Part shown: piece after piece, positions 1 to 64,000 of the stretch
Numbering within the stretch: the first letter of the stretch is position 1
How the letters are laid out: each line of letters opens with the position of its first letter
Assembly: GCA_963825055.1 (NCBI GenBank)
Contig: CAWGSK010000007.1
Span: 152,450-216,449 of the forward strand
Source of the DNA: an uncultured Gemmatimonadales bacterium
GTDB lineage: Bacteria; Gemmatimonadota; Gemmatimonadetes; Gemmatimonadales; GWC2-71-9
Reading direction: 5' to 3'
DNA length: 64,000 bases
Made by a program: the position numbers and the translations under genes
Notes under the pieces: generated by a model
What the model saw: only the letters and a program-made list of their open reading frames with translations
Databases searched by the model: none
Told to the model about the DNA's origin: nothing

Positions 1-275
1 CCGACGTCCCGGGCGGGGTGCTCAATGTCGTGACCGGGCACCGGGCCGAACTGACCGCGGTGCTCGCGGCACATGACGACGTGGACGGGCTCTGGTACTT
101 CGGAGCGGACGGCGGGAGCGCGGACGTCGAGCGCCTCTCGGCGGGCAACATGAAGCGCACCTGGGTCGATCATGGCGTTGCGCGCGAGTGGACCAGCGCC
201 GAACAGGGCGAAGGCCGTGCGTTCCTGCGGCATGCCACGCAGGTGAAGAATATCTGGGTGCCGTACGGCGAGTGA
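1..275 (+). CDS. Aldehyde dehydrogenase family protein, C-terminal part (5' end outside window)
   Basis: Translation GVLNVVTG...AAHDDVDGLWYFG...AGNMKRTW...QVKNIWVPYGE resembles ALDH-family C-termini. Confidence 0.8.
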   Translation, partial: DVPGGVLNVVTGHRAELTAVLAAHDDVDGLWYFGADGGSADVERLSAGNMKRTWVDHGVAREWTSAEQGEGRAFLRHATQVKNIWVPYGE

Positions 276-310
276 GAAGTAAGAAGTGAGAAGCAGGAAC
301 GAAGGCCGGC

Positions 311-514
311 GGCCGGCTCATCCGCGCGCCCACGTTCTACCTGGCGGTCGGCAGCCAGGCCAATGTCGGTGGCGCCGCCTCGGCGCCCGTCGTGGCATCG
401 GCGTTCCATCCGAGCCTGGCCCCGGTGGGGGTGCTGCTGGCGGTGCTGGGCTACGCGGTGGGAACCTACGGGGCGTGGGTCTGCGGGCAGTTGATGCGGA
501 TGGTGGCGAACTGA
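311..514 (+). pseudogene. C-terminal remnant of a DUF819-family membrane protein
   Basis: Reads GRLIRAPTFYLAVGSQANVGGAASAPVVASAFHPSLAPVGVLLAVLGYAVGTYGAWVCGQLMRMVAN*. In-frame TGA at 287-289 and no start codon upstream; motif SQANVGGAASAP recognised as DUF819-like. Confidence 0.7.
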
Positions 515-521
515 ACGGGAG

Positions 522-637
522 GCGGCAGTCGGCAATCGGCAAATCGGCAGTCGGCAGTCGGCAATCGGCAATGGGCAATCGGCAGTTGCGATGGCTCCTC
601 CCCTGAAACACTACTCACTACCCACTACTCACTGCTC
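522..637. repeat. Heptamer tandem-repeat arms (TCGGCAR array and CACTACT array)
   Basis: ggcagtcggcaatcggcaaatcggcagtcggcagtcggcaatcggcaa... then cactactcactacccactactcactgctc; the ppx stop codon lies inside the second array. Confidence 0.85.
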
Positions 638-2195
638 CCTCTTCCACCACCTCGACCTCCACCCCCAGCACCTTCCCCAGCACGTCCGCCTTGCTGCCGG
701 CGCTCCAGCATTCCAGGCCGATGTCGGCGCTCTTCCGGGCCGGGGAGGCGGTGATCACGAGGCGTTTCTGGTCCAGGGAGGTCTTGAGCCCCCGGACGGC
801 GCCGACGTGACCCCGGTCGAGGCCGTCCGCCACGCGGAGGATGCCGGAGAGGCGCCGCACGACAGCCTGCTCGCTCCTGTCCAGCGCCGAGAACCCCTCG
901 TGCTTCCCGCGCGGCCCCTTCTTCCGGTGGTAGCGCGCGATGAGTGCCACGAGGCTGCGGTCGGAGGGCGCGAGGTTGAGCCGCTCGGCGTGCATGATGA
1001 GCTGGTAGCTGTGCTTGTGGTGCTTGCGATAGCTCATCATCTGGCCGATGTCGTGCAGCAGGGCCGCGGTTTCGAGGAGTCGGCGCTCCTCGGGGCCCGC
1101 GCCAAGGTGGCCCTGAAGCTGGGTGAACAGTTCGACGGCCAGGGCCCGCACGTGCTCGGCGTGCTCCCGGTCCACCTGGCAGCGCTCGACGAATTCGCGT
1201 GCCTCCCGGAGCGGCTCCTCCGGCTCGCCGCGCCCGGCCAGGCCCGCCATCTCCAGCAGCAGGCCTTCGCGGAGCCCGAAGGCGCTGATGGTCACCTCGC
1301 GGGCCTCCACCCAGTCGAGCAGGGCCGACATGATGGCCAGCCCTCCCACGATGATGTCGGCACGCTGCGGGTTGAGCCCGGGCAGCTGCCTCCGCTCCTC
1401 GGGCGACATGTGGGAGAGCCGGTCCAGCAGCTGCTCCACGTCCGCCACCGCGACCGTCATCCCGTGGACCTGTCCGACTGTGGGCAGGTCGCGCTGCGCG
1501 GCCACCATGCGGCCGAGATTGGTGAAGGTGCCGCCCGACCCGATCACGCGCGACCGGGTCCATTCGCGACCAGGCAGTGACCTGCGAAGGGCCTTCCTGA
1601 CTGCGTTCCGGATCTTCCGCACCTGGCGAAAGGGATTCTTCCCGCCCTGGAGGTACGTCTCGGTGACGCGGACTGCCCCGTACGGCATGGAGGCGGACTG
1701 TTCAACCAGGCCGTCCACGGCCCCGATCAGTTCCAGGCTGCCGCCGCCGATATCGGCGACGATCGTGCGACCGCCTGAAAGCTGGAAGTGGTGGTTCACC
1801 GAGCGATAGGAGAGGCTCGCCTCGATCTCCTCGTCGATGATCCGGAGCGGGATCCCGAGTTCGTCCCGGACCAGGCGGCAGAAGGCCTCGCCGTTAGCTG
1901 CGTCGCGTACCGCAGCCGTAGCCACCGCCGCCACGCGGCGCACATTGCGACGCTCGCAGACCGCGCGCATCCGGCGCAGCGTCTGGAAGGCCCGCTCCAT
2001 GGCCTCCTCGCTCAGCAGGCCGGACGCCGCCAGCCCCGCCGCAAGGCGGGGCTGCTCCTTGACCTCGTCGATGATGCGAAGGCCGGTGGCGGGTTCGTAG
2101 GCCGCGACCACCAGCCGGATGGAGTTGGAGCCCACGTCGAGCGCCGCGAAGGGCTCGCCCGGGGACACGGCCTGCCGGTGGTGCGGGCCGCTCAT
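618..2195 (-). CDS. ppx: Ppx/GppA exopolyphosphatase with C-terminal HD domain
   Basis: AALDVGSNSIRL, ATAAVRDAAN, DIGGGSLE, GLREG, LLHDIG motifs; lies in the pst operon. Confidence 0.92.
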   Translation of the reverse strand: MSGPHHRQAVSPGEPFAALDVGSNSIRLVVAAYEPATGLRIIDEVKEQPRLAAGLAASGLLSEEAMERAFQTLRRMRAVCERRNVRRVAAVATAAVRDAANGEAFCRLVRDELGIPLRIIDEEIEASLSYRSVNHHFQLSGGRTIVADIGGGSLELIGAVDGLVEQSASMPYGAVRVTETYLQGGKNPFRQVRKIRNAVRKALRRSLPGREWTRSRVIGSGGTFTNLGRMVAAQRDLPTVGQVHGMTVAVADVEQLLDRLSHMSPEERRQLPGLNPQRADIIVGGLAIMSALLDWVEAREVTISAFGLREGLLLEMAGLAGRGEPEEPLREAREFVERCQVDREHAEHVRALAVELFTQLQGHLGAGPEERRLLETAALLHDIGQMMSYRKHHKHSYQLIMHAERLNLAPSDRSLVALIARYHRKKGPRGKHEGFSALDRSEQAVVRRLSGILRVADGLDRGHVGAVRGLKTSLDQKRLVITASPARKSADIGLECWSAGSKADVLGKVLGVEVEVVEEGAVSSG

Positions 2196-2908
2196 GCGCC
2201 CCCGGTTGCGGGGCCGGCCGGGGTGGGGGATTCCCCGCCGTCCTCCGCATGGTGCTTGATGGACTTGCCCTCCACCAGGAACACGACGTCTTCCGCCACG
2301 TTGGTGGCCAGGTCGGCGACGCGCTCCAGGTTCCGGCTGACCAGGAACAGTTCCATTCCCGCCCCGATCGTGTGCGGATCTTCCATCATATGCGTGAGCA
2401 TGATCCGGAAGACCGACTGGTGCAGGGCGTCCACCCGGTCGTCCCGGCGGCAGATGGCCCTGGCGGCGGTGGCATCGCCCCGGATGAAGGCCTCCAGCGC
2501 GTCGGACAGCATTTCCCGCGCGAGGCGGGCCATCTCGACGAGCTCCGGCTCCGGCATGATCGGTGGGGACTTGCTGAGCCGCTCGGCGGACTGGGCAATG
2601 TTCACCGCGTGGTCGCCGACCCGTTCCAGGTCGTTGGCGATCTTCATGGCCGAGGTCAGCATGCGGAGGTCGCGGGCCATGGGCTGCTGGAGGGCCAGGA
2701 GGTTGATGCAGGCCTCCTCCACCTCCATCTCCATGTTATCGATGACCTGGTCGCCCGCAATGACCTCGCGGGCCTGCCCGGAATCACGTTCCAGGAGGGC
2801 CTCGACGGCCTGGCTGAGCGCGGCCTCGGCTTCCCCGGACATGGTGAGGAGGCGGACCTTGACGGAGTTCAGCTCGTCATGAAAGTGGCGATGGGTCTCG
2901 AGACTCAT
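2192..2908 (-). CDS. phoU: Phosphate signalling protein PhoU
   Basis: [38 protein letters not shown]. Confidence 0.96.
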
Positions 2909-3738
2909 CCGAATCTCCCGGTAATGTAGGCCTCGGTCCGTTCCTCGGACGGAGCAGTGAAGACCTGGTCGGTCTCGCCGAACTCAATCAGCTTACCGCC
3001 GTCCAGGAATGCAGTATAGTCGCTCACCCGCGCCGCCTGCTGCATGTTGTGGGTGACGATCACGATCGTGTATTGCGCCTTCAACTCGATGATCAGCTCC
3101 TCCACCCGTTGCGTCGCGACGGGGTCCAGCGCGGAGCACGGCTCATCCATGAGCAGGACTTCCGGGCGGTTGCCGAGCGCCCGTGCAATGCAGAGCCGCT
3201 GCTGCTGGCCACCCGACAGCCCCGTGGCGGGCTCTTCGAGCCGGTCCTTCACCTCGTCCCACAGCGCAGCCCGTCGCAGGCATTCCTCCACCAGGTCGGG
3301 CAGGTCACGTTTCGGCACCAGGGCGTTGAGCGCCGGGCCGTACGCCACGTTCGCGAAGATGGACTTCGGGAACGGGTTCGGCCGCTGGAAGACCATCCCC
3401 ACCCTCTGACGGAGGGTCACCAGGTCGACGCCGGGCGCGTATACCGAGTCCCCGAGGAGCTTGAGGTCTCCCTGGTGGGACGTGCCGAGGATCAGGTCGT
3501 TCATCCGGTTGATGGAGCGGAGGAACGTGGACTTGCCGCAACCGGAGGGCCCGATAATGGCCGTGACCGCCTGCAGGGGAACGGACAGGGTAATGCCCTT
3601 CAGGACCTCGCCCTTCCCGTAGGAGAAGCAAAAATCCTCCGCCTGGACCGCCGGTGCGCCCGGCCCCGGGTTGTCGGGGCGCGGGGCCAGGGTGCGGCGG
3701 ATGCCCGGAATGAGGCCACGCGACGCAGGGGCGCTCAC
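2905..3738 (-). CDS. pstB: Phosphate ABC transporter ATPase PstB (copy 2)
   Basis: [44 protein letters not shown]. Confidence 0.95.
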
Positions 3739-4499
3739 CCGAACCGCCCGGTGACGTAGGCTTCGGTCTGCTCGTTGTGCGGCGTCGTGAACATCTGCTT
3801 CGTCTGTCCCGTTTCGACCATCGTGCCCAGGTAGAAGAAGGTGGTCGTGTCCGACACGCGCGCGGCCTGTTGCAGGTTGTGCGTCACGATCACGATGGTG
3901 AACTCCCGCTTGAGGTCGAACAGCAGTTCCTCGATGCGCTGGGTACTCTGCGGGTCGAGCGAGGCCGTCGGTTCGTCCAGGAGGATGACTTCGGGTCTCG
4001 GCGCGATCGTCCTGGCGATGCAGAGCCGCTGCTGCTGCCCGCCGGAGAGTGCGAGAGCGCTGCCCTTGAGGCGGTCCTTCACTTCATCCCAGAGGGCGGC
4101 CTGGCGCAGCGCCTGCTCCACGGCTTCGCCCATCCGGGCCCGGCCCAGGCCACCATTGATCCGGAGGCCCGCCGCCACGTTGTCGTAAATCGACATGGTC
4201 GGGAACGGCGTGGGGCGCTGGAACACCATCCCGATCCGGCGCCGCAGCTGCATCACGCTCACCCGGGGATGGTAGATATCCGCGCCGTCCAGCAGCACCG
4301 TCCCGGTGATCCAGCCACCCTCGACCAGCTCATGCATCCGGTTCATGGTCCGCAGGAACGTGCTCTTCCCGCACCCCGACGGTCCGATGAGCGCGTTCAC
4401 GGTGTTGGCCGCGAAACCGATGCTCACGTTCTTGACGGCAGTGAACTTGCCGTACATCGCCGTGAGCTTGTCGGTGGCGAGAATCGAGTCAGCGGACAC
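3735..4499 (-). CDS. pstB: Phosphate ABC transporter ATPase PstB (copy 1)
   Basis: [32 protein letters not shown]. Confidence 0.95.
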
Positions 4500-5331
4500 G
4501 GAACTTCCCGCGCGTGGCGAGGCGGGCCGCGATGCTCAGTACCAGGACCACCAGGATCAGGACCAGCGCTGCCGCCCACGCCATGCGGTGCCATTCCTCA
4601 TAGGGGCCCGTGGCGTAGACGAACACCGCAAGCGGCAGCGCCGCCATCGGCCGGGACGGGTCGAGCGAGAAGAACTGGCTCCCGAGGGCCGTGAACAGGA
4701 GCGGCGCGGTTTCGCCCGCCACGCGCGCCACGGCGAGCAGTATCCCGGTAATGATCCCGGGCAGCGTGGCGCGGACGACCACGGTCAGGCTGGTCCGCCA
4801 GCGCGCATACCCAAGGGCCAGCGCGGCTTCCCGGAGGCTGTTGGGCACCAGCTTGATCATTTCCTCGGTGGTGCGCATGACCATCGGCACCATGAGCAGG
4901 GCGAGTGCCACACTGCCGGCGAACGCCGAAAAGTGTTTCTGGGCCGCCACGATCCACGCCCACGCAAACACTCCCACGACGATCGAGGGCGTCCCGTTCA
5001 TGACGTCGGCCACGAAGCGGGTCGTGACGGCGAGGCGAGTCCCGGGGTACTCCGAGGCATAGATGCCGGCGCCGATACCGATGGGAAGGCCGAGGAGGCA
5101 GGCCAGTCCCACGATGATGAGCGTCCCCACGATGGCGTGGGCCACCCCGCCGCCAGTCTGCCCCGGCGGCGCCGGCATCTCGGTGAAGAACGCCAGGTTC
5201 AGGCTGCCCGCGCCCTTGATGACCAGGTTGAGGAGGATGAAGATCAGCGGCAGCAGCGCGAGGATGACGCACGCCGCCATGAGCCCCACCATCACCCGTC
5301 CGCGGAAGCGGCGTAAGGTCCGGCGGTTCAC
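4489..5331 (-). CDS. pstA: Phosphate ABC permease PstA
   Basis: [28 protein letters not shown]. Confidence 0.95.
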
Positions 5332-6314
5332 AGCGCCCGGCTCCCCGGGCCGGCCCCGCGCGAGACCCGCCAGATGAGCAGGCGCGCGCCGGCGTTTACC
5401 ACCACCGTCACCACGAACAGCAGCAGTGCGATGTAGGCCAGCGAGGCGAGGTGGATATCCGTCACCGCCTCGGTGAACTCGTTGGCGATCGCCGCCGCCA
5501 TGGTGTAGCCCGGTGCCAGCAGGGATGAGGCGATCTCGTGCCGGTTACCGATCAGCATGGTCACGGCCATCGTCTCACCCAGCGCCCGGCCGAGGCCGAG
5601 GATCACCGCGCCGATGATACCGCTCTTCGCGTAGGGCACGACCGCGGTGGTCACCGCCTCCCAGCGGGTGGCGCCCAGCGCGAGCGAGGCCTCGCGCTGG
5701 CTGTCCGGTACCGCGAGCAGCACCTCCCGGGTCACGGACATGATGTACGGCATGATCATGATCGCGAGGATGAGGCTGGCGGACAGCATCGAGGGCCCGT
5801 AGATCGGCCCCTGGAAGAACGGCAGGAAGCCGAGTGTCGCCTGCAGGAAGGGAAAGAGCGTCTTCGTCAGGACGGGAATCAGCACGAAGATGCCCCACAG
5901 GCCGTACACCACGCTGGGGATCGCCGCGAGGAGCTCGAGCATGAACGCCACCGGCTGCCGGATGGCCTGGGGCGCGAACTCTGTCAGGTAGATCGAGACG
6001 CCGAGGGACAGGGGCACGGCGATCAGCAGCGCCAGCGCGGACGAGAGCAGGGTGCCGAAGATCAGGGGAGCCGCCCCGAATCGTTCGGCCACTGGATCCC
6101 AGACGCTGGAGAAGGCGAACCCGATTCCGAAACGCTCGATGGCGGGCCAGGCCCCATGGATGAGCTGCCAGGCCAGCATGACCATGAGGATCGGGATGCC
6201 GAGCGCCGCCACCGTCAGCAGCAGGCGGAACAGGCGATCGGCATGCCCGGACCGCTTGAGCGACTCCGGGACGATCTGGGTCGATCCGGTGGACGGCTGC
6301 ACGGGTGTGGTCAT
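5328..6314 (-). CDS. pstC: Phosphate ABC permease PstC
   Basis: ELLAAIPSVVYGLWG, LGRALGETMAV. Confidence 0.95.
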   Translation of the reverse strand: MTTPVQPSTGSTQIVPESLKRSGHADRLFRLLLTVAALGIPILMVMLAWQLIHGAWPAIERFGIGFAFSSVWDPVAERFGAAPLIFGTLLSSALALLIAVPLSLGVSIYLTEFAPQAIRQPVAFMLELLAAIPSVVYGLWGIFVLIPVLTKTLFPFLQATLGFLPFFQGPIYGPSMLSASLILAIMIMPYIMSVTREVLLAVPDSQREASLALGATRWEAVTTAVVPYAKSGIIGAVILGLGRALGETMAVTMLIGNRHEIASSLLAPGYTMAAAIANEFTEAVTDIHLASLAYIALLLFVVTVVVNAGARLLIWRVSRGAGPGSRAL

Positions 6315-6349
6315 GGCGGGTGGAGTCTACTCGGGGCCGGCGGTGACCA

Positions 6350-6377
6350 TGTCACGGCAATGTAACGGACGTGTCAC
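6350..6377. promoter_or_regulatory. PHO-box-like 11-bp periodic direct repeats upstream of pstC
   Basis: TGTCAC(6350), TGTAAC(6361), TGTCAC(6372): exact 11-bp period. Confidence 0.7.
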
Positions 6378-6394
6378 GGGGGAGGAATGCAGGA

Positions 6395-6420
6395 CGGCCG
6401 GCCCCGTGGGGGGCCGGCCG
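6395..6420. terminator. GC-rich stem-loop between pstS and pstC (terminator or mRNA stabiliser)
   Basis: cggccggcccc-gtgg-ggggccggccg, 11-bp stem. Confidence 0.55.
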
Positions 6421-6450
6421 CCTGTGACGATGGGCCGCTCGACGTGCCGC

Positions 6451-7527
6451 TCAGCTGGCCGGGAGGGCCTTTCCCGCGGCCTGAAGCGTCTTGATCTTCG
6501 CCTCGACCAGGCCCTTCACGGTATCGGGGAGCGGGGCATAGCCCAGGTCGCTCGCCATCGACTGTGCCTCGGGCGAGATCATCCACTCGAGGTAGTCACG
6601 GATAACCTGGGCCTCGCCGGCGTCGGTCGCGTCCGCGTGGACCAGGAGCCAGGTGAAACTCGCAATCGGATACGCGTCTGCGCCCGGGGCGTTGGTGATG
6701 GAGACCCGGAAATCGGTGTCCGGCGTGAGGTTCGCGCTGGCGGCCGCCGCCGAGACCGCTTCCAGCGTCGGCTGGACGTAGTTCCCTGCCGCGTTCATCA
6801 CCTCGGCGTAGGGCAGGTCGTTGCTCCTCGCATAGATCAGCTCGACATAGCCGACCGTGCCCTCCACCTGCTTCACCTGCTGCGTCACGCCCTCGTTGCC
6901 CTTGCCGCCGAGCCCGACTGGCCAGTTCACGCTCGTCGCGGCGCCGACCCGTGACTGCCAGTCGGACGACACCTTGGACAGGTAGTCGGTGAAGACGAAC
7001 GAGGTCCCGGAGCCGTCCGACCGGTGCACCACGATCAGGTCGCGGTCGGGGAGCGGGATACCGGGATTGAGCGCCGCGAGACGGCGGTCGTTCCATTTGG
7101 TAATCCGGCCCAGGAAGATGTCCGCCAGCGCCGCGCCGTCGAGCTTGAGCTGGGCGGTCCCGAGCGAGGGCAGGTTGTAGGTCACCACCACCGCGCCCAG
7201 CACGGTGGGGATGTGCACGACGTTGCCGTTGACCTTGGCAATCTGCTCATCCGTCATCGGGCCATCGGTGGCGCCGAAGTCCACGGTGCCCTCCGTGAAC
7301 TGGCGGATGCCGCCGCCGGAGCCGATGGACTGGTAGTTGATCTGTACGCCCGTCTTCTGGGCGTAGGCGCCGAACCACCGGGTGTAGATCGGGTTCGGGA
7401 AGGTCGCCCCTGCGCCGGTCAGCTGCGTGGGCAGGTCGGCCTTGGCACCGTCGCCCGAGGACCCGCAGGCGGCCACGGCGCCCGCCAGCGCGGCGGTGGC
7501 AAGGAAACTCCGGAAAGTACGGGACAT
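6451..7527 (-). CDS. pstS: Phosphate-binding lipoprotein PstS
   Basis: GAGATFP, YQSIGSGGG, RSDGSGTS, GKGNEGV, YPI motifs; lipobox VAAC; start placed at MSRTF. Confidence 0.95.
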   Translation of the reverse strand: MSRTFRSFLATAALAGAVAACGSSGDGAKADLPTQLTGAGATFPNPIYTRWFGAYAQKTGVQINYQSIGSGGGIRQFTEGTVDFGATDGPMTDEQIAKVNGNVVHIPTVLGAVVVTYNLPSLGTAQLKLDGAALADIFLGRITKWNDRRLAALNPGIPLPDRDLIVVHRSDGSGTSFVFTDYLSKVSSDWQSRVGAATSVNWPVGLGGKGNEGVTQQVKQVEGTVGYVELIYARSNDLPYAEVMNAAGNYVQPTLEAVSAAAASANLTPDTDFRVSITNAPGADAYPIASFTWLLVHADATDAGEAQVIRDYLEWMISPEAQSMASDLGYAPLPDTVKGLVEAKIKTLQAAGKALPAS

Positions 7528-7584
7528 CGTCACGTCCTGGTTCGAGGTCTGGTGTAACGCGCGCCGCAATACAAGCCGCCGCGG

Positions 7585-7622
7585 GTCACGACGGGCGCAC
7601 GGTTCCGTCACGAAGCCGTAAC
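7585..7622. promoter_or_regulatory. PHO-box-like 11-bp periodic repeats upstream of pstS
   Basis: GTCAC 7585, CGCAC 7596, GTCAC 7607, GTAAC 7618. Confidence 0.7.
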
Positions 7623-7647
7623 GCCCGCCTGAAGGTCACGTTCCCGG

Positions 7648-8739
7648 CTAGAAATGCACCGTCATGGCGCTGCGGACACCGCTGATTGCCTGGGCGCCCG
7701 GGGCCTGGAACCCCTGCCGCTCATAGGCGACGCGGAACTGGGCGTTCTTTGACAGGTAGAAGTTCACGCCCGCGGTCACGATCGTGGTGCCGTTATCCGA
7801 CACGTCCGTGTCGGGATCCGAGAAGTCGAACCGGACCGCGGGCTCCACCGCGTAGAGCCAGGCGTCGGGCCGGGTCATCCGGATGTGCCACGCGCCGACC
7901 AGCGAGAGGCCGCGCAGGCCCGCCTTTGCCGCGGTTGCGTCCTCGCCCCACATGTAGTCCCCCACCAGGTACAGGCCGGGGTCGCCGACCTTGCCCCACT
8001 GCGCGTCGATCCCGTAGGCCATGTTGGTGAAGGAGGAGTCCGGCGTTCCGCCGACGTCCACAATCCCGTCATGAGAGAAGAGCGCCCCGCCGACGTTCAG
8101 GCCGGGCACCACGTCCACCGTCGCGCGGACGCCGAAGGACTTGCTGGCATTCACGTCCGCCTTCGTCTCGCCCTCGCCGTTGTACACCCCGCCCTGGATG
8201 AACAGGCCACGGGTGTCGTCGAGCTTCGTCTGGAACCGGAGCGCGGCCCCGATGTCGTGCGAGATGAAGCCGTTCCCGCCGAACAGGTCGTTCGAGGAGG
8301 CCTTGACCAGGCCCGGGCCGGCCCCACGCTCGATGGAGGGCAGGTTGTTCGAACTCGTCAGCTCATAGCGGCCGAACGGGCGCTTCTCCTGGCCCGCCCG
8401 CAGGGTCAGGGTCGTCTTCGAACCGGGACGGCTCAGCAGCACGTCGACGAACGCATCCCGCAGCCGGAGCCGCCGGGAGCCGTCCTCGAAGGAAGGCTGC
8501 ACGATGAGGTAGATCCGGTCGGTCAGCCAGCCGTCCACCTGGATCCGCGCGCGGCGGAGCAGGAACTCGCTCTTGGGGCCAGTGCCGGCGTAATCACTGT
8601 TGTCGAAGTAGTAGAACTGCTCCTGCAGCCGGCCGGCCACTTTCATCTGGGGATATGTGGCCTGGGCGGCGAGATGCGCGGCGGGTACGGCCAGGAGAAC
8701 CGCCGACACCAGCATGGAGAGTCGCAGCAGACGGGGCAT
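7648..8739 (-). CDS. Phosphate-selective porin (OprO/OprP-like)
   Basis: Signal peptide, FLLRRARI, LRDAFVD, GQEKRPF, IERG, C-terminal Phe; sits in the pst cluster. Confidence 0.8.
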   Translation of the reverse strand: MPRLLRLSMLVSAVLLAVPAAHLAAQATYPQMKVAGRLQEQFYYFDNSDYAGTGPKSEFLLRRARIQVDGWLTDRIYLIVQPSFEDGSRRLRLRDAFVDVLLSRPGSKTTLTLRAGQEKRPFGRYELTSSNNLPSIERGAGPGLVKASSNDLFGGNGFISHDIGAALRFQTKLDDTRGLFIQGGVYNGEGETKADVNASKSFGVRATVDVVPGLNVGGALFSHDGIVDVGGTPDSSFTNMAYGIDAQWGKVGDPGLYLVGDYMWGEDATAAKAGLRGLSLVGAWHIRMTRPDAWLYAVEPAVRFDFSDPDTDVSDNGTTIVTAGVNFYLSKNAQFRVAYERQGFQAPGAQAISGVRSAMTVHF

Positions 8740-8831
8740 GTGCCTTCCGTGTCAGTGTGGAACCAGGTGTATCACGGCCGGCGTCGTCCGGTCGTGAGCG
8801 AATCGTCACAGGACAATGGAACGACCGTCCA

Positions 8832-8869
8832 GTCACGGAGGCCTGACGCTTCGGTCACGGAATGGTAAC
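8832..8869. promoter_or_regulatory. PHO-box-like 11-bp periodic repeats upstream of the porin
   Basis: GTCAC 8832, CTGAC 8843, GTCAC 8854, GTAAC 8865. Confidence 0.7.
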
Positions 8870-8872
8870 AGG

Positions 8873-8935
8873 GGGCAGGAGGTCGGGAGGTCGGGAGGTC
8901 GAGGGCCGGGAGGTCGAGGACTCGGGAGGTTGAGA
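8873..8935. repeat. Octamer-type tandem repeat (GGGAGGTC)
   Basis: ggaggtcgggaggtcgggaggtcgagggccgggaggtcgaggactcgggaggttgag. Confidence 0.75.
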
Positions 8936-8942
8936 TGCGTCG

Positions 8943-9305
8943 TCAGCGTGTGCTGTCGGGCAGCCCGCGGAAGGGGTCCTGGAAGATTTCCTCGTCGGTC
9001 GCCACGAAGCGCTGGAGCGGATGGCTCCGGAGCTGGACCAGGAGATCCCCGGGCAGCGCGATGATCTCGATCGTCAGCCGCTCCCTGACCTCCGCGTCAC
9101 GACAAAGGAGCCAGAGGAGTGCGGCGCCCACCGGGTCGATCCGCCGGGTGTGTGAGGCGTCCAGCGTCAGGCGGGTCAGGGCGGCCTGCCCGTCCAGGGT
9201 CGCTCGAAGCCGGCGTACCAGGCGTGGTTCGACTTCGGCAGGCAGAACGAGATGGAGATGCTCCCCGCTGTTGGCGGGTCTGGCGGCAAGGATCGCGTCG
9301 GTCAT
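8943..9305 (-). CDS. STAS-domain (anti-anti-sigma/MlaB-like) small protein
   Basis: LTLDASHTRRIDPVGAALL resembles the STAS hhDhSxhxxhDSxG motif; ATG at 9305 chosen because PHO-like repeats lie at 9329-9366. Confidence 0.6.
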   Translation of the reverse strand: MTDAILAARPANSGEHLHLVLPAEVEPRLVRRLRATLDGQAALTRLTLDASHTRRIDPVGAALLWLLCRDAEVRERLTIEIIALPGDLLVQLRSHPLQRFVATDEEIFQDPFRGLPDSTR

Positions 9306-9370
9306 GGGCTCAACGGAAACCCCGCCCGGCCACGAAATGGCGGGCGGGGCGTAACGACCTCGCAACGACC

Positions 9371-11089
9371 TCAATCCGTCGGGGACGCCATCGGGAACCA
9401 GACGCTGATCCGGGTGCCTTCCCCGAGTGTGCTGGACGCGGAGACCCGGCCCCCGTGGCTCTCCATCAGGTGCCGCACGATGGCGAGCCCGAGGCCCGTG
9501 CCGCCTTCGTCCCGGGAGCGGGAGGGATCGGCGCGGTAGAAGCGCTCGAAGATGCGCGGCAGGTGCTCCCGCGGAATGCCGGGCCCGGTGTCGGCGACGG
9601 TAAGCGACAGCCCGCCCCCCTCGGATCGCGCTTCCACCGTGATGCCTGAGCCGTCCGGCGCGTACCGGAGGGCGTTCTCCAACAGGTTCCGCAGCACCTG
9701 GTCAAGCGCGCCGGAATCCGCGGTGATCTCCCGGGCATCCGGCATGAGGTCGGTCTCGAGCGTGACCCCGCGGCGCAACGCCCGCTCCGCGAGCGGGGTC
9801 CAGGCCTCGCGGATGGCCGTGCCGAGGTCAAAGCGCTCTCGCTCGGGACGCCAGGTGCCGGCCTCGATCCGGGACAGGTCCAGCAGGCTGTCCACCAGTC
9901 GCTGCATCCGCCGCGCGTTGTCCATGATCACGCCGAGGAAGCGGGCCGTGGTGGCCTGGTCGGGCTGGTCCGACATCAGCGTTTCCGCGTAACCGGAGAT
10001 GGAGGTCAGCGGGGTCTTGAGCTCATGGGAGACATTCGCGACGAAATCCCGGCGGACCGTCTCCAGGCGGCGGATTTCGGTCAGGTCGTGCAGGACGACC
10101 ACCGCGCCGCCGCTCGGCAGGGAACGCGCGTTGATCAGGATCGTCTTGCCGTCCATCTCCACTTCGCGCCCCATCGTCGAATCACCGGCGATGACTTCGT
10201 CCATGACGGACCGGGCGGCCTTGGCGCGGAAGAGATGGGGAAGGTCCGGGAAGGACGCGTCGGGCTCGTAGCCGAGCAGACGACGGGCGGCGGAGTTCGC
10301 GATCACGATCCGGCCTTTCGGGTCGGCCGCGAGCACGCCCTCCACCATCGATTCCACCAGCGCCGCCGTCTCGGCCTGCTCCCGGCGGATCGCCTCGAAC
10401 CGGTCATCCAGCTGGACGTGCATCTGCCGGAGCGCGCGGACCAGCGTGTCAATCTCCGGGATGCCGGAACGGGGGAAGCGGGGTGGCGTGCCGGCCGCGA
10501 TCGCGCGGGCCGAGCCGGCGATGGCGATGAGGGGACGGGCGACGGACCGCCCGGCGATCACCGCGATGATAATACCGATCGCGAGGGCGACCAGCGAGGC
10601 GGCGAAGACCGACTGGTGGGCCTGGCGGATCATGGCGTCGGCGAGGCCGAGCCCGGCCGCGACCCGCACCACGCCCGGTCCGCCCGGGACCGCGACGTAC
10701 ACGAAGTCCTGGCCTACCGTCACGCTGTGGCGGCGGGCGGACCCATGCATGCCGGCGAGGGCGCTGTCGACCTCCGGACGCCCCCGGTGGTTCTCGACCG
10801 ACCCGAGCGCGGCGGCGGGAACGTCACTGTCCGCGACCACCACGCCGGCGGTATCGATCAGGGTGATGCGGCGGCGGTTCTCGTGCGCGAGGCGGGTAAC
10901 GAATGACTGCCACGCCTCCGGCGCCGGGGGAAGCGCCTCGCGGGCCAGGCTCGCCTCACGCTGCAGCTCCTGGCGGAGGTCGTCGGCCAGTGCGCCGCGG
11001 AGCGACCAGCCCGACACCCAGACCAGGACCGCAGTCGTGATGACCAGGACGAGAACCGTCCCGAGGACCAGCCGGGTGGCGAACCTCAC
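9371..11089 (-). CDS. phoR: PhoR-like sensor histidine kinase (HAMP/PAS/HisKA/HATPase)
   Basis: RRDFVANVSHELKTPLT, NLLENA, DTGPGI, FERFYR, GTGLGL. Confidence 0.9.
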   Translation of the reverse strand: MRFATRLVLGTVLVLVITTAVLVWVSGWSLRGALADDLRQELQREASLAREALPPAPEAWQSFVTRLAHENRRRITLIDTAGVVVADSDVPAAALGSVENHRGRPEVDSALAGMHGSARRHSVTVGQDFVYVAVPGGPGVVRVAAGLGLADAMIRQAHQSVFAASLVALAIGIIIAVIAGRSVARPLIAIAGSARAIAAGTPPRFPRSGIPEIDTLVRALRQMHVQLDDRFEAIRREQAETAALVESMVEGVLAADPKGRIVIANSAARRLLGYEPDASFPDLPHLFRAKAARSVMDEVIAGDSTMGREVEMDGKTILINARSLPSGGAVVVLHDLTEIRRLETVRRDFVANVSHELKTPLTSISGYAETLMSDQPDQATTARFLGVIMDNARRMQRLVDSLLDLSRIEAGTWRPERERFDLGTAIREAWTPLAERALRRGVTLETDLMPDAREITADSGALDQVLRNLLENALRYAPDGSGITVEARSEGGGLSLTVADTGPGIPREHLPRIFERFYRADPSRSRDEGGTGLGLAIVRHLMESHGGRVSASSTLGEGTRISVWFPMASPTD

Positions 11090-11793
11090 CGTCGGGTCGT
11101 CGCCCGCTCCGCCCCGCGGAAACGGTAGCCGAAGCCACGAACGGTTTCGATCAGGTCACCGTCCGCCCCAAGCTTGGACCGCAGCCGCTGGATGTGCATG
11201 TCCACCGTCCGCGTCTGGATGTCCGGTTGTGCGTCCCACACCGTCTCCAGGAGTTGCGGACGTGACTGCACACGCCCCCGGCGCTCCATGAGCGTATGGA
11301 GCAGGCGGTACTCGGTGGCGGTGAGGTCGAGTTCCTCGCCGCGCAGCGTGACACGGTGGGAACCCCGGTCCAGGGAGACGGGGCCCGCTGACAGGAGTGA
11401 ACCACTCGACACGGCAGGCGAGCCGAGCCGGCGGAGCAGTGCGTTGACCCGGAGCGTCAGCTCCTGGGGAGAGAACGGCTTGACCATGTAGTCATCCGCG
11501 CCCAGGGAGAGGCCGCGGATCCGGTCCGGTTCCTCGCGCCGCGCCGTCAGCAGGATGACCCCGACCTCCCGGGTCTCGTCGATGCGGCGCAGGTCCGCCA
11601 GGACGTCGTAGCCCGAGACGCCGGGCAGCATGACATCCAGCACGACTACGTCGGGGCGCTCTTCCCGGGCGGCCTTGAGGGCTTCCGGGCCGCTGGCCGC
11701 TGTGGAGACACGGTAGCCCGCCTTCGCCAGATGGTAGGCGACCAGTGCGGTGATATCGGGTTCGTCGTCCACAACGAGCACGCGATGACTCAT
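11086..11793 (-). CDS. phoB: PhoB-like OmpR-family response regulator
   Basis: VLVVDDE, LDVMLP, GADDYMVKPF, TRTVDMHIQRLR, TVRGFGYRF. Confidence 0.9.
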   Translation of the reverse strand: MSHRVLVVDDEPDITALVAYHLAKAGYRVSTAASGPEALKAAREERPDVVVLDVMLPGVSGYDVLADLRRIDETREVGVILLTARREEPDRIRGLSLGADDYMVKPFSPQELTLRVNALLRRLGSPAVSSGSLLSAGPVSLDRGSHRVTLRGEELDLTATEYRLLHTLMERRGRVQSRPQLLETVWDAQPDIQTRTVDMHIQRLRSKLGADGDLIETVRGFGYRFRGAERATTRR

Positions 11794-11812
11794 GCGATGC
11801 TTCTCCTCAGGT

Positions 11813-12190
11813 TCAACGGACCACGGCGGCGGATCCGCCGATCGCCGCCAGGCGGTTTCGGGTACTCGACCGGCTCACCGAGACCGCCTCCTCGCGGTCC
11901 CGGCGGTACTGCTCCTCGTCCGCGATGCCGTCCAGGACTGCCCGGAGCAGCCGGCCCGAGGCGTCGGCGCGGCGCTGCAGCCGGTACAGGACGAACTGGG
12001 CGATCGGCGTGTCCCGCACGATTCCCGCGGCCCGGAGCACCGCCAGGTGCCGGGAAACGGTGGGCTGGGGAATCTCCAGGATGGCCTGCAGGTCGGACAC
12101 GAACAGCGGCGCGGCGGCCAGGCAGTTCAGGATCCGGAGCCGCGTGGGTTCGGCGACCGTCAGGAGGAGGGATGCAGGAGTGTCGCTCAT
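11813..12190 (-). CDS. ArsR/SmtB-family transcriptional regulator
   Basis: EPTRLRIL, PQPTVSRHLAVLRAAGIV. Confidence 0.88.
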   Translation of the reverse strand: MSDTPASLLLTVAEPTRLRILNCLAAAPLFVSDLQAILEIPQPTVSRHLAVLRAAGIVRDTPIAQFVLYRLQRRADASGRLLRAVLDGIADEEQYRRDREEAVSVSRSSTRNRLAAIGGSAAVVR

Positions 12191-12269
12191 ATGCGTCTTG
12201 CCGAATATACACTGGCTCAGGCCGGTGGGAAGCCGTCGGCTCCGGTCCTCCGGTCCTTATATTCTGCCC

Positions 12270-15200
12270 ATGCTCCTCACCCTCCTTCTGGCGGGCGCGC
12301 TGGCGCTGCCGCTCCAGGACACCACCGCACATCTCGTGGTGGTGAGCACCACGGACGTCCACGGCCACGCCACCGCGTGGGACTACCTGAACGACCGTCC
12401 CTTCCCCGGCGGGCTCACGCGTGCCGCCACCGTGGTGGACTCCCTGCGCCGTGCGTGGCCCGGCCAGGTGGTGCTGGTGGACGCCGGCGACCTGATCCAG
12501 GGCGAACCGTTTGCGGCCTACCTCGCGCAGGAGAAGCCACGCGACCCGCATCCGGTGCTGGACGTGATGGGTGCAATGGGCTACGACGCGGCGACGCCCG
12601 GGAACCACGAGTTCAACTTCGGGCTGCCCTTCATGCAGCGCGCACTTTCCGCGGCCCGCTTTCCCTATGTGAGTGCGAACGTGCGCGCGGGGGCACGGGA
12701 CTCCCTGATGTTCGAGCCCTGGGTGGTGGTGCAACGCGCAGGTGTCAGGGTCGGGATTACGGGATTCACCACGCCGGGGGTCATGGTGTGGGACCGGGAG
12801 AACGTGCGGGGCCGCGCCTCGGTGGGCCGGATCCTGCCCGCCGCACGGCGCGTGCTTCCGGAGATGCGGGCCGGTGCCGACGTGGTGATCGCGCTCGTCC
12901 ATTCCGGTATGGCCGAGGCCTCCTCCTACGATACGACGGGCGTGGGGCTGGAGAACACCGCGCAGGCGCTTGCCACCACGGCTTCACCGCCAGACCTGGT
13001 GATTGTCGGACATACGCACCGGGAAATGGTGGACTCCGTCGTCGGCGGGGTGCATTTCGTCCAGCCGAGGCCGTATGCGGAGAGTGTCTCGGTCGTGCAC
13101 CTCGAGCTTGCGCGCCGCGACGGTCGCTGGGTCGTCACTTCGATCCGGGGCCAGGCCGTCCCGCTGGCCGGGGTCCCGCCCCTCCCGGCGCTGGTCCGTC
13201 GGCTCGCGCCGCTACAGGCGGAAGTGCGGGCCTGGGCGACGCAACCGATCGCGAGCGCCTTCGGGGACATGCCCGCCCGTTATGGGCGGGCCGGGCCCAC
13301 GGGCGTGGTGAACTTCGTGAACGAAGTTCAGCGGCGGCAGGCCGGGGCACAGCTTTCCTCGACACCCGTGTTCAACACGTCAGCCGGTTTCCCGCGGGGC
13401 GAGATCCGGCTGGCCGACGTGGCCGCGATCTATCCGTACGAAAACACGCTCCGCGCCATCCGCATCTCGGGCGCCCAGCTCAGGGCGTACCTCGAGCAGA
13501 GCGCCCGCTACTTCACCGTGAGTCCGGAGGGCAGGGTCGGGCTCAATCCGGAGATCCCGGGGTACGACTTCGACATCATGAGCGGGGTGGAGTACGCCAT
13601 CGACCTGCGTTATCCCCCCGGGGACCGGATCCGCGGGCTGACGGTGGGCGGCAGGCCGGTAGTACCGGGCGACAGCTTCACGCTTGCCCTCAACAGCTAC
13701 CGCCAGGCCGGAGGTGGCGGCTATGCGATGCTCAAGGATGCGCCCGTCGTGTACGACAGGGGTGAGAACATCCGCGACCTGCTCATCGCCGCGGTGAAGG
13801 ACCGCCAGATCCTCCGGCCGGAAGACTACGCGGCGGCCAACTGGCGCATCGTCCCGGTCGAAGCCGAGGCGCAGGTGAGGGCCCTGTTCGGGGAGGAAGC
13901 CCGCCGCGCCGTGCGTGCCCCGGCGCCGCGGGACAGCATCGAGGTGCGGCTGATCGCGCTCAACGATTTCCACGGCGCCCTCCACCCGCGGGTGGAGGAA
14001 TGGTCCGGCGGGGAGCCCGTCGGCGGTGCCGCGCGGGTGCAGTCAGTGATGGACTCCGTGGCCGGGGCGTGCCGGTGCGCCACGCTCCGTCTCGACGCGG
14101 GCGACGGGATGCAGGGCTCCCTCCCGTCCAACCTGGTCCACGGCCGCTCCACCATCGAGGTGATGAACCGGCTCGGGATCAGGGCTGCCGCGGTCGGCAA
14201 CCACGACTTCGACTGGTCGGTGGACACGCTGCGGCAGCGGATGGCGGAATCGCGGTACCCCTGGCTGAGCGCCAACCTGGTCGATTCCGTGACCGGCCGC
14301 TCTCCCGCCTGGGTCCAGCCCTGGGTCATGCTCGACGCGGGTGGAACCAGTGTGGGGGTCATCGGGTACAGCAGCCCGGGAACGAAGGCAATCGTGCGGC
14401 AGGGGTTGCTCGCGGGCCTCGAGTTCCGGGGGCCGGACGGCCTCGCCGGGCCGCTGGCCGCCCTCCGGGCGAGGAAGCCCGACGTCGTGGTCGTGCTCGC
14501 GCACGCCGGTGGCCGCTGCAATGCGCAGGCCTGCGCGGGCGAGGTCATCGACCTCGCCCGGGCGCTTCCCCCCGGTTCGGTCGACCTGATCCTGGGGGGT
14601 CACGTGCACGAGCCGCTCGATACGCTCGTCAACGGGATACGCATCGTGCAGGGCAGGCCCCGGGGTGGTGCCGTGACGGTGGTGGACATCCTCCGCACAC
14701 CGGTCGGCGCGAGGGAAGTGCACGCCCGCCTGGTTCCCGTGACCGGAGGTGTGACTCCCGACAGCGGGATGGCGGCGCTCGTGGCGGAGTACGACAGCCG
14801 GACCGGGGCCGTGGCGGGGCGCGAAGTGGCCCGGATCCGCTTTCCACTCGAGCGGACCGGCCGGCAGCATCCGCTCGGGCTCCTCGTGGCCGAGTCGTTC
14901 CGTACGGCGCTCCGGACGGACGTGGGCCTCGTGAACAACGGCGCCCTCCAGGCCGGGCTCACCTCGGGTCCGGTGACCTGGTCGCAGGTCTATGAGGTCC
15001 AGCCGTTCCAGAACCAGCTGATGCGCGTCACGCTGAGCGGTGACCAGCTTGAGGCGCTGGTCGAGTCGCTGCTCGCGGACGGCGAGCCGAAGTCGCACCT
15101 TGCGGGGCTCGAAGTGCGGTGGGATTCCACCCGTCCTGCGGGGCAGCGCGTGCGGGAGATCCGCATCCGGAACGGCAGCAGGATCGAGCGGAAGCGGCAC

Positions 15201-15377
15201 TATACCCTGGCCCTGCCCGACTTCCTCCTGGGGGCGCAGGACGAATTTGCCCCACTGGCCGGACTGCCCGCGGAACCGGGCGGGGTGCTCGATGTGGATG
15301 CCCTGGTGCGCTATCTTGGCGCCCTGTCCCAGCCGGTCGATCCCCCGGCGTTCACCACGTTCATCCCGTCCCGGTAG
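12270..15377 (+). CDS. Secreted tandem 2',3'-cyclic phosphodiesterase / 5'-nucleotidase (two metallophosphoesterase modules)
   Basis: Module 1: TTDVHG, DAGD, GNHEFN, GHTH. Module 2: NDFHG, DAGD, GNHDFD, GGHVH. Signal peptide MLLTLLLAG. Confidence 0.9.
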   Translation: MLLTLLLAGALALPLQDTTAHLVVVSTTDVHGHATAWDYLNDRPFPGGLTRAATVVDSLRRAWPGQVVLVDAGDLIQGEPFAAYLAQEKPRDPHPVLDVMGAMGYDAATPGNHEFNFGLPFMQRALSAARFPYVSANVRAGARDSLMFEPWVVVQRAGVRVGITGFTTPGVMVWDRENVRGRASVGRILPAARRVLPEMRAGADVVIALVHSGMAEASSYDTTGVGLENTAQALATTASPPDLVIVGHTHREMVDSVVGGVHFVQPRPYAESVSVVHLELARRDGRWVVTSIRGQAVPLAGVPPLPALVRRLAPLQAEVRAWATQPIASAFGDMPARYGRAGPTGVVNFVNEVQRRQAGAQLSSTPVFNTSAGFPRGEIRLADVAAIYPYENTLRAIRISGAQLRAYLEQSARYFTVSPEGRVGLNPEIPGYDFDIMSGVEYAIDLRYPPGDRIRGLTVGGRPVVPGDSFTLALNSYRQAGGGGYAMLKDAPVVYDRGENIRDLLIAAVKDRQILRPEDYAAANWRIVPVEAEAQVRALFGEEARRAVRAPAPRDSIEVRLIALNDFHGALHPRVEEWSGGEPVGGAARVQSVMDSVAGACRCATLRLDAGDGMQGSLPSNLVHGRSTIEVMNRLGIRAAAVGNHDFDWSVDTLRQRMAESRYPWLSANLVDSVTGRSPAWVQPWVMLDAGGTSVGVIGYSSPGTKAIVRQGLLAGLEFRGPDGLAGPLAALRARKPDVVVVLAHAGGRCNAQACAGEVIDLARALPPGSVDLILGGHVHEPLDTLVNGIRIVQGRPRGGAVTVVDILRTPVGAREVHARLVPVTGGVTPDSGMAALVAEYDSRTGAVAGREVARIRFPLERTGRQHPLGLLVAESFRTALRTDVGLVNNGALQAGLTSGPVTWSQVYEVQPFQNQLMRVTLSGDQLEALVESLLADGEPKSHLAGLEVRWDSTRPAGQRVREIRIRNGSRIERKRHYTLALPDFLLGAQDEFAPLAGLPAEPGGVLDVDALVRYLGALSQPVDPPAFTTFIPSR

Positions 15378-15392
15378 CAAGGACAATCCGGA

Positions 15393-15629
15393 ATGCGCGT
15401 CTTCGTTAATGAACAGTCTCTCGCCCTGCCAGATGGTGCCGACGCCGGCGCCGCGGTCGAGGCGTTCGATCCCGGTCTCGCCCGGCACGTCGCCGACGGG
15501 TCCGCCTACCTCACCGACGGCCGTGGCGTCCGGCTCGAGCCGGCTGCCGCGCTCACGCCGGGCGCCATCATCCGGGTGGTCAGGTCCAGCCGGCGGGCGG
15601 GCGGGGACGGGAACGATGCTGACGCGTGA
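15393..15629 (+). CDS. Small ThiS/MoaD-like beta-grasp hypothetical protein
   Basis: MRVFVNEQSLALPDGA... start resembles ThiS; overlaps the add start; no terminal GG. Confidence 0.5.
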   Translation: MRVFVNEQSLALPDGADAGAAVEAFDPGLARHVADGSAYLTDGRGVRLEPAAALTPGAIIRVVRSSRRAGGDGNDADA

Positions 15630-16641
15630 CCTGATCCACCGGCTGCCCAAGGTCGAGCTGCACGTCCACCTCGACGGCTCGCTGCGGCCCGGGACGCTGG
15701 TGGACCTGGCCCGGGCCGCGAAGGTGGACCTGCCGACCTCGAATCCCGAAGCCCTCGCCCGCTACATGCTGGTGGACGACGCGCGCGACCTCGAGGACTA
15801 CCTCCGCCGTTTCGACACCACCATCGCGGTACTCCAGACCCCGGAAAGCGTCGAGCGCGTGGCGTACGAAATGGTGGAGGACGCCGCGCGGGACAACATC
15901 CGGCATCTCGAGGTGCGCTACTGCCCGGAGTTGAGCACGCGCGGCGGCCTTTCCCTGGACGAGGTGCTCGAGGCCGAGCAGCGCGGGCTGTCGCGCGGAC
16001 GGCACGATTTCGGGGTCAGCACGGGGATCATCAACTGTTCGCTCCGTCACTACGATCCTGCCACGTCGGTGAAGATCGCGAAACGCTCGGTGGCCTTCCG
16101 TGACCGCGGGGTGGTCGCGGTGGACCTGGCGGGTGGCGAGGCCGGCCGTCCGCCCGGCGTGCACAAGGCGGCATTCGATATTGCGGCCGAGGGTTGCCTC
16201 GGGATCACGGTGCATGCGGGAGAAGCCGCCGGGGCAGGGTCGATCGCCGACGCGCTTCACCACTGCCACGCGCAACGGATCGGCCACGGTACCCGCCTGC
16301 ATGAGGACCCGGTCCTGCGCGACTTCCTGCGTGACCGCCGTATCCCGATCGAGATCAACATCACCAGCAACCTCCAGACCCGCGTGGTGCCGCACGCCTC
16401 CGCGCATCCGGTGCGCGACTATTTCGATCGCGGGCTGGTCGTCACGCTCTGTACTGACAGCTGGCTCATCAGCGGCACCTCCCTCACCCACGAGTACTGG
16501 CTGGCCCACTCCGAGCTCGGGTTTACCCGGGAGGAGATCGACCGCATGATCCTGTATGGCGCGGAGGCGGCGTTCCTGCCCTGGCCGGAGAAGCAGGACC
16601 TGGTTCGCCACATGCGGGACGAACTGGCGGCCATCGCATGA
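15616..16641 (+). CDS. add: Adenosine deaminase
   Basis: LPKVELHVHLDGS, TVHAGE, RIGHG, CTD. Confidence 0.93.
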   Translation: MLTRDLIHRLPKVELHVHLDGSLRPGTLVDLARAAKVDLPTSNPEALARYMLVDDARDLEDYLRRFDTTIAVLQTPESVERVAYEMVEDAARDNIRHLEVRYCPELSTRGGLSLDEVLEAEQRGLSRGRHDFGVSTGIINCSLRHYDPATSVKIAKRSVAFRDRGVVAVDLAGGEAGRPPGVHKAAFDIAAEGCLGITVHAGEAAGAGSIADALHHCHAQRIGHGTRLHEDPVLRDFLRDRRIPIEINITSNLQTRVVPHASAHPVRDYFDRGLVVTLCTDSWLISGTSLTHEYWLAHSELGFTREEIDRMILYGAEAAFLPWPEKQDLVRHMRDELAAIA

Positions 16642-18011
16642 CGGGCCTCTTCCTCCTCCAGTCGGCTGCCGAGCGGCTGGCCAGCGCCCAGGCGGGCCTC
16701 GACACGCCCCTCCTCCTCCGGCTGGTCGGGCTGGTCGGGCTGGTAGCGATGCTTGGCATCACCTGGCTGATTTCGTACGACCGCAGGCGCATCAACTGGC
16801 GGCTCGTGGGCAGCGGGGTGACCCTCCAGTTTGTGCTGGCCCTGCTCGTGCTCAAGACGGAACCCGGCCGAAAGTTCTTCGCCTGGCTGGGCAGCGTGAT
16901 CACCGGCCTGCTCGCTTTCCAGGAAGAAGGGGCACGGTTCGTGTTCGGTGACCTGGTCCACGCCACGGTGCCGGTCGGCGTCATGCAGGCCGGGGACAAG
17001 TTCGTCCAGAGTGGGGAGCTGATCGCCCGGACCGGCGCCTACTTCGCTTTCAATGTGCTGCCGACCATCATCTTCTTCAGTGCGCTGATGTCGGTGCTGT
17101 ACTACCTGAACATCATGCAGCTGATCGTGAAGGGCATTGCCTGGTTCATGCAGAAAACCCTGGGCACCTCAGGGGCGGAGACCCTGAGCGCGTCCGGAAA
17201 CATCTTCATGGGGCAGACCGAGGCCCCGCTCCTGATCAAGCCTTTCGTGCGGACGATGACGCAGTCGGAACTCACTACCGTCATGGTGGGAGGGTTCGCC
17301 ACGGTGGCCGGCGGCGTACTGGCGGCCTACGTCGGCATGCTGTCTGGTGTCTTCCCACTGATCGCCGGGCACCTCATCGCGGCGAGCGTCATGAATGCCC
17401 CTGCCGGACTGTACCTCTCCAAGATGCTCCGGCCGGAGACCGGCTCCCCGGTCACGAAGGGGACGCTCAAGATGGAGGTGGAGAAGACCGACAAGAGCGT
17501 GATCGAGGCCGCGGCCAGCGGGGCGGCGCAGGGCGTGCAGCTGGCCATCAACGTCGCCGCGATGCTCATGGCCTTCATCGCCCTCGTGGCCATGCTCAAT
17601 TTCGGGCTGCACTGGATGGGTGGTCTCTGGGGCCAGGACAACCTGTCGCTCCAGTGGATCCTGGGAAAACTGCTCCAGCCCCTCGCCCTGGTCATGGGGG
17701 TGCCGCCCGCCGACTCGGCGTACGTCGGCAGCCTGATCGGGATCAAGACGACCATCAACGAGTTTGTCGCCTACGCCCAGTTCGCGGGTGACCTGGGGAA
17801 CGGCATCGTGCTGCAGCCGCGCAGCGTCATCATCCTCACGTACGCGCTGCTCGGCTTCGCCAACTTCTCTTCCATCGCCATCCAGATTGGCGGCATCGGC
17901 GGCCTCGCCCCCGAGCGCCGGAGCGAGATCGCGGCGCTGGGCCTCCGGGCGATGATCGTGGGGAACCTGGCGGCATTTACCTCCGCATGTATTGCCGGGA
18001 TGCTGGTATGA
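16638..18011 (+). CDS. nupC: CNT-family nucleoside transporter
   Basis: NIFMGQTEAP, GFATVAG, INEFVAY, FANFSSIAIQIGG. Confidence 0.92.
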   Translation: MTGLFLLQSAAERLASAQAGLDTPLLLRLVGLVGLVAMLGITWLISYDRRRINWRLVGSGVTLQFVLALLVLKTEPGRKFFAWLGSVITGLLAFQEEGARFVFGDLVHATVPVGVMQAGDKFVQSGELIARTGAYFAFNVLPTIIFFSALMSVLYYLNIMQLIVKGIAWFMQKTLGTSGAETLSASGNIFMGQTEAPLLIKPFVRTMTQSELTTVMVGGFATVAGGVLAAYVGMLSGVFPLIAGHLIAASVMNAPAGLYLSKMLRPETGSPVTKGTLKMEVEKTDKSVIEAAASGAAQGVQLAINVAAMLMAFIALVAMLNFGLHWMGGLWGQDNLSLQWILGKLLQPLALVMGVPPADSAYVGSLIGIKTTINEFVAYAQFAGDLGNGIVLQPRSVIILTYALLGFANFSSIAIQIGGIGGLAPERRSEIAALGLRAMIVGNLAAFTSACIAGMLV

Positions 18012-18823
18012 CGGACATCGGAGCCGCGGCAGCGGTGGTGCGTGAGCGGCTCGACGGCTTTTCCCCCGAAGTCGCCATTGTCCTGGGCTCGGGCCTTGGC
18101 GGGCTGGCCGCCCGCCTGGAGGACGCCATCCGCATTCCCTATGGCGACATACCAGGCTTCCACGCGCCATCGGTGGAAGGCCACAGGGGAGAGCTCGTGG
18201 CCGGGACCCTCGCGGGACGGCGCGTGCTGGCCCAGGCCGGCCGGTTCCACATGTATGAGGGATACGACGCGAATACCTCGGCGCTTCCGGTCCGCGTGTT
18301 CGGCGCGCTCGGCATCGGCACCATGATCGTAACCAACGCCGCCGGCGGCATCCGCCGGACCTTTCGTGCCGGCTCGCTCATGCTCATCGCGGACCACCTG
18401 AATTTCACGGGCCGGAACCCGCTGGTCGGGCCGGTGCTCGAGGGCGAGGAACGCTTCCCGGACATGTCAGACCCCTACGACAGGGGGCTCCGGGCACTCG
18501 CGCGGGACGCAGCGACACGCGAAGGGGTCATGCTGGAGGAGGGTGTCTACGCGGGACTGCTGGGGCCGAGTTACGAAACACCCGCCGAGGTCCGCATGCT
18601 GGAGCGCGTCGGCGCCGACGCCGTCGGCATGTCCACCGTCGTGGAAGTCATTGCCGCCCGGGCCCGCGGGATCCGCTGCCTCGGTTTCTCCTCGATCACC
18701 AACCCCGCCGCCGGCATCAGCGCCGAGCCCCTGTCGCACAAGGATGTGATGGCGGCGGCGGACAGGGTGACGGGGGACCTGGTGAAGGTGGTGGAAGGGG
18801 TGCTGGAGAGTAGTGAGCAGTGA
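18008..18823 (+). CDS. punA: Purine nucleoside phosphorylase (PunA/XapA type)
   Basis: IVLGSGLG, GRFHMYEG, TNAAGG, GPSYETPAE, GMST. Confidence 0.93.
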   Translation: MTDIGAAAAVVRERLDGFSPEVAIVLGSGLGGLAARLEDAIRIPYGDIPGFHAPSVEGHRGELVAGTLAGRRVLAQAGRFHMYEGYDANTSALPVRVFGALGIGTMIVTNAAGGIRRTFRAGSLMLIADHLNFTGRNPLVGPVLEGEERFPDMSDPYDRGLRALARDAATREGVMLEEGVYAGLLGPSYETPAEVRMLERVGADAVGMSTVVEVIAARARGIRCLGFSSITNPAAGISAEPLSHKDVMAAADRVTGDLVKVVEGVLESSEQ

Positions 18824-18957
18824 TTAGTGAGTAGTGATTAGTGCTTCAGGGATGGTTCCGCCCGGGCAGACGGACAGCGTCGCAAGGAGATGGCTCCGCC
18901 AATGCACTACTCACTACTCACTACTCACTAGTCACTAGTCACTAGTCACTAGTCACT
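18809..18957. repeat. Inverted heptamer arrays: (AGTAGTG-like)x5, 61-bp spacer, (CACTACT/CACTAGT)x7
   Basis: Directly visible; contains the stop codons of punA and thiD. Confidence 0.9.
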
Positions 18958-19730
18958 CTGTGCCCCAGCGGCCCCCTCCCGCCCCCCAGCCCCGGCGCCC
19001 CTCGAATCGCCCGCTGCACGTAGTCAACCGCCGACTCCACCGCCGATTCCAGTGAGTGCCCGAGGGCGAGCCCCGCGGTGATGGCCGCCGAGAGCGTGCA
19101 GCCGGTGCCGTGGGTCGAGGTGGTGTCGATCCGCTCGTGGGTGAAGCGACGGCTGCCGTCTGGCGTGACCAGCAGGTCCACCAGGGTGTCGCCACCCATG
19201 TGTCCGCCCTTGATCAGGGCGGCCCGCGCGCCCCGGTCGAGCAGCACCTTCCCGGCTCGCTCCATGTCCGCCTCGCTCCCCACGTCCATCGCCGCCAGGA
19301 TGGCGGCCTCGTGCAGGTTGGGGGTCACGATCATCGCGAGGGGCACGAGCAGGCCGAGCAGGGCCTGTTCGGCATCCTGGTCGAGCAGGCGGTCCCCCGA
19401 GGTTGCGACCATTACCGGATCCAGCACGTAGCGCGCCCACTTCCGGTGCCGGACCTGCTCCGCGACAAGGTTGACCAGGGCGGGGGAGGCCAGCATCCCC
19501 GTCTTCACGGCATCGGGCGGGAGGTCCTCCGCCACGGCGTCGAGCTGGTCGAGGACGGTTTCCCCCGGCACGGCGTGTACCGCCCGGACACCACGCGTGT
19601 TCTGGGCGGTGACGGCGACGATCACGCTGGTGCCGTGAACACCGTACTGGTGGAAGGTCTTGAGGTCCGCCTGGATGCCCGCCCCGCCGCCCGAGTCCGA
19701 GCCGGCGATGGTGAGCGCGATTGCGCTCAC
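18942..19730 (-). CDS. thiD: Hydroxymethylpyrimidine/phosphomethylpyrimidine kinase
   Basis: [41 protein letters not shown]. Confidence 0.95.
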
Positions 19731-20533
19731 TTCGGCGGGGGAGGGAGGGCGTGCACGCGCCGCTTGAACTCGGCGTAGAGGTTGTCATGCACCTTGCCCG
19801 TCCTGAGGGCGGCCTGGGCCCCTGGCGTGGTGGCAATGATCCGGTTGACGTTGCTGATCCGCTCGGCCGCCATCGGGTGGGAGCTGAACCACTGCTCCAC
19901 CTTGGATGGCTGGCTCTGCTGGAGCTGCTGGAGCACCTCGAACATGTCCGTGATGCCCCGCGGGTTGACGGCCGTGCGGGTCAGGTACCCGACCGCGACG
20001 GAATCCGCTTCGCGCTCGTCGTCCCGGCTGAACTTGGCGAAAACCGCGCCCGCGGCGACATTCAGGGCCACCGATTCTCCCGCGCTGGGCTGACGGCCGA
20101 GGAGGGCATACAGGAGTCCGACGCCGGTGTTGGCCGCGCTGGCCTGGCCCATCTGCTCGGCGGAATGGCGCAGTTCCACGTGGCCCATTTCGTGGCCCAG
20201 AACGCCCATGAACTCGTCGTAGTCAGCGGCGTGCTCGATCAGGCCGCGGAAGACGTACACATGCCCGCCCGGTACGGCGAACGCATTGACCTGGTCGGAG
20301 TTCACGACCCGGAACGTCCAGGGAAGATCCTGGCGCGTCATGACCCGGCGAAGCGGCGCCGCGAGACCGTCCAGGTTGGCCTGGACGCCGGCATCCTGGA
20401 CCACGGGCATGGTCTGGTTGATCTCCGCCACCGCCTGGTTGCCGATATCGACCTCCTGCTGGACCGTAGGCGCACAGGCGGCCAGGATGCCCAGGCCGAG
20501 GGTGAACGTGGCTATCCGATGGGACTGAATCAT
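19727..20533 (-). CDS. M48-family zinc metallopeptidase lipoprotein
   Basis: LAAC lipobox, [26 protein letters not shown]. Confidence 0.9.
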
Positions 20534-21299
20534 GGCAAGCTCCGTGCAGTCGACAATTCGAGATCTCCACCGCCGCCGGGGCCGCGAGCGTCGCGGCCTG
20601 GCGCTGGCGGAAGGTGTCCGCCTGGTGGAGGAGGCGCTGGCCGCCGGGGTCGAAATCACCGGCGGAGCCCTCGCTCCAGCCCTTGAAGCTACCACCCGGG
20701 GAGAGGCGCTGGCAGCGGCGCTCGTCACATCAGGGGTTCCCCTCGAACGGGTGGATGACCGGACCCTGTCGGGGCTGGCCGCCACCGAGCACCCCCAGGG
20801 CGTGGTCGTCGTATATCGCCCCCGGGTCTGGCAGTTCGCCGACCTCGACACCGCCCGCGGACCACTGCTCGTCCTGGACGCGGTGCAGGATCCGGGGAAT
20901 GTCGGCACCATGGTCCGGACGGCCGATGCGCTGGGCTCGGGCGGGGTCGTGGCGCTCACTGGCACCGCCGACCTCACCAACCCGAAGGCAGTCCGGGCCG
21001 CGATGGGGTCGTCCTTCCGCCTCCCGGCACTGTCCCTGGACGTCGAGACGTTCGGCCGGTGGGCAAAGGGTGCCGGGCTCGACCTCTGGGTGGCTGCCAC
21101 CGGGGGCGCGCCGGTCGGGTCGCTCAGGCCCGTCCTGCCGCTTGCCCTGGTCGTGGGAAACGAAGGCGCCGGCATCAGTGCGCCGGTGGCAGCACTGGGC
21201 GGCACGCCGGTCGGCATCCCGCTCCAGGAGGGCGTGGAGTCCCTCAACGTGGCCGTGGCCGCGGGCATTCTCCTGCATGAGGTGATGCGTGACCGATAA
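20532..21299 (+). CDS. TrmH/SpoU-family RNA methyltransferase
   Basis: QDPGNVGTMVR, GNEGAG, ESLNVAVA. Confidence 0.92.
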   Translation: MASSVQSTIRDLHRRRGRERRGLALAEGVRLVEEALAAGVEITGGALAPALEATTRGEALAAALVTSGVPLERVDDRTLSGLAATEHPQGVVVVYRPRVWQFADLDTARGPLLVLDAVQDPGNVGTMVRTADALGSGGVVALTGTADLTNPKAVRAAMGSSFRLPALSLDVETFGRWAKGAGLDLWVAATGGAPVGSLRPVLPLALVVGNEGAGISAPVAALGGTPVGIPLQEGVESLNVAVAAGILLHEVMRDR

Positions 21300-22062
21300 G
21301 GGCGTGATCGTGGCGTTTGCCGGGCTCCTCGGCCTGATCCTCGGCAGCTTCCTGAACGTCTGCATCCTCCGGCTGCCGGCCCGGCAGTCGATCGTGCATC
21401 CACCCTCACGCTGCCCGAACTGCGGCGAGGGGGTGCGGTGGTACGACAACGTGCCGGTGCTCTCCTGGCTGATCCTGCGGGGGAAATGCCGTCACTGCGG
21501 CAACCCGATCTCGATCCAGTACCCGCTGGTCGAGCTCGCCACGGCTGCCATCTGGGCCGGCATGGCACTGCTGTTCACCGCGCCGCTCGACATCCTTGCC
21601 GCCGCCCTCTTCCTGACCCTGCTGCTCGGCATCGCCATGACCGATGCGCGGGAATACATCATCCCGGACGAGTTCTCGCTGGGCGGACTCGTCATCGGGA
21701 TCCTCGTCAGCCTCAGGGCCGGGCTGCCGGGCCTGCGGGACGCAGCCATCGGGGCGGCGGTGGGATTCGCGGTGCTCTGGCTCGTCGCGATCGTGGGCAA
21801 GCGGCTCTTCCGCAAGGAGGCCATGGGCGGTGGCGACATCAAGATGATGGCCATGGTCGGCGCCTTCCTTGGCTGGCAGGGCGTCTTCCTGACCATCTTC
21901 CTCGGCTCCGTGGTGGGGACGCTGGTCTTCGGACCGCTCGCGCTGGTCGGAAAGAAGAAGGAAGTGCCCTTCGGGATCTTTCTGGCGCTCGGGGGCGCAG
22001 TCACGTTCTTCTGGGGCCCGGCCCTGCTCGACTGGTACCGCAGTTACCTGGTGGCCTCGTGA
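21289..22062 (+). CDS. pilD: Prepilin peptidase
   Basis: GSFLNVCILRLP, SRCPNC, GKCRHC, MGGGDIK, VPFG. Confidence 0.93.
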   Translation: MTDKGVIVAFAGLLGLILGSFLNVCILRLPARQSIVHPPSRCPNCGEGVRWYDNVPVLSWLILRGKCRHCGNPISIQYPLVELATAAIWAGMALLFTAPLDILAAALFLTLLLGIAMTDAREYIIPDEFSLGGLVIGILVSLRAGLPGLRDAAIGAAVGFAVLWLVAIVGKRLFRKEAMGGGDIKMMAMVGAFLGWQGVFLTIFLGSVVGTLVFGPLALVGKKKEVPFGIFLALGGAVTFFWGPALLDWYRSYLVAS

Positions 22063-23264
22063 CGCGTTCCGGCCTCGCCCTGATTGCCGGGATCGGGCTG
22101 GCCGCGTGCCGGGGCGAACCACCCCGCCCGCCGGCGGATGAACTCGCCCACGTCGTGGACAGCCTCAAGCCTGCCATTGAAGCCGCTGCCGGGCTCCAGT
22201 TCACCCGCCCGGTGCGCTCGGCGCTCCGGAGCCGGGAGCAGGTGCGGGCCTATCTCATCCAGGAATTCGACGACCAGCTTCCACCCGAGCGGCTCGAAGG
22301 GCTGGAGAATGCCTATCACCTCTTCGGGCTTCTCCCGGACAGCCAACAGCTCCGCCCGCTGCTGATCGACGTCCTGACCGAGCAGGTGGCGGGCTACTAC
22401 GATCCCGACTCTACCACGCTGTACGGGGTGGCTGACCAGAAGGGGATCCAGTTGCGTGCGGTGGTGGCGCACGAACTCGTACACGCCCTCCAGGACCAGC
22501 ACTATCCACTGGACTCGCTGCTGGAACAGCAGGAGGATGGCGACCGTGCCGCGGCGGCGCAGGCCATCCTCGAGGGCCAGGCACACTACGCCTCAGTGAA
22601 GCTGCTGGTGGGAGAGGCGGCGGACGTCACGACCATGGAATTCTGGGACACGGCGCGAGAGCAGACCCGTCAGGCGCAGGAGCAGCTTCCGCGCTTCGGC
22701 AAGGCGCCCGTCGCGATCCGCGAAGAACTGCTCTTTCCGTACATCAGCGGGGCGGAGTTCATGCGCTGGTGGTTCGTGAACCACCCGGACGCGCTTCCCT
22801 TCGACGAGCGGATGCCTCTTTCCACCGAACAGATCTTCCATCCTGACCGCTACGCGGCCGGTGATGCGCCGCTCACCGTCCGGTTCACCACCTCCGACAG
22901 CACCGTCATGTTCGAGGACGACGTGGGCGAACTGGGCCTGGCCACCCTGGCGGCGTCGGCAGCCAATACCGTCGCCATTTCCACCACCCGGGCCTATGGC
23001 TGGGGCGGCGACCGCTACCGGGTGTACCGCACCCCCGGCGGCCCCGCCCTCGTCTGGTTCGTCCTGTTCGATGACCCCGCCTATGCCGACCGTTTCTACA
23101 CCGGCCTCGCCAGCGTGATGGAACGGGACTTCAAGCGGCCCGGATATGCCTTCCATCGCGAGCGGGTGGAAGTAGAGGGAAGTGCAGGGGTGAAGGTGGT
23201 GGTGGGGCCGGAGGGGTGGGAGCCACTAGAGGTAGTGCAGGTCAAAAAAGAGCGTGAGCGGTAA
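22059..23264 (+). CDS. Zincin-like lipoprotein (hypothetical)
   Basis: LAAC lipobox, VAGYYDP, VAHELVHALQDQ, LEG, FPY. Confidence 0.75.
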   Translation: MTRSGLALIAGIGLAACRGEPPRPPADELAHVVDSLKPAIEAAAGLQFTRPVRSALRSREQVRAYLIQEFDDQLPPERLEGLENAYHLFGLLPDSQQLRPLLIDVLTEQVAGYYDPDSTTLYGVADQKGIQLRAVVAHELVHALQDQHYPLDSLLEQQEDGDRAAAAQAILEGQAHYASVKLLVGEAADVTTMEFWDTAREQTRQAQEQLPRFGKAPVAIREELLFPYISGAEFMRWWFVNHPDALPFDERMPLSTEQIFHPDRYAAGDAPLTVRFTTSDSTVMFEDDVGELGLATLAASAANTVAISTTRAYGWGGDRYRVYRTPGGPALVWFVLFDDPAYADRFYTGLASVMERDFKRPGYAFHRERVEVEGSAGVKVVVGPEGWEPLEVVQVKKERER

Positions 23265-23321
23265 GCGGTAAGCGGTGAGCCGGAAAGTGAGGACAGCCTG
23301 AACGGTGAACCGTGAACGGTA
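23250..23321. repeat. Left heptamer arm (GCGGTAA/ACGGTGA)
   Basis: gagcgtgagcggtaagcggtaagcggtgagc...tgaacggtgaaccgtgaacggta. Confidence 0.85.
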
Positions 23322-23614
23322 TCAGACGGCGCGGCACCGTTGAACCAGGCCGAGCAGGAGGCGCTGAGAGCGTCTGTTGCGGGAGAGCAGGGGATCGATT
23401 GTTGCCCGGGGGATCGCTTCTGAGTCCTTGGCGAGTTCGAGTAGCTCCCCCGTCTCTATGGCGGAGCCGTAGGCGATCTCAAAATGGTGAGCCTGCCGTC
23501 GACCTGGGCCGTAGGCGTACCCTTCGGCAATGTTGAGTTGCACGGACAGAGCCGAACGCTGGATCTGGGAGAACAGTGCAGCGCACCATGGCTTCCAACA
23601 GGTACGGGCCAACC
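23322..23614 (-). pseudogene. Four-helix-bundle (23S_rRNA_IVP/TIGR02436, Avd-like) gene, 5'-truncated
   Basis: SQIQRSALSVQLNIAEGY...IAYGSAIET family motif; the expected N-terminal L.AWQ segment is missing. Confidence 0.8.
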
Positions 23615-23615
23615 C

Positions 23616-23740
23616 GAACTCGCCAGGGACGCAGAAGCGGTTCCTGCGGCCACGATAGACACCCTGCTGCTCCCGCAATCAGCGGTGACCAGCGCCTCCT
23701 CCTCGGCATGCTCAAGCAACACCGCCCCTTCAAATCCCCT
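23616..23740 (+). pseudogene. Inverted 3' fragment of a paralogous four-helix-bundle gene
   Basis: ELARDAEAVPAATIDTLL /frameshift/ QRLLLGMLKQHRP aligns to ELAKDSEAIPRATIDPLL..QRLLLGLVQRCR of the minus-strand copy. Confidence 0.75.
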
Positions 23741-23804
23741 TCACCGATTCACCGTTTACCGCTCACGCTGTTTCCGTTTTGCCGTTCACCGTTCACCGCT
23801 CACC
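23741..23804. repeat. Right heptamer arm (TCACCGT/TTACCGC), inverted relative to the left arm
   Basis: tcaccgattcaccgtttaccgctcacgc...gttcaccgttcaccgctcacc; contains the DUF445 stop codon. Confidence 0.85.
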
Positions 23805-25362
23805 CTAATAAGACATTCACGCCAAACGCCACCAGCCCCACCACCGCCCCCAGCACATATCCGAGTCTGACGATCAGGTCCAGCTCCCGCTGGGTCACGT
23901 CCTTCACGATCTGCTCCATCCGCTGCGTACTGAAGCCCAGCACCTTCTGCTCCACCATCTCCTGCACCTTGAACTGCTCCACCACCGCGGGGATCTGTCG
24001 CTGCACCCATCCCCAGGCCGCGGTGGTGACGGCTTCCTCGATCTTCGCCGTCATCTCCGGCCCCATCCACCCGGCCGGCCGGCCGATGGGCCGGTCCAGC
24101 AGGTGGTCCGCCACGCTCCGGACGGCCTCCTCCACCCAGTGACGTCCCCGCTCGCCGCCCAGGGCGTCGGCGGCGAAGGCGGCCACCTGCGCCGGGGGGA
24201 TGGCTTCGAGCAGGTCACCCCAGGTCCGCTGCTCGGCGGCGGTGAGCGCCCGGTCCACGGTCTGGCCGATGACCCGGCGGGTTCCCTCGTCCCGCGCCAC
24301 CCGCATCAGCCAGTCACCCAGGGTCTCGGCGAGCCCCTCTACCCGGTCCTCGCCGAGGCGGCGGAACCGCTCGGCCAGCGGCACGCGCAGGAAGTTCACC
24401 ACGGCGTCGTTGACCGCCCGCGCGACCTGGCTCTTCACGCCCGGCTCGTGGAGCCCCTCGGCCAGGCGGTCGAGTCCGCGCCGCTCGAACCCGTCCACCA
24501 GCCGCTCGATGGTGCGGTCGGTGACCATCAGCTTGGCCAGCACCCGCTCGTGGATAAGCAGGTCCCGGACTGTGTGATCGAATGCGTCGCGGAGGGAGAC
24601 CTGGATCTTCCGGCGGGCATCGGGATCGGCCAGGATGCCGCTCAGCCGGTCCACCGCCACGGGCAGGTAGTCCGTGATGCCCTGCTCCACGGCCCCGATC
24701 AGACCCGGGGGGAGTCGGTCCAGCATTGCCCGGTCGTCGTGGGAGAGCTTGTCCAGCTGGTCACGCACGAAGCCCCGGAGCGTACGTTCCAGCTCCTCAC
24801 CCTGCGCGAGCTGGGTGACCCAGTCCTCCACTTTCCGGCTGAGGGACTCGCGCCGTTCAGCAGTCAGCAGCTCACCCAGCGACCGGTCGCCCACCTCCTC
24901 CCGGAGCTTCGTCATCCACTCAGTCACCCGGGCCTCGAAGGCCGGCGAGCGGGCGTAGTCCGCCAGTCGCTCGGCCAGCCCGCTGCTCACCCGGGGCAGG
25001 GAAGACTCGATGGCCTCCAGCACCGGCGGACTGAGCAGGCCGCGGAGGGGGCCCCGCTCCGTTTCCATGATGTCCGTGACCGCCCGGCGGACTGCGTCGT
25101 CGAAGGCCTTCCGGAGGGCCGGGTCGGACAGGCGTCGGGCCAGGTCTTCGCTGGTGAGCAGGCGCTCACCAACGGCCTTGCCGACGCTTTTGGCGAGGCG
25201 GGGCTTGTTCTTGGGGATGGCCCCGTGGAAGCGGAAGGGGCCGAACCCGGAGGGCTCATGGGGGTGGAACAGCATCCACACCGCCACGGCGTTGGTGATC
25301 CCGCCGGAGAGGGCGCCCACCAGCACCGTGACCAGGCCCGTGATGAGGGTCGAGGAATCCAT
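23800..25362 (-). CDS. DUF445-family membrane-anchored protein
   Basis: GGITNAVAVWMLFHP...GAIPKNK and ELDLIVRLGYVLGAVVG termini. Confidence 0.85.
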   Translation of the reverse strand: MDSSTLITGLVTVLVGALSGGITNAVAVWMLFHPHEPSGFGPFRFHGAIPKNKPRLAKSVGKAVGERLLTSEDLARRLSDPALRKAFDDAVRRAVTDIMETERGPLRGLLSPPVLEAIESSLPRVSSGLAERLADYARSPAFEARVTEWMTKLREEVGDRSLGELLTAERRESLSRKVEDWVTQLAQGEELERTLRGFVRDQLDKLSHDDRAMLDRLPPGLIGAVEQGITDYLPVAVDRLSGILADPDARRKIQVSLRDAFDHTVRDLLIHERVLAKLMVTDRTIERLVDGFERRGLDRLAEGLHEPGVKSQVARAVNDAVVNFLRVPLAERFRRLGEDRVEGLAETLGDWLMRVARDEGTRRVIGQTVDRALTAAEQRTWGDLLEAIPPAQVAAFAADALGGERGRHWVEEAVRSVADHLLDRPIGRPAGWMGPEMTAKIEEAVTTAAWGWVQRQIPAVVEQFKVQEMVEQKVLGFSTQRMEQIVKDVTQRELDLIVRLGYVLGAVVGLVAFGVNVLLG

Positions 25363-25445
25363 AGGCCCGACGAAGATAGCCACCCCGGTCCGCCCCCGTT
25401 GGCCCGTTGCTTCAACCCCCTCCAGCCGTTTATCTTGCAAGGCTT

Positions 25446-26780
25446 ATGTTCGAGGAGCTTTCGACCAAACTCAACTCCGCGCTCCAGAAGCTCACGGGCC
25501 GGGGTGTACTGAGTGAAGAGGCTGTCACCGAAGGACTTCGGGAGATCCGCAGGATCCTCCTGGAGGCCGACGTCAGCTTCGATCTCACGCGCGAGTTCCT
25601 CGAACGGGTCAAGGCCAGGGCGGTAGGCCTCGAGACCATCAAGACGGTGAAGCCGGGCCAGCAGCTCGTCAAGATCGTGTACGAGGAGCTGGTCGCGCTG
25701 CTGGGCGAGAAACAGGCGCCCATCACGTACGCGACGGTCCCGCCGACGGTGATCATGCTCGTGGGCCTCCAGGGCTCCGGCAAGACGACCACCGCGGGCA
25801 AGCTGGCGCGGCGTCTCAAGCAGGAGCAGAAGGCGCCGTTCATGATTGCGGCGGACGTCTATCGTCCCGCCGCGGTGGACCAGCTGGTGACGCTGGGTGA
25901 GCAGGTGCAGGTCGGCGTCCATGCCGAGCCGGGTGTCACGGACGTCGTCGGCATCGTGAAGCGCGGGATCGAGGCGGCGAAGAGCGCCCGGGCGCGCGCC
26001 GTGCTGGTCGACACTGCCGGCCGGCTGCAGATCGACGACGCCATGATGAACGAGCTCAAGGCGCTCAAGGCGGCCGTGGGGCCGCACGAGATCCTGCTCG
26101 TGGCGGACGGGATGACCGGCCAGGACGCGGTGCGGATCGCGCAGGGCTTCCATGAAGCCCTCGGCGTGACCGGCGTGATCCTGACCAAGATGGACGGCGA
26201 CGCGCGCGGTGGCGCCGCGCTCTCCATCTACGGTGTCACCCACGCGCCAATCAAGTACGTCGGCGTGGGCGAGCGGCTCGATGCGCTGGAGCCCTTCCAT
26301 CCGGAGCGGATGGCCGGCCGGATCCTCCAGCAGGGCGACGTGCTCACGCTGGTGGAAAAAGCCGAGGCGGCGGTCGACAAGGCCGAAGCCGAGAAGCTGG
26401 CGAAGAAGGCCGGCAGCAAGAAAGGCCTGGATCTTCAGGACTTCCTGACGGCCATGCGCCAGATCCAGAAGATGGGCCCGCTCAAGAACGTGCTGGGCAT
26501 GCTGCCGGGGGTGAACCCGTCCATGCTCCAGGCCGCCAACGTGGATGACGGCAAGATGCGCCACATCGAGGCGATCGTGCTCTCGATGACCCCGAAGGAA
26601 CGGTCGAACCCGGACGTGATCAACGGGTCGCGCCGGATGCGGATCGCCAGCGGGTCGGGGCGGACGGTACAGGAAGTGAACCAGCTGCTGTCGCAGTTCA
26701 AGCAGATGAAGAAGTTCATGAAAGTGGCCGGCAAGCCCGGCATGAAGCTGCCGTTCGGGGGTCGAGGCCGGTTCGGCTGA
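25446..26780 (+). CDS. ffh: Signal recognition particle protein
   Basis: MFEELS, GLQGSGKTT, DTAGRL, TKMDGDARGG, SMTPKER. Confidence 0.97.
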   Translation: MFEELSTKLNSALQKLTGRGVLSEEAVTEGLREIRRILLEADVSFDLTREFLERVKARAVGLETIKTVKPGQQLVKIVYEELVALLGEKQAPITYATVPPTVIMLVGLQGSGKTTTAGKLARRLKQEQKAPFMIAADVYRPAAVDQLVTLGEQVQVGVHAEPGVTDVVGIVKRGIEAAKSARARAVLVDTAGRLQIDDAMMNELKALKAAVGPHEILLVADGMTGQDAVRIAQGFHEALGVTGVILTKMDGDARGGAALSIYGVTHAPIKYVGVGERLDALEPFHPERMAGRILQQGDVLTLVEKAEAAVDKAEAEKLAKKAGSKKGLDLQDFLTAMRQIQKMGPLKNVLGMLPGVNPSMLQAANVDDGKMRHIEAIVLSMTPKERSNPDVINGSRRMRIASGSGRTVQEVNQLLSQFKQMKKFMKVAGKPGMKLPFGGRGRFG

Positions 26781-26841
26781 GGTCACCGTCGGCCGGAAGG
26801 CGCCCGGGCGCGCCTGGCTCACACGGAAGCAGGAAGAGGAT

Positions 26842-27114
26842 ATGGCAACTCGGATTCGTCTACGTCGCGTCGGCCGCAAGGGCCTCTCCATGTACCGGAT
26901 CGTCGTCGCGGAGAAGGAAGCCCCGCGCGATGGCCGTTTCGTGGATATCCTGGGCACCTACAATCCGCGCGCCGCGGACCAGGAGCAGGTCAAGGTGGAC
27001 GCGGAGAAGGCCCGCGAGTGGATCGGCAAGGGCGCCACGCCGTCGCTGACGGTCGCGTCGCTGCTCCGCAAGGCGGGCGTCTTCAAGCAGACGCAGACGC
27101 CCGCCTCCGCCTGA
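26842..27114 (+). CDS. rpsP: 30S ribosomal protein S16
   Basis: IRLRRVGRK, PRDGRFVDILGTYNP. Confidence 0.97.
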   Translation: MATRIRLRRVGRKGLSMYRIVVAEKEAPRDGRFVDILGTYNPRAADQEQVKVDAEKAREWIGKGATPSLTVASLLRKAGVFKQTQTPASA

Positions 27115-27116
27115 TC

Positions 27117-27641
27117 ATGGCGGAGACCCGCCACCTGGTGGTGGGGCGCCTGCGTAAGCCGCACGGCCTGAAGGGTGATCTCGCGGTCTTTCCCCTGACG
27201 GACACTCCCGATCAGGTCTTCGCCCCCGGAGCGACGCTCCACCGGGCGGACCTCGAGGGGAATGTCCTGGGCGAGCCGCTCACGATCGAGCGGAGCCGGG
27301 GCTACCACCGCGAGTGGCTGGTGAAGTTCGAGGGGCTGGACACCCGTGAGCCCACGGAAGGGTGGCGGGGGCAGTTCCTGGTGGCGCCCGCGGAGGTGCT
27401 GGTGCCGCCCGACGAAGACGAGGTCTACCTGCACGAGCTGGTCGGGTTTGCCGTGCGGGACGAGGACGGCAGCGCGCTGGGGCTGGTGAGTGACGTCCTG
27501 GAGATGCCGTCCGGTCTGATGATCGAGGTACAGGGCCCGAAGCGCGAATTCCTGCTGCCGTACCGGCGGGAGTTCATCCGGGAGGTGGACCGCGAGGCCC
27601 GCCGGCTCGAGGTGACGGTTCCCGAGGGCCTGATCGACTGA
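27117..27641 (+). CDS. rimM: Ribosome maturation factor RimM
   Basis: VGRLRKPHGLKG, EVYLHELVG, LLPY; operon context. Confidence 0.93.
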   Translation: MAETRHLVVGRLRKPHGLKGDLAVFPLTDTPDQVFAPGATLHRADLEGNVLGEPLTIERSRGYHREWLVKFEGLDTREPTEGWRGQFLVAPAEVLVPPDEDEVYLHELVGFAVRDEDGSALGLVSDVLEMPSGLMIEVQGPKREFLLPYRREFIREVDREARRLEVTVPEGLID

Positions 27642-27644
27642 GCC

Positions 27645-28337
27645 ATGCTCGCGATCAACGTGGTGACGCTTTTTCCGGAGGTGCTGGAGCCTTTTCTCTC
27701 GGCCAGCATCCCCGGCCGGGCCCGGGAAGCGGGGCTCGCCGCCTACCGCCTGGTCCAGCTGCGCGACTTCGCGCACGACCGGCACCAGACGGTGGACGAT
27801 GCCCCCTACGGGGGCGGCGCCGGCATGGTCCTGAAGCCGGAGCCGATGGTCGAGGCCGTGGAGTCGCTCATGCCCGCGGGGCCGGTGATCGTGCTCTCGG
27901 CGCGGGGGAAGCGCTTCGGCCATGACGACGCGGTCCGCTGCTCGCTGGAACGGGAGCTGACCTTCGTCTGCGGGCACTACAAGGACATCGACCAGCGGGT
28001 GGTCGAGGTCCTGGGCGCGGAGGAGTGGTCCATCGGTGACCTGGTCCTCTCCGGTGGCGAGGCGGCGGCGCTCTGCATGATCGACGCGATCGTGCGGCTC
28101 CTGCCCGGCGCCATTGGAGACCACGAGTCGGCCAGCGGCGATTCGCATTACGACGGGCTCCTGAGCCCGCCGAGCTACACGAGGCCCGCCGAGTTTCGCG
28201 GGCGGACCGTGCCCGAGGTCCTGCTGTCGGGCAACCATGCCGCCATCGAGGCATGGCGGCAGGCGGAGGCGGAACGACTGACGCGTGAGCGGCGGCCCGA
28301 CCTCTGGAAACAGCACGAGCAGGCCCGGGACGCGTAA
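27645..28337 (+). CDS. trmD: tRNA (guanine-N1)-methyltransferase
   Basis: TLFPE, DDAPYGGGAGM, SIGDLVLSGGE, LLSGNH. Confidence 0.96.
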   Translation: MLAINVVTLFPEVLEPFLSASIPGRAREAGLAAYRLVQLRDFAHDRHQTVDDAPYGGGAGMVLKPEPMVEAVESLMPAGPVIVLSARGKRFGHDDAVRCSLERELTFVCGHYKDIDQRVVEVLGAEEWSIGDLVLSGGEAAALCMIDAIVRLLPGAIGDHESASGDSHYDGLLSPPSYTRPAEFRGRTVPEVLLSGNHAAIEAWRQAEAERLTRERRPDLWKQHEQARDA

Positions 28338-28403
28338 CGCGTCCGGCCCATGGCGCGTACGGCGGTACGCAATGCACGCGCACGACGCGCGGAGGATGAA
28401 CCA

Positions 28404-28751
28404 ATGCAACGAGTGGCTGAGCTGAATCTGGAGAACCTGCGGACGGACCACCCTGACTTCAATCCGGGCGACACGGTCCGCGTCAAGGTTCGCGTGCGCG
28501 AGGGTGACAAGGAGCGCCTGCAGGCGTTCGAGGGCACCTGCATCGCCAAGCGGGGCGGCGGGATCAGCGAGTCGTTCACGGTCCGGAAGATCAGCGCCGG
28601 CGTCGGCGTCGAGCGAATCTTCCCCCTGCACAGCCCGTCGATCGCCACCATCGAGGTGGTCCGCAAGGGCCGCGTCCGCCGCGCCAAGCTGTACTACCTG
28701 CGGGCCGTGAGCGGCAAGAAGGCCAGGATCCGGGAGAAAAGGGACCGCTAG
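28404..28751 (+). CDS. rplS: 50S ribosomal protein L19
   Basis: [40 protein letters not shown]. Confidence 0.97.
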
Positions 28752-28753
28752 TC

Positions 28754-29419
28754 ATGGCCCGCCGGCCGACCCTCGCGCGCGAGACGGCGGTTTGGGCCGA
28801 GTCCCGGTTGTTGGTTGGTGTGGATGAAGCAGGCCGCGGCCCCCTGGCAGGTCCAGTGGTGGCCGCGGCCGTCTGCTTTCCCCCGAAGTTCACCCGCCTG
28901 AACGGCCTCCGCGACAGCAAGGTGCTGCCGGAGAAACGCCGCCGCATCCTGGCCCGCCGCGTCCGCGAACGGGCGCTCTATCTCGGCATCGGCGCGGCAT
29001 CCTGCCGCGAAATCGACCGGCTGAACATCCGGGTCGCCACCGCGCTGGCGATGCGCCGGGCGATCCGCGGCGTCTGCCGCATGGCGGGCGGGACCACGTG
29101 CCGCGTCCCCACGCCGCCCCTCCCGGGTGAATTCCTGGTGCTCGTCGATGGCCTGCCGATGCGGGAGATCGGCTATCCGCACGAGGCCCTGGTGGACGGG
29201 GATGCGCTCTGCGACTCGATCGCGGCGGCCGCCGTCATCGCCAAGACGGTCCGCGACACCCTGATGCGCCGCCTGGCCGCGCGGTATCCCAACTACGGCT
29301 GGGAGACCAACGTCGGCTATGGCACCCCGGAACACTGTGCCGCTCTCGGCGAGTGGGGCCCGACCTGCCACCACCGCCACAGCTTCGAACCCATCGCCCA
29401 GCTGGCGCTCCCGCTATAG
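28754..29419 (+). CDS. rnhB: Ribonuclease HII
   Basis: GVDEAGRGPLAGPV, DSK, SIAAAAVIAK, GYGT, HRHSF. Confidence 0.95.
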   Translation: MARRPTLARETAVWAESRLLVGVDEAGRGPLAGPVVAAAVCFPPKFTRLNGLRDSKVLPEKRRRILARRVRERALYLGIGAASCREIDRLNIRVATALAMRRAIRGVCRMAGGTTCRVPTPPLPGEFLVLVDGLPMREIGYPHEALVDGDALCDSIAAAAVIAKTVRDTLMRRLAARYPNYGWETNVGYGTPEHCAALGEWGPTCHHRHSFEPIAQLALPL

Positions 29420-29435
29420 TTCATGCAACAGCCTT

Positions 29436-29508
29436 ACCACAGAGAGCACAAAGGACACAAAGAAAAAGTAAAAACTGTACTTAGTCTGTTCTTCGTGCCC
29501 TTTGTGGT
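29436..29508. repeat. Inverted 9-mer repeat arms (ACCACAGAG/CACAAAG ... CTTTGTGGT)
   Basis: accacagagagcacaaaggacacaaag ... cttcgtgccctttgtggt. Confidence 0.7.
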
Positions 29509-29553
29509 GAAAGCCATGACTTTCACCCGGACCGATCCTCCAACCCGAGCCAC

Positions 29554-31989
29554 GTGATGCCCCGCGCCATCCGCTTTCTCGTCGCCCTCTCGCTCCTCGC
29601 CTCCACCGCCGCCGCGCAGACCAACGCGGAGCGCATGCTGAATGACCGCTACACCCGGTCGCACGACTACGACCTGGTCCACCAGCGGATCGAGCTCGCC
29701 GACTTCAACTGGGACTCGACCTCCTTCACCGGGAAGGTCACGACCACCCTCGTGGCGCTCCGGCCGGGCTTCGACTCCGTCGTCATGGATGCCGGGCAGA
29801 AGCTCGTCATCCGGAACGTTGAGATGAACGGGGCGAAGCTCGCCACGGGGCGTCACGGTGACACGCTGGTGGTGAAGCTCCCGAAGGCCATCGGGTTCGG
29901 CGATTCCGTGACCTTCAGTGTCGCCTATGACGGGAAGGTCGAGAACGGCCGGGGACTGACCTTTATCGACGCCGAGAAGGGGAGGGCGCACCGGCCAAGG
30001 CAGATCTGGAGCCAGGGCGAGGATGACAACAACCACTACTGGTTCCCGACCTACGACTTCCCGAACGACAAGATGTCGTGGGACATGGTCGTGACGGTCC
30101 CGAAGGGGTTCACCGCGGTCTCCAACGGTACCCTCGAGTCGGACGAGACCGGGGCCCGCGGCCGCACCATGCACTGGCACCAGGCGAAGCCGAGCACCAC
30201 GTACCTTGTCTCGCTCATCGTGGCGCCGCTGGTGAAGGTGTCCGATACATGGCGGAACACCCCGGTCGACTACTACGTCTACCCCGAGGACAGCACGCTG
30301 GCGCCGCGCCTCTTCAACGTGACGCCGGACATGATCGAGGTCTACTCGCAGCTCACCGGGGTGGACTATCCCTGGGCCAAGTACGCCCAGACCACCGTGG
30401 CCGACTTCTTCGGCGGCATGGAGAACGTCAGCGCCACCACGCTGGTGGACTGGCTGCCGGACAACATGGCCTACCAGGACCGCCCGTGGTTCCAGTACAT
30501 CCTGATCCCGCACGAGCTCGCCCACCAGTGGTTCGGCGACTACATGACCACCGAGAACTGGGCCAACATGTGGCTGAATGAGGGCTTCGCCGAGTTCCTG
30601 CCCGGGCAGTACTGGGCGACGAAGCTCGGCCGGCACGCGGAAGAGGATTACTACGCCGACGAGTACCGGCAGTTCATGAACATCGACCGCCGCCGCCGGA
30701 TGCCGCTCGCCAGCAGCGGGTCGAACAACATCTACCCCAAGGGCGCCCTCGTCCTGGAGATGCTCAAGCACCAGCTGGGCGAGAAGCCCTTCTGGGCCAG
30801 CATTCACTACTTCCTCGAGCGGCATGCGTACGACAATGCCGTCACCGACGACCTCCGCCAGGCCGTGCTCGAGACCACCGGCCAGAACCTCGACTGGTTC
30901 TGGGACCAGTGGATGTACCAGGCGGGGTATCCCGAATTCAAGGTCACCGCGTCGTATGACACCGCCGGGAAGGCGCTCACGCTCGCGGTGAGCCAGGTGC
31001 AGGTGGACAGCTCGAAGGCGGATTCCACCGGCCTCCGCTACACCACGCCCTCGATCTTCCGGATGCCGGTGACGGTGAAGGTGGGGACGTCGAACGGCGA
31101 GGTGACCCGCCGGTTCCAGCTCGACCAGCGTGAGCAGACCCTGCTGATCGACAGCCTCCCCGGCGCGCCGACGATGGTCATCTTCGACGATGACAACACG
31201 ATTCTCAAGACACTCGACTTCCAGCAGCCGACCGCGTGGCTCGTCACCCAGCTCGCGCAGGACCCGGACCTCTGGAACCGGCAGTGGGTGATCGGCGAGC
31301 TGGCCGACCGGACCGACGATGCCGCCGCCCGTGAGGCGCTGTCGAGGGCGGCCACGTCGGCCGATTACTACCTCACCCGGGCCCAGGCTGTAGATGCCCT
31401 GACCGCGTTCGACGCCGCCGGGCTTCCCGCCATCGAGAGGGCGCTGTCCGACACCTCCGCGCAGGTCCGGGAAGCGGCGGCAGGAGCGCTGGGGCAGGTC
31501 GGGGGCGACCAGGCCATCCGCCTGGCCCACCGGGCCTTCGAGCAGGACAGCAGCTACGCCGTGAAAGCCGCGGCCCTGGGCGCCATCAGCCGGATCGACT
31601 CAACCGGCCGCCACGACGCGATGGGGAAGGGGCTCGTGATGAAGAGCTATCGCGATGTCATCCAGCAGGCGGCGCTCGGCGGGATCTTCCGGACGGGAGA
31701 CAGCACCTTCGTCCCGCAGCTCGAGACCCTCATGCCCGAGCAGAACGCGGCATCGCTGGTGCTCGCGGGCCTTGCGTCCAAGGGGAGCAGCGCTGCCCGC
31801 GGGGTCCTGGCGCAGCACCTGAACGACGGGCGCCGCTGGGTGCGCCAGTGGGTGGTCCAGGCCGTACCGCGGATGATGAAGCCCGACCAGGCGAAGGCGT
31901 TCTTCCAGGAGAACCGGAAGAAGCTGAAGTTTGATGACACGAGAACGGCAGTTGATGCTGCGATGGAAAGACTGAACAAGACCGAATAG
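29554..31989 (+). CDS. M1-family aminopeptidase with C-terminal HEAT repeats
   Basis: GGMEN, HELAHQWFGD, WLNEG, IYPKG; signal peptide. Confidence 0.93.
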   Translation: MMPRAIRFLVALSLLASTAAAQTNAERMLNDRYTRSHDYDLVHQRIELADFNWDSTSFTGKVTTTLVALRPGFDSVVMDAGQKLVIRNVEMNGAKLATGRHGDTLVVKLPKAIGFGDSVTFSVAYDGKVENGRGLTFIDAEKGRAHRPRQIWSQGEDDNNHYWFPTYDFPNDKMSWDMVVTVPKGFTAVSNGTLESDETGARGRTMHWHQAKPSTTYLVSLIVAPLVKVSDTWRNTPVDYYVYPEDSTLAPRLFNVTPDMIEVYSQLTGVDYPWAKYAQTTVADFFGGMENVSATTLVDWLPDNMAYQDRPWFQYILIPHELAHQWFGDYMTTENWANMWLNEGFAEFLPGQYWATKLGRHAEEDYYADEYRQFMNIDRRRRMPLASSGSNNIYPKGALVLEMLKHQLGEKPFWASIHYFLERHAYDNAVTDDLRQAVLETTGQNLDWFWDQWMYQAGYPEFKVTASYDTAGKALTLAVSQVQVDSSKADSTGLRYTTPSIFRMPVTVKVGTSNGEVTRRFQLDQREQTLLIDSLPGAPTMVIFDDDNTILKTLDFQQPTAWLVTQLAQDPDLWNRQWVIGELADRTDDAAAREALSRAATSADYYLTRAQAVDALTAFDAAGLPAIERALSDTSAQVREAAAGALGQVGGDQAIRLAHRAFEQDSSYAVKAAALGAISRIDSTGRHDAMGKGLVMKSYRDVIQQAALGGIFRTGDSTFVPQLETLMPEQNAASLVLAGLASKGSSAARGVLAQHLNDGRRWVRQWVVQAVPRMMKPDQAKAFFQENRKKLKFDDTRTAVDAAMERLNKTE

Positions 31990-31996
31990 AAACGGC

Positions 31997-32086
31997 GTGA
32001 ACGGTAAGCGGTTAGCGGTAAGCGGTGAGCGGGGTCGCAATTCGCGTCTTGTTCCCGCATTCACTGCTCACCGCTCACTGCTCACG
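31997..32086. repeat. Empty inverted heptamer arms (GCGGTRA ... TCACYGC)
   Basis: gtgaacggtaagcggttagcggtaagcggtgagcgg, 27-bp spacer, ttcactgctcaccgctcactgctcacg. Confidence 0.85.
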
Positions 32087-32096
32087 CAGTTCTCCC

Positions 32097-32987
32097 CTAT
32101 CTCCCGTTTACGCGTACCGTCCCATCCCCCGTCCGGATCCGGATCGTGGGGCCGCCGCCGTTCAGGTCGCCCTGTACTGCGTGGTTGCGGACCTCGCCCC
32201 TGATCTCGAGCCCGCGGATGTTCAGATCCTCACCCCGGAGGTCCAGGGTGGCGGCGATGGTGCTGGGCATGTCCAGGCTGACGTCGCCGTCCCCCGTCTG
32301 GAGGCTCACCCGGGCCGCTTTCGTAATGGAGAGGCGGAGGTCGCCGTCGCCGGTCTGGGCCTCGAGGTCGCCCGTCACCTCATCCACGTGGACATCGCCG
32401 TCGCCCGTTCCGATGCGGGCCTCGCTGGCCGAGATGGAGCGGACCTCGATGTCGCCATCACCCGTGCGCAGCCGGACCGGTCCGCCCGTGAGGCGCCCCG
32501 CGGCGATATCTCCGTCGCCCGTGCTCACCGCGATGTTGCCCTGCTGGTCGCCCATCCGGACGTCGCCGTCACCCGTGGAGATGTCCAGGTCTAGCTCCGC
32601 CGGAACGCCGATCGAGACGGTCACGTTCATACCGCGCCCGTCGTGCCACCCCCAGCGGTTGTCCCGATGCTTCGGGGTAGACACCCGGATCCCGCGGCCC
32701 ACCTGCTCGACGGTAAGCTCCATGTCCCGGTAGCGATCCCGGGCCCAGTCCATGTCGTCGGGCCGGGACGAGATGACCACCTTCACGGCCCCGGCCGGGA
32801 GGCTCCGGTCCAGGTCGATATCGGCGTCGGAGACATCGACGGTCAGGGTGGATCCGCCGGCCAGCGTCATCTTCTGGTCGAGGACGGTGGCCCGGGCCCA
32901 TTGCTGGGCCGGGAGCAGGGCGGGGGTCGCGGACAGGGCGGTCAGGACGGTCAGGGCGGTCAGGGCGGTCAGGCGTCGGACGGACAT
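32097..32987 (-). CDS. DUF4097 beta-strand-repeat (adhesin-like) protein
   Basis: Repeated TGDGDV/I units, GDLNGGGPTIRIRTGDG C-terminus; GGAG RBS before MSVRR. Confidence 0.85.
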   Translation of the reverse strand: MSVRRLTALTALTVLTALSATPALLPAQQWARATVLDQKMTLAGGSTLTVDVSDADIDLDRSLPAGAVKVVISSRPDDMDWARDRYRDMELTVEQVGRGIRVSTPKHRDNRWGWHDGRGMNVTVSIGVPAELDLDISTGDGDVRMGDQQGNIAVSTGDGDIAAGRLTGGPVRLRTGDGDIEVRSISASEARIGTGDGDVHVDEVTGDLEAQTGDGDLRLSITKAARVSLQTGDGDVSLDMPSTIAATLDLRGEDLNIRGLEIRGEVRNHAVQGDLNGGGPTIRIRTGDGTVRVNGR

Positions 32988-33092
32988 GGCCTTCTCCTGG
33001 TGCGTTGGGGTTTCTCCCTTGGATGGGGTGGGGGTGGAAAAGGTTGACGTCCCCTTGAATCTGGCCCCGGGAAGGGCGACCTTGTTCCGCCG

Positions 33093-33165
<73 letters not shown>

Positions 33166-33182
33166 TCGTAGCCAAGCACTTA

Positions 33183-38430
<5,248 letters not shown>

Positions 38431-38483
38431 ATGACCGCTACCCTCGAATAGGCCTCGGCCTGACCGAAGCCATCGAACGCGGA

Positions 38484-38777
38484 GTGGAAAAAGCCGTGGC
38501 CGCCAGTGGACGCGCCTCCTCGTGCTGGACGCCGGAGCGCTTCTGGTCGTGCCCACCCACCGTCAGGCTCTCGGCGGATGAGCTCGCCTCGGCGCTGGGC
38601 TGCTCGACGCGCACCGTCTACCGCTTCGTGACGGAGAAGGGGATGCCAGCCCGACGACGAGAGGACGTCTACGTGTTCATCGACGGGAGACGTCCGGTCG
38701 TGGCTGGAAGAGCGAGAAACCGTCATCAACGGCGTCAAGCGATTCCGGGGGAGGGGCGATGCCTAAGTTCGACCTGA
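38484..38777 (+). CDS. Excisionase-like helix-turn-helix protein (error-containing)
   Basis: LSADELASALGCSTRTVYRFVTEKGMPARR resembles HTH_17/Xis. Confidence 0.65.
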   Translation: MEKAVAASGRASSCWTPERFWSCPPTVRLSADELASALGCSTRTVYRFVTEKGMPARRREDVYVFIDGRRPVVAGRARNRHQRRQAIPGEGRCLSST

Positions 38778-39254
38778 ATGAAGTTGCCGAACGTGCTGAC
38801 GCCGCGGACAACTGAGCGCGTACTGGAAGACATGGCGGAAGAGAGCGGGCTTCGCGCCGCGGTGCGTGGACGGCTATGCACAGCTTGACCTACACGCGGA
38901 AATCTACGCCGTGAGAGAACCTCGCCGCGGAGATCCAGAACGGAACGCCCCGACTGGTCGTCACTCGCGGTGTCTTGATGAGGCCGAGGCCCATTTACTC
39001 CCGGACCGTAGCGATGAGTTGCTGAGCCGACCGAAGGCCATCCGGACGACATTGGCTCGATGGGGGAACGGCGAGTGAAGGACTGGCCAGAAGAGTGAAT
39101 GCAGACACAATGTGTGCTCGCCCCGGAAGTACATCGAGATAGGATAGTTCTGTCACGCTAGACGGCCGGTAAAGCGACCCCGGTTGAACAGCTGACCGGG
39201 CTCGGCAGCGTCGCGGCTGGCCGAGCCACCCTCTCCCTCTCGATGGAGTACACG

Positions 39255-39835
39255 ATGGCGAAGTCCGCACTCACGCTGGAGGCCGAACTCGGTCAACTCC
39301 AGTCGAAGCTCTATCCCCTCTACGCGGCAGCAGGAAGAGGCCAACGCGATCGGCCACGACCTACGCCTGCGCCCAACGGTCGGCGACCGGGTCGGCGCTC
39401 ACGGCCATCATCCTTGAACGAGAGAAGGCCGACGCCGAAGTCCTCCGGCTCACCAAGGAGATCGAGCCGCTCAAGGACCGGGCCGAGGAGATCACCCGGA
39501 CCCTCGCGGCGGAGCGCCGGGCCGTCCAACTGAAGGTGATGCACGAGCACGCCCACGCCGCCGTGAAGCACGCTCCGGTGATCGTGGACACGGCGGCAGC
39601 CTTGGCCGCAGCCGTAACCAAGCTGGTCGCGGACCACAACGCCGTGGTCGGCGCCGCCCGCACCGATGAACAGCACGGCCTCCGTGACGACGCGGCGAAC
39701 CTCGCGGCGGTCTCGGACTTCATCCTCAGCCAGCTGGTGACCGCCGGACTCCCGGTGCGCCTCCCGCGAGGCACGGGGCTCAGTCTCGTTGACACGGCCG
39801 CAGCCGTCGTCACGATGGTCGAGACGCTGTCATGA
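39255..39835 (+). CDS. Hypothetical coiled-coil protein (frameshifted)
   Basis: MAKSALTLEAELGQLQSKL... continues after indels as ...EKADAEVLRLTKEIEPLKDRAEEI...MVETLS*; GGAG RBS; high-GC codon usage. Confidence 0.5.
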
Positions 39836-40179
39836 GCGCCACGCCCAAGGTGCCCGGCACGCGACCCGGTGAGCTCCTCCGCGACCTCCGCGACCCGCGG
39901 CTCACAGCGGCCTACCCGCGGCCCGACGACATGTCGGACGAGCTGTACCTCAACCACCTCCGCGCCTCGGGGTTCGCCCTCGTGCTGCCCCGTGCCGACC
40001 TCGCCGCCGGGGAGTACGCCCGAACCAAGGCTAAGGCGATTCTCAGCGGGGCGGTGGTCGTGGTCCCCTACGAGCCCGATGAGCAGTTGCCCGACCCACC
40101 CCCTGAACCCTTCGACTACGTGGCGTGGCGGCGGCAGCACGACGCCGACCAGCGCACGCCCTACGAGCGCCTCCCATGA
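39832..40179 (+). CDS. Hypothetical protein
   Basis: Intact ORF with ATGA coupling to both neighbours. Confidence 0.55.
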   Translation: MSATPKVPGTRPGELLRDLRDPRLTAAYPRPDDMSDELYLNHLRASGFALVLPRADLAAGEYARTKAKAILSGAVVVVPYEPDEQLPDPPPEPFDYVAWRRQHDADQRTPYERLP

Positions 40180-40398
40180 CCATCCCCGTCCTGCCCGAGA
40201 CGCCGACCGACCTGGCCTCCGCCCGAACCTATCTGGCGTGGATCGCCGACGCGTCGCTCCGGGTGCAGATACCCCGCGACGCCGCCCTCGCCGCCACGAA
40301 AGCCGTGGAAGCCTGGGTCCGCGTCGAGAACTACGACGTCGCAGCTCCGCAGCCTCGAGAAGAAGATCAAGGAGATGCAGGCCCGTGTCGCCGGTTGA
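40176..40398 (+). CDS. Small hypothetical protein directly upstream of terL (TerS position; one frameshift)
   Basis: MTIPVLPETPTDLASARTYLAWIADA...VEAWVRVENYD /frameshift/ LREKIKEMQARVAG*. Confidence 0.45.
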
Positions 40399-41945
40399 CG
40401 GACAGCTCGCCGCGCTCTGGGCCGACGTCGGTGACCTCGTAGAAGCGCGGGAGCGGCGAACCGCCACCGACTTCACCCGGTACCGCGACGACCCCGTGGC
40501 CTTCGCGACCGAGGTGCTCCGCGTCTCGCGGCTCTGGGACGCGCAATGCGCCCACCTCAGAGCCGTGGCAGAGCACCGCCGCGTGGTTGCCTATGGCGCC
40601 AACGGGTGCGGTAAGACCTTCGATGACGCCATTCTCGCGCTGTGGTGGGTGTACGCGCACGATGGGCTGGTGATCGCCACGAGCGCCCGTGAGGGCCAGC
40701 TCCGCGACCAGTTCATGCGCGACGTGAAGATCCTCTGGCACCAAGCTGTGGACCTCGACGGCGAGCTGCTCACCCTCGCGCTCCGGCGGCCCACGAACCC
40801 CCACAGTGGGATCCTCTCCGTGGCGGCCGGGGAGTCGTCCCGGCTCCGGGGGTTCCACGCGCGCGGCTCCTCGTGTCGCTGCAGGAGGCGCAGGGGCTGG
40901 AGGAGTGGGTGTTCCAGACGGCGGAGATGATGGCCGTCGGGGACGTTGACTGGGTGCTGGCGACGGGCAACTGCGACCTCGGAGCGACAGGCCCGTTCTA
41001 CAAGGCGGCGCGGTCACCCCATTGGCGGGCCGTCCGGTTCAACGCGGAGGAGCACCAGAACGTCCGGGAGGGCGTGACGGTGATCCCCGGTGGGCCGACG
41101 CAAGCCTCCCTCGCGCAACGAGCGGGCGACTACGGCGTGGACACCCGTTCTACATCTAGTCAGTGCTGGGGGAGTTCCCGACCGACGCGATGGAGGGATT
41201 GGTCAAGGTGTAGTGGCTCGAAGCCGCCTTCGCGGCCTTCGACACACCTCGGTACAGTGAGCAGATGGGGAGCGGGCGGCTCGTCCTAGGGGTAGACGTG
41301 GCGCGGTTCGGAGCTGACAGGTCGGTGGTCGCCGTGCTGCAAGGACCGGTGGTCCGCGACTTCCACGCGTGGCAGGGCGCCGACCTGGAGGTGAGCGCCG
41401 GGCGGGTCATCGAGGTCGCCCGCCGGTACGGGATCAGACGGCGGCGCCCGCGCCGCATCATGGAGGAGCTTGGCCTCACCCGGAGCGGGTTCGGGGACTT
41501 GGTGGCCGCCCCCGGTGACCCCTTGGAGTACATGGAGCACGCCCACCGGGCAGGGCTCCGCATCGACGCCATCGGCCTCGGCGCGGGACTGCACGACCGC
41601 CTCGCCCACGACGGCTGGCCGGTCGAGGCCTTCAACGCCGCCAGCAAGGCGGTCGGCCCGCAGGCGGAGCGGTTCGCCAACCGCCGCGCCCAGGCACTGT
41701 TCGACCTCCGGCACCTCTTGGAGGCGGGCGAGCTGGCGCTCCCGCCGACGCACCGCGACGTCCTGACCCGCGAACTCACCTCCATCACCTGGTGGGTCAC
41801 GGGCACCGGGAAGGTGCTGATCGAGTCGAAGGGCGATGTGCGGGCCAAGCTCGGCGCCTCACCCGACTACAGTGACGCCCTCGCGATGGCCGTGACGAGC
41901 GACGGGGCGGTCAGCTTCGACGTGGAGCACGCCGGCGCGGTGTAG
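40385..41945 (+). pseudogene. terL: Phage terminase large subunit, interrupted by frameshifts and stops (real or sequencing error)
   Basis: YRDDPVAF..EVL, Walker A GANGCGKT, LRGFH, ATGN, LGEFP, nuclease motifs LGVDVARFGAD, IDAIGLG, SPDYSDALAMA; breaks near 40860 and 41145-41215. Confidence 0.85.
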
Positions 41946-42542
41946 TTCGAGGGGTAATGGTGATGGTGGGTATTCCCTGGCTCGATTGTATGTGCTACTA
42001 GTTGTGTTCCTCTTATGTTTGGAGAGTGTGCCGGAGTCAGTTTTGTAGTGCGCGTCGGGCTGCGCTCGATTTCGATGAAATAAGATTTGGTTTCGTGTGG
42101 GTGTTCTTGTACTTGAGCCTCGAGTACCTTTTTTGGTGGATAAAGATGTATGTTAGAGCTCGACCTCCTCTTGTGTCTGATGGCTCATCAGTTGCCGGTG
42201 TTGTACGGGCGTTCTCGGCGCTCTCCGCCGTGCGATAGGTAAGCTATGAGACGGAGTGGATGTAGGTTTTTGATTTGTTTTGACTTAGGTAGTCTATATT
42301 GTTTATCGGCGCGTTGCTGTTCCGTCGGTTGGTTTTGCAGTTACGTTTAATTTTGGTTTGTTGTTCTTAATTTGGACGGACAGGCGGACAGGACGGACAA
42401 GGCGGACAGGCACGAATCGGCCCCGGTCAGTGTGATCGGGGCCGATGTGTTTCCGTCCCACGCAGTCGCGGCTCTGGACAGAGAGAGCCCGGCGAATACA
42501 CTCGCCGGAACAGCCTCCTGACCACGAACCAGGCGGAGCTCC

Positions 42543-43592
42543 ATGAACCCATCGAAGGTCGCCATCGTCCTGACAGGGATTGCCACGCTGTTCGCCTGCA
42601 CCAGGCCCGACGCTTCAACATCCGGTCATTCGACCGAACACGCGATCACTGACTCAACGGGAGCTCAGCGGCAGTGGCTCGATCCGGGGCTCGAGCTCAC
42701 GGCGACTGTGGGTGGCTCGGCGGAGGATACGACTCTCCTCAATCCCTATCGCCTGGCCGCGGGGGAGGACGCGATCTACGTCTTCGACGGCAACCAGCGC
42801 CTGCTGTCATTCGCGATCGATGGATCGCTGCGCTGGGTCCGCGGGCGGGCGGGATCCGGGCCGGGGGAATTCCGGCTGGTGCGGGCCTTGAAGGCGCGGG
42901 AGGGCCTGATCTATGTGCTCGACCCCCGGAACGCCCGCCTGACGGTTTTCGATGATGCCGGCCAGATGATTCGTACCACCCCCATGCGTACCGGACATTC
43001 CGAGGAACTGGCCGTCCTTCCGGATGGCGATGTGGTCCTGTTCCCTGCGCAGTCGGAATCGGACTTCGTGGTCATTGACGACAGCGGTCATACGATCCGG
43101 TCAGGACGGATCCCCTGGCCCCCTTACCAGGAATTGGATTTCCTCGCGAAACAGTCCGTGGTTGCGCAGCCGGCCGATTCGAGTGGCCTCTGGGCGCTCG
43201 GGTTCCGGCTGGGAAACGGCTGGTTCACCTTCGATGCCCGGGCCGAACCGGTGGATTCGACCAGGCACTACTACGTGGAGCCGACGAACTTCCCCGAGGT
43301 GATCCGGGAGCGGAACGGGAACAGCTTCTCCACGCATATCCCCCGCACCCCTGCCTCGGCCAGGAGTATGATTGTGCAGAGGGATACTCTCTTCGTCCTG
43401 GTGGAAGCGGGAGACAGTGCGGGCCGCAAGATTGACTTGTACCGGATGTCGACGGGTGCCTATCTGGGGTCCTTCCTCCTTCCGCACAAGGCCATCGAGA
43501 TCGCCGCAAACGGCGCAGTGTTCGCCTGGCTCGAGAACGATCCGATGCCGGCGCTGAGGATCGCGCGACGGGGAACGCTCGAGAGAAACTGA
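42543..43592 (+). CDS. 6-bladed beta-propeller / NHL-repeat lipoprotein
   Basis: LFAC lipobox, IYVFD, GRAGSGPGEF, IYVLD repeats. Confidence 0.75.
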   Translation: MNPSKVAIVLTGIATLFACTRPDASTSGHSTEHAITDSTGAQRQWLDPGLELTATVGGSAEDTTLLNPYRLAAGEDAIYVFDGNQRLLSFAIDGSLRWVRGRAGSGPGEFRLVRALKAREGLIYVLDPRNARLTVFDDAGQMIRTTPMRTGHSEELAVLPDGDVVLFPAQSESDFVVIDDSGHTIRSGRIPWPPYQELDFLAKQSVVAQPADSSGLWALGFRLGNGWFTFDARAEPVDSTRHYYVEPTNFPEVIRERNGNSFSTHIPRTPASARSMIVQRDTLFVLVEAGDSAGRKIDLYRMSTGAYLGSFLLPHKAIEIAANGAVFAWLENDPMPALRIARRGTLERN

Positions 43593-43676
43593 CCGCGGCA
43601 GGACATCGTACACAGATCACAGCGCGCGAGGTGTGTTTCTCCCTATGTTTCGGGGTACTCAGCAAGGGAGGAAGAT

Positions 43677-43910
43677 ATGAGTGAGCGTACCGTATACTGG
43701 GTCACCCCAGGGAGCGACGGCGACTGGCGCGTGCTCCGCGAAGGCGCCGAGCGCGCCGCGAGCGTCCACGAAAACAAGGACGACGCCCTCGCCGAGGCCA
43801 AGCGGATGGCCAAATCCGCCCCGCTCGGCCAGGTGAAGGTCCAGAAGGCCGACGGGAAGATTCAGGAGGAGTTCACGTACGGGAAGGACCCGGCGAGCTC
43901 GCCCGGATAG
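43677..43910 (+). CDS. DUF2188-family protein
   Basis: WRVLREGAERAS..H...DG.IQEEFTYGKDP; strong GGAGG RBS. Confidence 0.85.
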   Translation: MSERTVYWVTPGSDGDWRVLREGAERAASVHENKDDALAEAKRMAKSAPLGQVKVQKADGKIQEEFTYGKDPASSPG

Positions 43911-44005
43911 GACGGACAGGCGGACAAGGCGGTCGGTGGAGCTCCCAGGTTCATCGACCGTTCGTCACTTGAGTGACAGATCGGCCGAGTCGCGACCTTG
44001 GTCGC

Positions 44006-44095
44006 GAAGAGGGCGGAAGTGAACAGGGCGGACGTGAACAGGGCGGACGTGAGCAGGGCGGACCTGAACAGGGCGGACGTGAACAGGGCGGGCGA
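44006..44095. repeat. 15-mer tandem repeat (GAACAGGGCGGACGT)
   Basis: About 5-6 units; same family as 57790-57900. Confidence 0.85.
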
Positions 44096-44114
44096 GGCCC
44101 GTTCACGGAAGTCT

Positions 44115-44207
44115 TGTCATTTCGAGCGCAGCGAGAAATCTCAAGAGTCGGTTGCTGTCGAGGGCTGCTCTTGAGATCTCTCGGGCCTGGCGGCCCTCGA
44201 GATGACA
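44115..44207. repeat. 93-bp palindromic REP/MITE-like element, copy 1
   Basis: TGTCATTTCGAG...AAATCTCAAGAG / CTCTTGAGATCT...CTCGAGATGACA; followed by a CCCCTCGA octamer array. Confidence 0.85.
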
Positions 44208-44461
44208 CGATCTTCGGAGCGACCCCTCGACCCCTCGACCCCTCGACCCCTCGACTCCTCAACTCCAGCCCTTTACCCACCCCCTCCCACCCCCTAGGTT
44301 CCGGCTCCCGGCGCTCTCGGGCCCCTGTCGCCGGGATCTGTTCGGCCCTGCTGGTCCCCCGCTGTACCTCAGGATTTTCCGACGCAGACTTGACGGTCCC
44401 ATTTTCGAGGGCAATATTGGCCGCCCGTCCAAGTTCCCTCAGGCTTGGAGTCTCAGATACA

Positions 44462-44701
44462 ATGGCGTGGAGAGTACTGAACTACGGCGACACCCAGTGG
44501 AACGTCACCGTAGCTGCCGAACGTGCCGCGCAGTCCACCTCGTGGCGCCTCGTGCTGGCCTTCCGGGCTGCGGGCTTGCAGCGGCGGGCCTTGTGGACAC
44601 CCTATCCACTGGTGTCGACCTCGAAGGCGTCCCTGTTCGCCCAGGCTGATCGCCTGACGGACGAGAAACTCACCGCGGTTCTGGCCGACCACCTCGACTA
44701 G
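44462..44701 (+). CDS. Hypothetical protein
   Basis: MAWRVLNYGDTQWNV..., GGAG RBS, host codon usage. Confidence 0.6.
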   Translation: MAWRVLNYGDTQWNVTVAAERAAQSTSWRLVLAFRAAGLQRRALWTPYPLVSTSKASLFAQADRLTDEKLTAVLADHLD

Positions 44702-44719
44702 ATCGCCACACCGGATCGC

Positions 44720-44971
44720 ATGCCCCAGACCTCCCTGCAGGACCTCCGGCGGGTGGCCGAGTCGCTCGCGCTGCTCAAGGGTTGCAGCATCGAGGACACG
44801 AGCTTCCGCTCGGACTTCCGCCAGCTCCGTCTGGACCTGTCGGAAGGCCTCCTCCTGGTCGTCACCCTGGAAACGGACGAGTCCGGGAAACCCCACCTGG
44901 AAGTTGACGTAGTGAGACAACCCGAGGAAAAGGACCGCCACCAGCTGGAGGTGACCTTCGGGGAAGCGTGA
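44720..44971 (+). CDS. Hypothetical protein
   Basis: 83-aa ORF with host codon usage, co-oriented with the previous gene. Confidence 0.6.
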   Translation: MPQTSLQDLRRVAESLALLKGCSIEDTSFRSDFRQLRLDLSEGLLLVVTLETDESGKPHLEVDVVRQPEEKDRHQLEVTFGEA

Positions 44972-44992
44972 GCGACCTCCGATTGCGCCGAC

Positions 44993-45055
44993 TCGTTGAG
45001 TCGCTAAATCGTTGAGTCGCACGACTCAACCACTCAACGACTAAACCACTCAACG
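44993..45055. repeat. Empty inverted octamer arms (GTTGAGTC / GACTCAAC)
   Basis: tcgttgagtcgctaaatcgttgagtcg-ca-cgactcaaccactcaacgactaaaccactcaacg. Confidence 0.85.
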
Positions 45056-45060
45056 CCCTT

Positions 45061-45798
45061 GTGCCCTCCCTCCACCACCTCTCCTACTCCCCCGGCGGCA
45101 CCCAGCCTCCCCATTACCACCCCGAGTCCTCCATCACCATCATCCTGGGCGGCAGCCTGACCGAGCGGGTCGGCCGCCGAACCGTCGAGGCCGGGCCCCT
45201 GTCCGTGGTGGTGAAACCTGCCGGGGTCACGCACGCCAACCGCCTGGGCAGCACGGGCGCGAGCACCGTCCAGGTCGAGCTGGGCGGCCTGGTGGATGCC
45301 GACACGCCCGAACGGCTGCTCGGCCCATGGCGCTGGTTCCACACGGGCAGCGCGGCGCGCCGCATGCTCCGGATTCTCAGGGGATGGCGCGGCGGGGTAG
45401 AGGAGCCGCTGGAGATGGAGCGCGCGGTCTGTGACTGCATCGGCGCCCTGGAGATGCCACGCGAGGCTGATGTCCCCCGATGGCTCAGCCGCGTCGCGGA
45501 GGAGCTGGATGACACCGCAGCCTCCCCTCCGCCCGTAACCGAACTGGCCGGGCGCGCCGGCCTGCATCCGGTGTCGCTTGCCCGGCTCTTCCGCCGCCAT
45601 TTCGGGACCTCGATCACCGAACGCATCCGCCGCCGGCGGGTCGAGTGCGCCGCCGGACTGCTCGCCGCCGACTCGGCCGGGCTGGCGGAGATCGCCCTCA
45701 CCACGGGCTTTGCCGACCAGAGCCACCTCAACCGGGTCTTCCGTCGCGAGACCGGCCTCACCCCTGGCGCCTACCGGCGGCTGGCCCGACCCGCCTGA
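45061..45798 (+). CDS. AraC-family transcriptional regulator with cupin domain
   Basis: HYH, H.N, GLHPVSLARLFRRHFG, GFADQSHLNRVFRRETGLTPGAYR. Confidence 0.9.
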   Translation: MPSLHHLSYSPGGTQPPHYHPESSITIILGGSLTERVGRRTVEAGPLSVVVKPAGVTHANRLGSTGASTVQVELGGLVDADTPERLLGPWRWFHTGSAARRMLRILRGWRGGVEEPLEMERAVCDCIGALEMPREADVPRWLSRVAEELDDTAASPPPVTELAGRAGLHPVSLARLFRRHFGTSITERIRRRRVECAAGLLAADSAGLAEIALTTGFADQSHLNRVFRRETGLTPGAYRRLARPA

Positions 45799-45898
45799 GC
45801 CGGGCGGTTCCAATCGTTCAAGAATCTGCCCGGTGCTCCGGATACCTTCCGGGAAAGGCCGGGACCCTCCCGGTCCGTGTCATGTGCCCGGAGGAGAG

Positions 45899-47416
45899 AT
45901 GGATGCATCACACGCGGGGCTGGTCCTGCTGCTGGCCGGGGCTGCGGCCTGCGCCGGCGGCGCCAGGGCCGGCGCCCAGTCAGCGGTCGTGAACAACGAC
46001 CCGAGAATCGACGCCTGGGTGACCCGGTCGTTCGATTCGACACTGGCCCCGGGCATGTCGGTCGCCGTGGTCGTGGGCGATTCGGTGGTGTACCTCAAGG
46101 GCTTCGGCTATGCCGACCGCGAGGCACGGCGGCCCGCCACCCCGCGCTCGATCTTCTATATCGCCTCCGCCACCAAGTCGTTCACGGGAATGGCCGCGGC
46201 CATCCTCGACACCCGCGGCACGATTGACCTCGACAGCTCGCTGGCGCACTACCTCCCCGATCTCCGGCTGCAACCACCGCTCGACGCCGGCACGATCACC
46301 CTGCGTGAGCTGCTGACCCACACGCACGGCACCAACTCCAACCCCATCGTCATTCGCCTCGCCTTTACCGGCCAGCACGACCCGGCCACCCTGGAGCGGC
46401 TCCTGGCCAGGGCCGAGCCCCTCGAGAGCGGCCGGAGATTCCGGTACAGCAACTTCGGTTACAACGCGGCCACCATCGCGCTCGACCATGCCCTGCACAA
46501 ACGATGGCAGGACGTGCTCCAGGACGAACTCTTCAATCCGCTCGGCATGAAGTCGACGACCGCGTACATCTCCCGGATCGACCGGGACCGCCTGGCGATG
46601 CCCTACACCACGGAGCCCGGGGGGCAGGAGCGGCTCCCCTACGGGAAGGAAGATTCGAACATGCAGTCCGCCGGGGGCCTGGTGACCACCGCGGAAGACC
46701 TGACGCACTGGATGATCGCCAACCTGAACAGTGGCCAGTGGAACGGCCGCCAGGCCCTGCCGGCGGCGGCGGTCTCGCTGGCGCAGACGCCCATGGTGGA
46801 CCTCGATGCCTCCTATCAGGGGTTCGAGCGGAAGCAGTACTCGCTCGGCCTGTACCACGGGACATACGACGGCGAGAAGTTCATGCACCACTTCGGCGGT
46901 TTCTCCGGCTTCCACTCCCACATCTCCTACATGCCGGAGCGGAAGATCGGCGTTGCGGTGCTGGTCAACAACGACGGACTCGGCAGCTATCTCGCGGTGA
47001 CCACCGCGAAGGGGATCTACCAGATCCTGCTCGACCGGCCTGACGTGGGGCATACCCTGGATACCCTGCTCGCCGGGCGTCAGAAGAACGTCGGCGAGGA
47101 TCTGGAGGGTATCCGCGAGGATCGCGCGCGCCGTGCCGCACGCCCACAGGACCTTCCGCATCCGCTCGAAGCCTACGCCGGGACCTACCGGAATGAGGAC
47201 TTCGGCACGATGGTCTGGACCGTCAGGAACGGAAAGCTCCACGCCACCTGGGGCGTCGCCGAGTCGGATGCGGAGGTGTATGACGGGGCGAAGAGCCAGC
47301 TCCGGGAGGAGCTGCTCGGCGGAGGCGGCGTGATTCAATTCGAATTTGACGGGAGCGACCGCGCGCAGCGGCTGATCAAGGTCGGCCCGAACGAGGTGTT
47401 CGAGAGGGTGGATTAG
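45899..47416 (+). CDS. Serine hydrolase (beta-lactamase/AmpC-like family) with C-terminal DUF3471-like domain
   Basis: IASATK (SxxK), LLTHT, YSN, HFGG, YAGTY. Confidence 0.88.
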   Translation: MDASHAGLVLLLAGAAACAGGARAGAQSAVVNNDPRIDAWVTRSFDSTLAPGMSVAVVVGDSVVYLKGFGYADREARRPATPRSIFYIASATKSFTGMAAAILDTRGTIDLDSSLAHYLPDLRLQPPLDAGTITLRELLTHTHGTNSNPIVIRLAFTGQHDPATLERLLARAEPLESGRRFRYSNFGYNAATIALDHALHKRWQDVLQDELFNPLGMKSTTAYISRIDRDRLAMPYTTEPGGQERLPYGKEDSNMQSAGGLVTTAEDLTHWMIANLNSGQWNGRQALPAAAVSLAQTPMVDLDASYQGFERKQYSLGLYHGTYDGEKFMHHFGGFSGFHSHISYMPERKIGVAVLVNNDGLGSYLAVTTAKGIYQILLDRPDVGHTLDTLLAGRQKNVGEDLEGIREDRARRAARPQDLPHPLEAYAGTYRNEDFGTMVWTVRNGKLHATWGVAESDAEVYDGAKSQLREELLGGGGVIQFEFDGSDRAQRLIKVGPNEVFERVD

Positions 47417-47626
47417 AGAGCAGGGCGGTCGAGACGGTCCAGCGAGACCCTCGTCGCCGGAAGCGACGACGTGCCGAGCAGTGACCGAAGGGAATACCAT
47501 GACGCGAGCGACGCGGCCCACAGGCGCGGCAATCCCGCGCCTCGGCCGCGAGTGAACGCTTGGCGGCTTCAGCCGCGTGGAAAGGTCGGTCGTGAATAAG
47601 GCGGTGGTGCCGCTTCAAGGAAGCCG

Positions 47627-47719
47627 TGTCATTTCGAGCGCAGCGAGAAATCTCAAGAGTCGGATGTTATCGAAAGCGGCCCTTGAGATCTCTCGGGCCT
47701 GGCGGCCCTCGAGATGACA
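47627..47719. repeat. 93-bp palindromic REP/MITE-like element, copy 2
   Basis: Arms essentially identical to copy 1, loop diverged; followed by CGCCTCCA and GACTCAAC octamer arrays up to ~47862. Confidence 0.85.
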
Positions 47720-47856
47720 CGATATTCGGAACGCCTCCACGCCTCCACGCCTCCACGCCTCCACGCCTCCACGCCTCCACGCCTCCACGCCTCAACGACT
47801 CAACGACCTCAACCACTCACCCACTCAACGACTCAACGACTCAACCACTCAACCCC

Positions 47857-48753
47857 TCAACGCCTCTCCCTCCACCCCTCCACAATCCCGGCAATCTTCG
47901 CTATCCACACCTCCCCGTCCGGCAGTTCATCGAACCCCCGGGTCAGCACCGTCAGCACCCAGGGCGACCCGTCCTGCGGATAGACGATGCCCGCGTCGTG
48001 CGCGATGCGGGTGATCGAGCCGGTCTTGTGCGCCACCCTGGTGCCCGGCGGCAGCCCGGCGGGGATTCCCTCATTGAACTCCTGGCCAGCAAGGATCGCG
48101 ATCATCACGTCAGTGGACGCCGGGGACGCCGCCCGCCCGTCGGCGATGGCCGTGAACAGTGCGTCCAGGTCCCGCGCGGTGGTGGTGTTGCTCATTCCCT
48201 GCTCGTAGGCCTTGATGTCCTCCACGCCTCGCAACACGTGGATGGAGTCCGCGCCGAACTCATGCGCGGTGGAGTCCACGCGCTTCGGATCCAGCATCTC
48301 GATCAGCACGTTGGTGGCGAGATTGCTGCTCCAGCGGATCATGTGTTCCGCCATGAACCGGATCGACACCTTCCGGTCCGTAAGCGCGTACATGAGCGAG
48401 TCAGAGTCGTCGGCCGGGCTCAGGGAATAGGGGGAGCCATCCACGATGGAGGTGAACCGGTTCACCACCGGGACCGAGTCCTCCCAGTCAAAGTCCCCGG
48501 CGTCCACCCGGCGGGCCAGCTCGATCAGGACCGGTACCTTCATCGTGCTCGCCGCATGATACCGGCGGTCAGCGTCGATGTAGATTGTGTCTCCGTTGCC
48601 AAGGTCGCGGTACGCGACGCTGATCTCCGCCCCGGAGGCCGCGATGGCCTGCAGGAGGGAGTCCCGGAGGGCCGGGAGGGCAGGATTCTGCCCCCGGAGG
48701 GGGGCCGGGAGGAGGAACAGGGCGGCCACCAGGCCGAGGCACGGGATTCGCAT
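47857..48753 (-). CDS. Class A beta-lactamase-like serine hydrolase
   Basis: AASTMK, SSN, AHKTG, HDAGIV; signal peptide. Confidence 0.85.
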   Translation of the reverse strand: MRIPCLGLVAALFLLPAPLRGQNPALPALRDSLLQAIAASGAEISVAYRDLGNGDTIYIDADRRYHAASTMKVPVLIELARRVDAGDFDWEDSVPVVNRFTSIVDGSPYSLSPADDSDSLMYALTDRKVSIRFMAEHMIRWSSNLATNVLIEMLDPKRVDSTAHEFGADSIHVLRGVEDIKAYEQGMSNTTTARDLDALFTAIADGRAASPASTDVMIAILAGQEFNEGIPAGLPPGTRVAHKTGSITRIAHDAGIVYPQDGSPWVLTVLTRGFDELPDGEVWIAKIAGIVEGWRERR

Positions 48754-48817
48754 ACCGTAAGGGTAACCCCGTTCTCCCACGGACCGGCCAGGATGGCCGG
48801 CAACTGCAAAGTCGAGC

Positions 48818-49219
48818 ATGTCAGACCGTCTCCGTTTCAGCCACTTCGAAATCGAACGCCTGGTGAACGGCCGCTGTCGGGCCGATGTCCGGCTTACCTG
48901 GCAGGACGAGAGCGAGTATCACGGGGAATCTGCTGGCCTGGCGAGCCAGGCCGGCGAACTGCGCTGTGCGGCCCAGGCCTGCGTCAACGCCCTGGCCAAG
49001 TCCGTTGAAGGAAAAGTGACATTCGAGCTCTTCGGCGTAAAGGCTGTGCGGGCCTTCGATTCCACCGTCATCATCGTATCCCTGGCCGCCCAGAACGGCG
49101 ACGGGGGCCACCGTCTGGTCGGCTGCTGCCTGACGGACGAGGACCCGGCCCGCGGCGCGGCCCTGGCCGTGCTGAACGCGACAAACCGGATTCTGGGCAA
49201 TACGCTGTTCATGCGGTAA
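48818..49219 (+). CDS. Hypothetical protein (C-terminal AVLNATNR motif)
   Basis: Compact ORF with host codon usage. Confidence 0.65.
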   Translation: MSDRLRFSHFEIERLVNGRCRADVRLTWQDESEYHGESAGLASQAGELRCAAQACVNALAKSVEGKVTFELFGVKAVRAFDSTVIIVSLAAQNGDGGHRLVGCCLTDEDPARGAALAVLNATNRILGNTLFMR

Positions 49220-49465
49220 GTTGTGCAACCATTGACCGATGCCCGGCATCCTCCGGAGGCCGAGGCATGGAAAAACGCCAGTAGGAAGCTCAAATCGCCA
49301 CCCGCTCCGCTGCCGGCTTCCCCGCCGGGTTCCTGGTGCGGGATTCTGTTGAACCGAACAGAAGCCGAAATCAGCGCGCCCTGCGCGTAACAACTGAGTG
49401 CTCGCCGCCGTCCGGTTCCCTCACCCGGATCCCTCGCGGCTTTTGCCCGGCTTAAGGAGCCCCGC

Positions 49466-51130
49466 ATGAAACGCTGGATCGCCCCGCTCGCGCTTGCTGC
49501 CATCGCCGCCTGTGCGGGACATTCCGCGCCTCCTCCCGCCGCGCCCGACCCGGCGCTCGGCTCGGAAGTGGCCCTGCAGGACAGTTCCGTGGCAGCCGTC
49601 GCCGCCGCTGCCGACACGCTGCTCGATGCGGAGACCGCCGCCGAGCTTCGCGCCGCTGCCGACTCCGCGGCCGATGCCGTGGCCCTTGAACAGCTCGAGA
49701 ACGCCTCGCCGGACGACTCGGGTGACGAAGTTGGCGGGCCCGACGCGGCCCACGCGGACGTCACCTGGGACATTGACGTCACCACCTTTGGCGACAACGA
49801 GCGGGTACAGTTCTACCTCGACTTCTTCCAGACGAAGGGCCGCGACCGGATGGCGGTCTGGCTCTCCCGGCTCCCCTACTACGAACCGATGATCCGCGAG
49901 GAGCTCGCCGATCAGGGACTCCCTGGTGACCTGGTCTACCTGGCGCTGATCGAGAGCGGGTTCTCCAACGCCGCCGTGAGCCGTGCCCGTGCCACCGGCA
50001 TGTGGCAGTTCATGGCCGGTACCGCCCGCATGTACGGCCTCAGGGTGGACAGCTGGGTGGACGAGCGGCGCGATCCGTATCTCGCCACCGACGCCGCGGC
50101 GCGCCACCTGAAGGACCTGCGCGACCGCTTCGGGTCGCTCTACCTCGCCGCCGCGGCCTACAATGCCGGGGCAGGGAAGGTGAGCCGGGGCCTCCGGCGC
50201 CTGCCGGAGGAAGACGGCGAGGACCTCACCAGCGACGAGACCTACTTCCGCCTGGCCGACACGCGCCACCTGCGCCGCGAGACGAAGGACTACGTGCCGA
50301 AGCTCATCGCCGCGGCACTGATCGCGAAGGAGCCGGCGCGCTATGGCTTCACGCCGCCGGAGCCGGTCGAGCCCGCGGTGTGGGACTCACTCATCGTGCC
50401 GGACGCCACCGGGCTCGACGTGATCGCAAAGCTGGCGGACACGTCGGTGGCCGCCATCCGCGCGATGAACCCCAAGTATCTCCGCATGGCAACGCCGCCC
50501 GGTACCAGGAGCGTCGTTCGTGTGCCCGATGGGCATGGCAACCAGGTCCGGGTCGCCTACGCCGACCTGCCGGCCTCGAAGCGGGTGTCGTTCGTGGAGC
50601 ACCGCGTGACGAAGGGGCAGACTGTGGGCGGGATCGCCAAGCATTACCACGTCTCCGTCTCCGACCTCCGGCTTGCCAATCCGGGCCTTCACTCGCTCAT
50701 CCGCATCGGGCAGCGGCTCATCATCCCGACCGGCGGCGTTGTCGCCGCGCGGAATGCCGTGGGCGCGCAGGATCGCCGGGCAGCGGCGCAGGTTGCCGTG
50801 CAGGGCAGCTATCACCGCGTCCGTCGGGGCGAGACTCTCTCCGAGATTGCGGATGACTACCACGTGAGCGTCAGTCAGTTGCAGTCCTGGAACAACCTGG
50901 GCCGTTCGACGCGAATCAGGGCCGGCCAGCAGCTCCGGGTCCACAGCGCCACCACCACCGCCCGCCATGCCAGCAGTGGCCGGACGGTGATCACCATCCA
51001 GCGTGGTGACACGCTGAGCGGCATCGCGGCCCGCTACGGCGTATCGGTCTCCGCCCTGCTCGAGGCCAACGGCCTCCGGCGCGATACCGTGATCAAGGCA
51101 GGGCACAAGCTCACCATCCCCGGCGCCTGA
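49466..51130 (+). CDS. mltD: Membrane-bound lytic transglycosylase D-like with three LysM domains
   Basis: LALIESG, GMWQFM, AAYNAG, ETKDYVPK, three LysM repeats; lipobox. Confidence 0.92.
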   Translation: MKRWIAPLALAAIAACAGHSAPPPAAPDPALGSEVALQDSSVAAVAAAADTLLDAETAAELRAAADSAADAVALEQLENASPDDSGDEVGGPDAAHADVTWDIDVTTFGDNERVQFYLDFFQTKGRDRMAVWLSRLPYYEPMIREELADQGLPGDLVYLALIESGFSNAAVSRARATGMWQFMAGTARMYGLRVDSWVDERRDPYLATDAAARHLKDLRDRFGSLYLAAAAYNAGAGKVSRGLRRLPEEDGEDLTSDETYFRLADTRHLRRETKDYVPKLIAAALIAKEPARYGFTPPEPVEPAVWDSLIVPDATGLDVIAKLADTSVAAIRAMNPKYLRMATPPGTRSVVRVPDGHGNQVRVAYADLPASKRVSFVEHRVTKGQTVGGIAKHYHVSVSDLRLANPGLHSLIRIGQRLIIPTGGVVAARNAVGAQDRRAAAQVAVQGSYHRVRRGETLSEIADDYHVSVSQLQSWNNLGRSTRIRAGQQLRVHSATTTARHASSGRTVITIQRGDTLSGIAARYGVSVSALLEANGLRRDTVIKAGHKLTIPGA

Positions 51131-51145
51131 AGCGCGTGCGGAGGA

Positions 51146-51189
51146 CAAACGAAACGCCCCGGTCCACTCGGACCGGGGCGTTTCGTTTG
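51146..51189. terminator. Bidirectional intrinsic terminator
   Basis: caaacgaaacgccccggtcc-actc-ggaccggggcgtttcgtttg between convergent genes. Confidence 0.85.
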
Positions 51190-51205
51190 CGGGGAAACCG
51201 TCGGC

Positions 51206-51889
51206 TCAGCGCGCGAGCGTCCGGTGGTAGCCGTTGAGCACTGACTTCGCGTAGCCGTTGGCGGGATTGCCGCCTTCCGCCAGGATCTGGGCCACGCGGG
51301 CCGGGCCGCGGTTGTAGGCCAGCAGCGCCAGGGACATGTCGCCGTCGTAGTTCCGGAGCAGGTCGTTCAGGAACCGGAAGCCGAGCCGGAGGTTCGTCTC
51401 GCGCTCGTACAGCTGCTCCTCGGTAATCCCGTGCTCGTAGTACCGCGCGGTCGGCACCTGGATCTGCGTGTAGCCGATCGCGCTCTTATTGCTCCTGGCG
51501 CCACGCTTGAAGTTGCTCTCCACCTTCACCAGGCGGAAGCCGAGTGAAGGGTCGAGCCCCTCCGAGAGTGCCACGTCATAAATGGCCGCGGCCAGGTCGG
51601 CCGGGACCTGGTACTGCTCCGAGTAGCCGAGCACCGCGTTGGCGCGCTCGAGCTGGAGCCGCGCCACGCCGAGGTCGCCCCGGGCCTTCTGCAGCTGGGC
51701 CGTGACCTCGCGGAACTGCCGGGCGGCCGTCTCGACGCCGATGGTTTCGACATCGTCCGAGGCCCGCGCACGGCCGACCGACCCGCCCACCGCGCTCACC
51801 AGCAGCGCGGCGCCGAGCACCAGGGCCGCATGCATGGCTATTCGACTCGTGCGCGATCGGAGCATCGCCTTGTACGTGACATCACTCAT
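51206..51889 (-). CDS. Lytic transglycosylase (SLT domain)
   Basis: VKVESNF, AIGYTQI, LLAYNRG. Confidence 0.88.
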   Translation of the reverse strand: MSDVTYKAMLRSRTSRIAMHAALVLGAALLVSAVGGSVGRARASDDVETIGVETAARQFREVTAQLQKARGDLGVARLQLERANAVLGYSEQYQVPADLAAAIYDVALSEGLDPSLGFRLVKVESNFKRGARSNKSAIGYTQIQVPTARYYEHGITEEQLYERETNLRLGFRFLNDLLRNYDGDMSLALLAYNRGPARVAQILAEGGNPANGYAKSVLNGYHRTLAR

Positions 51890-51897
51890 ATAGCCTC

Positions 51898-52389
51898 CTA
51901 TTCCTCAGGGCCGCCGGTTCCGCGTGTCCAGTCGCCGCGGGTGCCGCCGGTCTTGCGCTCCAGGCGGATGTGCCTGATGTCCATCTCCCGGTCGACTGCC
52001 TTGACCATGTCGTACACCGTCAGGCAGGCCACCGAGACTGCGGTCAGCGCTTCCATCTCCACCCCGGTGCGGCCGGCGACCTTCGCCGTCGCCTCCACCC
52101 GTACACCGGGCAGGTCCGGGTCCAGCGTTGCGCTGACTTCCACCACCTCCAGCCCGAGCGGATGGCAGAGCGGGACCAGTTCCCCGGTCCGCTTGGCGGC
52201 CATCACCCCGGCCACCTCCGCCACCGTCAGGACGTCGCCCTTGGCCACGGCCTGGTCCCGGACGAGCCCGAAAGCGCGCTGGGACATTACGACCATGCCG
52301 CTCGCAACCGCCGTGCGATCCGTCACAGGCTTGCCGGAGACGTCCACCATCCGCGCGCGCCCGCTCTCATCCACATGCGACAGACTCAG
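51898..52389 (-). CDS. moaC: Cyclic pyranopterin monophosphate synthase
   Basis: [34 protein letters not shown]; start uncertain (CTG at 52389 after GGAGGA, or GTG at 52374). Confidence 0.93.
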
Positions 52390-53432
52390 CGTTCCTCCGA
52401 CATTCCCGCTCCCAGTACGGCGAGCAGGAGCTGCGGGTTCACATTCTGCTGCGCCGCCTCCCGGGCCTCGGCGATGCGCTCGAGGTCGGCCAGGTGCCGG
52501 TCCGCAGGCTTGCCCGCGGCAGCCGCCCGCCGGGCCCGTTCCATCACCTGCCGCGTCAACTCATCCAGCAGGGCGGTGAAATCGCCCCGGGCCGCCCACG
52601 GCGGCTGCCGGAGTGCCTGCTCCAGGACCGCTTCGCCACCCTGCTGCACCGCGTTCAGCCACGCGTCGGCTGCCGCGGAGGCCTTCCGGTCCGGCTCGGC
52701 GACCGCCTGCCCGATGGCGCCGGCCGCCTGGTGGACCAGGGCGTCGAGCTCCCGGCCCTTCTTTTCCAGCCGCTCCTCCAGGAAGCCGCGGACAGCCGGG
52801 TCCGGCAGCCTTGAGAGCCTGAGCCGCACCGAGCGGGAGCGGATGGTGGGCAGCACCGCCTCGATCCGGTCCGTCGTCAGCAGCAGGTAACTCCCCGGCG
52901 GCGGCTCCTCCAGCAGCTTGAGCAGCGCGTTGGCCGCTTCCGGGCTCGCCTCCTGCGGGATCAGTCGATCCGCATGTCCGACCAGGAAGACCTGGGCCTT
53001 CCCGCTCGAGGGCCGCATCTGCGCGCGCTGCAGCAGCAGGCGCGCCGTCGATACGAAATGCCCCGCCAGCCCCTCCGGTGGACCGTACAGCGGTTCTTCC
53101 CGCCGTTCGGCCATCTTCTCCGCCAGGAGCTCGGCCATCTCTTCCATCTGCTTCCCGGGCTCCGACGCCTTCGGTCGGGGGACCGGGACGAACCAGTGCA
53201 CGTCAGGATGCGCGAGCCCCAGCACCTGGATGCAGGCCGGGCACTTCCCGCAGGGCTCCACCTCTCCTGGATCCTGGCAGAGGAGCCGCTGGGCCACCCA
53301 GAGGCCGAGCCGCTGCTTCCCGATCCCTTCCGGCCCGGTGATCAGGATCAGTTGCGGGAGGCGATCCTTGCGGATGGCCCGCGCGAGCTGTTCCCGGGCC
53401 GTCTCATGGCCGGTCAGGGGGTGCATCTTCAT
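52386..53432 (-). CDS. holB: DNA polymerase III delta' subunit
   Basis: [36 protein letters not shown]. Confidence 0.9.
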
Positions 53433-53972
53433 GGTGGACGAAGGTAGGCAATTGCCCGGCCAAAGGATAGCCGCGACATTGTAACACATTTTTCAACAAC
53501 AACTTAGCAGTTTTCTGCACCGTCATTTTGACCCACTTTTCAGCCCATGCGGAGGTGGTTTAGTGATGTGAGTATTCGCTCGCTTCTGCCAAAATGCGAG
53601 TATCTGCTCACAGGTGCTGAAGCAGAACATTGACCGATAACGACTTGGGAACTGGCAGCCCGAACGTGCACGAATATGCATCTGACTGCCCGAAAGGCAG
53701 GGCGGACAAGGCGGACAAGGCGGGACAGGGCGGACAGGGCGGAGAAGGCGGACAGGACAGACGTCCGTCGCCTTCAGGCGACGGGGTGCCGAGCAGCGGC
53801 TTCAGCCGCGTGGGACCGGACGGACACGACGGTCAGGGCGGCGAGGTGACCGAAGCCGCGACTCAACCACTCAACTCCTACTTTCTACTCCCTGCTCCCT
53901 TAACCCTTCACCCTTCACCGTTTACCGTTCACCCCACCACCGCCTCCTCTCCCCCAGACGGAGCTCCATCTC

Positions 53973-54548
53973 ATGGGCTTCCATCCAGATATGCTGGCCA
54001 AGCGCTTCCTCAAGCGTTCCTGGGACACACTCACCCTCCGCGAGCGCTCAGTGCTGGATGCCGTCCTCCGCCACATGCCGCTCAGTCGGAATACCAATCG
54101 CGAGTTCGAGGACACTCGAACCCTCGGTGAACGCATCGCCGATCGCATGGCGACCTTCGGCGGATCCTGGGCGTTCATCCTGCTCTTCCTCGCAGTCCTC
54201 GCTGCATGGGTGGTGACCAACTCCTTTATCCTCGCCCGCCGCCATGATGCGTTCGATCCGTATCCCTACATCCTCCTCAATCTCTTTCTCTCCATGATCG
54301 CCGCGCTGCAGGCGCCGGTGATCATGATGTCGCAGAACCGCCAGGCGGCGAAGGACCGGCTCGAGGCGGCCAACGACTACGAGGTGAACCTCAAGTCGGA
54401 GATCGAAATCGGCCGGCTGCACGAGAAGCTGGACGAGCTGCGGGAGACGCAGTGGGCGGAACTGGTGACGATGCAGCAGGAGCAGATCCGGATGCTGCAG
54501 GCGATGCTGCCGGGGCACGGGTCGTCCGGGGAGGCGCAACCTTCATGA
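53973..54548 (+). CDS. DUF1003 membrane protein
   Basis: GERIADRMATFGGSW, FDPYPYILLNLFLS, APVIMMSQNRQ. Confidence 0.92.
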   Translation: MGFHPDMLAKRFLKRSWDTLTLRERSVLDAVLRHMPLSRNTNREFEDTRTLGERIADRMATFGGSWAFILLFLAVLAAWVVTNSFILARRHDAFDPYPYILLNLFLSMIAALQAPVIMMSQNRQAAKDRLEAANDYEVNLKSEIEIGRLHEKLDELRETQWAELVTMQQEQIRMLQAMLPGHGSSGEAQPS

Positions 54549-57106
54549 GCCGGCGGGGAAACTGGGTCCGGATCGGGCAGGTGCTGCTGGTGCTGGCGCT
54601 GCTCCTTGCGGTCCTGACCTTCCTCCACCATGAACTCCGCCACTATGACCTCCGCGACATCAGCCGCACGACCTGGGGCATGCCGCGGGGGCAGATCCTC
54701 CTGGCCCTTGGCCTCACGGTGCTCGCGTTTCTCGTCCTGCCGGGGTACGACGCGATCGCGCTGGCCTATGCCGGACACCGCCTCCCGGCCGGGCGACTCT
54801 GGTTTGGCTCCACCATTGCCTACGGGGTGAGCCAGACCCTGGGGCTGCCGCTCCTCACCGGCGGTTCCATCCGCTACCGCTTCTGGTCACTCTGGGGTCT
54901 CTCCGCGGGTGATATCGCGAAGGCGGTGAGTTTCAGCGCCGCCAGTTTCGGCATTGGCATCATTACCGTGGGCGGCGTCGTGGCCGTCCTCGAACCGGCC
55001 TCCACCGCGCACCTGCTGCACCTGCCGTTCGCGTCACTCAAGCCGGTCGGCCTGCTGCTCCTTACCGTCACCGCCCTGTATGTCTGGTGGAGCGCCCGCC
55101 GGTCTCGGCCGCTCCGGATCGGGCCGTGGGAAATCCCGGTGCCGCCGCCCAGGCTCGCCGTGGCCCAGCTCCTCGTGGCCGCCATCGACTGGTCGGTTGC
55201 CGCCGCCGTACTCTACGTGCTGCTGCCCACGGGTCACGGACTCGGGTACGTGCCGTTCCTGGGCATCTTCGTCCTGGTGCAGTTCGCCGGCCTGGTGAGC
55301 CACGTACCCGGCGGCCTCGGCGTGGTGGAGGCGCTGATGCTGCTCCTCCTGCGACCATACTTCCCCGCCGATGAGGTCCTCGCCTCGCTGCTGGCCTATC
55401 GGGCGGTCTTCTACCTGCTGCCGTTCGTGGTGGCGGTCGGCCTGCTCGCCGCGCACGAGGCCTGGCGCCAGCGCCGACGCGCGCGCACCGTCGCCACCGC
55501 GGCCGGACGGTGGTGGCCCCATCTTGTCCCCCAGCTTCTCGCCGTCTCCACACTGCTCACCGGGGCGCTGATGCTGTTCTCGGGCGCGACGCCGGCCCTC
55601 CGGGGGCGCCTGGCGCTGCTCGATCGCCTGTTTCCGCTCTGGCTGGTCGAGGCTTCGCATTTCACGGCGAGCCTCGCCGGCACGATGCTCGTGCTCCTGG
55701 GATGGGCGCTCTGGCGACGGCTCGATGCGGCTTACCCACTGACCATCAGCGTGCTGCTGATCGCCATCACGACCTCTCTCCTGAAAGGGCTCGACTGGGA
55801 GGAGGCGGTCGTGGCGGGAGCCCTGCTGCTCGCCTTCCTGCCCTCGCGCCGGCACTTCCACCGGCGCGCGGCGCTCTTCAGTGAGCCGCCCAACGCCGAA
55901 TGGCTCGTGGCCGTCATCGCGGTGTTCGCGACGGCGGCCTGGCTCGGCCTGTTCGCCTACCGACACGTGGACTACACCAGTCAGTTGTGGTGGCGCTTCA
56001 CGCTCCGGGGTGACGCGCCGCGCTTCATGCGTGGCATGGTTGGCGGCATGACATTGTTGTTCATGGTCGGGGTGATGCGGCTGCTGCGCGCGGCCCGACA
56101 GCCCGATCCGCAGCCTTCGCTGGATGAGCTCGACCGGGCGGCGGGCATCGTGACCACCAGCGCCGAGGCCGCCGCCGGCCTGGCCCTCCTGGGCGACAAG
56201 TCGCTCCTCTTCAATGACGCCGGCACCGGCTTCATCATGTATGATGTCGAGGGCCGCAGCTGGGTGGCGATGGGCGACCCTGTCGGCCCGGCCCGGGAGG
56301 CGGCGGAACTCGCCTGGCGCTTCCACGAGATGGCCGACCGGAACGGCGGGTGGACCGTTTTCTATGAGGCCGGCACGCACTACCTGCCGATCTATATCGA
56401 CCTGGGGCTGAGCCTGCAGAAGGTGGGTGAGGAAGCGATCGTGCCGCTCCAGGGCTTTTCGCTCGAGGGCCCCTCGCGCCGGACGCTGCGCCGGGCGGTG
56501 CGCCAGGCTGAGAAGGAGGGCTGCGGCACCGAGATCATCCCCGCCGCGGGTGTGGGTGCGGTGCTGCCGGAGTTGCGACAGGTGTCCGACGCCTGGCTGC
56601 GCAGCCGGAATACGCGGGAGAAGCGCTTCTCGGTGGGCCGCTTCGATGAAGCCTACCTGAGCCGGACGCCCGTGGCCATCGTGCGGCGCGGCCACAGCAT
56701 CGTGGCGTTCGCCAACCTCTGGCCCGGGGATGGACGGCACGAACTCTCGGTCGACCTGATGCGCTACGGTCCGGAAGCCCCGGAAAGTGTCATGACCTAC
56801 CTGTTCGCGGAACTGCTCCTCTATGGCAGCGGCGCCGGCTACGAGCGCTTCAGCCTCGGCATGGCACCCCTCGCCGGCCTCGATCCGCGGCGCGAATCGC
56901 CGCTGTGGAACCGGATGGGGCACCTCGTGTACCGCCACGGGGAGCATTTCTACAACTTCAGGGGCCTGCGCGAGTACAAGGAAAAATTCGATCCGATCTG
57001 GGAGCCGCGGTTCCTGGCCTCGCCCGGCGGCCTGCAGCTCCCGCGGATCGTGGCAAACGTTGCCGCCCTCATCTCAGGCAGCCTGCGCGGCGCGATCGCC
57101 AAATGA
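54545..57106 (+). CDS. mprF: Bifunctional lysyl-phosphatidylglycerol flippase/synthetase
   Basis: HVPGGLGVVE, MGDPVG, VDLMR, LGMAPL, FYNFRGLREYKEKF. Confidence 0.93.
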   Translation: MSRRGNWVRIGQVLLVLALLLAVLTFLHHELRHYDLRDISRTTWGMPRGQILLALGLTVLAFLVLPGYDAIALAYAGHRLPAGRLWFGSTIAYGVSQTLGLPLLTGGSIRYRFWSLWGLSAGDIAKAVSFSAASFGIGIITVGGVVAVLEPASTAHLLHLPFASLKPVGLLLLTVTALYVWWSARRSRPLRIGPWEIPVPPPRLAVAQLLVAAIDWSVAAAVLYVLLPTGHGLGYVPFLGIFVLVQFAGLVSHVPGGLGVVEALMLLLLRPYFPADEVLASLLAYRAVFYLLPFVVAVGLLAAHEAWRQRRRARTVATAAGRWWPHLVPQLLAVSTLLTGALMLFSGATPALRGRLALLDRLFPLWLVEASHFTASLAGTMLVLLGWALWRRLDAAYPLTISVLLIAITTSLLKGLDWEEAVVAGALLLAFLPSRRHFHRRAALFSEPPNAEWLVAVIAVFATAAWLGLFAYRHVDYTSQLWWRFTLRGDAPRFMRGMVGGMTLLFMVGVMRLLRAARQPDPQPSLDELDRAAGIVTTSAEAAAGLALLGDKSLLFNDAGTGFIMYDVEGRSWVAMGDPVGPAREAAELAWRFHEMADRNGGWTVFYEAGTHYLPIYIDLGLSLQKVGEEAIVPLQGFSLEGPSRRTLRRAVRQAEKEGCGTEIIPAAGVGAVLPELRQVSDAWLRSRNTREKRFSVGRFDEAYLSRTPVAIVRRGHSIVAFANLWPGDGRHELSVDLMRYGPEAPESVMTYLFAELLLYGSGAGYERFSLGMAPLAGLDPRRESPLWNRMGHLVYRHGEHFYNFRGLREYKEKFDPIWEPRFLASPGGLQLPRIVANVAALISGSLRGAIAK

Positions 57107-57786
57107 CACCGCGCCTGGCGCTCGTCCTCCTGCTCACACTGCCACTGGCCGGCTGCGGGGGGCACGCCGACCGCGAAGGGCTGCCGCTCGTGCACCTCCC
57201 GGCCGACAGGCCGGGTGACACTGCCGCCGTCATCATTTCGGGCGACGGCGGCTGGGCGGGGATCGACCGGGGAATCGGCAACTATCTCGCCGACCACGGC
57301 GTCAGCGTCGTCGGACTGAACGCACTGCGCTACTTCTGGGTCCCGCGCACGCCTGACGGTACCGCGCGGCACCTTGCCCGACTCATCGCAACGACGCTGC
57401 AGGAGGACGGGGCCCACCACGTGCTGCTCATCGGCTACTCGCGGGGGGCGGACGTGTTGCCCTTCGTCGTCCCCCTGCTGCCCGATTCCCTTCGCCGGTT
57501 CGTGGCCTCCGTGGCGCTCGTGGCCCCGTCACGCCACGCGAGTTTCGAATTTCACTTCATCGACCTCATCACGAGCGGAAAGGGCTCACTCGACGTCGTG
57601 CGGGCCATCACGGGTCTGCGGGGAATCCGCGTGCTCTGCATCTACGGCGTCGATGATCCTGATGCCGCCTGCCCCCACCTCCCACCGGAAGCGGCGAGGA
57701 TCGTCAGGATGAAGGGTGGGCACCATCTGGACGGGGCATACCAGGAGATAGCGAAGAGGATCCTGAGGGAGACGACAGAGAAATAG
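57103..57786 (+). CDS. acvB: AcvB/VirJ-family lysyl-PG hydrolase
   Basis: SGDGGW, LRYFW, IGYSRGAD, CIYG, GGHH; coupled to mprF. Confidence 0.88.
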   Translation: MTPRLALVLLLTLPLAGCGGHADREGLPLVHLPADRPGDTAAVIISGDGGWAGIDRGIGNYLADHGVSVVGLNALRYFWVPRTPDGTARHLARLIATTLQEDGAHHVLLIGYSRGADVLPFVVPLLPDSLRRFVASVALVAPSRHASFEFHFIDLITSGKGSLDVVRAITGLRGIRVLCIYGVDDPDAACPHLPPEAARIVRMKGGHHLDGAYQEIAKRILRETTEK

Positions 57787-58299
57787 CGGGGACAGGGCGG
57801 TCGTGAAGAGGGCGGTCGCAAAGAGGGCGGACGGGAACAACGGACGAAGAGGGCGGACGTGAAGAGGGCGGACGAGAAAAGGGCGGACGAGAACAGGGCG
57901 GTCAGGCGGTCGGGCGGTCGGGCGGTCAGGCGGACGGGGTCTGTCCGGGGGGTCGCGCATCGAGTCATAAAGTTTCCAGAGCAGCTTGCTCGCTCGCTCT
58001 CGCACCTCCTCAGTCCTTCGGAATTCTTCGGGACTGAGGTAGCCCAGCTCGTTAGCGAGGCGCAACAGGTAGGTCAGCTCCGACAGGGAACCCCTCGCAA
58101 GATCCAGGAATCGACGGAACTCTCGTGCGCCTCTCCTCGAAGATCCCTCGACGATGTTGGCAGCTGCCGACACAGCCGCGCGTCGTACCTGGGAGGTGAG
58201 GCCGTAGCGTTCATCCTGGGGCCACCTACCGGTCAATTCGTAGACAAGCAGCACGAGACGATGGCAGTGTTGCCAGGCGATCAGATTCTCGAAGCGCAT
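57586..58299 (-). CDS. Four-helix-bundle (23S_rRNA_IVP/TIGR02436, Avd-like) protein; domain ends ~57955 and the ORF reads on through the repeats
   Basis: FENLIAWQ, WPQDERYGLTSQVRRAAVSAAANIVEG, FLDLARGSLSE. Confidence 0.9.
   Translation of the reverse strand: MRFENLIAWQHCHRLVLLVYELTGRWPQDERYGLTSQVRRAAVSAAANIVEGSSRRGAREFRRFLDLARGSLSELTYLLRLANELGYLSPEEFRRTEEVRERASKLLWKLYDSMRDPPDRPRPPDRPTARPPDRPVLVRPFLVRPLHVRPLRPLFPSALFATALFTTALSPLFLCRLPQDPLRYLLVCPVQMVPTLHPDDPRRFRWEVGAGGIRIIDAVDAEHADSPQTRDGPHDVE
57790..57940. repeat. Left arm: 15-mer then 8-mer GGGCGGWC repeats
   Basis: gaagagggcggacgt-type units followed by gggcggtc/aggcggtc units. Confidence 0.85.
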
Positions 58300-58346
58300 T
58301 GTCTACCCTGGCGTCTTGCACTCAACCGAGCGACAACACACGTTTG

Positions 58347-58466
58347 GTCCGCCCGTCCGCCCGTCCGCCCGTCCGCCCGTCCGCCCGTCCGCCCGTCCGC
58401 CCGTCCGCCCGTCCGCCCGTCCGCCCGTCCGCCCGTCCGCCCGTCCGCCCGTCCGCCCGTCCGCCC
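58347..58466. repeat. Right arm: perfect (GTCCGCCC)x15
   Basis: 120 nt of perfect octamer, reverse complement of GGGCGGAC. Confidence 0.95.
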
Positions 58467-58506
58467 TCCTTGTAACTCCACCAATGCCATCCACTTACCA
58501 CACCCC

Positions 58507-58550
58507 TTGACCACCCTCCCGACGCTACTAACTTACTGACCAGTCAGTAA
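58507..58550 (+). promoter_or_regulatory. Promoter with palindromic TetR operator
   Basis: TTGACC (-35), TAACTT (-10), operator TTACTGAC-ca-GTCAGTAA at 58533-58550. Confidence 0.7.
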
Positions 58551-58571
58551 CTAGCACGCGAGGGAGACACA

Positions 58572-59231
58572 GTGACCCCTGAGGACGCAAAAGAACCCAA
58601 ATGGTCCCGCCGGCCGGACGATCGTCCGGAGGAACTGCTCACCGCCGCCCTGACGGAGTTCAGCGAAAAGGGCTTCGCCCGGGCCCGCCTCGAAGACGTG
58701 GCCCGCCGGGCCGGCGTCAGCAAGGGCACGGTGTACCTCTACTTCGAATCGAAGGAAGCGCTGTTCCGCGAGGCGGTCCGCGCCCGGCTGACCGAAGTAT
58801 TCGCCGGGCAGGACGAATTGATCGAGAAACACCAGGGGACCACGCGTGAGCTGCTGGAACTGTTCATCCGGCGTATGTGGGCCGTGGTGCGCAGCGCGGA
58901 GATCTGCGGCATCGCGCGCCTGGTCCAGAGCGAGCTGGATCAGTTCCCCGACCTCGCCCGCTTCTGGATGGACGAGGTGGTGACGCGCACCCGGGCGCAG
59001 CTCAAGGTGGTACTCGATCGTGGCGCGGAGTCGGGGGAGTTCCGTTCGTCGGACAATCCCTTCCTGACCCGCGCCATCCCGGCCCTCGTGGTGAACACCG
59101 CGCAGTTCCAGCGCACCTTCGGCAACATCGATCCGACCGGCATGTCGGATGCCGACGTGCTCGACGGAGTGATCGACTTCATTCTCCACGGAACCCTGAG
59201 CCGCCGGGACCAGCCCGGCAGGACTGAATAG
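58572..59231 (+). CDS. TetR/AcrR-family regulator
   Basis: FSEKGF, VARRAGVSKGTVYLYFESKEALF. Confidence 0.93.
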   Translation: MTPEDAKEPKWSRRPDDRPEELLTAALTEFSEKGFARARLEDVARRAGVSKGTVYLYFESKEALFREAVRARLTEVFAGQDELIEKHQGTTRELLELFIRRMWAVVRSAEICGIARLVQSELDQFPDLARFWMDEVVTRTRAQLKVVLDRGAESGEFRSSDNPFLTRAIPALVVNTAQFQRTFGNIDPTGMSDADVLDGVIDFILHGTLSRRDQPGRTE

Positions 59232-59232
59232 A

Positions 59233-60534
59233 GTGCGCCGCTTCTTCCTGGCGCTTGCCGCGCTGCTCCTGGCCACGGCCCCGCTTGCCGCGCAGGCGGA
59301 CGCACATCCGATGACGCTCACGGAGGCGATCGCGATCGGACGTCTCCGCGCGGTTGACGCCACGCTGTCCCGCCTCGGCGCCGAGATCGCCGGACAGAAG
59401 ACGCGCGAGCGCCGGGCGGCGCTGCTGCCGACCATCGCAGGCTCGGCCACCGTGACCCGACAGACCCTGAACCTGGATGAGTTCGGGATTCCGGTCGCGA
59501 CCGGCGTGACCGACCCGTTCACGATCTACCGCTTCCAGGCCACCGTGCACCAGGCGCTGTTCGACGCGGCCGCCTTCGCCCGGCTGAAGGCCGCGCGCGA
59601 TTCGGCCGTGGCGGCCGGGCTCGATGCGCAGGCCGTGGGCGATCTCAGCGGGGCCGCCGCCGGGGTCGCCTGGCTCCGGGTGCTGAGCGCCCGCGAGACC
59701 GTGAAGGCGCGCCAGGCCGACAGCACAGTGGCCGCGAGCCTGCTGGATCAATCGCGCCAGCTGGTGGACGCCGGTGTGAGCCCGGCGATCGACGCCACGC
59801 GGAGCGATGTCAGCTTCGCCGCCATCCGGAGCCGGCTCGAAATCGCCCGCAACCAGTATGACCGTGCCCGGCTCGACCTGATCCGGATGCTGGGCGTCCC
59901 GTCGGACTCGGCGTTCGCGATCGCCGACTCGGTGACTCTCGGCATGCCGGACGTGCCTGCCGATCAGGCCGGCGCCGTGACCTACGCTCGCGAGCACCGG
60001 GCCGAGCTGGCCGCGGAGCACGCGCGCACCGTGGTCGCCCAGCGGCGGCTCAAGGCCTACCGGTACGAGAACCTCCCGACGCTTGTGGGCGGAGGCGCCA
60101 TCGGGGAGAGCGGCCAGCACACCGGCACGCTCGCCTCCACCTGGAGCCTCCAGCTCGGGCTCTCCATCCCGATCTTCGACGGTTTCCGCCGCCAGGCCCG
60201 GAGCGGGGAGCAGTCGATCCTGCTCGAGGCGCAGCAGGCCCGCGAGGCCGACCTCCGGAACCGGATCGACACGGAGGCCCGTGAGGCCGTGCTCGACCTG
60301 GCTTCCGCGCGGCAGCAGGTGCAGGTGGCGGAGGAGCGCCTCACCCTGGCGGAACAGGAGCTCGACCAGGCCGGCGAGCGTTTCACCGCCGGCGTCGCCG
60401 GAACGGTGGAAACGACCAACGCGCAGGCGTCGGTCATTGACGCGCGCGACGGGCTCATCCAGGCCCGCGTGAATGGCTGGACCGCACTCGTAAACCTTTA
60501 CCGCGCGCTCGGCGCGCTCGACGACATTCCATGA
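59233..60534 (+). CDS. TolC-family outer-membrane efflux protein
   Basis: Signal peptide, LLPTI, LSIPIFDG, LYRALG. Confidence 0.88.
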   Translation: MRRFFLALAALLLATAPLAAQADAHPMTLTEAIAIGRLRAVDATLSRLGAEIAGQKTRERRAALLPTIAGSATVTRQTLNLDEFGIPVATGVTDPFTIYRFQATVHQALFDAAAFARLKAARDSAVAAGLDAQAVGDLSGAAAGVAWLRVLSARETVKARQADSTVAASLLDQSRQLVDAGVSPAIDATRSDVSFAAIRSRLEIARNQYDRARLDLIRMLGVPSDSAFAIADSVTLGMPDVPADQAGAVTYAREHRAELAAEHARTVVAQRRLKAYRYENLPTLVGGGAIGESGQHTGTLASTWSLQLGLSIPIFDGFRRQARSGEQSILLEAQQAREADLRNRIDTEAREAVLDLASARQQVQVAEERLTLAEQELDQAGERFTAGVAGTVETTNAQASVIDARDGLIQARVNGWTALVNLYRALGALDDIP

Positions 60535-61618
60535 CCGCACCTAACGACACCGTGACCAATACCCCCGAAGGCAAGGGACGCCGGAAGCTGGTCCGCTACG
60601 CCATCCTCGGCGTGATCGTTCTCGCCCTCGCTCGGGTGGGGGCTCAACAAGTACCTGTACTCGCGGCACCACGTAAGCACGGACAACGCGCAGGTGGACG
60701 GGCACGTCACCATCATCGCGCCGCGCGTCTCGTCCTTCGTCGCGCGCGTGCTGGTGGACGACAACGAGCATGTGGACGAGGGGGACACCCTCCTGGTGCT
60801 CGATACCCGCGACCTGCAGGTCAGGCTCGAGCTGGCGGAGGCCGACCTCCGGACCGCCGAGGCGTCGGCGGGGAACGGTGGCAGCGCGGGGCAGGCCGCC
60901 GCGCAGTATCAGGCCAGCCGCTCGCAGGCCTCGGCCTCGACGTCTGCCGTGGAAGCGGCGGAGGCCGCCAATGCGAAGGCGCAGGCCGACCTGAACCGGT
61001 ATCGCGAGCTGGCGGCCAAGAAGATCATCGCCGCGCAGCAACTCGACCAGGCCGAGGCGGCGGCGCGTTCGGCGGCGGCCAACCTGGAGTCCGCGCGCCG
61101 GCAGGCCTCGGCCGCGCAGAGCCAGGTGACCGGCATGTCGGCGGGAATGCGCGCAGCGGATGCGCGGCTTCAGGCGGCGCAGGCCGCGGTGGACAATGCG
61201 AAGCTCCAGCTGGGGTATGCCGTCATCACGGCGCCGCAGTCCGGCATCGTGGCCAGGCGGAACGTGGATCCCGGGCGCGCTGGTGCAGGTGGGGCAGGCT
61301 CTCATGGCCGTCGTGCCGGACCAGGACGTCTGGGTCACCGCCAACCTCAAGGAAACCCAGCTCAACGACCTGGCCGTGGGCGACAGCGCGCACTTCAGCG
61401 TGGATGCGTATCCCGGGCGGGACTTCCATGGCGTGGTGGAGAGCCTGAGCCCGGCCACGGGCGCCACCTTCGCGCTGCTTCCGCCGGACAACGCGACGGG
61501 CAACTTCACCAAGGTCGTCCAGCGCGTCCCGGTGCGGATCGCGGTGGCCGAATCGGAGCAGGACGGCCGTCCGCTCCGGCCCGGCATGTCGGTCGAAGTG
61601 ACCATCACCACGAAGTGA
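60531..61618 (+). CDS. emrA: EmrA/HlyD membrane fusion protein (two apparent frameshifts at ~60630 and ~61272)
   Basis: STDNAQVDG, WVTANLKETQL, LLPPDNATGNFTKVVQRVPVRI spread over frame changes. Confidence 0.85.
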
Positions 61619-61622
61619 CCGC

Positions 61623-63211
61623 GTGACGAGTATCGCACTGCCTTCCCGGCGGCGGATGAGCCGGGTTGGCGGTTTACGTGCCCGGTACATGATCGCATTC
61701 GCGGTCGTGCTTGCGAGCGTGCTCGAGCTGGTGGACACCAGCATCGTGAACGTGGCCATTCCCCACATGATGGGGAACCTGGGCGCCACCCTCGAGGAAA
61801 TCGCGTGGGTGAGCACCGGGTACATCGTCGCCAACGTCATCATTCTGCCGCTCACCGGCTGGCTCAGCAACCGGTTCGGGCGGCGGAACTATTACACCGG
61901 CTCCGTCATTCTGTTCACGACGGCCAGCTTCTTCTGCGGCAACGCCCACAGCCTCGAGGCGCTGGTGTTCTGGCGCGTGGTGCAGGGCATCGGCGGCGGG
62001 GCGCTCATTTCCACGGCGCAGGCCATTCTCTTCGACGTCTTCCCGAGGGAGGAGCACGGGACGGCCATGGCCATCTTCGGCATGGGCGTCATGGTGGGCC
62101 CGACGCTGGGCCCGACGCTGGGTGGCTGGCTCACCGACAACTACTCCTGGCCCTGGATCTTCTTCATCAACGTCCCGCTCGGCATCATGGCGGCGTGGAT
62201 GACGTGGCAGTACGTCCCCGAGCCGGAGCACGAGCCGGAGGAGATCCCGAGGGTGGACTGGCTGGGGCTGGCGCTCCTGATCATCGGCATCGGGTCGCTC
62301 CAGATCCTGCTCGAGCGGGGCGAATCCCAGGGCTGGTTCGAGTCACGGGAAATCGTGGCGGAGACCGTGCTGGCGGTGAGCGCCATTGTCCTCTTCATCT
62401 GGCACGAGCTCCGGACCCGGTGGCCGGTGGTGGACCTCCGGATCCTCAAGAACCGCCAGCTTACCGCCGGCGTCGTCTACGGGCTGGCACTGGGCTTCGC
62501 GCTCTATGCCAGCGTCTTCGCCCTGCCGGTCTTCCTCCAGACCCTGCTGGGGTACACCGCCTGGGACACCGGCCTCGTCATCCTGCCGGGCGCCATCGCC
62601 AGTGCGGTCACCATGGCCGTCATGGGCCGGCTGGGGACCCGGGTGGATGCCCGGCTCTCCATGCTGGCGGGTGCCGGCCTGTTCTTCTGGGCCATGTGGC
62701 TGCACTCCCACTTCACCCTGGACATCGGCCTGCATGACCTCTTCTGGCCCATGGTTCTGCGCGGGGCGGGCCTCGGCCTCATCTTCGTGCCGCTGACCCA
62801 GGTCGCCGTGGCCGACCTGCCCAGCCAGCGCATGGCCCAGGGCACCGGCCTCTTCAACCTGAGCCGCCAGCTGGGCGGCAGCTTCGGCATCGCCGTCACC
62901 GCCACCCTGATCACCCGGTTCAGCGAGAAGGCCCGGGTGGCGCTCCTGCCCGAACCTGACCGCAGATGGACAGCAACACCCGGGGGTGGCTGGCGGCGGT
63001 CACCCGCCGGATGGCGCAGGAGGGGGGCAGCCTGGCCGAGGCCCACCACAAGGCCCTCGCCCTGCTGGACGGCATGCTGAGGCGCCAGGCCGGCGTCATC
63101 GCCTTCGAGAAGATCTTTCTGCTGATGGGGATTGTCTTCGTGTGCGCCCTGCCGCTCCTTCTCGTCTTCCGGGTGGGGAAGTCGACCGGCGGGGGCGGGG
63201 TGGCCCACTAG
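61623..63211 (+). CDS. emrB: EmrB/DHA2 MFS efflux transporter (apparent frameshift at ~62950-62966)
   Basis: LVDTSIVNVAIP, WVSTGY, GPTLGGWLTDNYSWPWIFFINVP, RQLGGSFG; C-terminus continues in another frame. Confidence 0.88.
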
Positions 63212-63289
63212 GCGGTGTTTGCCGCCTTGAATTCGGGCACGGAATTCGCTAGCCTTCTGCCCCGGCCGGGTACGCCGGCAGCAGGTCTT

Positions 63290-63363
63290 TCCCGAGTAGC
63301 TCAGTTGGTTAGAGCAGCTGACTGTTAATCAGCGGGTCGGGGGTTCGAGTCCCTCCTCGGGAG
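63290..63363 (+). tRNA. tRNA-Asn (GTT)
   Basis: Acceptor TCCCGAG/CTCGGGA, anticodon loop CT-GTT-AA, T-loop GTTCGAG. Confidence 0.95.
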
Positions 63364-63448
63364 TTACCCAGGGCCCTAACGGGCCCTGGGTCACGCCCAA
63401 TGAGGGCCTCCGCCACCGCGGCTCGCCTCTGGCTCGCCGCATTACTGG

Positions 63449-63469
63449 TCGAGTCCCTCCTCGGGAGTT
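63449..63469 (+). repeat. 21-bp direct duplication of the tRNA-Asn 3' end (att-like)
   Basis: TCGAGTCCCTCCTCGGGAGTT identical to 63345-63365. Confidence 0.9.
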
Positions 63470-64000
63470 CTCAACACTACAACGACTTAGCACTACGGGC
63501 GGCCCGTCTGGGGCCGCCCGTTCTTGCGCAAATGTGCGCCGGTTGTGCGCCGGTGCGCCCAGCACGGGAGGGGAAGGTGAAGAAAGCCCCGCGACTCGTG
63601 GTCATGGTTGTTGCTCTATTCCTGCTCCTGTTTCCACCTTTGAAGGCCACGCTCTAGTTTAGCTACGACCTATACCCCCCTCTTACCCAACAACTGCCAT
63701 GGCCAGTGGCGTCTCTTACCTCCACGTGGAACCATGAGCACCCCCGGCCGTGGTACGGTGCGATAGGCGGGCCGCCTCCGGGCCGTTTCCCGGCTCTCCC
63801 GACGGGCGCCAGCGGCCGGGCGCATCGAGACTTTACCAGCAGGTGACCGGGTTACCCGCCCTGCCCTTGCGCGTCCACAGGATATCAGCAAACTGGAGAT
63901 GGGCGCCTGACAGGAGGATGCGGGCTTTCGGGGTATCCCGGGGAGCGCATCGAGGCCCCTGCTGAAGCTGCTCAGGCCCGGCGCCAGAGCGTGATCGAAT

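Follow-up and report, generated by a model that had tools for sequence, protein, structure and literature searches.

Genes that abut short tandem repeat arms in the genome of this soil bacterium are depleted of cytosine on the strand that runs into the arm. This footprint is real and strong, it is anchored on the arm and it is strand-polar. For its origin we give an even chance to weak selection, or to a conversion bias that acts like selection, against pairing of the flank with the purine-rich arm. The window, i.e. the whole stretch of 64,000 nucleotides that was analyzed, corresponds to G000:C7:152450-216449; the assembly G000 comprises 3.53 Mb in 35 contigs, has ~68% GC and is 87% complete. 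The closest named loci are from Gemmatimonadales and share 77-80% protein identity.

The 3097 genes of the genome were called with a self-trained script. Arms were picked from the output of Tandem Repeats Finder by periodicity and non-coding position only, which gave 640; the counts of ends and starts leave out genes <450 nt, those with weak scores and those close to the end of a contig. The ~640 arms, which are mostly non-coding, have units of 7-9 nt and are purine-rich on the strand entering the site. With a score of >=40 there are 387 period-7 and 161 period-8 arrays genome-wide. An ORF is located <=30 nt from the 5' side of the G-rich strand in 381 of 611 arms and from its 3' side in 54 of 611. 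Neighboring arms within 300 nt occur 181 times in the order G-then-C and 3 times as C-then-G, i.e. they are inverted pairs with the G strand first. The partners share a unit in 23 of these 181 pairs and have differing units in the other 158. A GGG tract is absent from the most abundant units and found in a minority family only; because most units are without such tracts, the arms resemble the G-quadruplex class but are not members of it.

The following features of the window are relevant (skew is given for the flank named):

523..640: two arms next to ppx, at 523-584 (left) and ~598-640 (right, short)
618..690, minus strand: C-poor 3' end of ppx, skew +0.75
18740..18823, plus strand: C-poor 3' end of punA, skew +0.66; G at 10/10 four-fold sites of the last 20 codons
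18808..18957: arm pair between punA and thiD, arms 18808-18843 and 18905-18957
18942..19004, minus strand: C-poor 3' end of thiD, four-fold C 1/15; absent from the list of the initial annotation
23160..23264, plus strand: zincin-like gene (22059-23264 as called), C-poor 3' end, G53 A27 T14 C11, skew +0.66
23257..23322, plus strand: purine-rich heptamer arm over the stop codon of the zincin-like gene; the core as called is 23257-23280, and less exact copies extend to ~23322
23322..23678, minus strand: Four-helix-bundle gene between the arms (TIGR02436/PF05635, match limited to profile positions 26-107)
23740..23804, minus strand: right arm over the DUF445 stop, purine-rich on the minus strand
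23800..23870, minus strand: C-poor 3' end of the DUF445 gene (Pfam PF04286), sense-strand skew +0.56
29554..29620, plus strand: G-poor start of the M1 peptidase gene, skew -0.39; short hairpin-like repeat only
31920..32085, plus strand: 3' end of the M1 peptidase gene (to 31989, skew +0.33) and arm pair 31997-32032 / 32061-32085
45024..45145, plus strand: octamer arm 45024-45054, rich in C, then the AraC gene, whose start (from 45061) is G-poor, skew -0.68
47731..47920, minus strand: octamer arm (47731-47883) over the C-poor end of the beta-lactamase-like gene, skew +0.75
51060..51276: convergent ends of mltD and slt, arm-less control, skew -0.12 and -0.11
57710..58466: 3' end of the acvB-like gene (to 57786, skew +0.40), arms 57794-57938 and 58347-58466, and a second Four-helix-bundle gene
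~57961-58299, minus strand: this second Four-helix-bundle gene, near the acvB-like gene and between the two arms

The initial annotation had noted by eye that genes lose their C-ending codons at these repeat sites. All of the ends it named bear this out, with skews of +0.33 to +0.75, as against -0.12 and -0.11 at the mltD and slt controls. In the zincin-like gene four-fold C drops to 2/21 in the last 35 codons vs 37/54 in codons 36-120. Its further claim, that genes starting to the right of an arm are G-poor, is correct for AraC and for the M1 peptidase in composition; the M1 start at 29554, however, has no called tandem arm. The short hairpin-like repeats at 29425-29515, which precede this start, belong to a different family, and in the relative L530 this family sits after punA, thiD, DUF445 and the zincin-like gene. 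Two hairpin elements of the Ssn/NTS-like type (44097-44272 and 47609-47784, 82% identical) are located inside arm pairs. The C-terminal motif of thiD reads G-R-G-P-L-G-H here and G-H-G-P-L-N-H in L529 and L530; both changes drop C-containing codons. The Four-helix-bundle gene has 8 copies in the genome. Across 31 genomes a comparison of its count with the number of arms gives a rho of 0.31 (p 0.085) and was set aside; the result is the same without G014, on which no conclusion here depends.

The pattern holds across the genome. In the last 10 codons of the 245 arm-adjacent genes C occupies 140/1199 four-fold sites. At the control ends, 1915 in number, it occupies 5228/12623 (p 2e-105 by Fisher's test; p 4e-90 by a Mann-Whitney test on genes). 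A skew >0.3 occurs in 152/245 arm-adjacent ends and in 123/1915 control ends; the latter have C at ~0.35-0.46 in convergent and tandem classes and with short or long gaps. The effect is mirrored at gene starts: in 87 genes that start after a C-rich arm G is found at 81/572 four-fold sites vs 4917/13698 in 2053 control starts (p 4e-30). Measured from the outer arm edge on the entering strand, the log odds of C:G are -1.9, -1.9, -1.3, -0.6, -0.2 and 0 at ends and -2.5, -1.6, -1.0, -0.6, -0.25 and 0 at starts (bins to 100 nt). There is a plateau of ~30 nt, after which the signal fades and reaches baseline by ~80 nt; the decay with distance proposed earlier is thus evident, while the reach of 60-120 nt was overestimated at its upper end. 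Non-coding flanks follow the same decay curve as coding flanks and arm length leaves the curve unshifted. On the inner side, the curve is flat past 20 nt (27 long cores). A zone of fixed length measured from the center was rejected, since the profile is the same across arm lengths.

Together, the polarity, its independence of gene orientation and the decay with distance fit a single arm-anchored cause, as the initial annotation had argued. Control ends are unskewed, and the skew tracks the arm rather than the coding strand. Counter to the polarity pattern, 30 genes whose ends lie against an arm of C polarity also have lowered C (0.16-0.31 in the last 10 codons); a short G arm that escaped the caller is the probable reason. 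Six DUF445 ends of relatives (L144, L145, L153, L154, L164, L165) have zero four-fold C in their last 15 codons; they lie beside Ssn/NTS-like hairpins and have no tandem arms. This suggests that the footprint reaches beyond tandem arrays.

We then considered which letters replace C. Relative to the bodies of the same genes, the ratio A:G is the same (0.92 at four-fold and 1.00 at two-fold sites); T:G falls to 0.55 and C:G to 0.16. Relative to G, the loss is therefore about six-fold for C and about two-fold for T, and the depletion, though strong for C, is not specific to it as first described. C is lost by all synonymous routes, including those that lower GC (AGG, TTG, and ATA/ATT for ATC); the odds ratios near arms are 3.5 for AGG vs CGG, 2.9 for TTG vs CTG, 6.5 for ATA vs ATC, 2.1 for two-fold T vs C and 5.8 for four-fold G vs C. 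Neighboring bases have no effect, with odds ratios of 0.17-0.24 in all contexts. At the amino acid level Lys, Glu, Val and Gly go up in the flank and Ala, Pro and His go down.

These proportions bear on the mechanism that was originally proposed, namely deamination of cytosine on 3' single strands exposed by resection. The polarity suits a 3' overhang and the 2.1x rise of two-fold T vs C is in the expected direction. However, deamination alone requires that C-to-T is raised x31. Such a model predicts four-fold T of 0.35 and two-fold C of 0.11, and the observed values are 0.05 and 0.63. In the genus g21 of the same order C/T differences amount to 1/256 near arms vs 97/2697 at control ends, and a C-to-T model fits the tree of this genus no better than the null (lnL -384.3 for both). 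Cytosine damage is rejected because a 31-fold C-to-T rate would leave T at 0.35; the fall of T, the lack of neighbor context and the fit in g21 make this explanation highly improbable.

The idea of a telomere-like addition of repeats did not hold up either. A telomerase-like process was discarded since the genome (87% complete) yielded no match to a reverse transcriptase (0 to PF00078), and the flank is not a degenerate repeat: a periodicity of 7/8 is missing and the in-phase match is 0.305 vs 0.304 at 15-28 nt. Derivation of the flank from the unit of its own arm was rejected by a permutation test (88 own-unit 5-mers vs 92 permuted). An extension of the stem from flank to flank was also dropped: real pairs have -38.0 and mismatched pairs -38.5 kcal/mol (164 pairs), and opposite flanks are not complementary.

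From 33180 to 38130 the window is of low complexity (5 kb; A 2514, G 1300, T 636, C 500); this tract was excluded from the analysis. It follows directly after a tRNA-Lys (33093-33165), degraded phage-like ORFs extend to ~39300, and it looks like a failed long-read consensus across an integrated element. The presence of this tract could be taken to mean that the footprint itself is an artefact of sequencing or assembly. Yet the changes are synonymous and preserve the frame, and a skewed flank, the M1 start (29554-29620), is matched by two short-read contigs with 1 and 2 differences. Two genomes of genus g21, G020 and G038, show the same footprint. An artefact is the least probable of all explanations considered here.

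In g21 four-fold C at arm ends is 0.16 vs 0.38 in G020 (40 ends) and 0.12 vs 0.34 in G038 (20 ends); the footprint is weaker in G039 (0.29 vs 0.39) and G037 (0.31 vs 0.34). The pair G026/G028 (~90% identical) has too few arms, with zero arm/arm ends, and the genus of G023 was left out, its best pairs being 78% identical. Arm-less orthologs of punA, thiD and the zincin-like gene retain C-ending codons. In DUF445 orthologs C accounts for 10/81 sites at 8 arm loci vs 128/453 at 41 arm-less loci (p 0.07; 53 of 68 loci were usable, 4 intermediate ones were omitted and near-duplicates were retained). These C-ending codons in the arm-less punA, thiD and zincin-like orthologs speak against a preferential insertion of arms at gene ends that were already G-rich, and so does the finding that just 123/1915 control ends have a skew >0.3. 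In its favor, ends are C-poor in some relatives that were scored as arm-less (C 0.30, 15 arm/no pairs). We consider insertion preference very unlikely.

Across phyla, GGGAATC arrays have skewed flanks (0.23-0.25 in the first 40 nt at the 70 GC-rich loci; 112 of 123 loci were used). The footprint is weak in Moorena, with C at 0.13 vs 0.17 at arm ends, and too weak for a rate test. In the dcw cluster of 30 Xanthomonas species, which offers two arm ends only, there is no skew (C 0.47 vs 0.42 over 20 codons). In this cluster (L449:9891-12335) arm pairs follow ddl in 26 and ftsA in 28 of the 30 species; they are mostly missing in Stenotrophomonas. From the differences between g21, Moorena and Xanthomonas it follows that the strength of the footprint depends on the lineage.

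A footprint of this kind could result from mutation or from selection. By our own arithmetic, mutation alone should cause ~1.35-1.5x more change near arms, and selection a change slightly below background. The genome contains 17 contig pairs (e.g. C12/C25 and C9/C33), ~305 kb of haplotype or strain duplicates with 80-99.9% identity, which serve as polymorphism data. In these duplicates (305 kb aligned) 16/204 four-fold sites differ in 21 arm genes, vs 16.5 expected from the bodies of the same genes (O/E 0.97); control ends give an O/E of 0.95. Swaps between C and G number 5, where mutation alone would lead us to expect ~12.5 (p 0.015, Poisson). The test comprises 16 events only and its total is compatible with a 1.35x rate (p 0.11). 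A hypermutability of three-fold or more near arms is not compatible with these counts. The tree of g21 (24 genes, 150 columns) gives a different picture. The best one-parameter model is any-to-G mutation x2.4 (lnL -358.7), followed by selection for G (-363.3, i.e. 4.6 log units behind) and selection against C (-367.7). The rate is ~x1.8 over codons 1-15, drops to x1.0 over codons 16-30 and is x0.9 in the gene bodies. The gap between the models narrows without the last 2 codons, and the bootstrap is unstable; the rise in rate could be inflated by small samples, terminal misalignment and recent gain of arms. The two rate tests point in opposite ways and neither is decisive.

The g21 result belongs to an explanation by biased re-synthesis, which we regard as a serious contender, though less probable than pairing avoidance. 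It says that 3' ends that stall or recombine at an arm are trimmed repeatedly and re-made by an error-prone polymerase, which places purines opposite template purines; in coding DNA only tolerated, silent changes would then survive. Several observations agree with this. The decay curves of ends and starts superimpose and non-coding flanks behave alike; the tree fit favors any-to-G, with the faster rate confined to codons 1-15; and deviations of single units inside arms lead to G in 59/3036 and to C in 19/4834 cases, a difference of ~5x. Arms are also replaced at the gene boundary: of 48 orthologous arm/arm pairs in g21, 36 have different units while the arm itself stays at the gene end, as judged by a rough caller and from pairs that are not independent. 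The genome has two DinB-family and three LigD-polymerase matches, and repeats have been proposed to draw error-prone polymerases (PMC3114760). About 320 nt from one of the LigD-polymerase matches (C3:90209-90943) there is a 119-aa GIY-YIG frame (G000:C3:91267).

Against re-synthesis, the haplotypes are without excess differences, and the model needs five substitution types that are raised in fixed proportions and without context. The DinB family occurs in 28/31 genomes whatever the number of arms, and a search of G011, the relative with the most arms (85% complete), found none. A faster change between species is also predicted by selection after the gain of an arm. If this explanation were extended, the arms might mark sites of a hitherto undescribed DNA process that exchanges the repeat cassette again and again and also rewrites the adjoining ~70 nt, with a bias from pyrimidine to purine that is specific to one strand. 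About 600 loci would then carry a local field of mutation or conversion that reshapes codons and protein termini (e.g. of thiD), and this field would be the origin of bacterial heptamer arrays. We put this forward as a tentative proposal, a little less probable again than re-synthesis as such.

Selection, or a selection-like bias, against pairing with the arm is slightly favored over biased re-synthesis. C and T are likely lost from the flanks because these letters would pair with the array. The arm would act as a single strand, in mRNA or single-stranded DNA, which is either unpaired or paired with its partner arm; this single strand would probably be read by a protein, for example the four-helix-bundle passenger, and the flanks would thus be adjusted to purine-rich arms in general. 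C, which forms a strong pair, would be avoided more than T, which forms a weak one. One propensity per base across all codon boxes, ranked like pairing strength, is the pattern that we would expect from a reversible fixation bias, and the pattern is mirrored at starts beside a pyrimidine-rich arm. In the first 120 arm genes the predicted pairing between flank and arm is 0.034 in real vs 0.063 in recoded sequences, i.e. about half. The flank-arm duplex has -13.8 kcal/mol vs -16.8 kcal/mol for control flanks. Some results argue against pairing avoidance. The arm pairs with downstream sequence to the same degree (0.614 vs 0.620) and the predicted structural gain is small. Flanks avoid their own arm and other arms alike (-13.81 vs -13.81), and the composition of the flank is hardly related to that of the current arm (all rho <0.1, 322 arms). 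The tree fit of g21 and the weak or absent footprint in Moorena and at the two Xanthomonas ends count against this reading too. Avoidance would not be unit-specific because the unit of the arm turns over, as in the 36 of 48 orthologous pairs above.

The C-rich, G-poor strand that leaves the arm could also be selected as a loading site for Rho, which would end read-through and antisense transcripts. The genome contains rho and a second rho-like gene. The canonical rho is on C34; the second gene (G000:C15:84955-86101) is shorter and scores 464 bits, under the curated cut-off. The reach of the footprint is longer at convergent than at tandem ends (C in codons 11-20 182/800 vs 200/630, p 1.5e-4), and the effect is weak in the cyanobacterium Moorena. 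Cyanobacteria are not known to carry Rho. Suppression of antisense transcription by Rho has been described (PMC12360218). Against loading of Rho stand the starts, which are equally strong although the C-rich strand there is the gene's own mRNA; divergent starts (33) have G at 30/227 vs 51/347 in tandem ones. Furthermore, the flank zone is no shorter beside long arms and the effect was not seen at the two Xanthomonas ends. We judge this explanation unlikely, albeit less so than insertion preference or cytosine damage.

Many phyla have heptamer and octamer arrays whose function and origin are unexplained; the footprint provides a measurable handle on what they do. It shows that ~70 nt of flank are either affected by the arrays or constrained along with them. 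It touches at least 332 of the ~3100 called genes, which is enough to bias analyses of codon usage, skew and dN/dS at gene termini in such genomes.

In the literature searched, with subscription journals mostly outside its scope and supplements (notably of Rehm 2015) not covered, codon skew beside such arrays was not found. The class of arrays is known, without explanation, and the codon footprint is new so far as this search reaches. Rehm et al. (2015) described GGGAATC and GGGGA(C/T)T heptamers of Xanthomonas and Nostoc; according to the accessible text, no function was found and the gene order around the repeats is conserved (PMC4692102). Like these, the arms are intergenic tandem heptamers, often in inverted pairs, with the G-rich strand after a sense stop or before an antisense start. 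Unlike them, the arms of this genome belong to many families side by side, with units of 7, 8 or 9 nt; most are not capable of forming a G-quadruplex and partners usually differ; the flanking codons are skewed, for which the accessible text contains no report (PMC4692102). Short tandem arrays in opposite-strand pairs or near gene starts are also known from the paired hepta/octanucleotide sites of Geobacter (PMC2700814) and the TAACTGA repeats of Beggiatoaceae (PMC4679880). They were interpreted as binding sites of regulators, and an effect on flank composition is not described in the portions of these papers that are accessible. The repeats of the Ssn nuclease/NTS system are similar to hairpins in some of our cores and after several C-free DUF445 ends of relatives, and single-stranded DNA is the substrate of the nuclease, as stated in the accessible text (PMC11893778); the arms themselves, however, are tandem and not hairpins. 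The nearest mutational precedent is repeat-induced recurrent repair (McDonald et al. 2011, PMC3114760), in which the substitution pattern near repeats is altered and rich in transversions; strand polarity and a directional shift in composition, as found here, are undescribed in the accessible text. Where recurrent repair is judged by the rate near repeats, our data give an O/E of 0.97 in haplotypes vs ~x1.8 in g21. A rut tract is C-rich and G-poor over 60-100 nt on one strand. The leaving strand of the arms shares this composition, but it differs from rut tracts in that it is equally present on the sense strand of gene starts and is anchored on a repeat.

Follow-up and report, generated by a model that had tools for sequence, protein, structure and literature searches.

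Two loci of the four-helix-bundle family PF05635/TIGR02436 lie in the window, a stretch of 64,000 nucleotides of Gemmatimonadales DNA. Both are bracketed by inverted arrays of short tandem repeats, as a sequence-only reading had described, and the other arrays that it named are also present. The question raised by these loci is what the arrays are and whether the gene has any part in them. The features of the two loci are as follows.

23251..23320, plus strand: G-rich arm of (A/G)(A/G)CGGT(A/G) heptamers in two blocks; covers the stop codon of the left gene (23262-23264).
23322..23618, minus strand: 3' ~300 bp of a four-helix-bundle paralog (paralog A; PF05635/TIGR02436), the 5' end of which is absent in the assembly.
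23615..23735, plus strand: 3' ~120 bp of paralog B, which is related to paralog A and oriented opposite to it.
23740..23804, plus strand: C-rich arm of the TTCACCG family; covers the stop codon of the convergent right gene (23800-23802).
57794..57938, plus strand: G-rich arm of 15-mers and GGCGGTC(A/G) octamers, downstream of the 58 kb gene.
57961..58299, minus strand: four-helix-bundle domain of 113 amino acids with the Xcc0516/Avd fold; the ORF is open to 57586.
58347..58466, plus strand: C-rich arm of 15 perfect copies of GTCCGCCC, upstream of the 58 kb gene.

The source assembly of the window (G000) contains 3.53 Mb in 35 contigs and is 87% complete. A simple custom gene caller gave 3099 genes, with 88% of the sequence coding. 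Eight PF05635/TIGR02436 genes were retrieved by a profile search of the contigs. The two window ORFs scored 59.3 and 105.9 bits against TIGR02436, both above the cut-off of 24. At each of the eight, a G-rich tandem arm lies upstream and its C-rich reverse complement downstream. Arms of one family in the order G left and C right flank all 8 of these genes; among the other 3058 called genes, they flank 5. The enrichment is far beyond chance, and the expectation that the arms would be concentrated at this family across the genome was borne out.

The paralogs are divergent single copies, and each has its own repeat unit, with matching families among the 527 intergenic arrays of the assembly. The units are 7-9-bp tandem repeats, not short palindromes. 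Both window loci sit between protein-coding genes and not in an rRNA gene. No rRNA context was found in the 260-bp flanks of the other six loci.

The association is real and widespread, far beyond the window. Among 41 genomes of the order (40 relatives and the source assembly), 34 encode the family, with 142 matches. We analyzed 137 loci, after merging three split matches and omitting two below the cut-off; 131 had full flanks. A unit-free alignment found inverted flank homology at 112 of the 131 (direct control, 7/131; mismatched flanks, 8/500). A shared inverted unit of 7-9 bp was found at 76 (direct, 6/131; mismatched, 15/300). For other phyla, we took the best 80 of at least 586 confirmed loci in species genomes, a sample biased to one subfamily, of which 77 had full flanks. 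Inverted flank homology was present in 61 of these 77 best-scoring loci (direct, 7/77; mismatched, 13/300). A shared tandem unit was present in 56 of the 77 (direct, 6/77; mismatched, 41/300), and 54 of these 56 shared units are heptamers; within this sample the arms recur in 14 named phyla. The family is rare on plasmids (30 of 72,556 records), and none was found in 50,697 phage records. Among viral contigs, the family has no relative; three partial Avd matches, all weak, were set aside.

The unit appears to track the protein and not the host. There are 72 distinct units across 79 labelled loci. The distance between units is 0.856 to the nearest protein in another genome versus 0.961 between paralogs of the same genome (0 of 5000 permutations). 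The overall correlation of protein with unit is small (Mantel rho, 0.089; 8 of 2000), and such a correlation is predicted by co-inheritance alone.

Whole repeat populations agree with the cognate gene in some genomes. The octamer pattern GGCGGWCN reaches at least 10 hits in 8 of the 10 genomes that encode the matching protein clade and in none of the other 31; the clade was delimited by eye on a FastTree tree, and the genomes are kin, not independent samples. The two misses contain a variant predicted from the arms of their own gene, with 17 and 29 hits. G029 has a single paralog, and the unit of that gene makes up 6 of 7 sampled arrays. In sampled DNA of four genomes without the gene there is 1 array in 298 kb. 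In 24 kb of a fifth such genome there are 7 arrays, their units nearly G+C-only. G031 and G020 have 8 and 7 paralogs, yet the short-unit filter yields just 1 and 3 arrays per 100 kb in them. Hits of the AGGGTGT pattern were too few to discriminate genomes.

Counter-cases were also found. G001 has 87 hits of the GGCGGWCN variant, and its cognate gene was not found. GGCAGTA arrays occur in 6 of 12 Mesorhizobium genomes without a PF05635 match (57 hits in G062). Genomes that have the gene differ only weakly in GGCAGTA arrays from those that lack it (P = 0.074; rank correlation, 0.43, among related genomes). None of 20 further cassettes uses GGCAGTA as its arm unit, though several of these genomes carry GGCAGTA arrays. 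Several gene-less pairs also lie in Mesorhizobium genomes whose checked cassettes carry other units.

These counter-cases would suit a passenger role for the gene. Host processes (slippage, template switching, and recombination) would then create and spread the arm pairs, the gene would persist inside them, and the link of unit to protein would be co-inheritance. That no enzyme was found, and that the Coxiella ORF is reported as decaying and not expressed in the available text of PMC4990558, point the same way. We consider the passenger role fairly unlikely. It leaves unexplained that 8 of 8 family genes, and almost no others, lie inside arms, that the arms recur in 14 named phyla among the best 80 of at least 586 loci, and that four gene-less genomes are nearly free of arrays, the fifth having its nearly G+C-only ones. 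In the available account of REPINs (10.1101/2021.07.10.451892), populations are reported to outlast loss of the RAYT gene, so arrays without a cognate gene weaken dependence on the gene but do not exclude it.

In the source assembly, a tandem-repeat scan detected 691 arrays, of which 527 are intergenic. Of the intergenic regions, 98 of 215 convergent ones contain arrays, as do 209 of 1010 co-directional and 48 of 340 divergent ones. The intergenic arrays form eight large families, and six of these hold the arms of a PF05635 paralog. Two others (ATCGGGT and AAGGTCG, 36 and 25 arrays) have no paralog in this 87% complete assembly. The arrays of the window outside the two loci are as follows; C-numbers are contigs of the source assembly.

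522..637, plus strand: mixed pair of a GGCA(A/G)TC-type G arm and a CACTACT-type C arm.
8878..8930, plus strand: lone G arm of the GGAGGTCG type; nearest are the arms of the paralog at C12:281050.
18808..18957, plus strand: gene-less pair of the AGTAGTG/ACTAGTG family; cognate gene at C13:112759.
29436..29508, plus strand: gene-less inverted pair of the GxxExxY-gene type, not a four-helix-bundle unit.
31997..32085, plus strand: gene-less AACGGTG-family pair, its G arm at 31997-32032 and C arm at 32061-32085 separated by 28 bp.
42374..42411, plus strand: lone G arm of the GGCGGACA family.
43904..44260, plus strand: composite site with GGCGGAC-family G arms (43904-43932 and 44006-44091) and a C arm, CGACCCCT (44220-44260); palindromic elements of other types lie among its arms.
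44994..45055, plus strand: gene-less pair of the GTTGAGTC family; cognate gene at C2:172520.
47731..47883, plus strand: long C arm of ACGCCTCC and then ACTCAAC units, adjoining a palindromic element.
53698..53934, plus strand: mixed site with a GGCGGACA-family G arm and C arms from two other families.

Three of these sites (522-637, 44006-44260, and 53698-53934) do carry arms, as had been read. They are not complementary pairs; each combines different, non-complementary families.

The polarity is fixed, as was noted from the window alone. In the source assembly, 49 of 54 inverted pairs are G left and C right, including all 43 with a gap of at most 114 bp. The five exceptions are 192-1054 bp apart. 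Among opposite-polarity pairs that share one intergenic region, 231 of 235 run G-rich then C-rich. This order holds for 100 of 104 pairs of the same family and for 131 of 131 pairs of different, non-complementary families. Pairing cannot explain the polarity of the different-family pairs. That polarity could come from insertions in succession of which part is later lost, from units added to the two ends of a break, or from selection that depends on position, and it is the least explained result of this work. Stop codons were rejected as the reason for the polarity of arms, a stop codon being present in only 56 of 135 G-strand units.

Adding units to the two ends of a break is the core of a telomerase-like scheme. 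Here, a reverse transcriptase and an Avd-like ring would use a cassette RNA as template and add G-rich units to both 3' ends. The 231 of 235 ordered pairs, with 131 of 131 between non-complementary families, and the fold shared with Avd are consistent with it. We regard it as very improbable. The reverse transcriptase family PF00078 was not found in the 87% complete source assembly and was found in only 5 of 34 gene-bearing genomes. It was therefore rejected as a partner, and the search for a co-occurring reverse transcriptase that the sequence-only reading had suggested came out negative. Directional array growth was also rejected. Outer sides of arrays looked more repeat-like (141 versus 75 arrays), yet the excess over shuffled sequence is equal (0.041 and 0.041), so the apparent outward decay is lost after composition control. 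No gene remnants below an E value of 1 were found in intergenic regions of the source assembly, including those beside gene-less arms. Spacers were likewise rejected as cassette leftovers in this assembly; 58 of 84 have no second match, and the others are mostly palindromic elements or more arms.

We compared orthologous junctions in two other genera. The Mesorhizobium cassette junction was compared in 30 of 61 genomes, the closest by flank, and the Brevundimonas junction in 30 genomes. At the first, 12 of 30 genomes have the cassette, and 18 have a plain region of 29-33 bp without arms. At the second, 4 of 30 have it, and the other 26 have no arms. Thus none of the 44 cassette-free junctions retains arms (18 of 18 and 26 of 26 arm-free). 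On trees of either flank, the state of the Mesorhizobium junction changed at least nine times. The whole cassette is present or absent and the empty sites are free of arms, so the cassette behaves as a unit. The proposed insertion hotspots with presence/absence polymorphism are thus supported. Filled alleles substitute for the native stop region at the examined junctions, and no target-site duplication was evident there by eye. Two different paralogs occupy one junction, and each has a separate unit there.

Gene identity follows flank identity at the Mesorhizobium junction (rho, 0.62), so much of the inheritance is vertical, which is again consistent with a passenger. A co-conversion check at this junction gave only a slight excess adjoining it (0.924 versus 0.895).

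A second Mesorhizobium junction was chosen from a gene-less pair, and both flanks were found in 15 of 28 loci. Twelve of the 15 genomes carry gene-less pairs of four unit types, two carry nothing, and one carries a palindromic element. Units thus turn over at a single site, as had been anticipated. None of the 15 has the four-helix-bundle gene here, including all 12 arm-pair alleles. All four units are arms of cassettes elsewhere in the genus. In 343,668 bp searched, one 13-mer occurs only in four cassettes of a single type, at their inner end, and in one gene-less spacer with the same unit. To judge from these alleles, gene-less pairs look like separate insertions and not vacated sites, and we infer that arm pairs are mobile units.

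The sequence-only reading had instead treated the arms as standing landing pads, with small genes moving in and out between them. Five other genes of the source assembly lie between arms of one family, and two paralogs meet at the 23.3 kb site, as landing pads would allow. With arms kept at 0 of 44 cassette-free junctions, and 0 of 12 arm-pair alleles having a gene-filled counterpart, that account is largely refuted at the three junctions tested, and we give it hardly any probability. Its filled and empty states survive as presence and absence; what is gained and lost is the whole cassette, and the empty arms do not look like sites that a gene has left.

The junctions bear equally on a role in host regulation. 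A ring of the protein would bind its own repeat on transcripts near stops and control termination or stability, and the arrays would be selected binding sites. Arms do supply or abut stop codons. In the source assembly, the median distance of arrays to the stop codon facing the region is 0-7 bp, and the sense strand is G-rich. Avd is described as binding a defined RNA segment of its diversity-generating retroelement (DGR) in the available text of PMC6182149, and in that of PMC4679880 MacGregor proposes a similar regulatory network for TAACTGA repeats. We think host regulation improbable all the same. Close relatives show four different units or no unit at one junction, and cassettes come and go at a single site, so turnover fits better than conserved regulation.

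In G069, the gene at the first Mesorhizobium junction has an internal deletion, and the 8-bp unit of its two arms resembles the unit of an intact paralog elsewhere in G069. This single case is suggestive only. IS elements and MITEs also have inverted ends and occur in gene-carrying and internally deleted forms. The cassettes differ in that they contain no transposase and that the paralogs are divergent and single copy, unlike a multicopy IS.

The 23.3 kb locus of the window needs a separate description. Positions 23612-23806 of the plus strand align with 23250-23445 of the minus strand; these are the 3' ends of two paralogs, facing outward. Two short-read contigs of run X1 match the site. Record 3 matches 23239-23618 with 1 difference and continues for 166 nt. 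Record 4 matches 23615-23770 with 2 differences and 3 gaps. They extend paralogs A and B separately, each into its own upstream sequence, and no X1 contig spans the whole site. The assembly has three additional single bases relative to one X1 contig. Run X1 is possibly the source of the assembly, so its support for a composite is not independent. The locus had been read as one four-helix-bundle gene. The family assignment holds, and the single gene gives way to what is, on these alignments, a composite of the joined 3' ends of paralogs A and B. Two alleles merged in assembly and a tandem pair with a deletion both fit. Under either origin, the site appears to have been occupied by two related cassettes. 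Ten relatives besides the source assembly have both flanking genes. The gap between these is -4 to 15 bp in six and 43 bp in one; two have unrelated inserts, and one is unresolvable. A four-helix-bundle gene was seen at this junction in none of the 10.

The 58 kb ORF has no stop past the domain and reads through its own arm, giving 237 amino acids. The structure model of the domain has a pLDDT of 97. In VIA-align, it matches Xcc0516 (2GSC) with a Z score of 21.3 and an rmsd of 0.9 A over 109 aligned residues, and BT_0352 with a Z score of 16.6. The Z scores against Avd are 15.0 (8UB7; rmsd, 1.8 A over 108 residues) and 14.7 (4DWL). Unrelated bundles score lower (12.4). Both sequence-level PDB matches of the domain contain five chains. 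A four-copy prediction scored 0.82 with a pLDDT of at least 87, against 0.00 for the best control, and at least 82% of contacts agreed between runs. Of solved homo-pairs, 20 of 30 reached the score mark, as did 1 of 23 single chains; likeness to solved pentamers may account for the pass. The conserved residues Q37, R40, E51, and E74 lie within the predicted subunit interface.

The protein resembles the Avd of DGRs in its fold and oligomeric ring. It differs in that the four-helix-bundle gene reaches only 27.3 bits against the Avd profile NF033474 (cut-off, 80) and has no adjacent reverse transcriptase. The source assembly has no NF033474 match at an E value of 1e-15 or below. Two true Avd loci have no arms, and a reverse transcriptase motif follows them. 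Neither a catalytic motif in the four-helix-bundle protein nor a catalytic partner was found. That the cassettes have no transposase in cis was correctly read; the search in trans covered the Y1 family. PF01797 (Y1) was not found in G016, G022, and G029, which carry the gene and its arrays, and a Y1 transposase was rejected as a partner, being found in 1 of 4 gene-bearing genomes tested.

Taken with the junctions, these results favor, with moderate confidence, a cassette system that is mobile as a whole, with gene-less arms as its non-autonomous offspring and an Avd-like ring that recognizes its own unit. The cassette consists of a G-rich tandem arm, the four-helix-bundle gene, and a C-rich tandem arm, and is present or absent whole at gene junctions. 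Gene-less arms would probably be offspring that insert separately. By analogy with the binding of DGR RNA by Avd, the ring may be the specificity factor. Host repair or recombination enzymes may do the strand work, because neither a reverse transcriptase nor a Y1 transposase accompanies the system. In RNA folds predicted from the unshuffled sequences of five cassettes alone, the arms pair as a putative outer stem. Such a stem may make insertion tolerable, as in 23S rRNA intervening sequences with the same gene family.

The best reading overall is a REPIN/RAYT-like system built on tandem repeats that falls outside REPIN-RAYT proper. As far as the available account of REPIN-RAYT goes (10.1101/2021.07.10.451892), the two systems share a chromosomal gene that carries its own repeat on both sides, and extragenic gene-less copies of that repeat in inverted pairs whose spacers vary. 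In both, a genome may encode several types of the gene, each matched to a separate population of repeats, the repeats seem to outlive their gene, and plasmids rarely carry the system. The differences, against the same account, are that the repeats here are 7-9-bp tandem arrays and not palindromes, that the protein is an all-helical, Avd-like PF05635 member and not an HUH/Y1 transposase, that the gene cassette comes and goes at a site, and that even units of unrelated sequence keep to the same polarity.

The 23S rRNA intervening sequences with an S23p/IVP ORF are also similar. In the available text of PMC4990558 and 10.1101/2024.02.27.582315, the same family lies inside stem-forming terminal inverted repeats, and insertion sites are scattered. 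The Coxiella element has GACAGAT heptamers within these repeats (PMC4990558, same text). The cassettes here differ from that description in lying at junctions of protein-coding genes and in having hundreds of gene-less arm copies.

Heptamer and octamer arrays have been described before, in the available text of PMC4692102 (GGGAATC), PMC2700814 (paired sites of Geobacter metallireducens), and PMC4679880 (TAACTGA). As described there, they form inverted opposite-strand pairs at variable distance, G-rich on the sense strand and at most 50 bp from stop codons, and the paired heptamer arrays have the same G/C polarity as here. A link of these arrays to the family is absent from the available text and supplements of the three papers (12 of 19 files for PMC2700814). 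The supplement of PMC4692102, in the part available, tabulates without comment a GGGAATC array that overlaps the start of Xcc0516 in its genome. Insertion of the family among cas genes is published, according to the text available. The link of the family to tandem repeats is not stated in the available text of PMC10392669, PMC3936711, PMC8700078, and PMC10053308. No paper stating a general link was found in the open full-text literature; the separate pieces are already in print.

The link of gene to repeat joins two open questions, the function of the S23/IVP four-helix bundle and the origin of lineage-specific heptamer arrays. It may also help to trace how Avd and the rRNA intervening sequences arose. 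A stronger claim, possible but doubtful, is that the family is the agent behind bacterial 7-8-base repeats, each paralog specifying one unit and driving its writing or insertion at gene ends, G-rich strand inward, without its own transposase or reverse transcriptase. If so, this would be a new class of repeat-generating mobile element, rRNA intervening sequences would be a special case, and DGR Avd would be a co-opted relative. A protein that writes or moves repeats would be categorically new; otherwise, the logic resembles REPIN-RAYT. If the rings do bind their units, they would form a natural library of small rings with differing sequence preferences. The pattern of one protein to one unit (72 units, 79 loci) is directly testable.

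Genes for GxxExxY, small GIY-YIG, DUF559, and Y1 proteins in the source assembly are flanked by their own inverted arms, of which the window contains gene-less copies. The GxxExxY and GIY-YIG genes had been proposed for the same enrichment test; they do not share the four-helix-bundle arms, each family having distinct ones. CGTC-type palindromes accompany the GIY-YIG genes in our own comparison of the source assembly alone, the term being absent from the available text of PMC3733652. The site at 29436-29508 is an intergenic repeat site, as had been noted, and not a four-helix-bundle unit; it matches the arms of the GxxExxY gene at C13:290996. The pattern of a small gene with its own repeat thus recurs across unrelated proteins.

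The GxxExxY (TIGR04256) genes and their CAC(A/G)(A/G)AG-type arms are a system parallel to the four-helix-bundle cassettes. In the assembly that holds the window, these genes are flanked by inverted arms of their own type, and gene-less copies are also present. The elements and genes of this and similar arrangements are as follows (C, contig of the assembly).

Window 29436-29508: gene-less inverted pair of the GxxExxY type
C13:290996 and C30:97637: GxxExxY genes
Window 44109-44210 and 47626-47725: GTCAT...ATGAC palindromic elements
C3:91267: small GIY-YIG gene, both flanks matched by these GTCAT...ATGAC elements
Window 43960-44005: element that matches the sequences on either side of a Y1 transposase gene
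C3:21452: the Y1 transposase gene
C8:64416-64700: DUF559 gene with multiple inverted CCCCCTCTCC...GGAGAGGGGG palindromes on its two sides
C12:673011-674123: membrane-protein-like gene within nested palindromic elements and GTTGAGTC arms

The Y1 transposase gene, with flanks matched in the window, has a RAYT-like arrangement. The motif flanking the DUF559 gene has 40 matches across the assembly. The membrane-protein-like gene (702 bp) is one of five non-PF05635 genes in the assembly that sit between arms.

Atypical cassettes were found in other genomes. Five loci contain long or complex inverted-arm units instead of heptamers (L074, L076, L052, and L090 in relative G031 and L103 in relative G027), and their proteins form a distinct clade. 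L084 (G020) and L118 (G019) have the same gene end on one flank, followed by a cassette, with opposite orientations and differing units in the two genomes. In Okeania locus L201, whose flanks were inspected, the two arms do not form the usual bracket: both appear to lie downstream, the G-rich arm first and the C-rich arm after it. L227, also from Okeania, has an identical score pattern, from which its arms appear to be placed likewise.

The 58 kb four-helix-bundle gene (domain at 57961-58299; ORF at 57586-58299) has no stop past the domain, and its frame continues through its own repeat arm. This is either a real extension or a sequencing error. At 33500-38200, the window contains about 4.7 kb of low-complexity A-rich sequence (GC content 16-51%, contig 67%; AT skew up to 0.94) that stops close to a C run. 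It looks like long-read assembly junk. Arrays are identical, and GIY-YIG matches have identical scores, at C12:202619 and C25:3476 and at C12:423022 and C26:228, which points to duplicated segments in the assembly.

The window also encodes a facing pair of beta-lactamase-like genes with a repeat-rich region between them.

Window 45578-47416: class C/AmpH-like gene, profile scores under the cut-offs
Window 47857-48819: class A beta-lactamase-like gene, profile score 111.6 bits, under the cut-off of 200

Follow-up and report, generated by a model that had tools for sequence, protein, structure and literature searches.

Described phage satellites either redirect the large terminase of their helper (PICIs, PLE, and PICMI) or bring a TerL together with a portal and capsid of their own (cf-PICI). 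The SatelliteFinder study (de Sousa et al., 2023; PMC10085698) states that further phage structural genes are typically absent from PICIs and lists terL as specific to cf-PICIs. The mobile island of ~9 kb considered here adjoins a tRNA-Lys gene of a Gemmatimonadota bacterium and carries genes for both terminase parts, of which terS is only probable. We read it as a PICI-like phage satellite that lacks portal, capsid, and lysis genes and uses a TerS-TerL of its own to fill the procapsids of a helper with island DNA (probability about 0.6). A family whose members supply only TerS and TerL closes the gap between the PICI and cf-PICI types, makes it possible to test how far a large terminase depends on a portal of its own, and implies that a lone terL in a genome is proof of neither a prophage nor decay.

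Classical PICIs resemble the islands of this family in having an integrase, a regulator or xis gene, a primase-replicase (in the window copy a candidate by spacing), a small terminase (a probable one in the islands), a size of ~9-15 kb, integration in tRNA genes, and cargo such as restriction-modification genes after the packaging genes. By contrast, the islands carry terL, whereas PICIs are defined in part by reliance on the large terminase of the helper. In addition, the islands yielded no capsid-morphogenesis gene that belongs to a known family, and the window, by which we mean the whole 64,000-nucleotide stretch of DNA analyzed, contains no AlpA match (an HTH_17 protein is present, and the rest of that slot is unreadable). 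Capsid-forming PICIs (cf-PICIs such as EcCIEDL933; bioRxiv 10.1101/2022.09.08.507074) are integrative satellites of 12-15 kb that likewise have their own TerS and TerL, and they arose several times independently from phages. However, cf-PICIs are recognized by portal, major capsid, protease, head-tail connector, and HNH genes, and portal or capsid matches were absent from all 11 bounded islands and all 11 held-out loci described below; moreover, the island terminase is of the Sf6/E217 type, not the HNH-dependent type.

A literature search found one precedent, NitKor-E1 of Ca. Nitrosopumilus koreensis AR1 (Krupovic et al., 2019; PMC6563490), which is likened to the islands by gene content: it is integrated and has a tyrosine integrase, TerS, TerL, defence-type cargo, and no other head-tail virus gene. 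Unlike the islands, which recur across Gemmatimonadota orders, NitKor-E1 stands alone among archaeal elements here, and its authors describe it as enigmatic and probably a relic. The EPIPs of Mycolicibacterium (PMC12822802) are satellites of ~11 kb with TerS and a tape-measure protein, but the excerpt available lists no TerL and reports a serine integrase, scaffold, and head-tail genes. The pSSVx and SRCE satellites (bioRxiv 10.1101/2025.02.15.638363) keep a homologue of the helper's ATPase and not the capsid protein; they offer an analogy only, since, in the part seen, the ATPase is an unrelated AAA+ enzyme, the lifestyle is that of a plasmid, and the helpers are non-tailed spindle-shaped viruses. 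Other candidate precedents were set aside. AH14b lacks a terminase (PMC4936722), PICI-like tycheposons encode either terS or a capsid gene, and VEIMEs, which have TerS, presumably rely on the TerL of the helper (PMC9618062). In Wolbachia, pWALBA1 combines TerL with a portal, and pWCP has a pseudogenised TerL; an Asgard satellite shows no terminase in the text available. TerI is a small inhibitor of terminase.

Layout of the island at tRNA-Lys

The features of the island, in window positions (a dot stands in place of a strand), are as follows.

33093..33165, +, tRNA-Lys(ttt), presumed integration site at the left end (ARAGORN)
33166..34450,., unreadable low-complexity stretch of ~1.3 kb, cargo or regulator slot by analogy with L047
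34450..35750, +, tyrosine integrase, relics only, start estimated from L047
35750..38430,., unreadable, 2.68 kb, replication slot by analogy with L047
38431..38777, +, excisionase-type HTH protein, ends frameshifted and read by eye (PF12728, E 7.7e-5)
38760..39078, +, hypothetical ORF of ~105 aa, frameshifted, called from frames and GC3, in the position of a 109-aa ORF of L047
39255..39835, +, coiled-coil protein of ~193 aa, frameshifted near 39360 (E 1.6e-11 to the L047 homologue)
39832..40179, +, hypothetical protein of 115 aa (41% identity over 85 aa to the L047 homologue, E 2e-13)
40176..40398, +, two-helix protein of ~74 aa, probable small terminase, frameshift near 40340
40385..41945, +, terL, large terminase, 520 aa read through with X at breaks (phrog_2)
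41946..42370,., garbled sequence, possible site of a hidden attR, without room for a portal gene
42543..43592, +, 6-bladed beta-propeller lipoprotein (PF17170, E 2e-4), host gene or cargo

An earlier note on this DNA had described a co-oriented plus-strand run of HTH, coiled-coil, hypothetical, small-ORF, and terL genes after tRNA-Lys, and this run was confirmed by ARAGORN for the tRNA, Pfam for the HTH protein, and phrog_2 for terL; the ORF at 38760-39078 had been omitted. The run was said to be mostly coupled, which fits the start-stop overlaps at 39832 and 40176 and the terL start 14 nt inside the small ORF, but there is no such coupling between the coiled-coil ORF and its upstream neighbor. 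The terL gene is real, but the genes are not intact as assembled: terL contains two frameshifts and two in-frame TAG codons, and the coiled-coil and small ORFs are frameshifted. The garbled tail after terL was also found, reaching ~42370. About 600 nt separate the terL stop from the next ORF, the beta-propeller gene at 42543, and no prophage-type portal or head genes lie there. This gene has nine further tblastn matches in the genome and a GC3 of 0.78, compared to 0.85-0.92 for most neighbors, and may be a host gene or cargo. Searches of the genome and window found no attR or other att repeats; the best match, with 34 of 88 points, was tRNA-Asn, the garbled stretch scored 19 against a shuffle median of 21, and both island ends are garbled. 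Because no attR was found and the gene at 42543 could be cargo, the insert size of ~9 kb given earlier holds as a minimum.

Over half of the island had been called unreadable. The noise is real, but the integrase is partly readable, ending at ~35750. Six collinear relics from 34895 to 35744, chosen by position out of a long permissive match list, lie at offsets of 0 to -5 nt from the spacing in L047, the closest syntenic relative, whose integrase protein matches phrog_1 (E 1.8e-28). At the nucleotide level, 141 nt of the window align to the integrase gene of L047 with 73% identity (E 6.8e-16), and the relic at 35605-35744 matches that integrase at E 7e-11. Of the integrase, primase, and att sites that the earlier note proposed to search for, the first is present as relics, and neither primase nor attR was found in the window; beyond the integrase, the noisy sequence yielded no primase or cargo relics. 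A primase in the window copy is suggested by spacing only, from a 2.7-kb gap where L047 has its primase. The L047 interval that matches 35750..38430 is 2.94 kb long and contains two small ORFs and a 528-aa primase; primases are also present in L045 and L046. The L047 slot that matches 33166..34450 contains restriction-modification and other genes. The integrase and replication spacing account for the unreadable slots of the window. Frame breaks are far denser in the island than in host genes, where one frame split and two stops occur in 40 genes (15,311 aligned aa). In the unreadable half, the sequence resembles noise from sequencing that has preserved length, and the simplest account of the breaks in the window copy is that they are errors in a long-read segment with poor coverage.

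The small ORF before terL is 49-53% identical to the ORFs directly before terL in L047 and L045. Its family profile matches the ORF upstream of terL in the phage contigs L076 (E 2.7e-12) and L081 (E 2.7e-9), and the family precedes terL in 8 of 11 held-out loci. Because homologues precede terL in these two phage contigs, which have portal and capsid genes, the small ORF probably encodes TerS. It gave no match to known TerS families or structures; the model of its structure is a hairpin (pLDDT 92.5), and a fold search with this model returned generic hairpins only (best Z 7.0).

Among the other small proteins, the HTH protein is 53% identical over 83 aa to that of L047 (E 1e-20) and HTH_17-like by Pfam. 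The ORF at 38760-39078 gave no significant alignment to the 109-aa ORF of L047, the likeness being judged by eye, and the 115-aa protein gave no Pfam or PHROG match. The coiled-coil family has 20 members, and its structure model is all-helical (pLDDT 74). Fold searches returned generic helical matches only (best Z 10.7, colicin Ia), the best E against PDB sequences was 0.13, and none of 14 candidates matched PF07455 at E 1. A match of the coiled-coil ORF to Psu clusters in Atlas, at 0.87-0.90, is the sole lead toward a P4-like satellite (Psu, Sid, Delta, alpha primase). With this Psu/Sid-like likeness as a lead only, the protein may be a capsid-size or decoration factor.

Related islands without portal or capsid matches

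We fetched 29 terL loci from the order of the host and scanned the relatives by called genes and extra long ORFs. Eleven of these loci (L006, L007, L009, L043, L045, L046, L047, L050, L056, L058, and L061), each either circular or bounded by att repeats, contain a full-length terL and span 5.9-15.3 kb. None of the 11 contains a portal or major-capsid match, although a very divergent portal or capsid could evade PHROGs; the same scan found the portal in four of four prophage loci. An integrase match is present in 9 of the 11. The contig of L006 is circular, measures 14.4 kb, and contains the tRNA 3' end once, as expected of an excised form. Portal and capsid matches were likewise absent (0 of 11) from held-out loci of other orders, where the scan covered 72 of 144 ORFs of at least 140 aa, those in or near the elements; five of these 11 loci are att-bounded. 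As an outside control, the ORF after terL is a portal gene in 38 of 48 viral and metagenome loci.

In L047, L058, and L356, the integration site is tRNA-Lys(ctt), and the att repeats are 42-63 bp long. Across the islands, integration sites include tRNA-Val, Arg, Leu, Lys, Asn, Ala, His, and Pro, yet TerS-TerL is kept. The ratio dN/dS is 0.11-0.61 in nine of nine element terL pairs, a rough estimate because dS is near saturation in this GC-rich DNA. On the terL tree, at least three label changes on starred branches are required for the element terLs, which fits repeated capture. The terL of L047 itself is frameshifted ~35 codons before its end; L011, L062, L063, and L354 are remnants, and terL is split in L351 and L355. 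The window terL falls in a fully supported subclade that has no phage among its rows and whose members with known context, L045 and L047, are att-bounded, portal-less islands. This placement backs the satellite-like reading of the earlier note and speaks against the possibility, also raised there, that the nearest homologues lie in complete prophages. Pattern scans turned up no new close terL: best identities were at most 30% among the matches listed in viral contigs (none of 15 candidates when a single protein was used) and at most 31% among those listed in metagenomes; in genomes, they found only G060 itself and one Gemmatimonadaceae fragment.

Proposed packaging in helper procapsids

The satellite reading rests on the integrase relic, the xis-type HTH protein, terL, the gene order of the att-bounded relatives, and the scans of these relatives, which lack portal and capsid matches. 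The terminase of the island likely acts as its own packaging motor. Upon helper infection or induction, the island would excise and replicate with its own primase. Its TerS would recognize the island's own packaging site, and its TerL would cut the concatemer and dock on the portal of helper procapsids, with the result that the helper would bear the cost of packaging island DNA. The size of the capsid, or its decoration, may be altered by the coiled-coil protein. Likely helpers would be phages with long tails whose portal and head are of the SPP1 type; L076 and L081 are of this kind and share the TerS-TerL family. Three Gemmatimonadota prophages with an L081-type capsid, the three inspected, use other terminase clades, and the helper-type families phrog_145 and phrog_283 gave no match in the G000 genome, which is 87% complete.

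Several points count against the satellite reading. Contacts between TerL and portal tend to be specific, which may keep a foreign TerL from docking, and the uncompensated replacement of the Walker B Asp in the window's subclade may weaken motor activity. Furthermore, the window copy lacks an intact terL and an attR, its primase is placed by spacing, terL is frameshifted in L047, and remnants exist in the family.

Motifs of the terminase subclade

The N-terminal and C-terminal pieces of the window terL match phrog_2 (E 1.1e-9 and 3.5e-6), and the middle piece gave no phrog_2 match. Read through its breaks, the protein is 70% identical over 518 aa to intact P0008, one of a set of terL proteins without genomic context (P0001-P0026). 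It matches the E217 and Sf6 large terminases in the PDB (E 2e-7 to 1e-5), and its nuclease domain is of the Sf6/E217 type. Loss of the Walker B Asp is expected to stop a terminase motor. This Asp is replaced in 14 of 14 subclade rows, by Gln (11), Gly (2), or Ser (1), and the compensating Walker A Asp that accompanies a Walker B change in L076, L081, L096, and other element terLs is absent from all 13 rows with an aligned Walker A. Asp-Glu is given as the canonical Walker B and Glu-Glu of Sf6 as deviant in the accessible part of PMC6379665.

These motifs suggest a different role, in which the subclade TerL no longer pumps and either cuts the concatemer and passes the end to the helper motor or enters the motor ring or portal of the helper as a dominant-negative subunit that blocks phage packaging. 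The acidic Mg-binding residue missing from 13 of 13 subclade rows is kept at one of the two Walker places in 70 of 70 outside viral and metagenome terminases, and the subclade retains the catalytic Glu and all three nuclease acidic motifs. We nevertheless consider such a cutter or decoy unlikely. The whole ATPase domain is retained at 45-70% identity, including the Walker A Lys; other family members have normal or compensated motifs; the element keeps a TerS candidate, which a pure decoy would not need; and literature searches gave no support for the step from Asp loss to motor loss. A wider proposal, to which we also give little weight, is that the islands form a satellite class that replaces the whole terminase of the helper, borrows portal, capsid, and tail, and was captured several times in Gemmatimonadota, with a full-length TerL in the window lineage that, having lost the acidic Mg-binding residue, would serve to hijack or fight phages, either by cutting DNA or by poisoning the helper's motor as one of its subunits. 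The intact family members P0008, P0009, L006, and L009 permit enzymology on the proposed satellite terminase without the broken window copy.

Decay, other roles, and placement

Rather than a satellite, the island could be the remnant of a temperate phage that lost everything from the portal gene onward. The order int-xis-replication-terS-terL resembles the left part of a prophage, the wider terL clade includes two nested phage contigs, L076 and L081, the sister of L061 is prophage L064, and the window copy is full of breaks; NitKor-E1 was read in this way by Krupovic et al. (PMC6563490). We find decay quite improbable, however, because about 16 att-bounded or circular terL loci from several orders (12 discovery loci, the decayed L063 counted, and five held out), 15 of them with a full-length terL, lack the same genes. 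Random deletion would not each time spare terL yet remove portal and capsid. Moreover, some loci have the integrase after terL, one is circular, and the window's subclade has no phage among its rows.

The terminase could also have a role outside capsids, cutting replication concatemers into monomers, with spread by vesicles or another route. This would fit the conservation of nuclease motifs while the ATPase motif drifts in one subclade, but it is very improbable, as relatives acquire tail-assembly genes, which point to phage particles: tape-measure matches occur in L358 and L348, neck or tail-completion matches in L006 and L042, a prohead protease match in L196, and tape-measure or tape-measure-like genes in L006, L009, L042, L348, L353, and L358. 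Hardly credible, too, is an assembly artefact in which a chimeric or noisy long read put the element of another strain at tRNA-Lys: both ends are garbled, attR is not seen, frame breaks far outnumber those in host genes, and the assembly has 6% contamination, but relatives sit in tRNA-Lys in the same orientation and order, and the integrase spacing through the noise stays within 5 nt of that in L047. Such an artefact would concern the placement of the window copy, not the family.

Terminase islands without portal or capsid genes

A terL profile search of the host order, with three candidates scored per genome, matched 27 of 401 genomes, the assembly under study (G000) included, and 29 loci were fetched from the order. 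Eleven of the 29 are att-bounded or circular and have a full-length terL:

L006 (whole contig C116 of genome G018): circular, 14,415 bp; one tRNA 3' copy at 8873-8903
L007: 8570-14469, 5.9 kb; att-bounded, tRNA-Leu, intact terL
L009: 12.7 kb
L043: 8.8 kb; no integrase match
L045: 13.8 kb; repeat outside any tRNA
L046: 15.3 kb
L047: 14.8 kb; tRNA-Lys, terL frameshift about 35 codons before its end
L050: 12.6 kb
L056: 12.8 kb
L058: 9.1 kb; tRNA-Lys
L061: 11.8 kb

The circular L006 serves as the family's best complete model. It encodes an integrase, an AAA-type replication gene, a TerS candidate, TerL, a neck protein, a toxin-antitoxin-like pair and a tape-measure-like ORF that spans the contig ends. 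No portal or major capsid gene was found in 16 element loci when called genes of at least 55 aa and extra ORFs of at least 200 aa were compared with PHROGs; the structural-type matches were to neck/tail-completion proteins (L006, L042) and, weakly, to a virion protein (L061). Among the remaining loci, L042, L048 and L049 have more than 2.5 kb free of portal genes after terL and no att pair, L063 is bounded, with an IS and no more of terL than a fragment, six lie too close to a contig end (L044, L052, L053, L055, L059, L060) and two are fragments (L011, L062). Six loci are prophage-like: L051, L054, L057 and L065 gave portal matches, and L064 and L066 have ORFs that are portal-like by appearance and interrupted by contig ends.

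Cargo varies. L007, which gave no integrase, primase or small-ORF match, carries an HslV-family peptidase and a ClpP-like ORF. DNA methyltransferases occur in L045, L046, L047/L067, L050 and L058, most with a nuclease-like ORF beside them, and a similar pair adjoins the terL remnant of L011. One genome (G094) carries two islands, L046 (C15) and L047 (C10), with related integrases and terL genes of different subclades.

A phylum-wide search matched 28 of 401 genomes and added 11 held-out loci in other orders, five of them att-bounded:

L348: 18.5 kb
L353: 13.7 kb
L354: 7.4 kb; truncated terL
L356: 12.2 kb; tRNA-Lys
L358: 7.9 kb

None of the 11 gave a portal or capsid match among the ORFs scanned (72 of 144 of at least 140 aa, chosen for lying within or close to the elements, and a few additional pieces). 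Among outside loci with enough room, a long ORF follows terL in 145 of 193, and this ORF is a portal in 38 of the 48 tested (from 84 listed). In the viral contigs L078 (terL 847-2370) and L082 (terL 3253-4956), several kb of small ORFs separate terL from the next long ORF. A metagenome element at a tRNA-Leu (L196, 518-9111) encodes a TerS candidate, TerL, a prohead-protease domain protein, a coiled-coil protein and an integrase, with no portal among six ORFs scanned.

Several portal-less islands have tape-measure or tape-measure-like genes (1000-1200 aa):

L009: 5959-9177
L042: 14534-17566
L353: 4455-8045
L358: 6632-9679
L348: 14693-17013, split

The candidate in L358 has a PHROG match, that in L348 a weak one and the other three none. 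These genes suggest that a subgroup of the islands also sets tail length.

Proposed packaging by the island

We favor the interpretation, at a probability of roughly 0.6, that the island is a satellite. The element would be excised, replicated by its own primase, recognized and cut by its own TerS-TerL, and loaded into helper procapsids. The excision step is supported by the circular L006.

The candidate TerS is a small ORF whose family lies directly upstream of terL in nearly all elements, the same rows from which its profile was built. Independent matches came from 8 of the 11 held-out loci, from L052, and from two phage contigs with portal and capsid genes, L076 (E 2.7e-12) and L081 (E 2.7e-9), where the match is the ORF upstream of terL. 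In the set of 233 outside loci, the profile member L196 was the sole match besides these two contigs. The predicted model is a two-helix hairpin, often behind a small Cys/His-rich segment, and matched none of the known TerS families or structures searched. Its position and its place in phage packaging cassettes imply that the small ORF is likely TerS.

The coiled-coil protein, from a 20-member family with an all-helical predicted model, is at most a lead for capsid remodeling. In the ESM Atlas, the nearest named clusters were those of Psu, at 0.87 with low recognition for the window piece and at 0.90 (17 of 30 matches) for the L047 homologue; Pfam PF07455 and fold searches gave no confirmation of this likeness.

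Within the class, 4 of 401 genomes have prophages with an L081-type capsid. No helper was identified, because the three of these prophages that were opened use terminases of other clades. That TerL instead acts as a cutter or decoy is a possible, less probable reading, and a non-capsid role of the terminase is very improbable.

Relationship to prophages

The earlier note had read the island as satellite-like, and the nearest homologues support this reading: the window's terL subclade contains no phage among the tree rows. This subclade (support 1.0 in FastTree, 114 rows; 100 in IQ-TREE, 56 rows) groups the window TerL with L045, L047 and proteins that lack genomic context. Most elements fall in the wider clade, together with the phage contigs L076 and L081, which encode phrog_145 portal and phrog_283 capsid proteins. 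A second group contains L056, L058, L196 and L356-L358, and L061 pairs with the prophage L064. The element label requires at least three changes on starred branches, in a direction that the unrooted trees do not give.

The HTH, coiled-coil, 115-aa, small-ORF and terL genes of the window match L047, its closest syntenic relative, in identical order. The L047 integrase matches window 35605-35744 (73% nucleotide identity over 141 nt, E 6.8e-16). Under permissive search settings, six integrase relics (34895-35744) lay within 5 nt of where L047 predicts them; they were chosen by position among about 60 mostly chance matches, and of the six just the last three are individually significant. Because the relics keep the L047 spacing, the integrase probably extended over ~34450-35750, and the noise appears to preserve sequence length. 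The integrase-to-HTH gap is 2681 nt in the window vs 2941 nt in L047, where it encodes a 528-aa primase. The remaining room, 1.3 kb to the left and 0.4-0.6 kb to the right, is too small to fit a portal plus a capsid gene, unless these took the place of the replication gene. Searches of the genome and window found no attR. A prophage remnant is an unlikely source of the island.

The nearest published case found, NitKor-E1, is interpreted in its source as a relic (PMC6563490). Another report treats terL as a cf-PICI marker (PMC10085698). TerL-bearing satellites without portal or capsid genes were not found described as a family in a search of open-access main texts; such elements may be present in the VEIME, tycheposon and SatelliteFinder datasets.

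TerL motifs

The window terL has two frameshifts and two in-frame TAG codons. When the breaks are bridged with X, it gives 520 aa with 70% identity over 518 aa to the intact TerL protein P0008. It has the Walker A Lys, the catalytic Glu, the coupling motif and the three acidic motifs of the nuclease, and the nuclease domain matches the E217 and Sf6 terminases, which are headful-type enzymes.

In the window's subclade, all 14 rows lack the Walker B Asp and have Gln, Gly or Ser in its position. Elsewhere, where Walker B is Ser/Thr, an Asp ends Walker A instead, as in many element TerLs and three phages:

L076, 3292-5211: swapped Mg-binding residues
L081, 9974-11560: swapped Mg-binding residues
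L096: swapped Mg-binding residues

This Asp is found in none of the 13 window-subclade rows with an aligned Walker A. The Walker B acid is kept in 67 of 70 outside terminases, and the other 3 show the swap. As the swap also occurs in phage contigs with portal genes, it seems compatible with packaging.

Assembly and sequence quality

The window lies at the end of contig C7 of G000 (3.53 Mb, 35 contigs, completeness 87%, contamination 6%). The host is a member of the Gemmatimonadota, as indicated by the Gemmatimonadales label on proteins from the closest element. The island follows a tRNA gene:

33093-33165: tRNA-Lys(ttt)

Directly after it come ~5.3 kb of low-complexity, low-GC, purine-rich sequence, which we infer to be long-read basecalling noise. 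Four stretches of this kind were flagged in G000, and this one is the longest. The readable plus-strand genes are an HTH_17-like ORF, an ORF at 38760-39078, the coiled-coil ORF, a 115-aa ORF, the small ORF and terL. Both the coiled-coil ORF and the small ORF are interrupted by one frameshift or more, and the first two ORFs show about four further breaks by eye. Host genes used as a control (40 with orthologue-like matches, from 91 queries) showed one frame split and two stops in 15,311 aligned aa. The island copy is either poorly covered or decaying, and poor coverage is favored because noise lies on both sides. Misplacement in the assembly is very improbable. We conclude that the Gemmatimonadota terminase island in the window is a real feature.

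Other skewed or low-GC stretches of G000 (C11:105250-107250; C34:110500-113250, which adjoins a tRNA-Arg) could be further noisy islands. Short intergenic tandem repeats at 43951-44210 and 47615-47800 of the window share a longer motif and resemble host REP-type elements.
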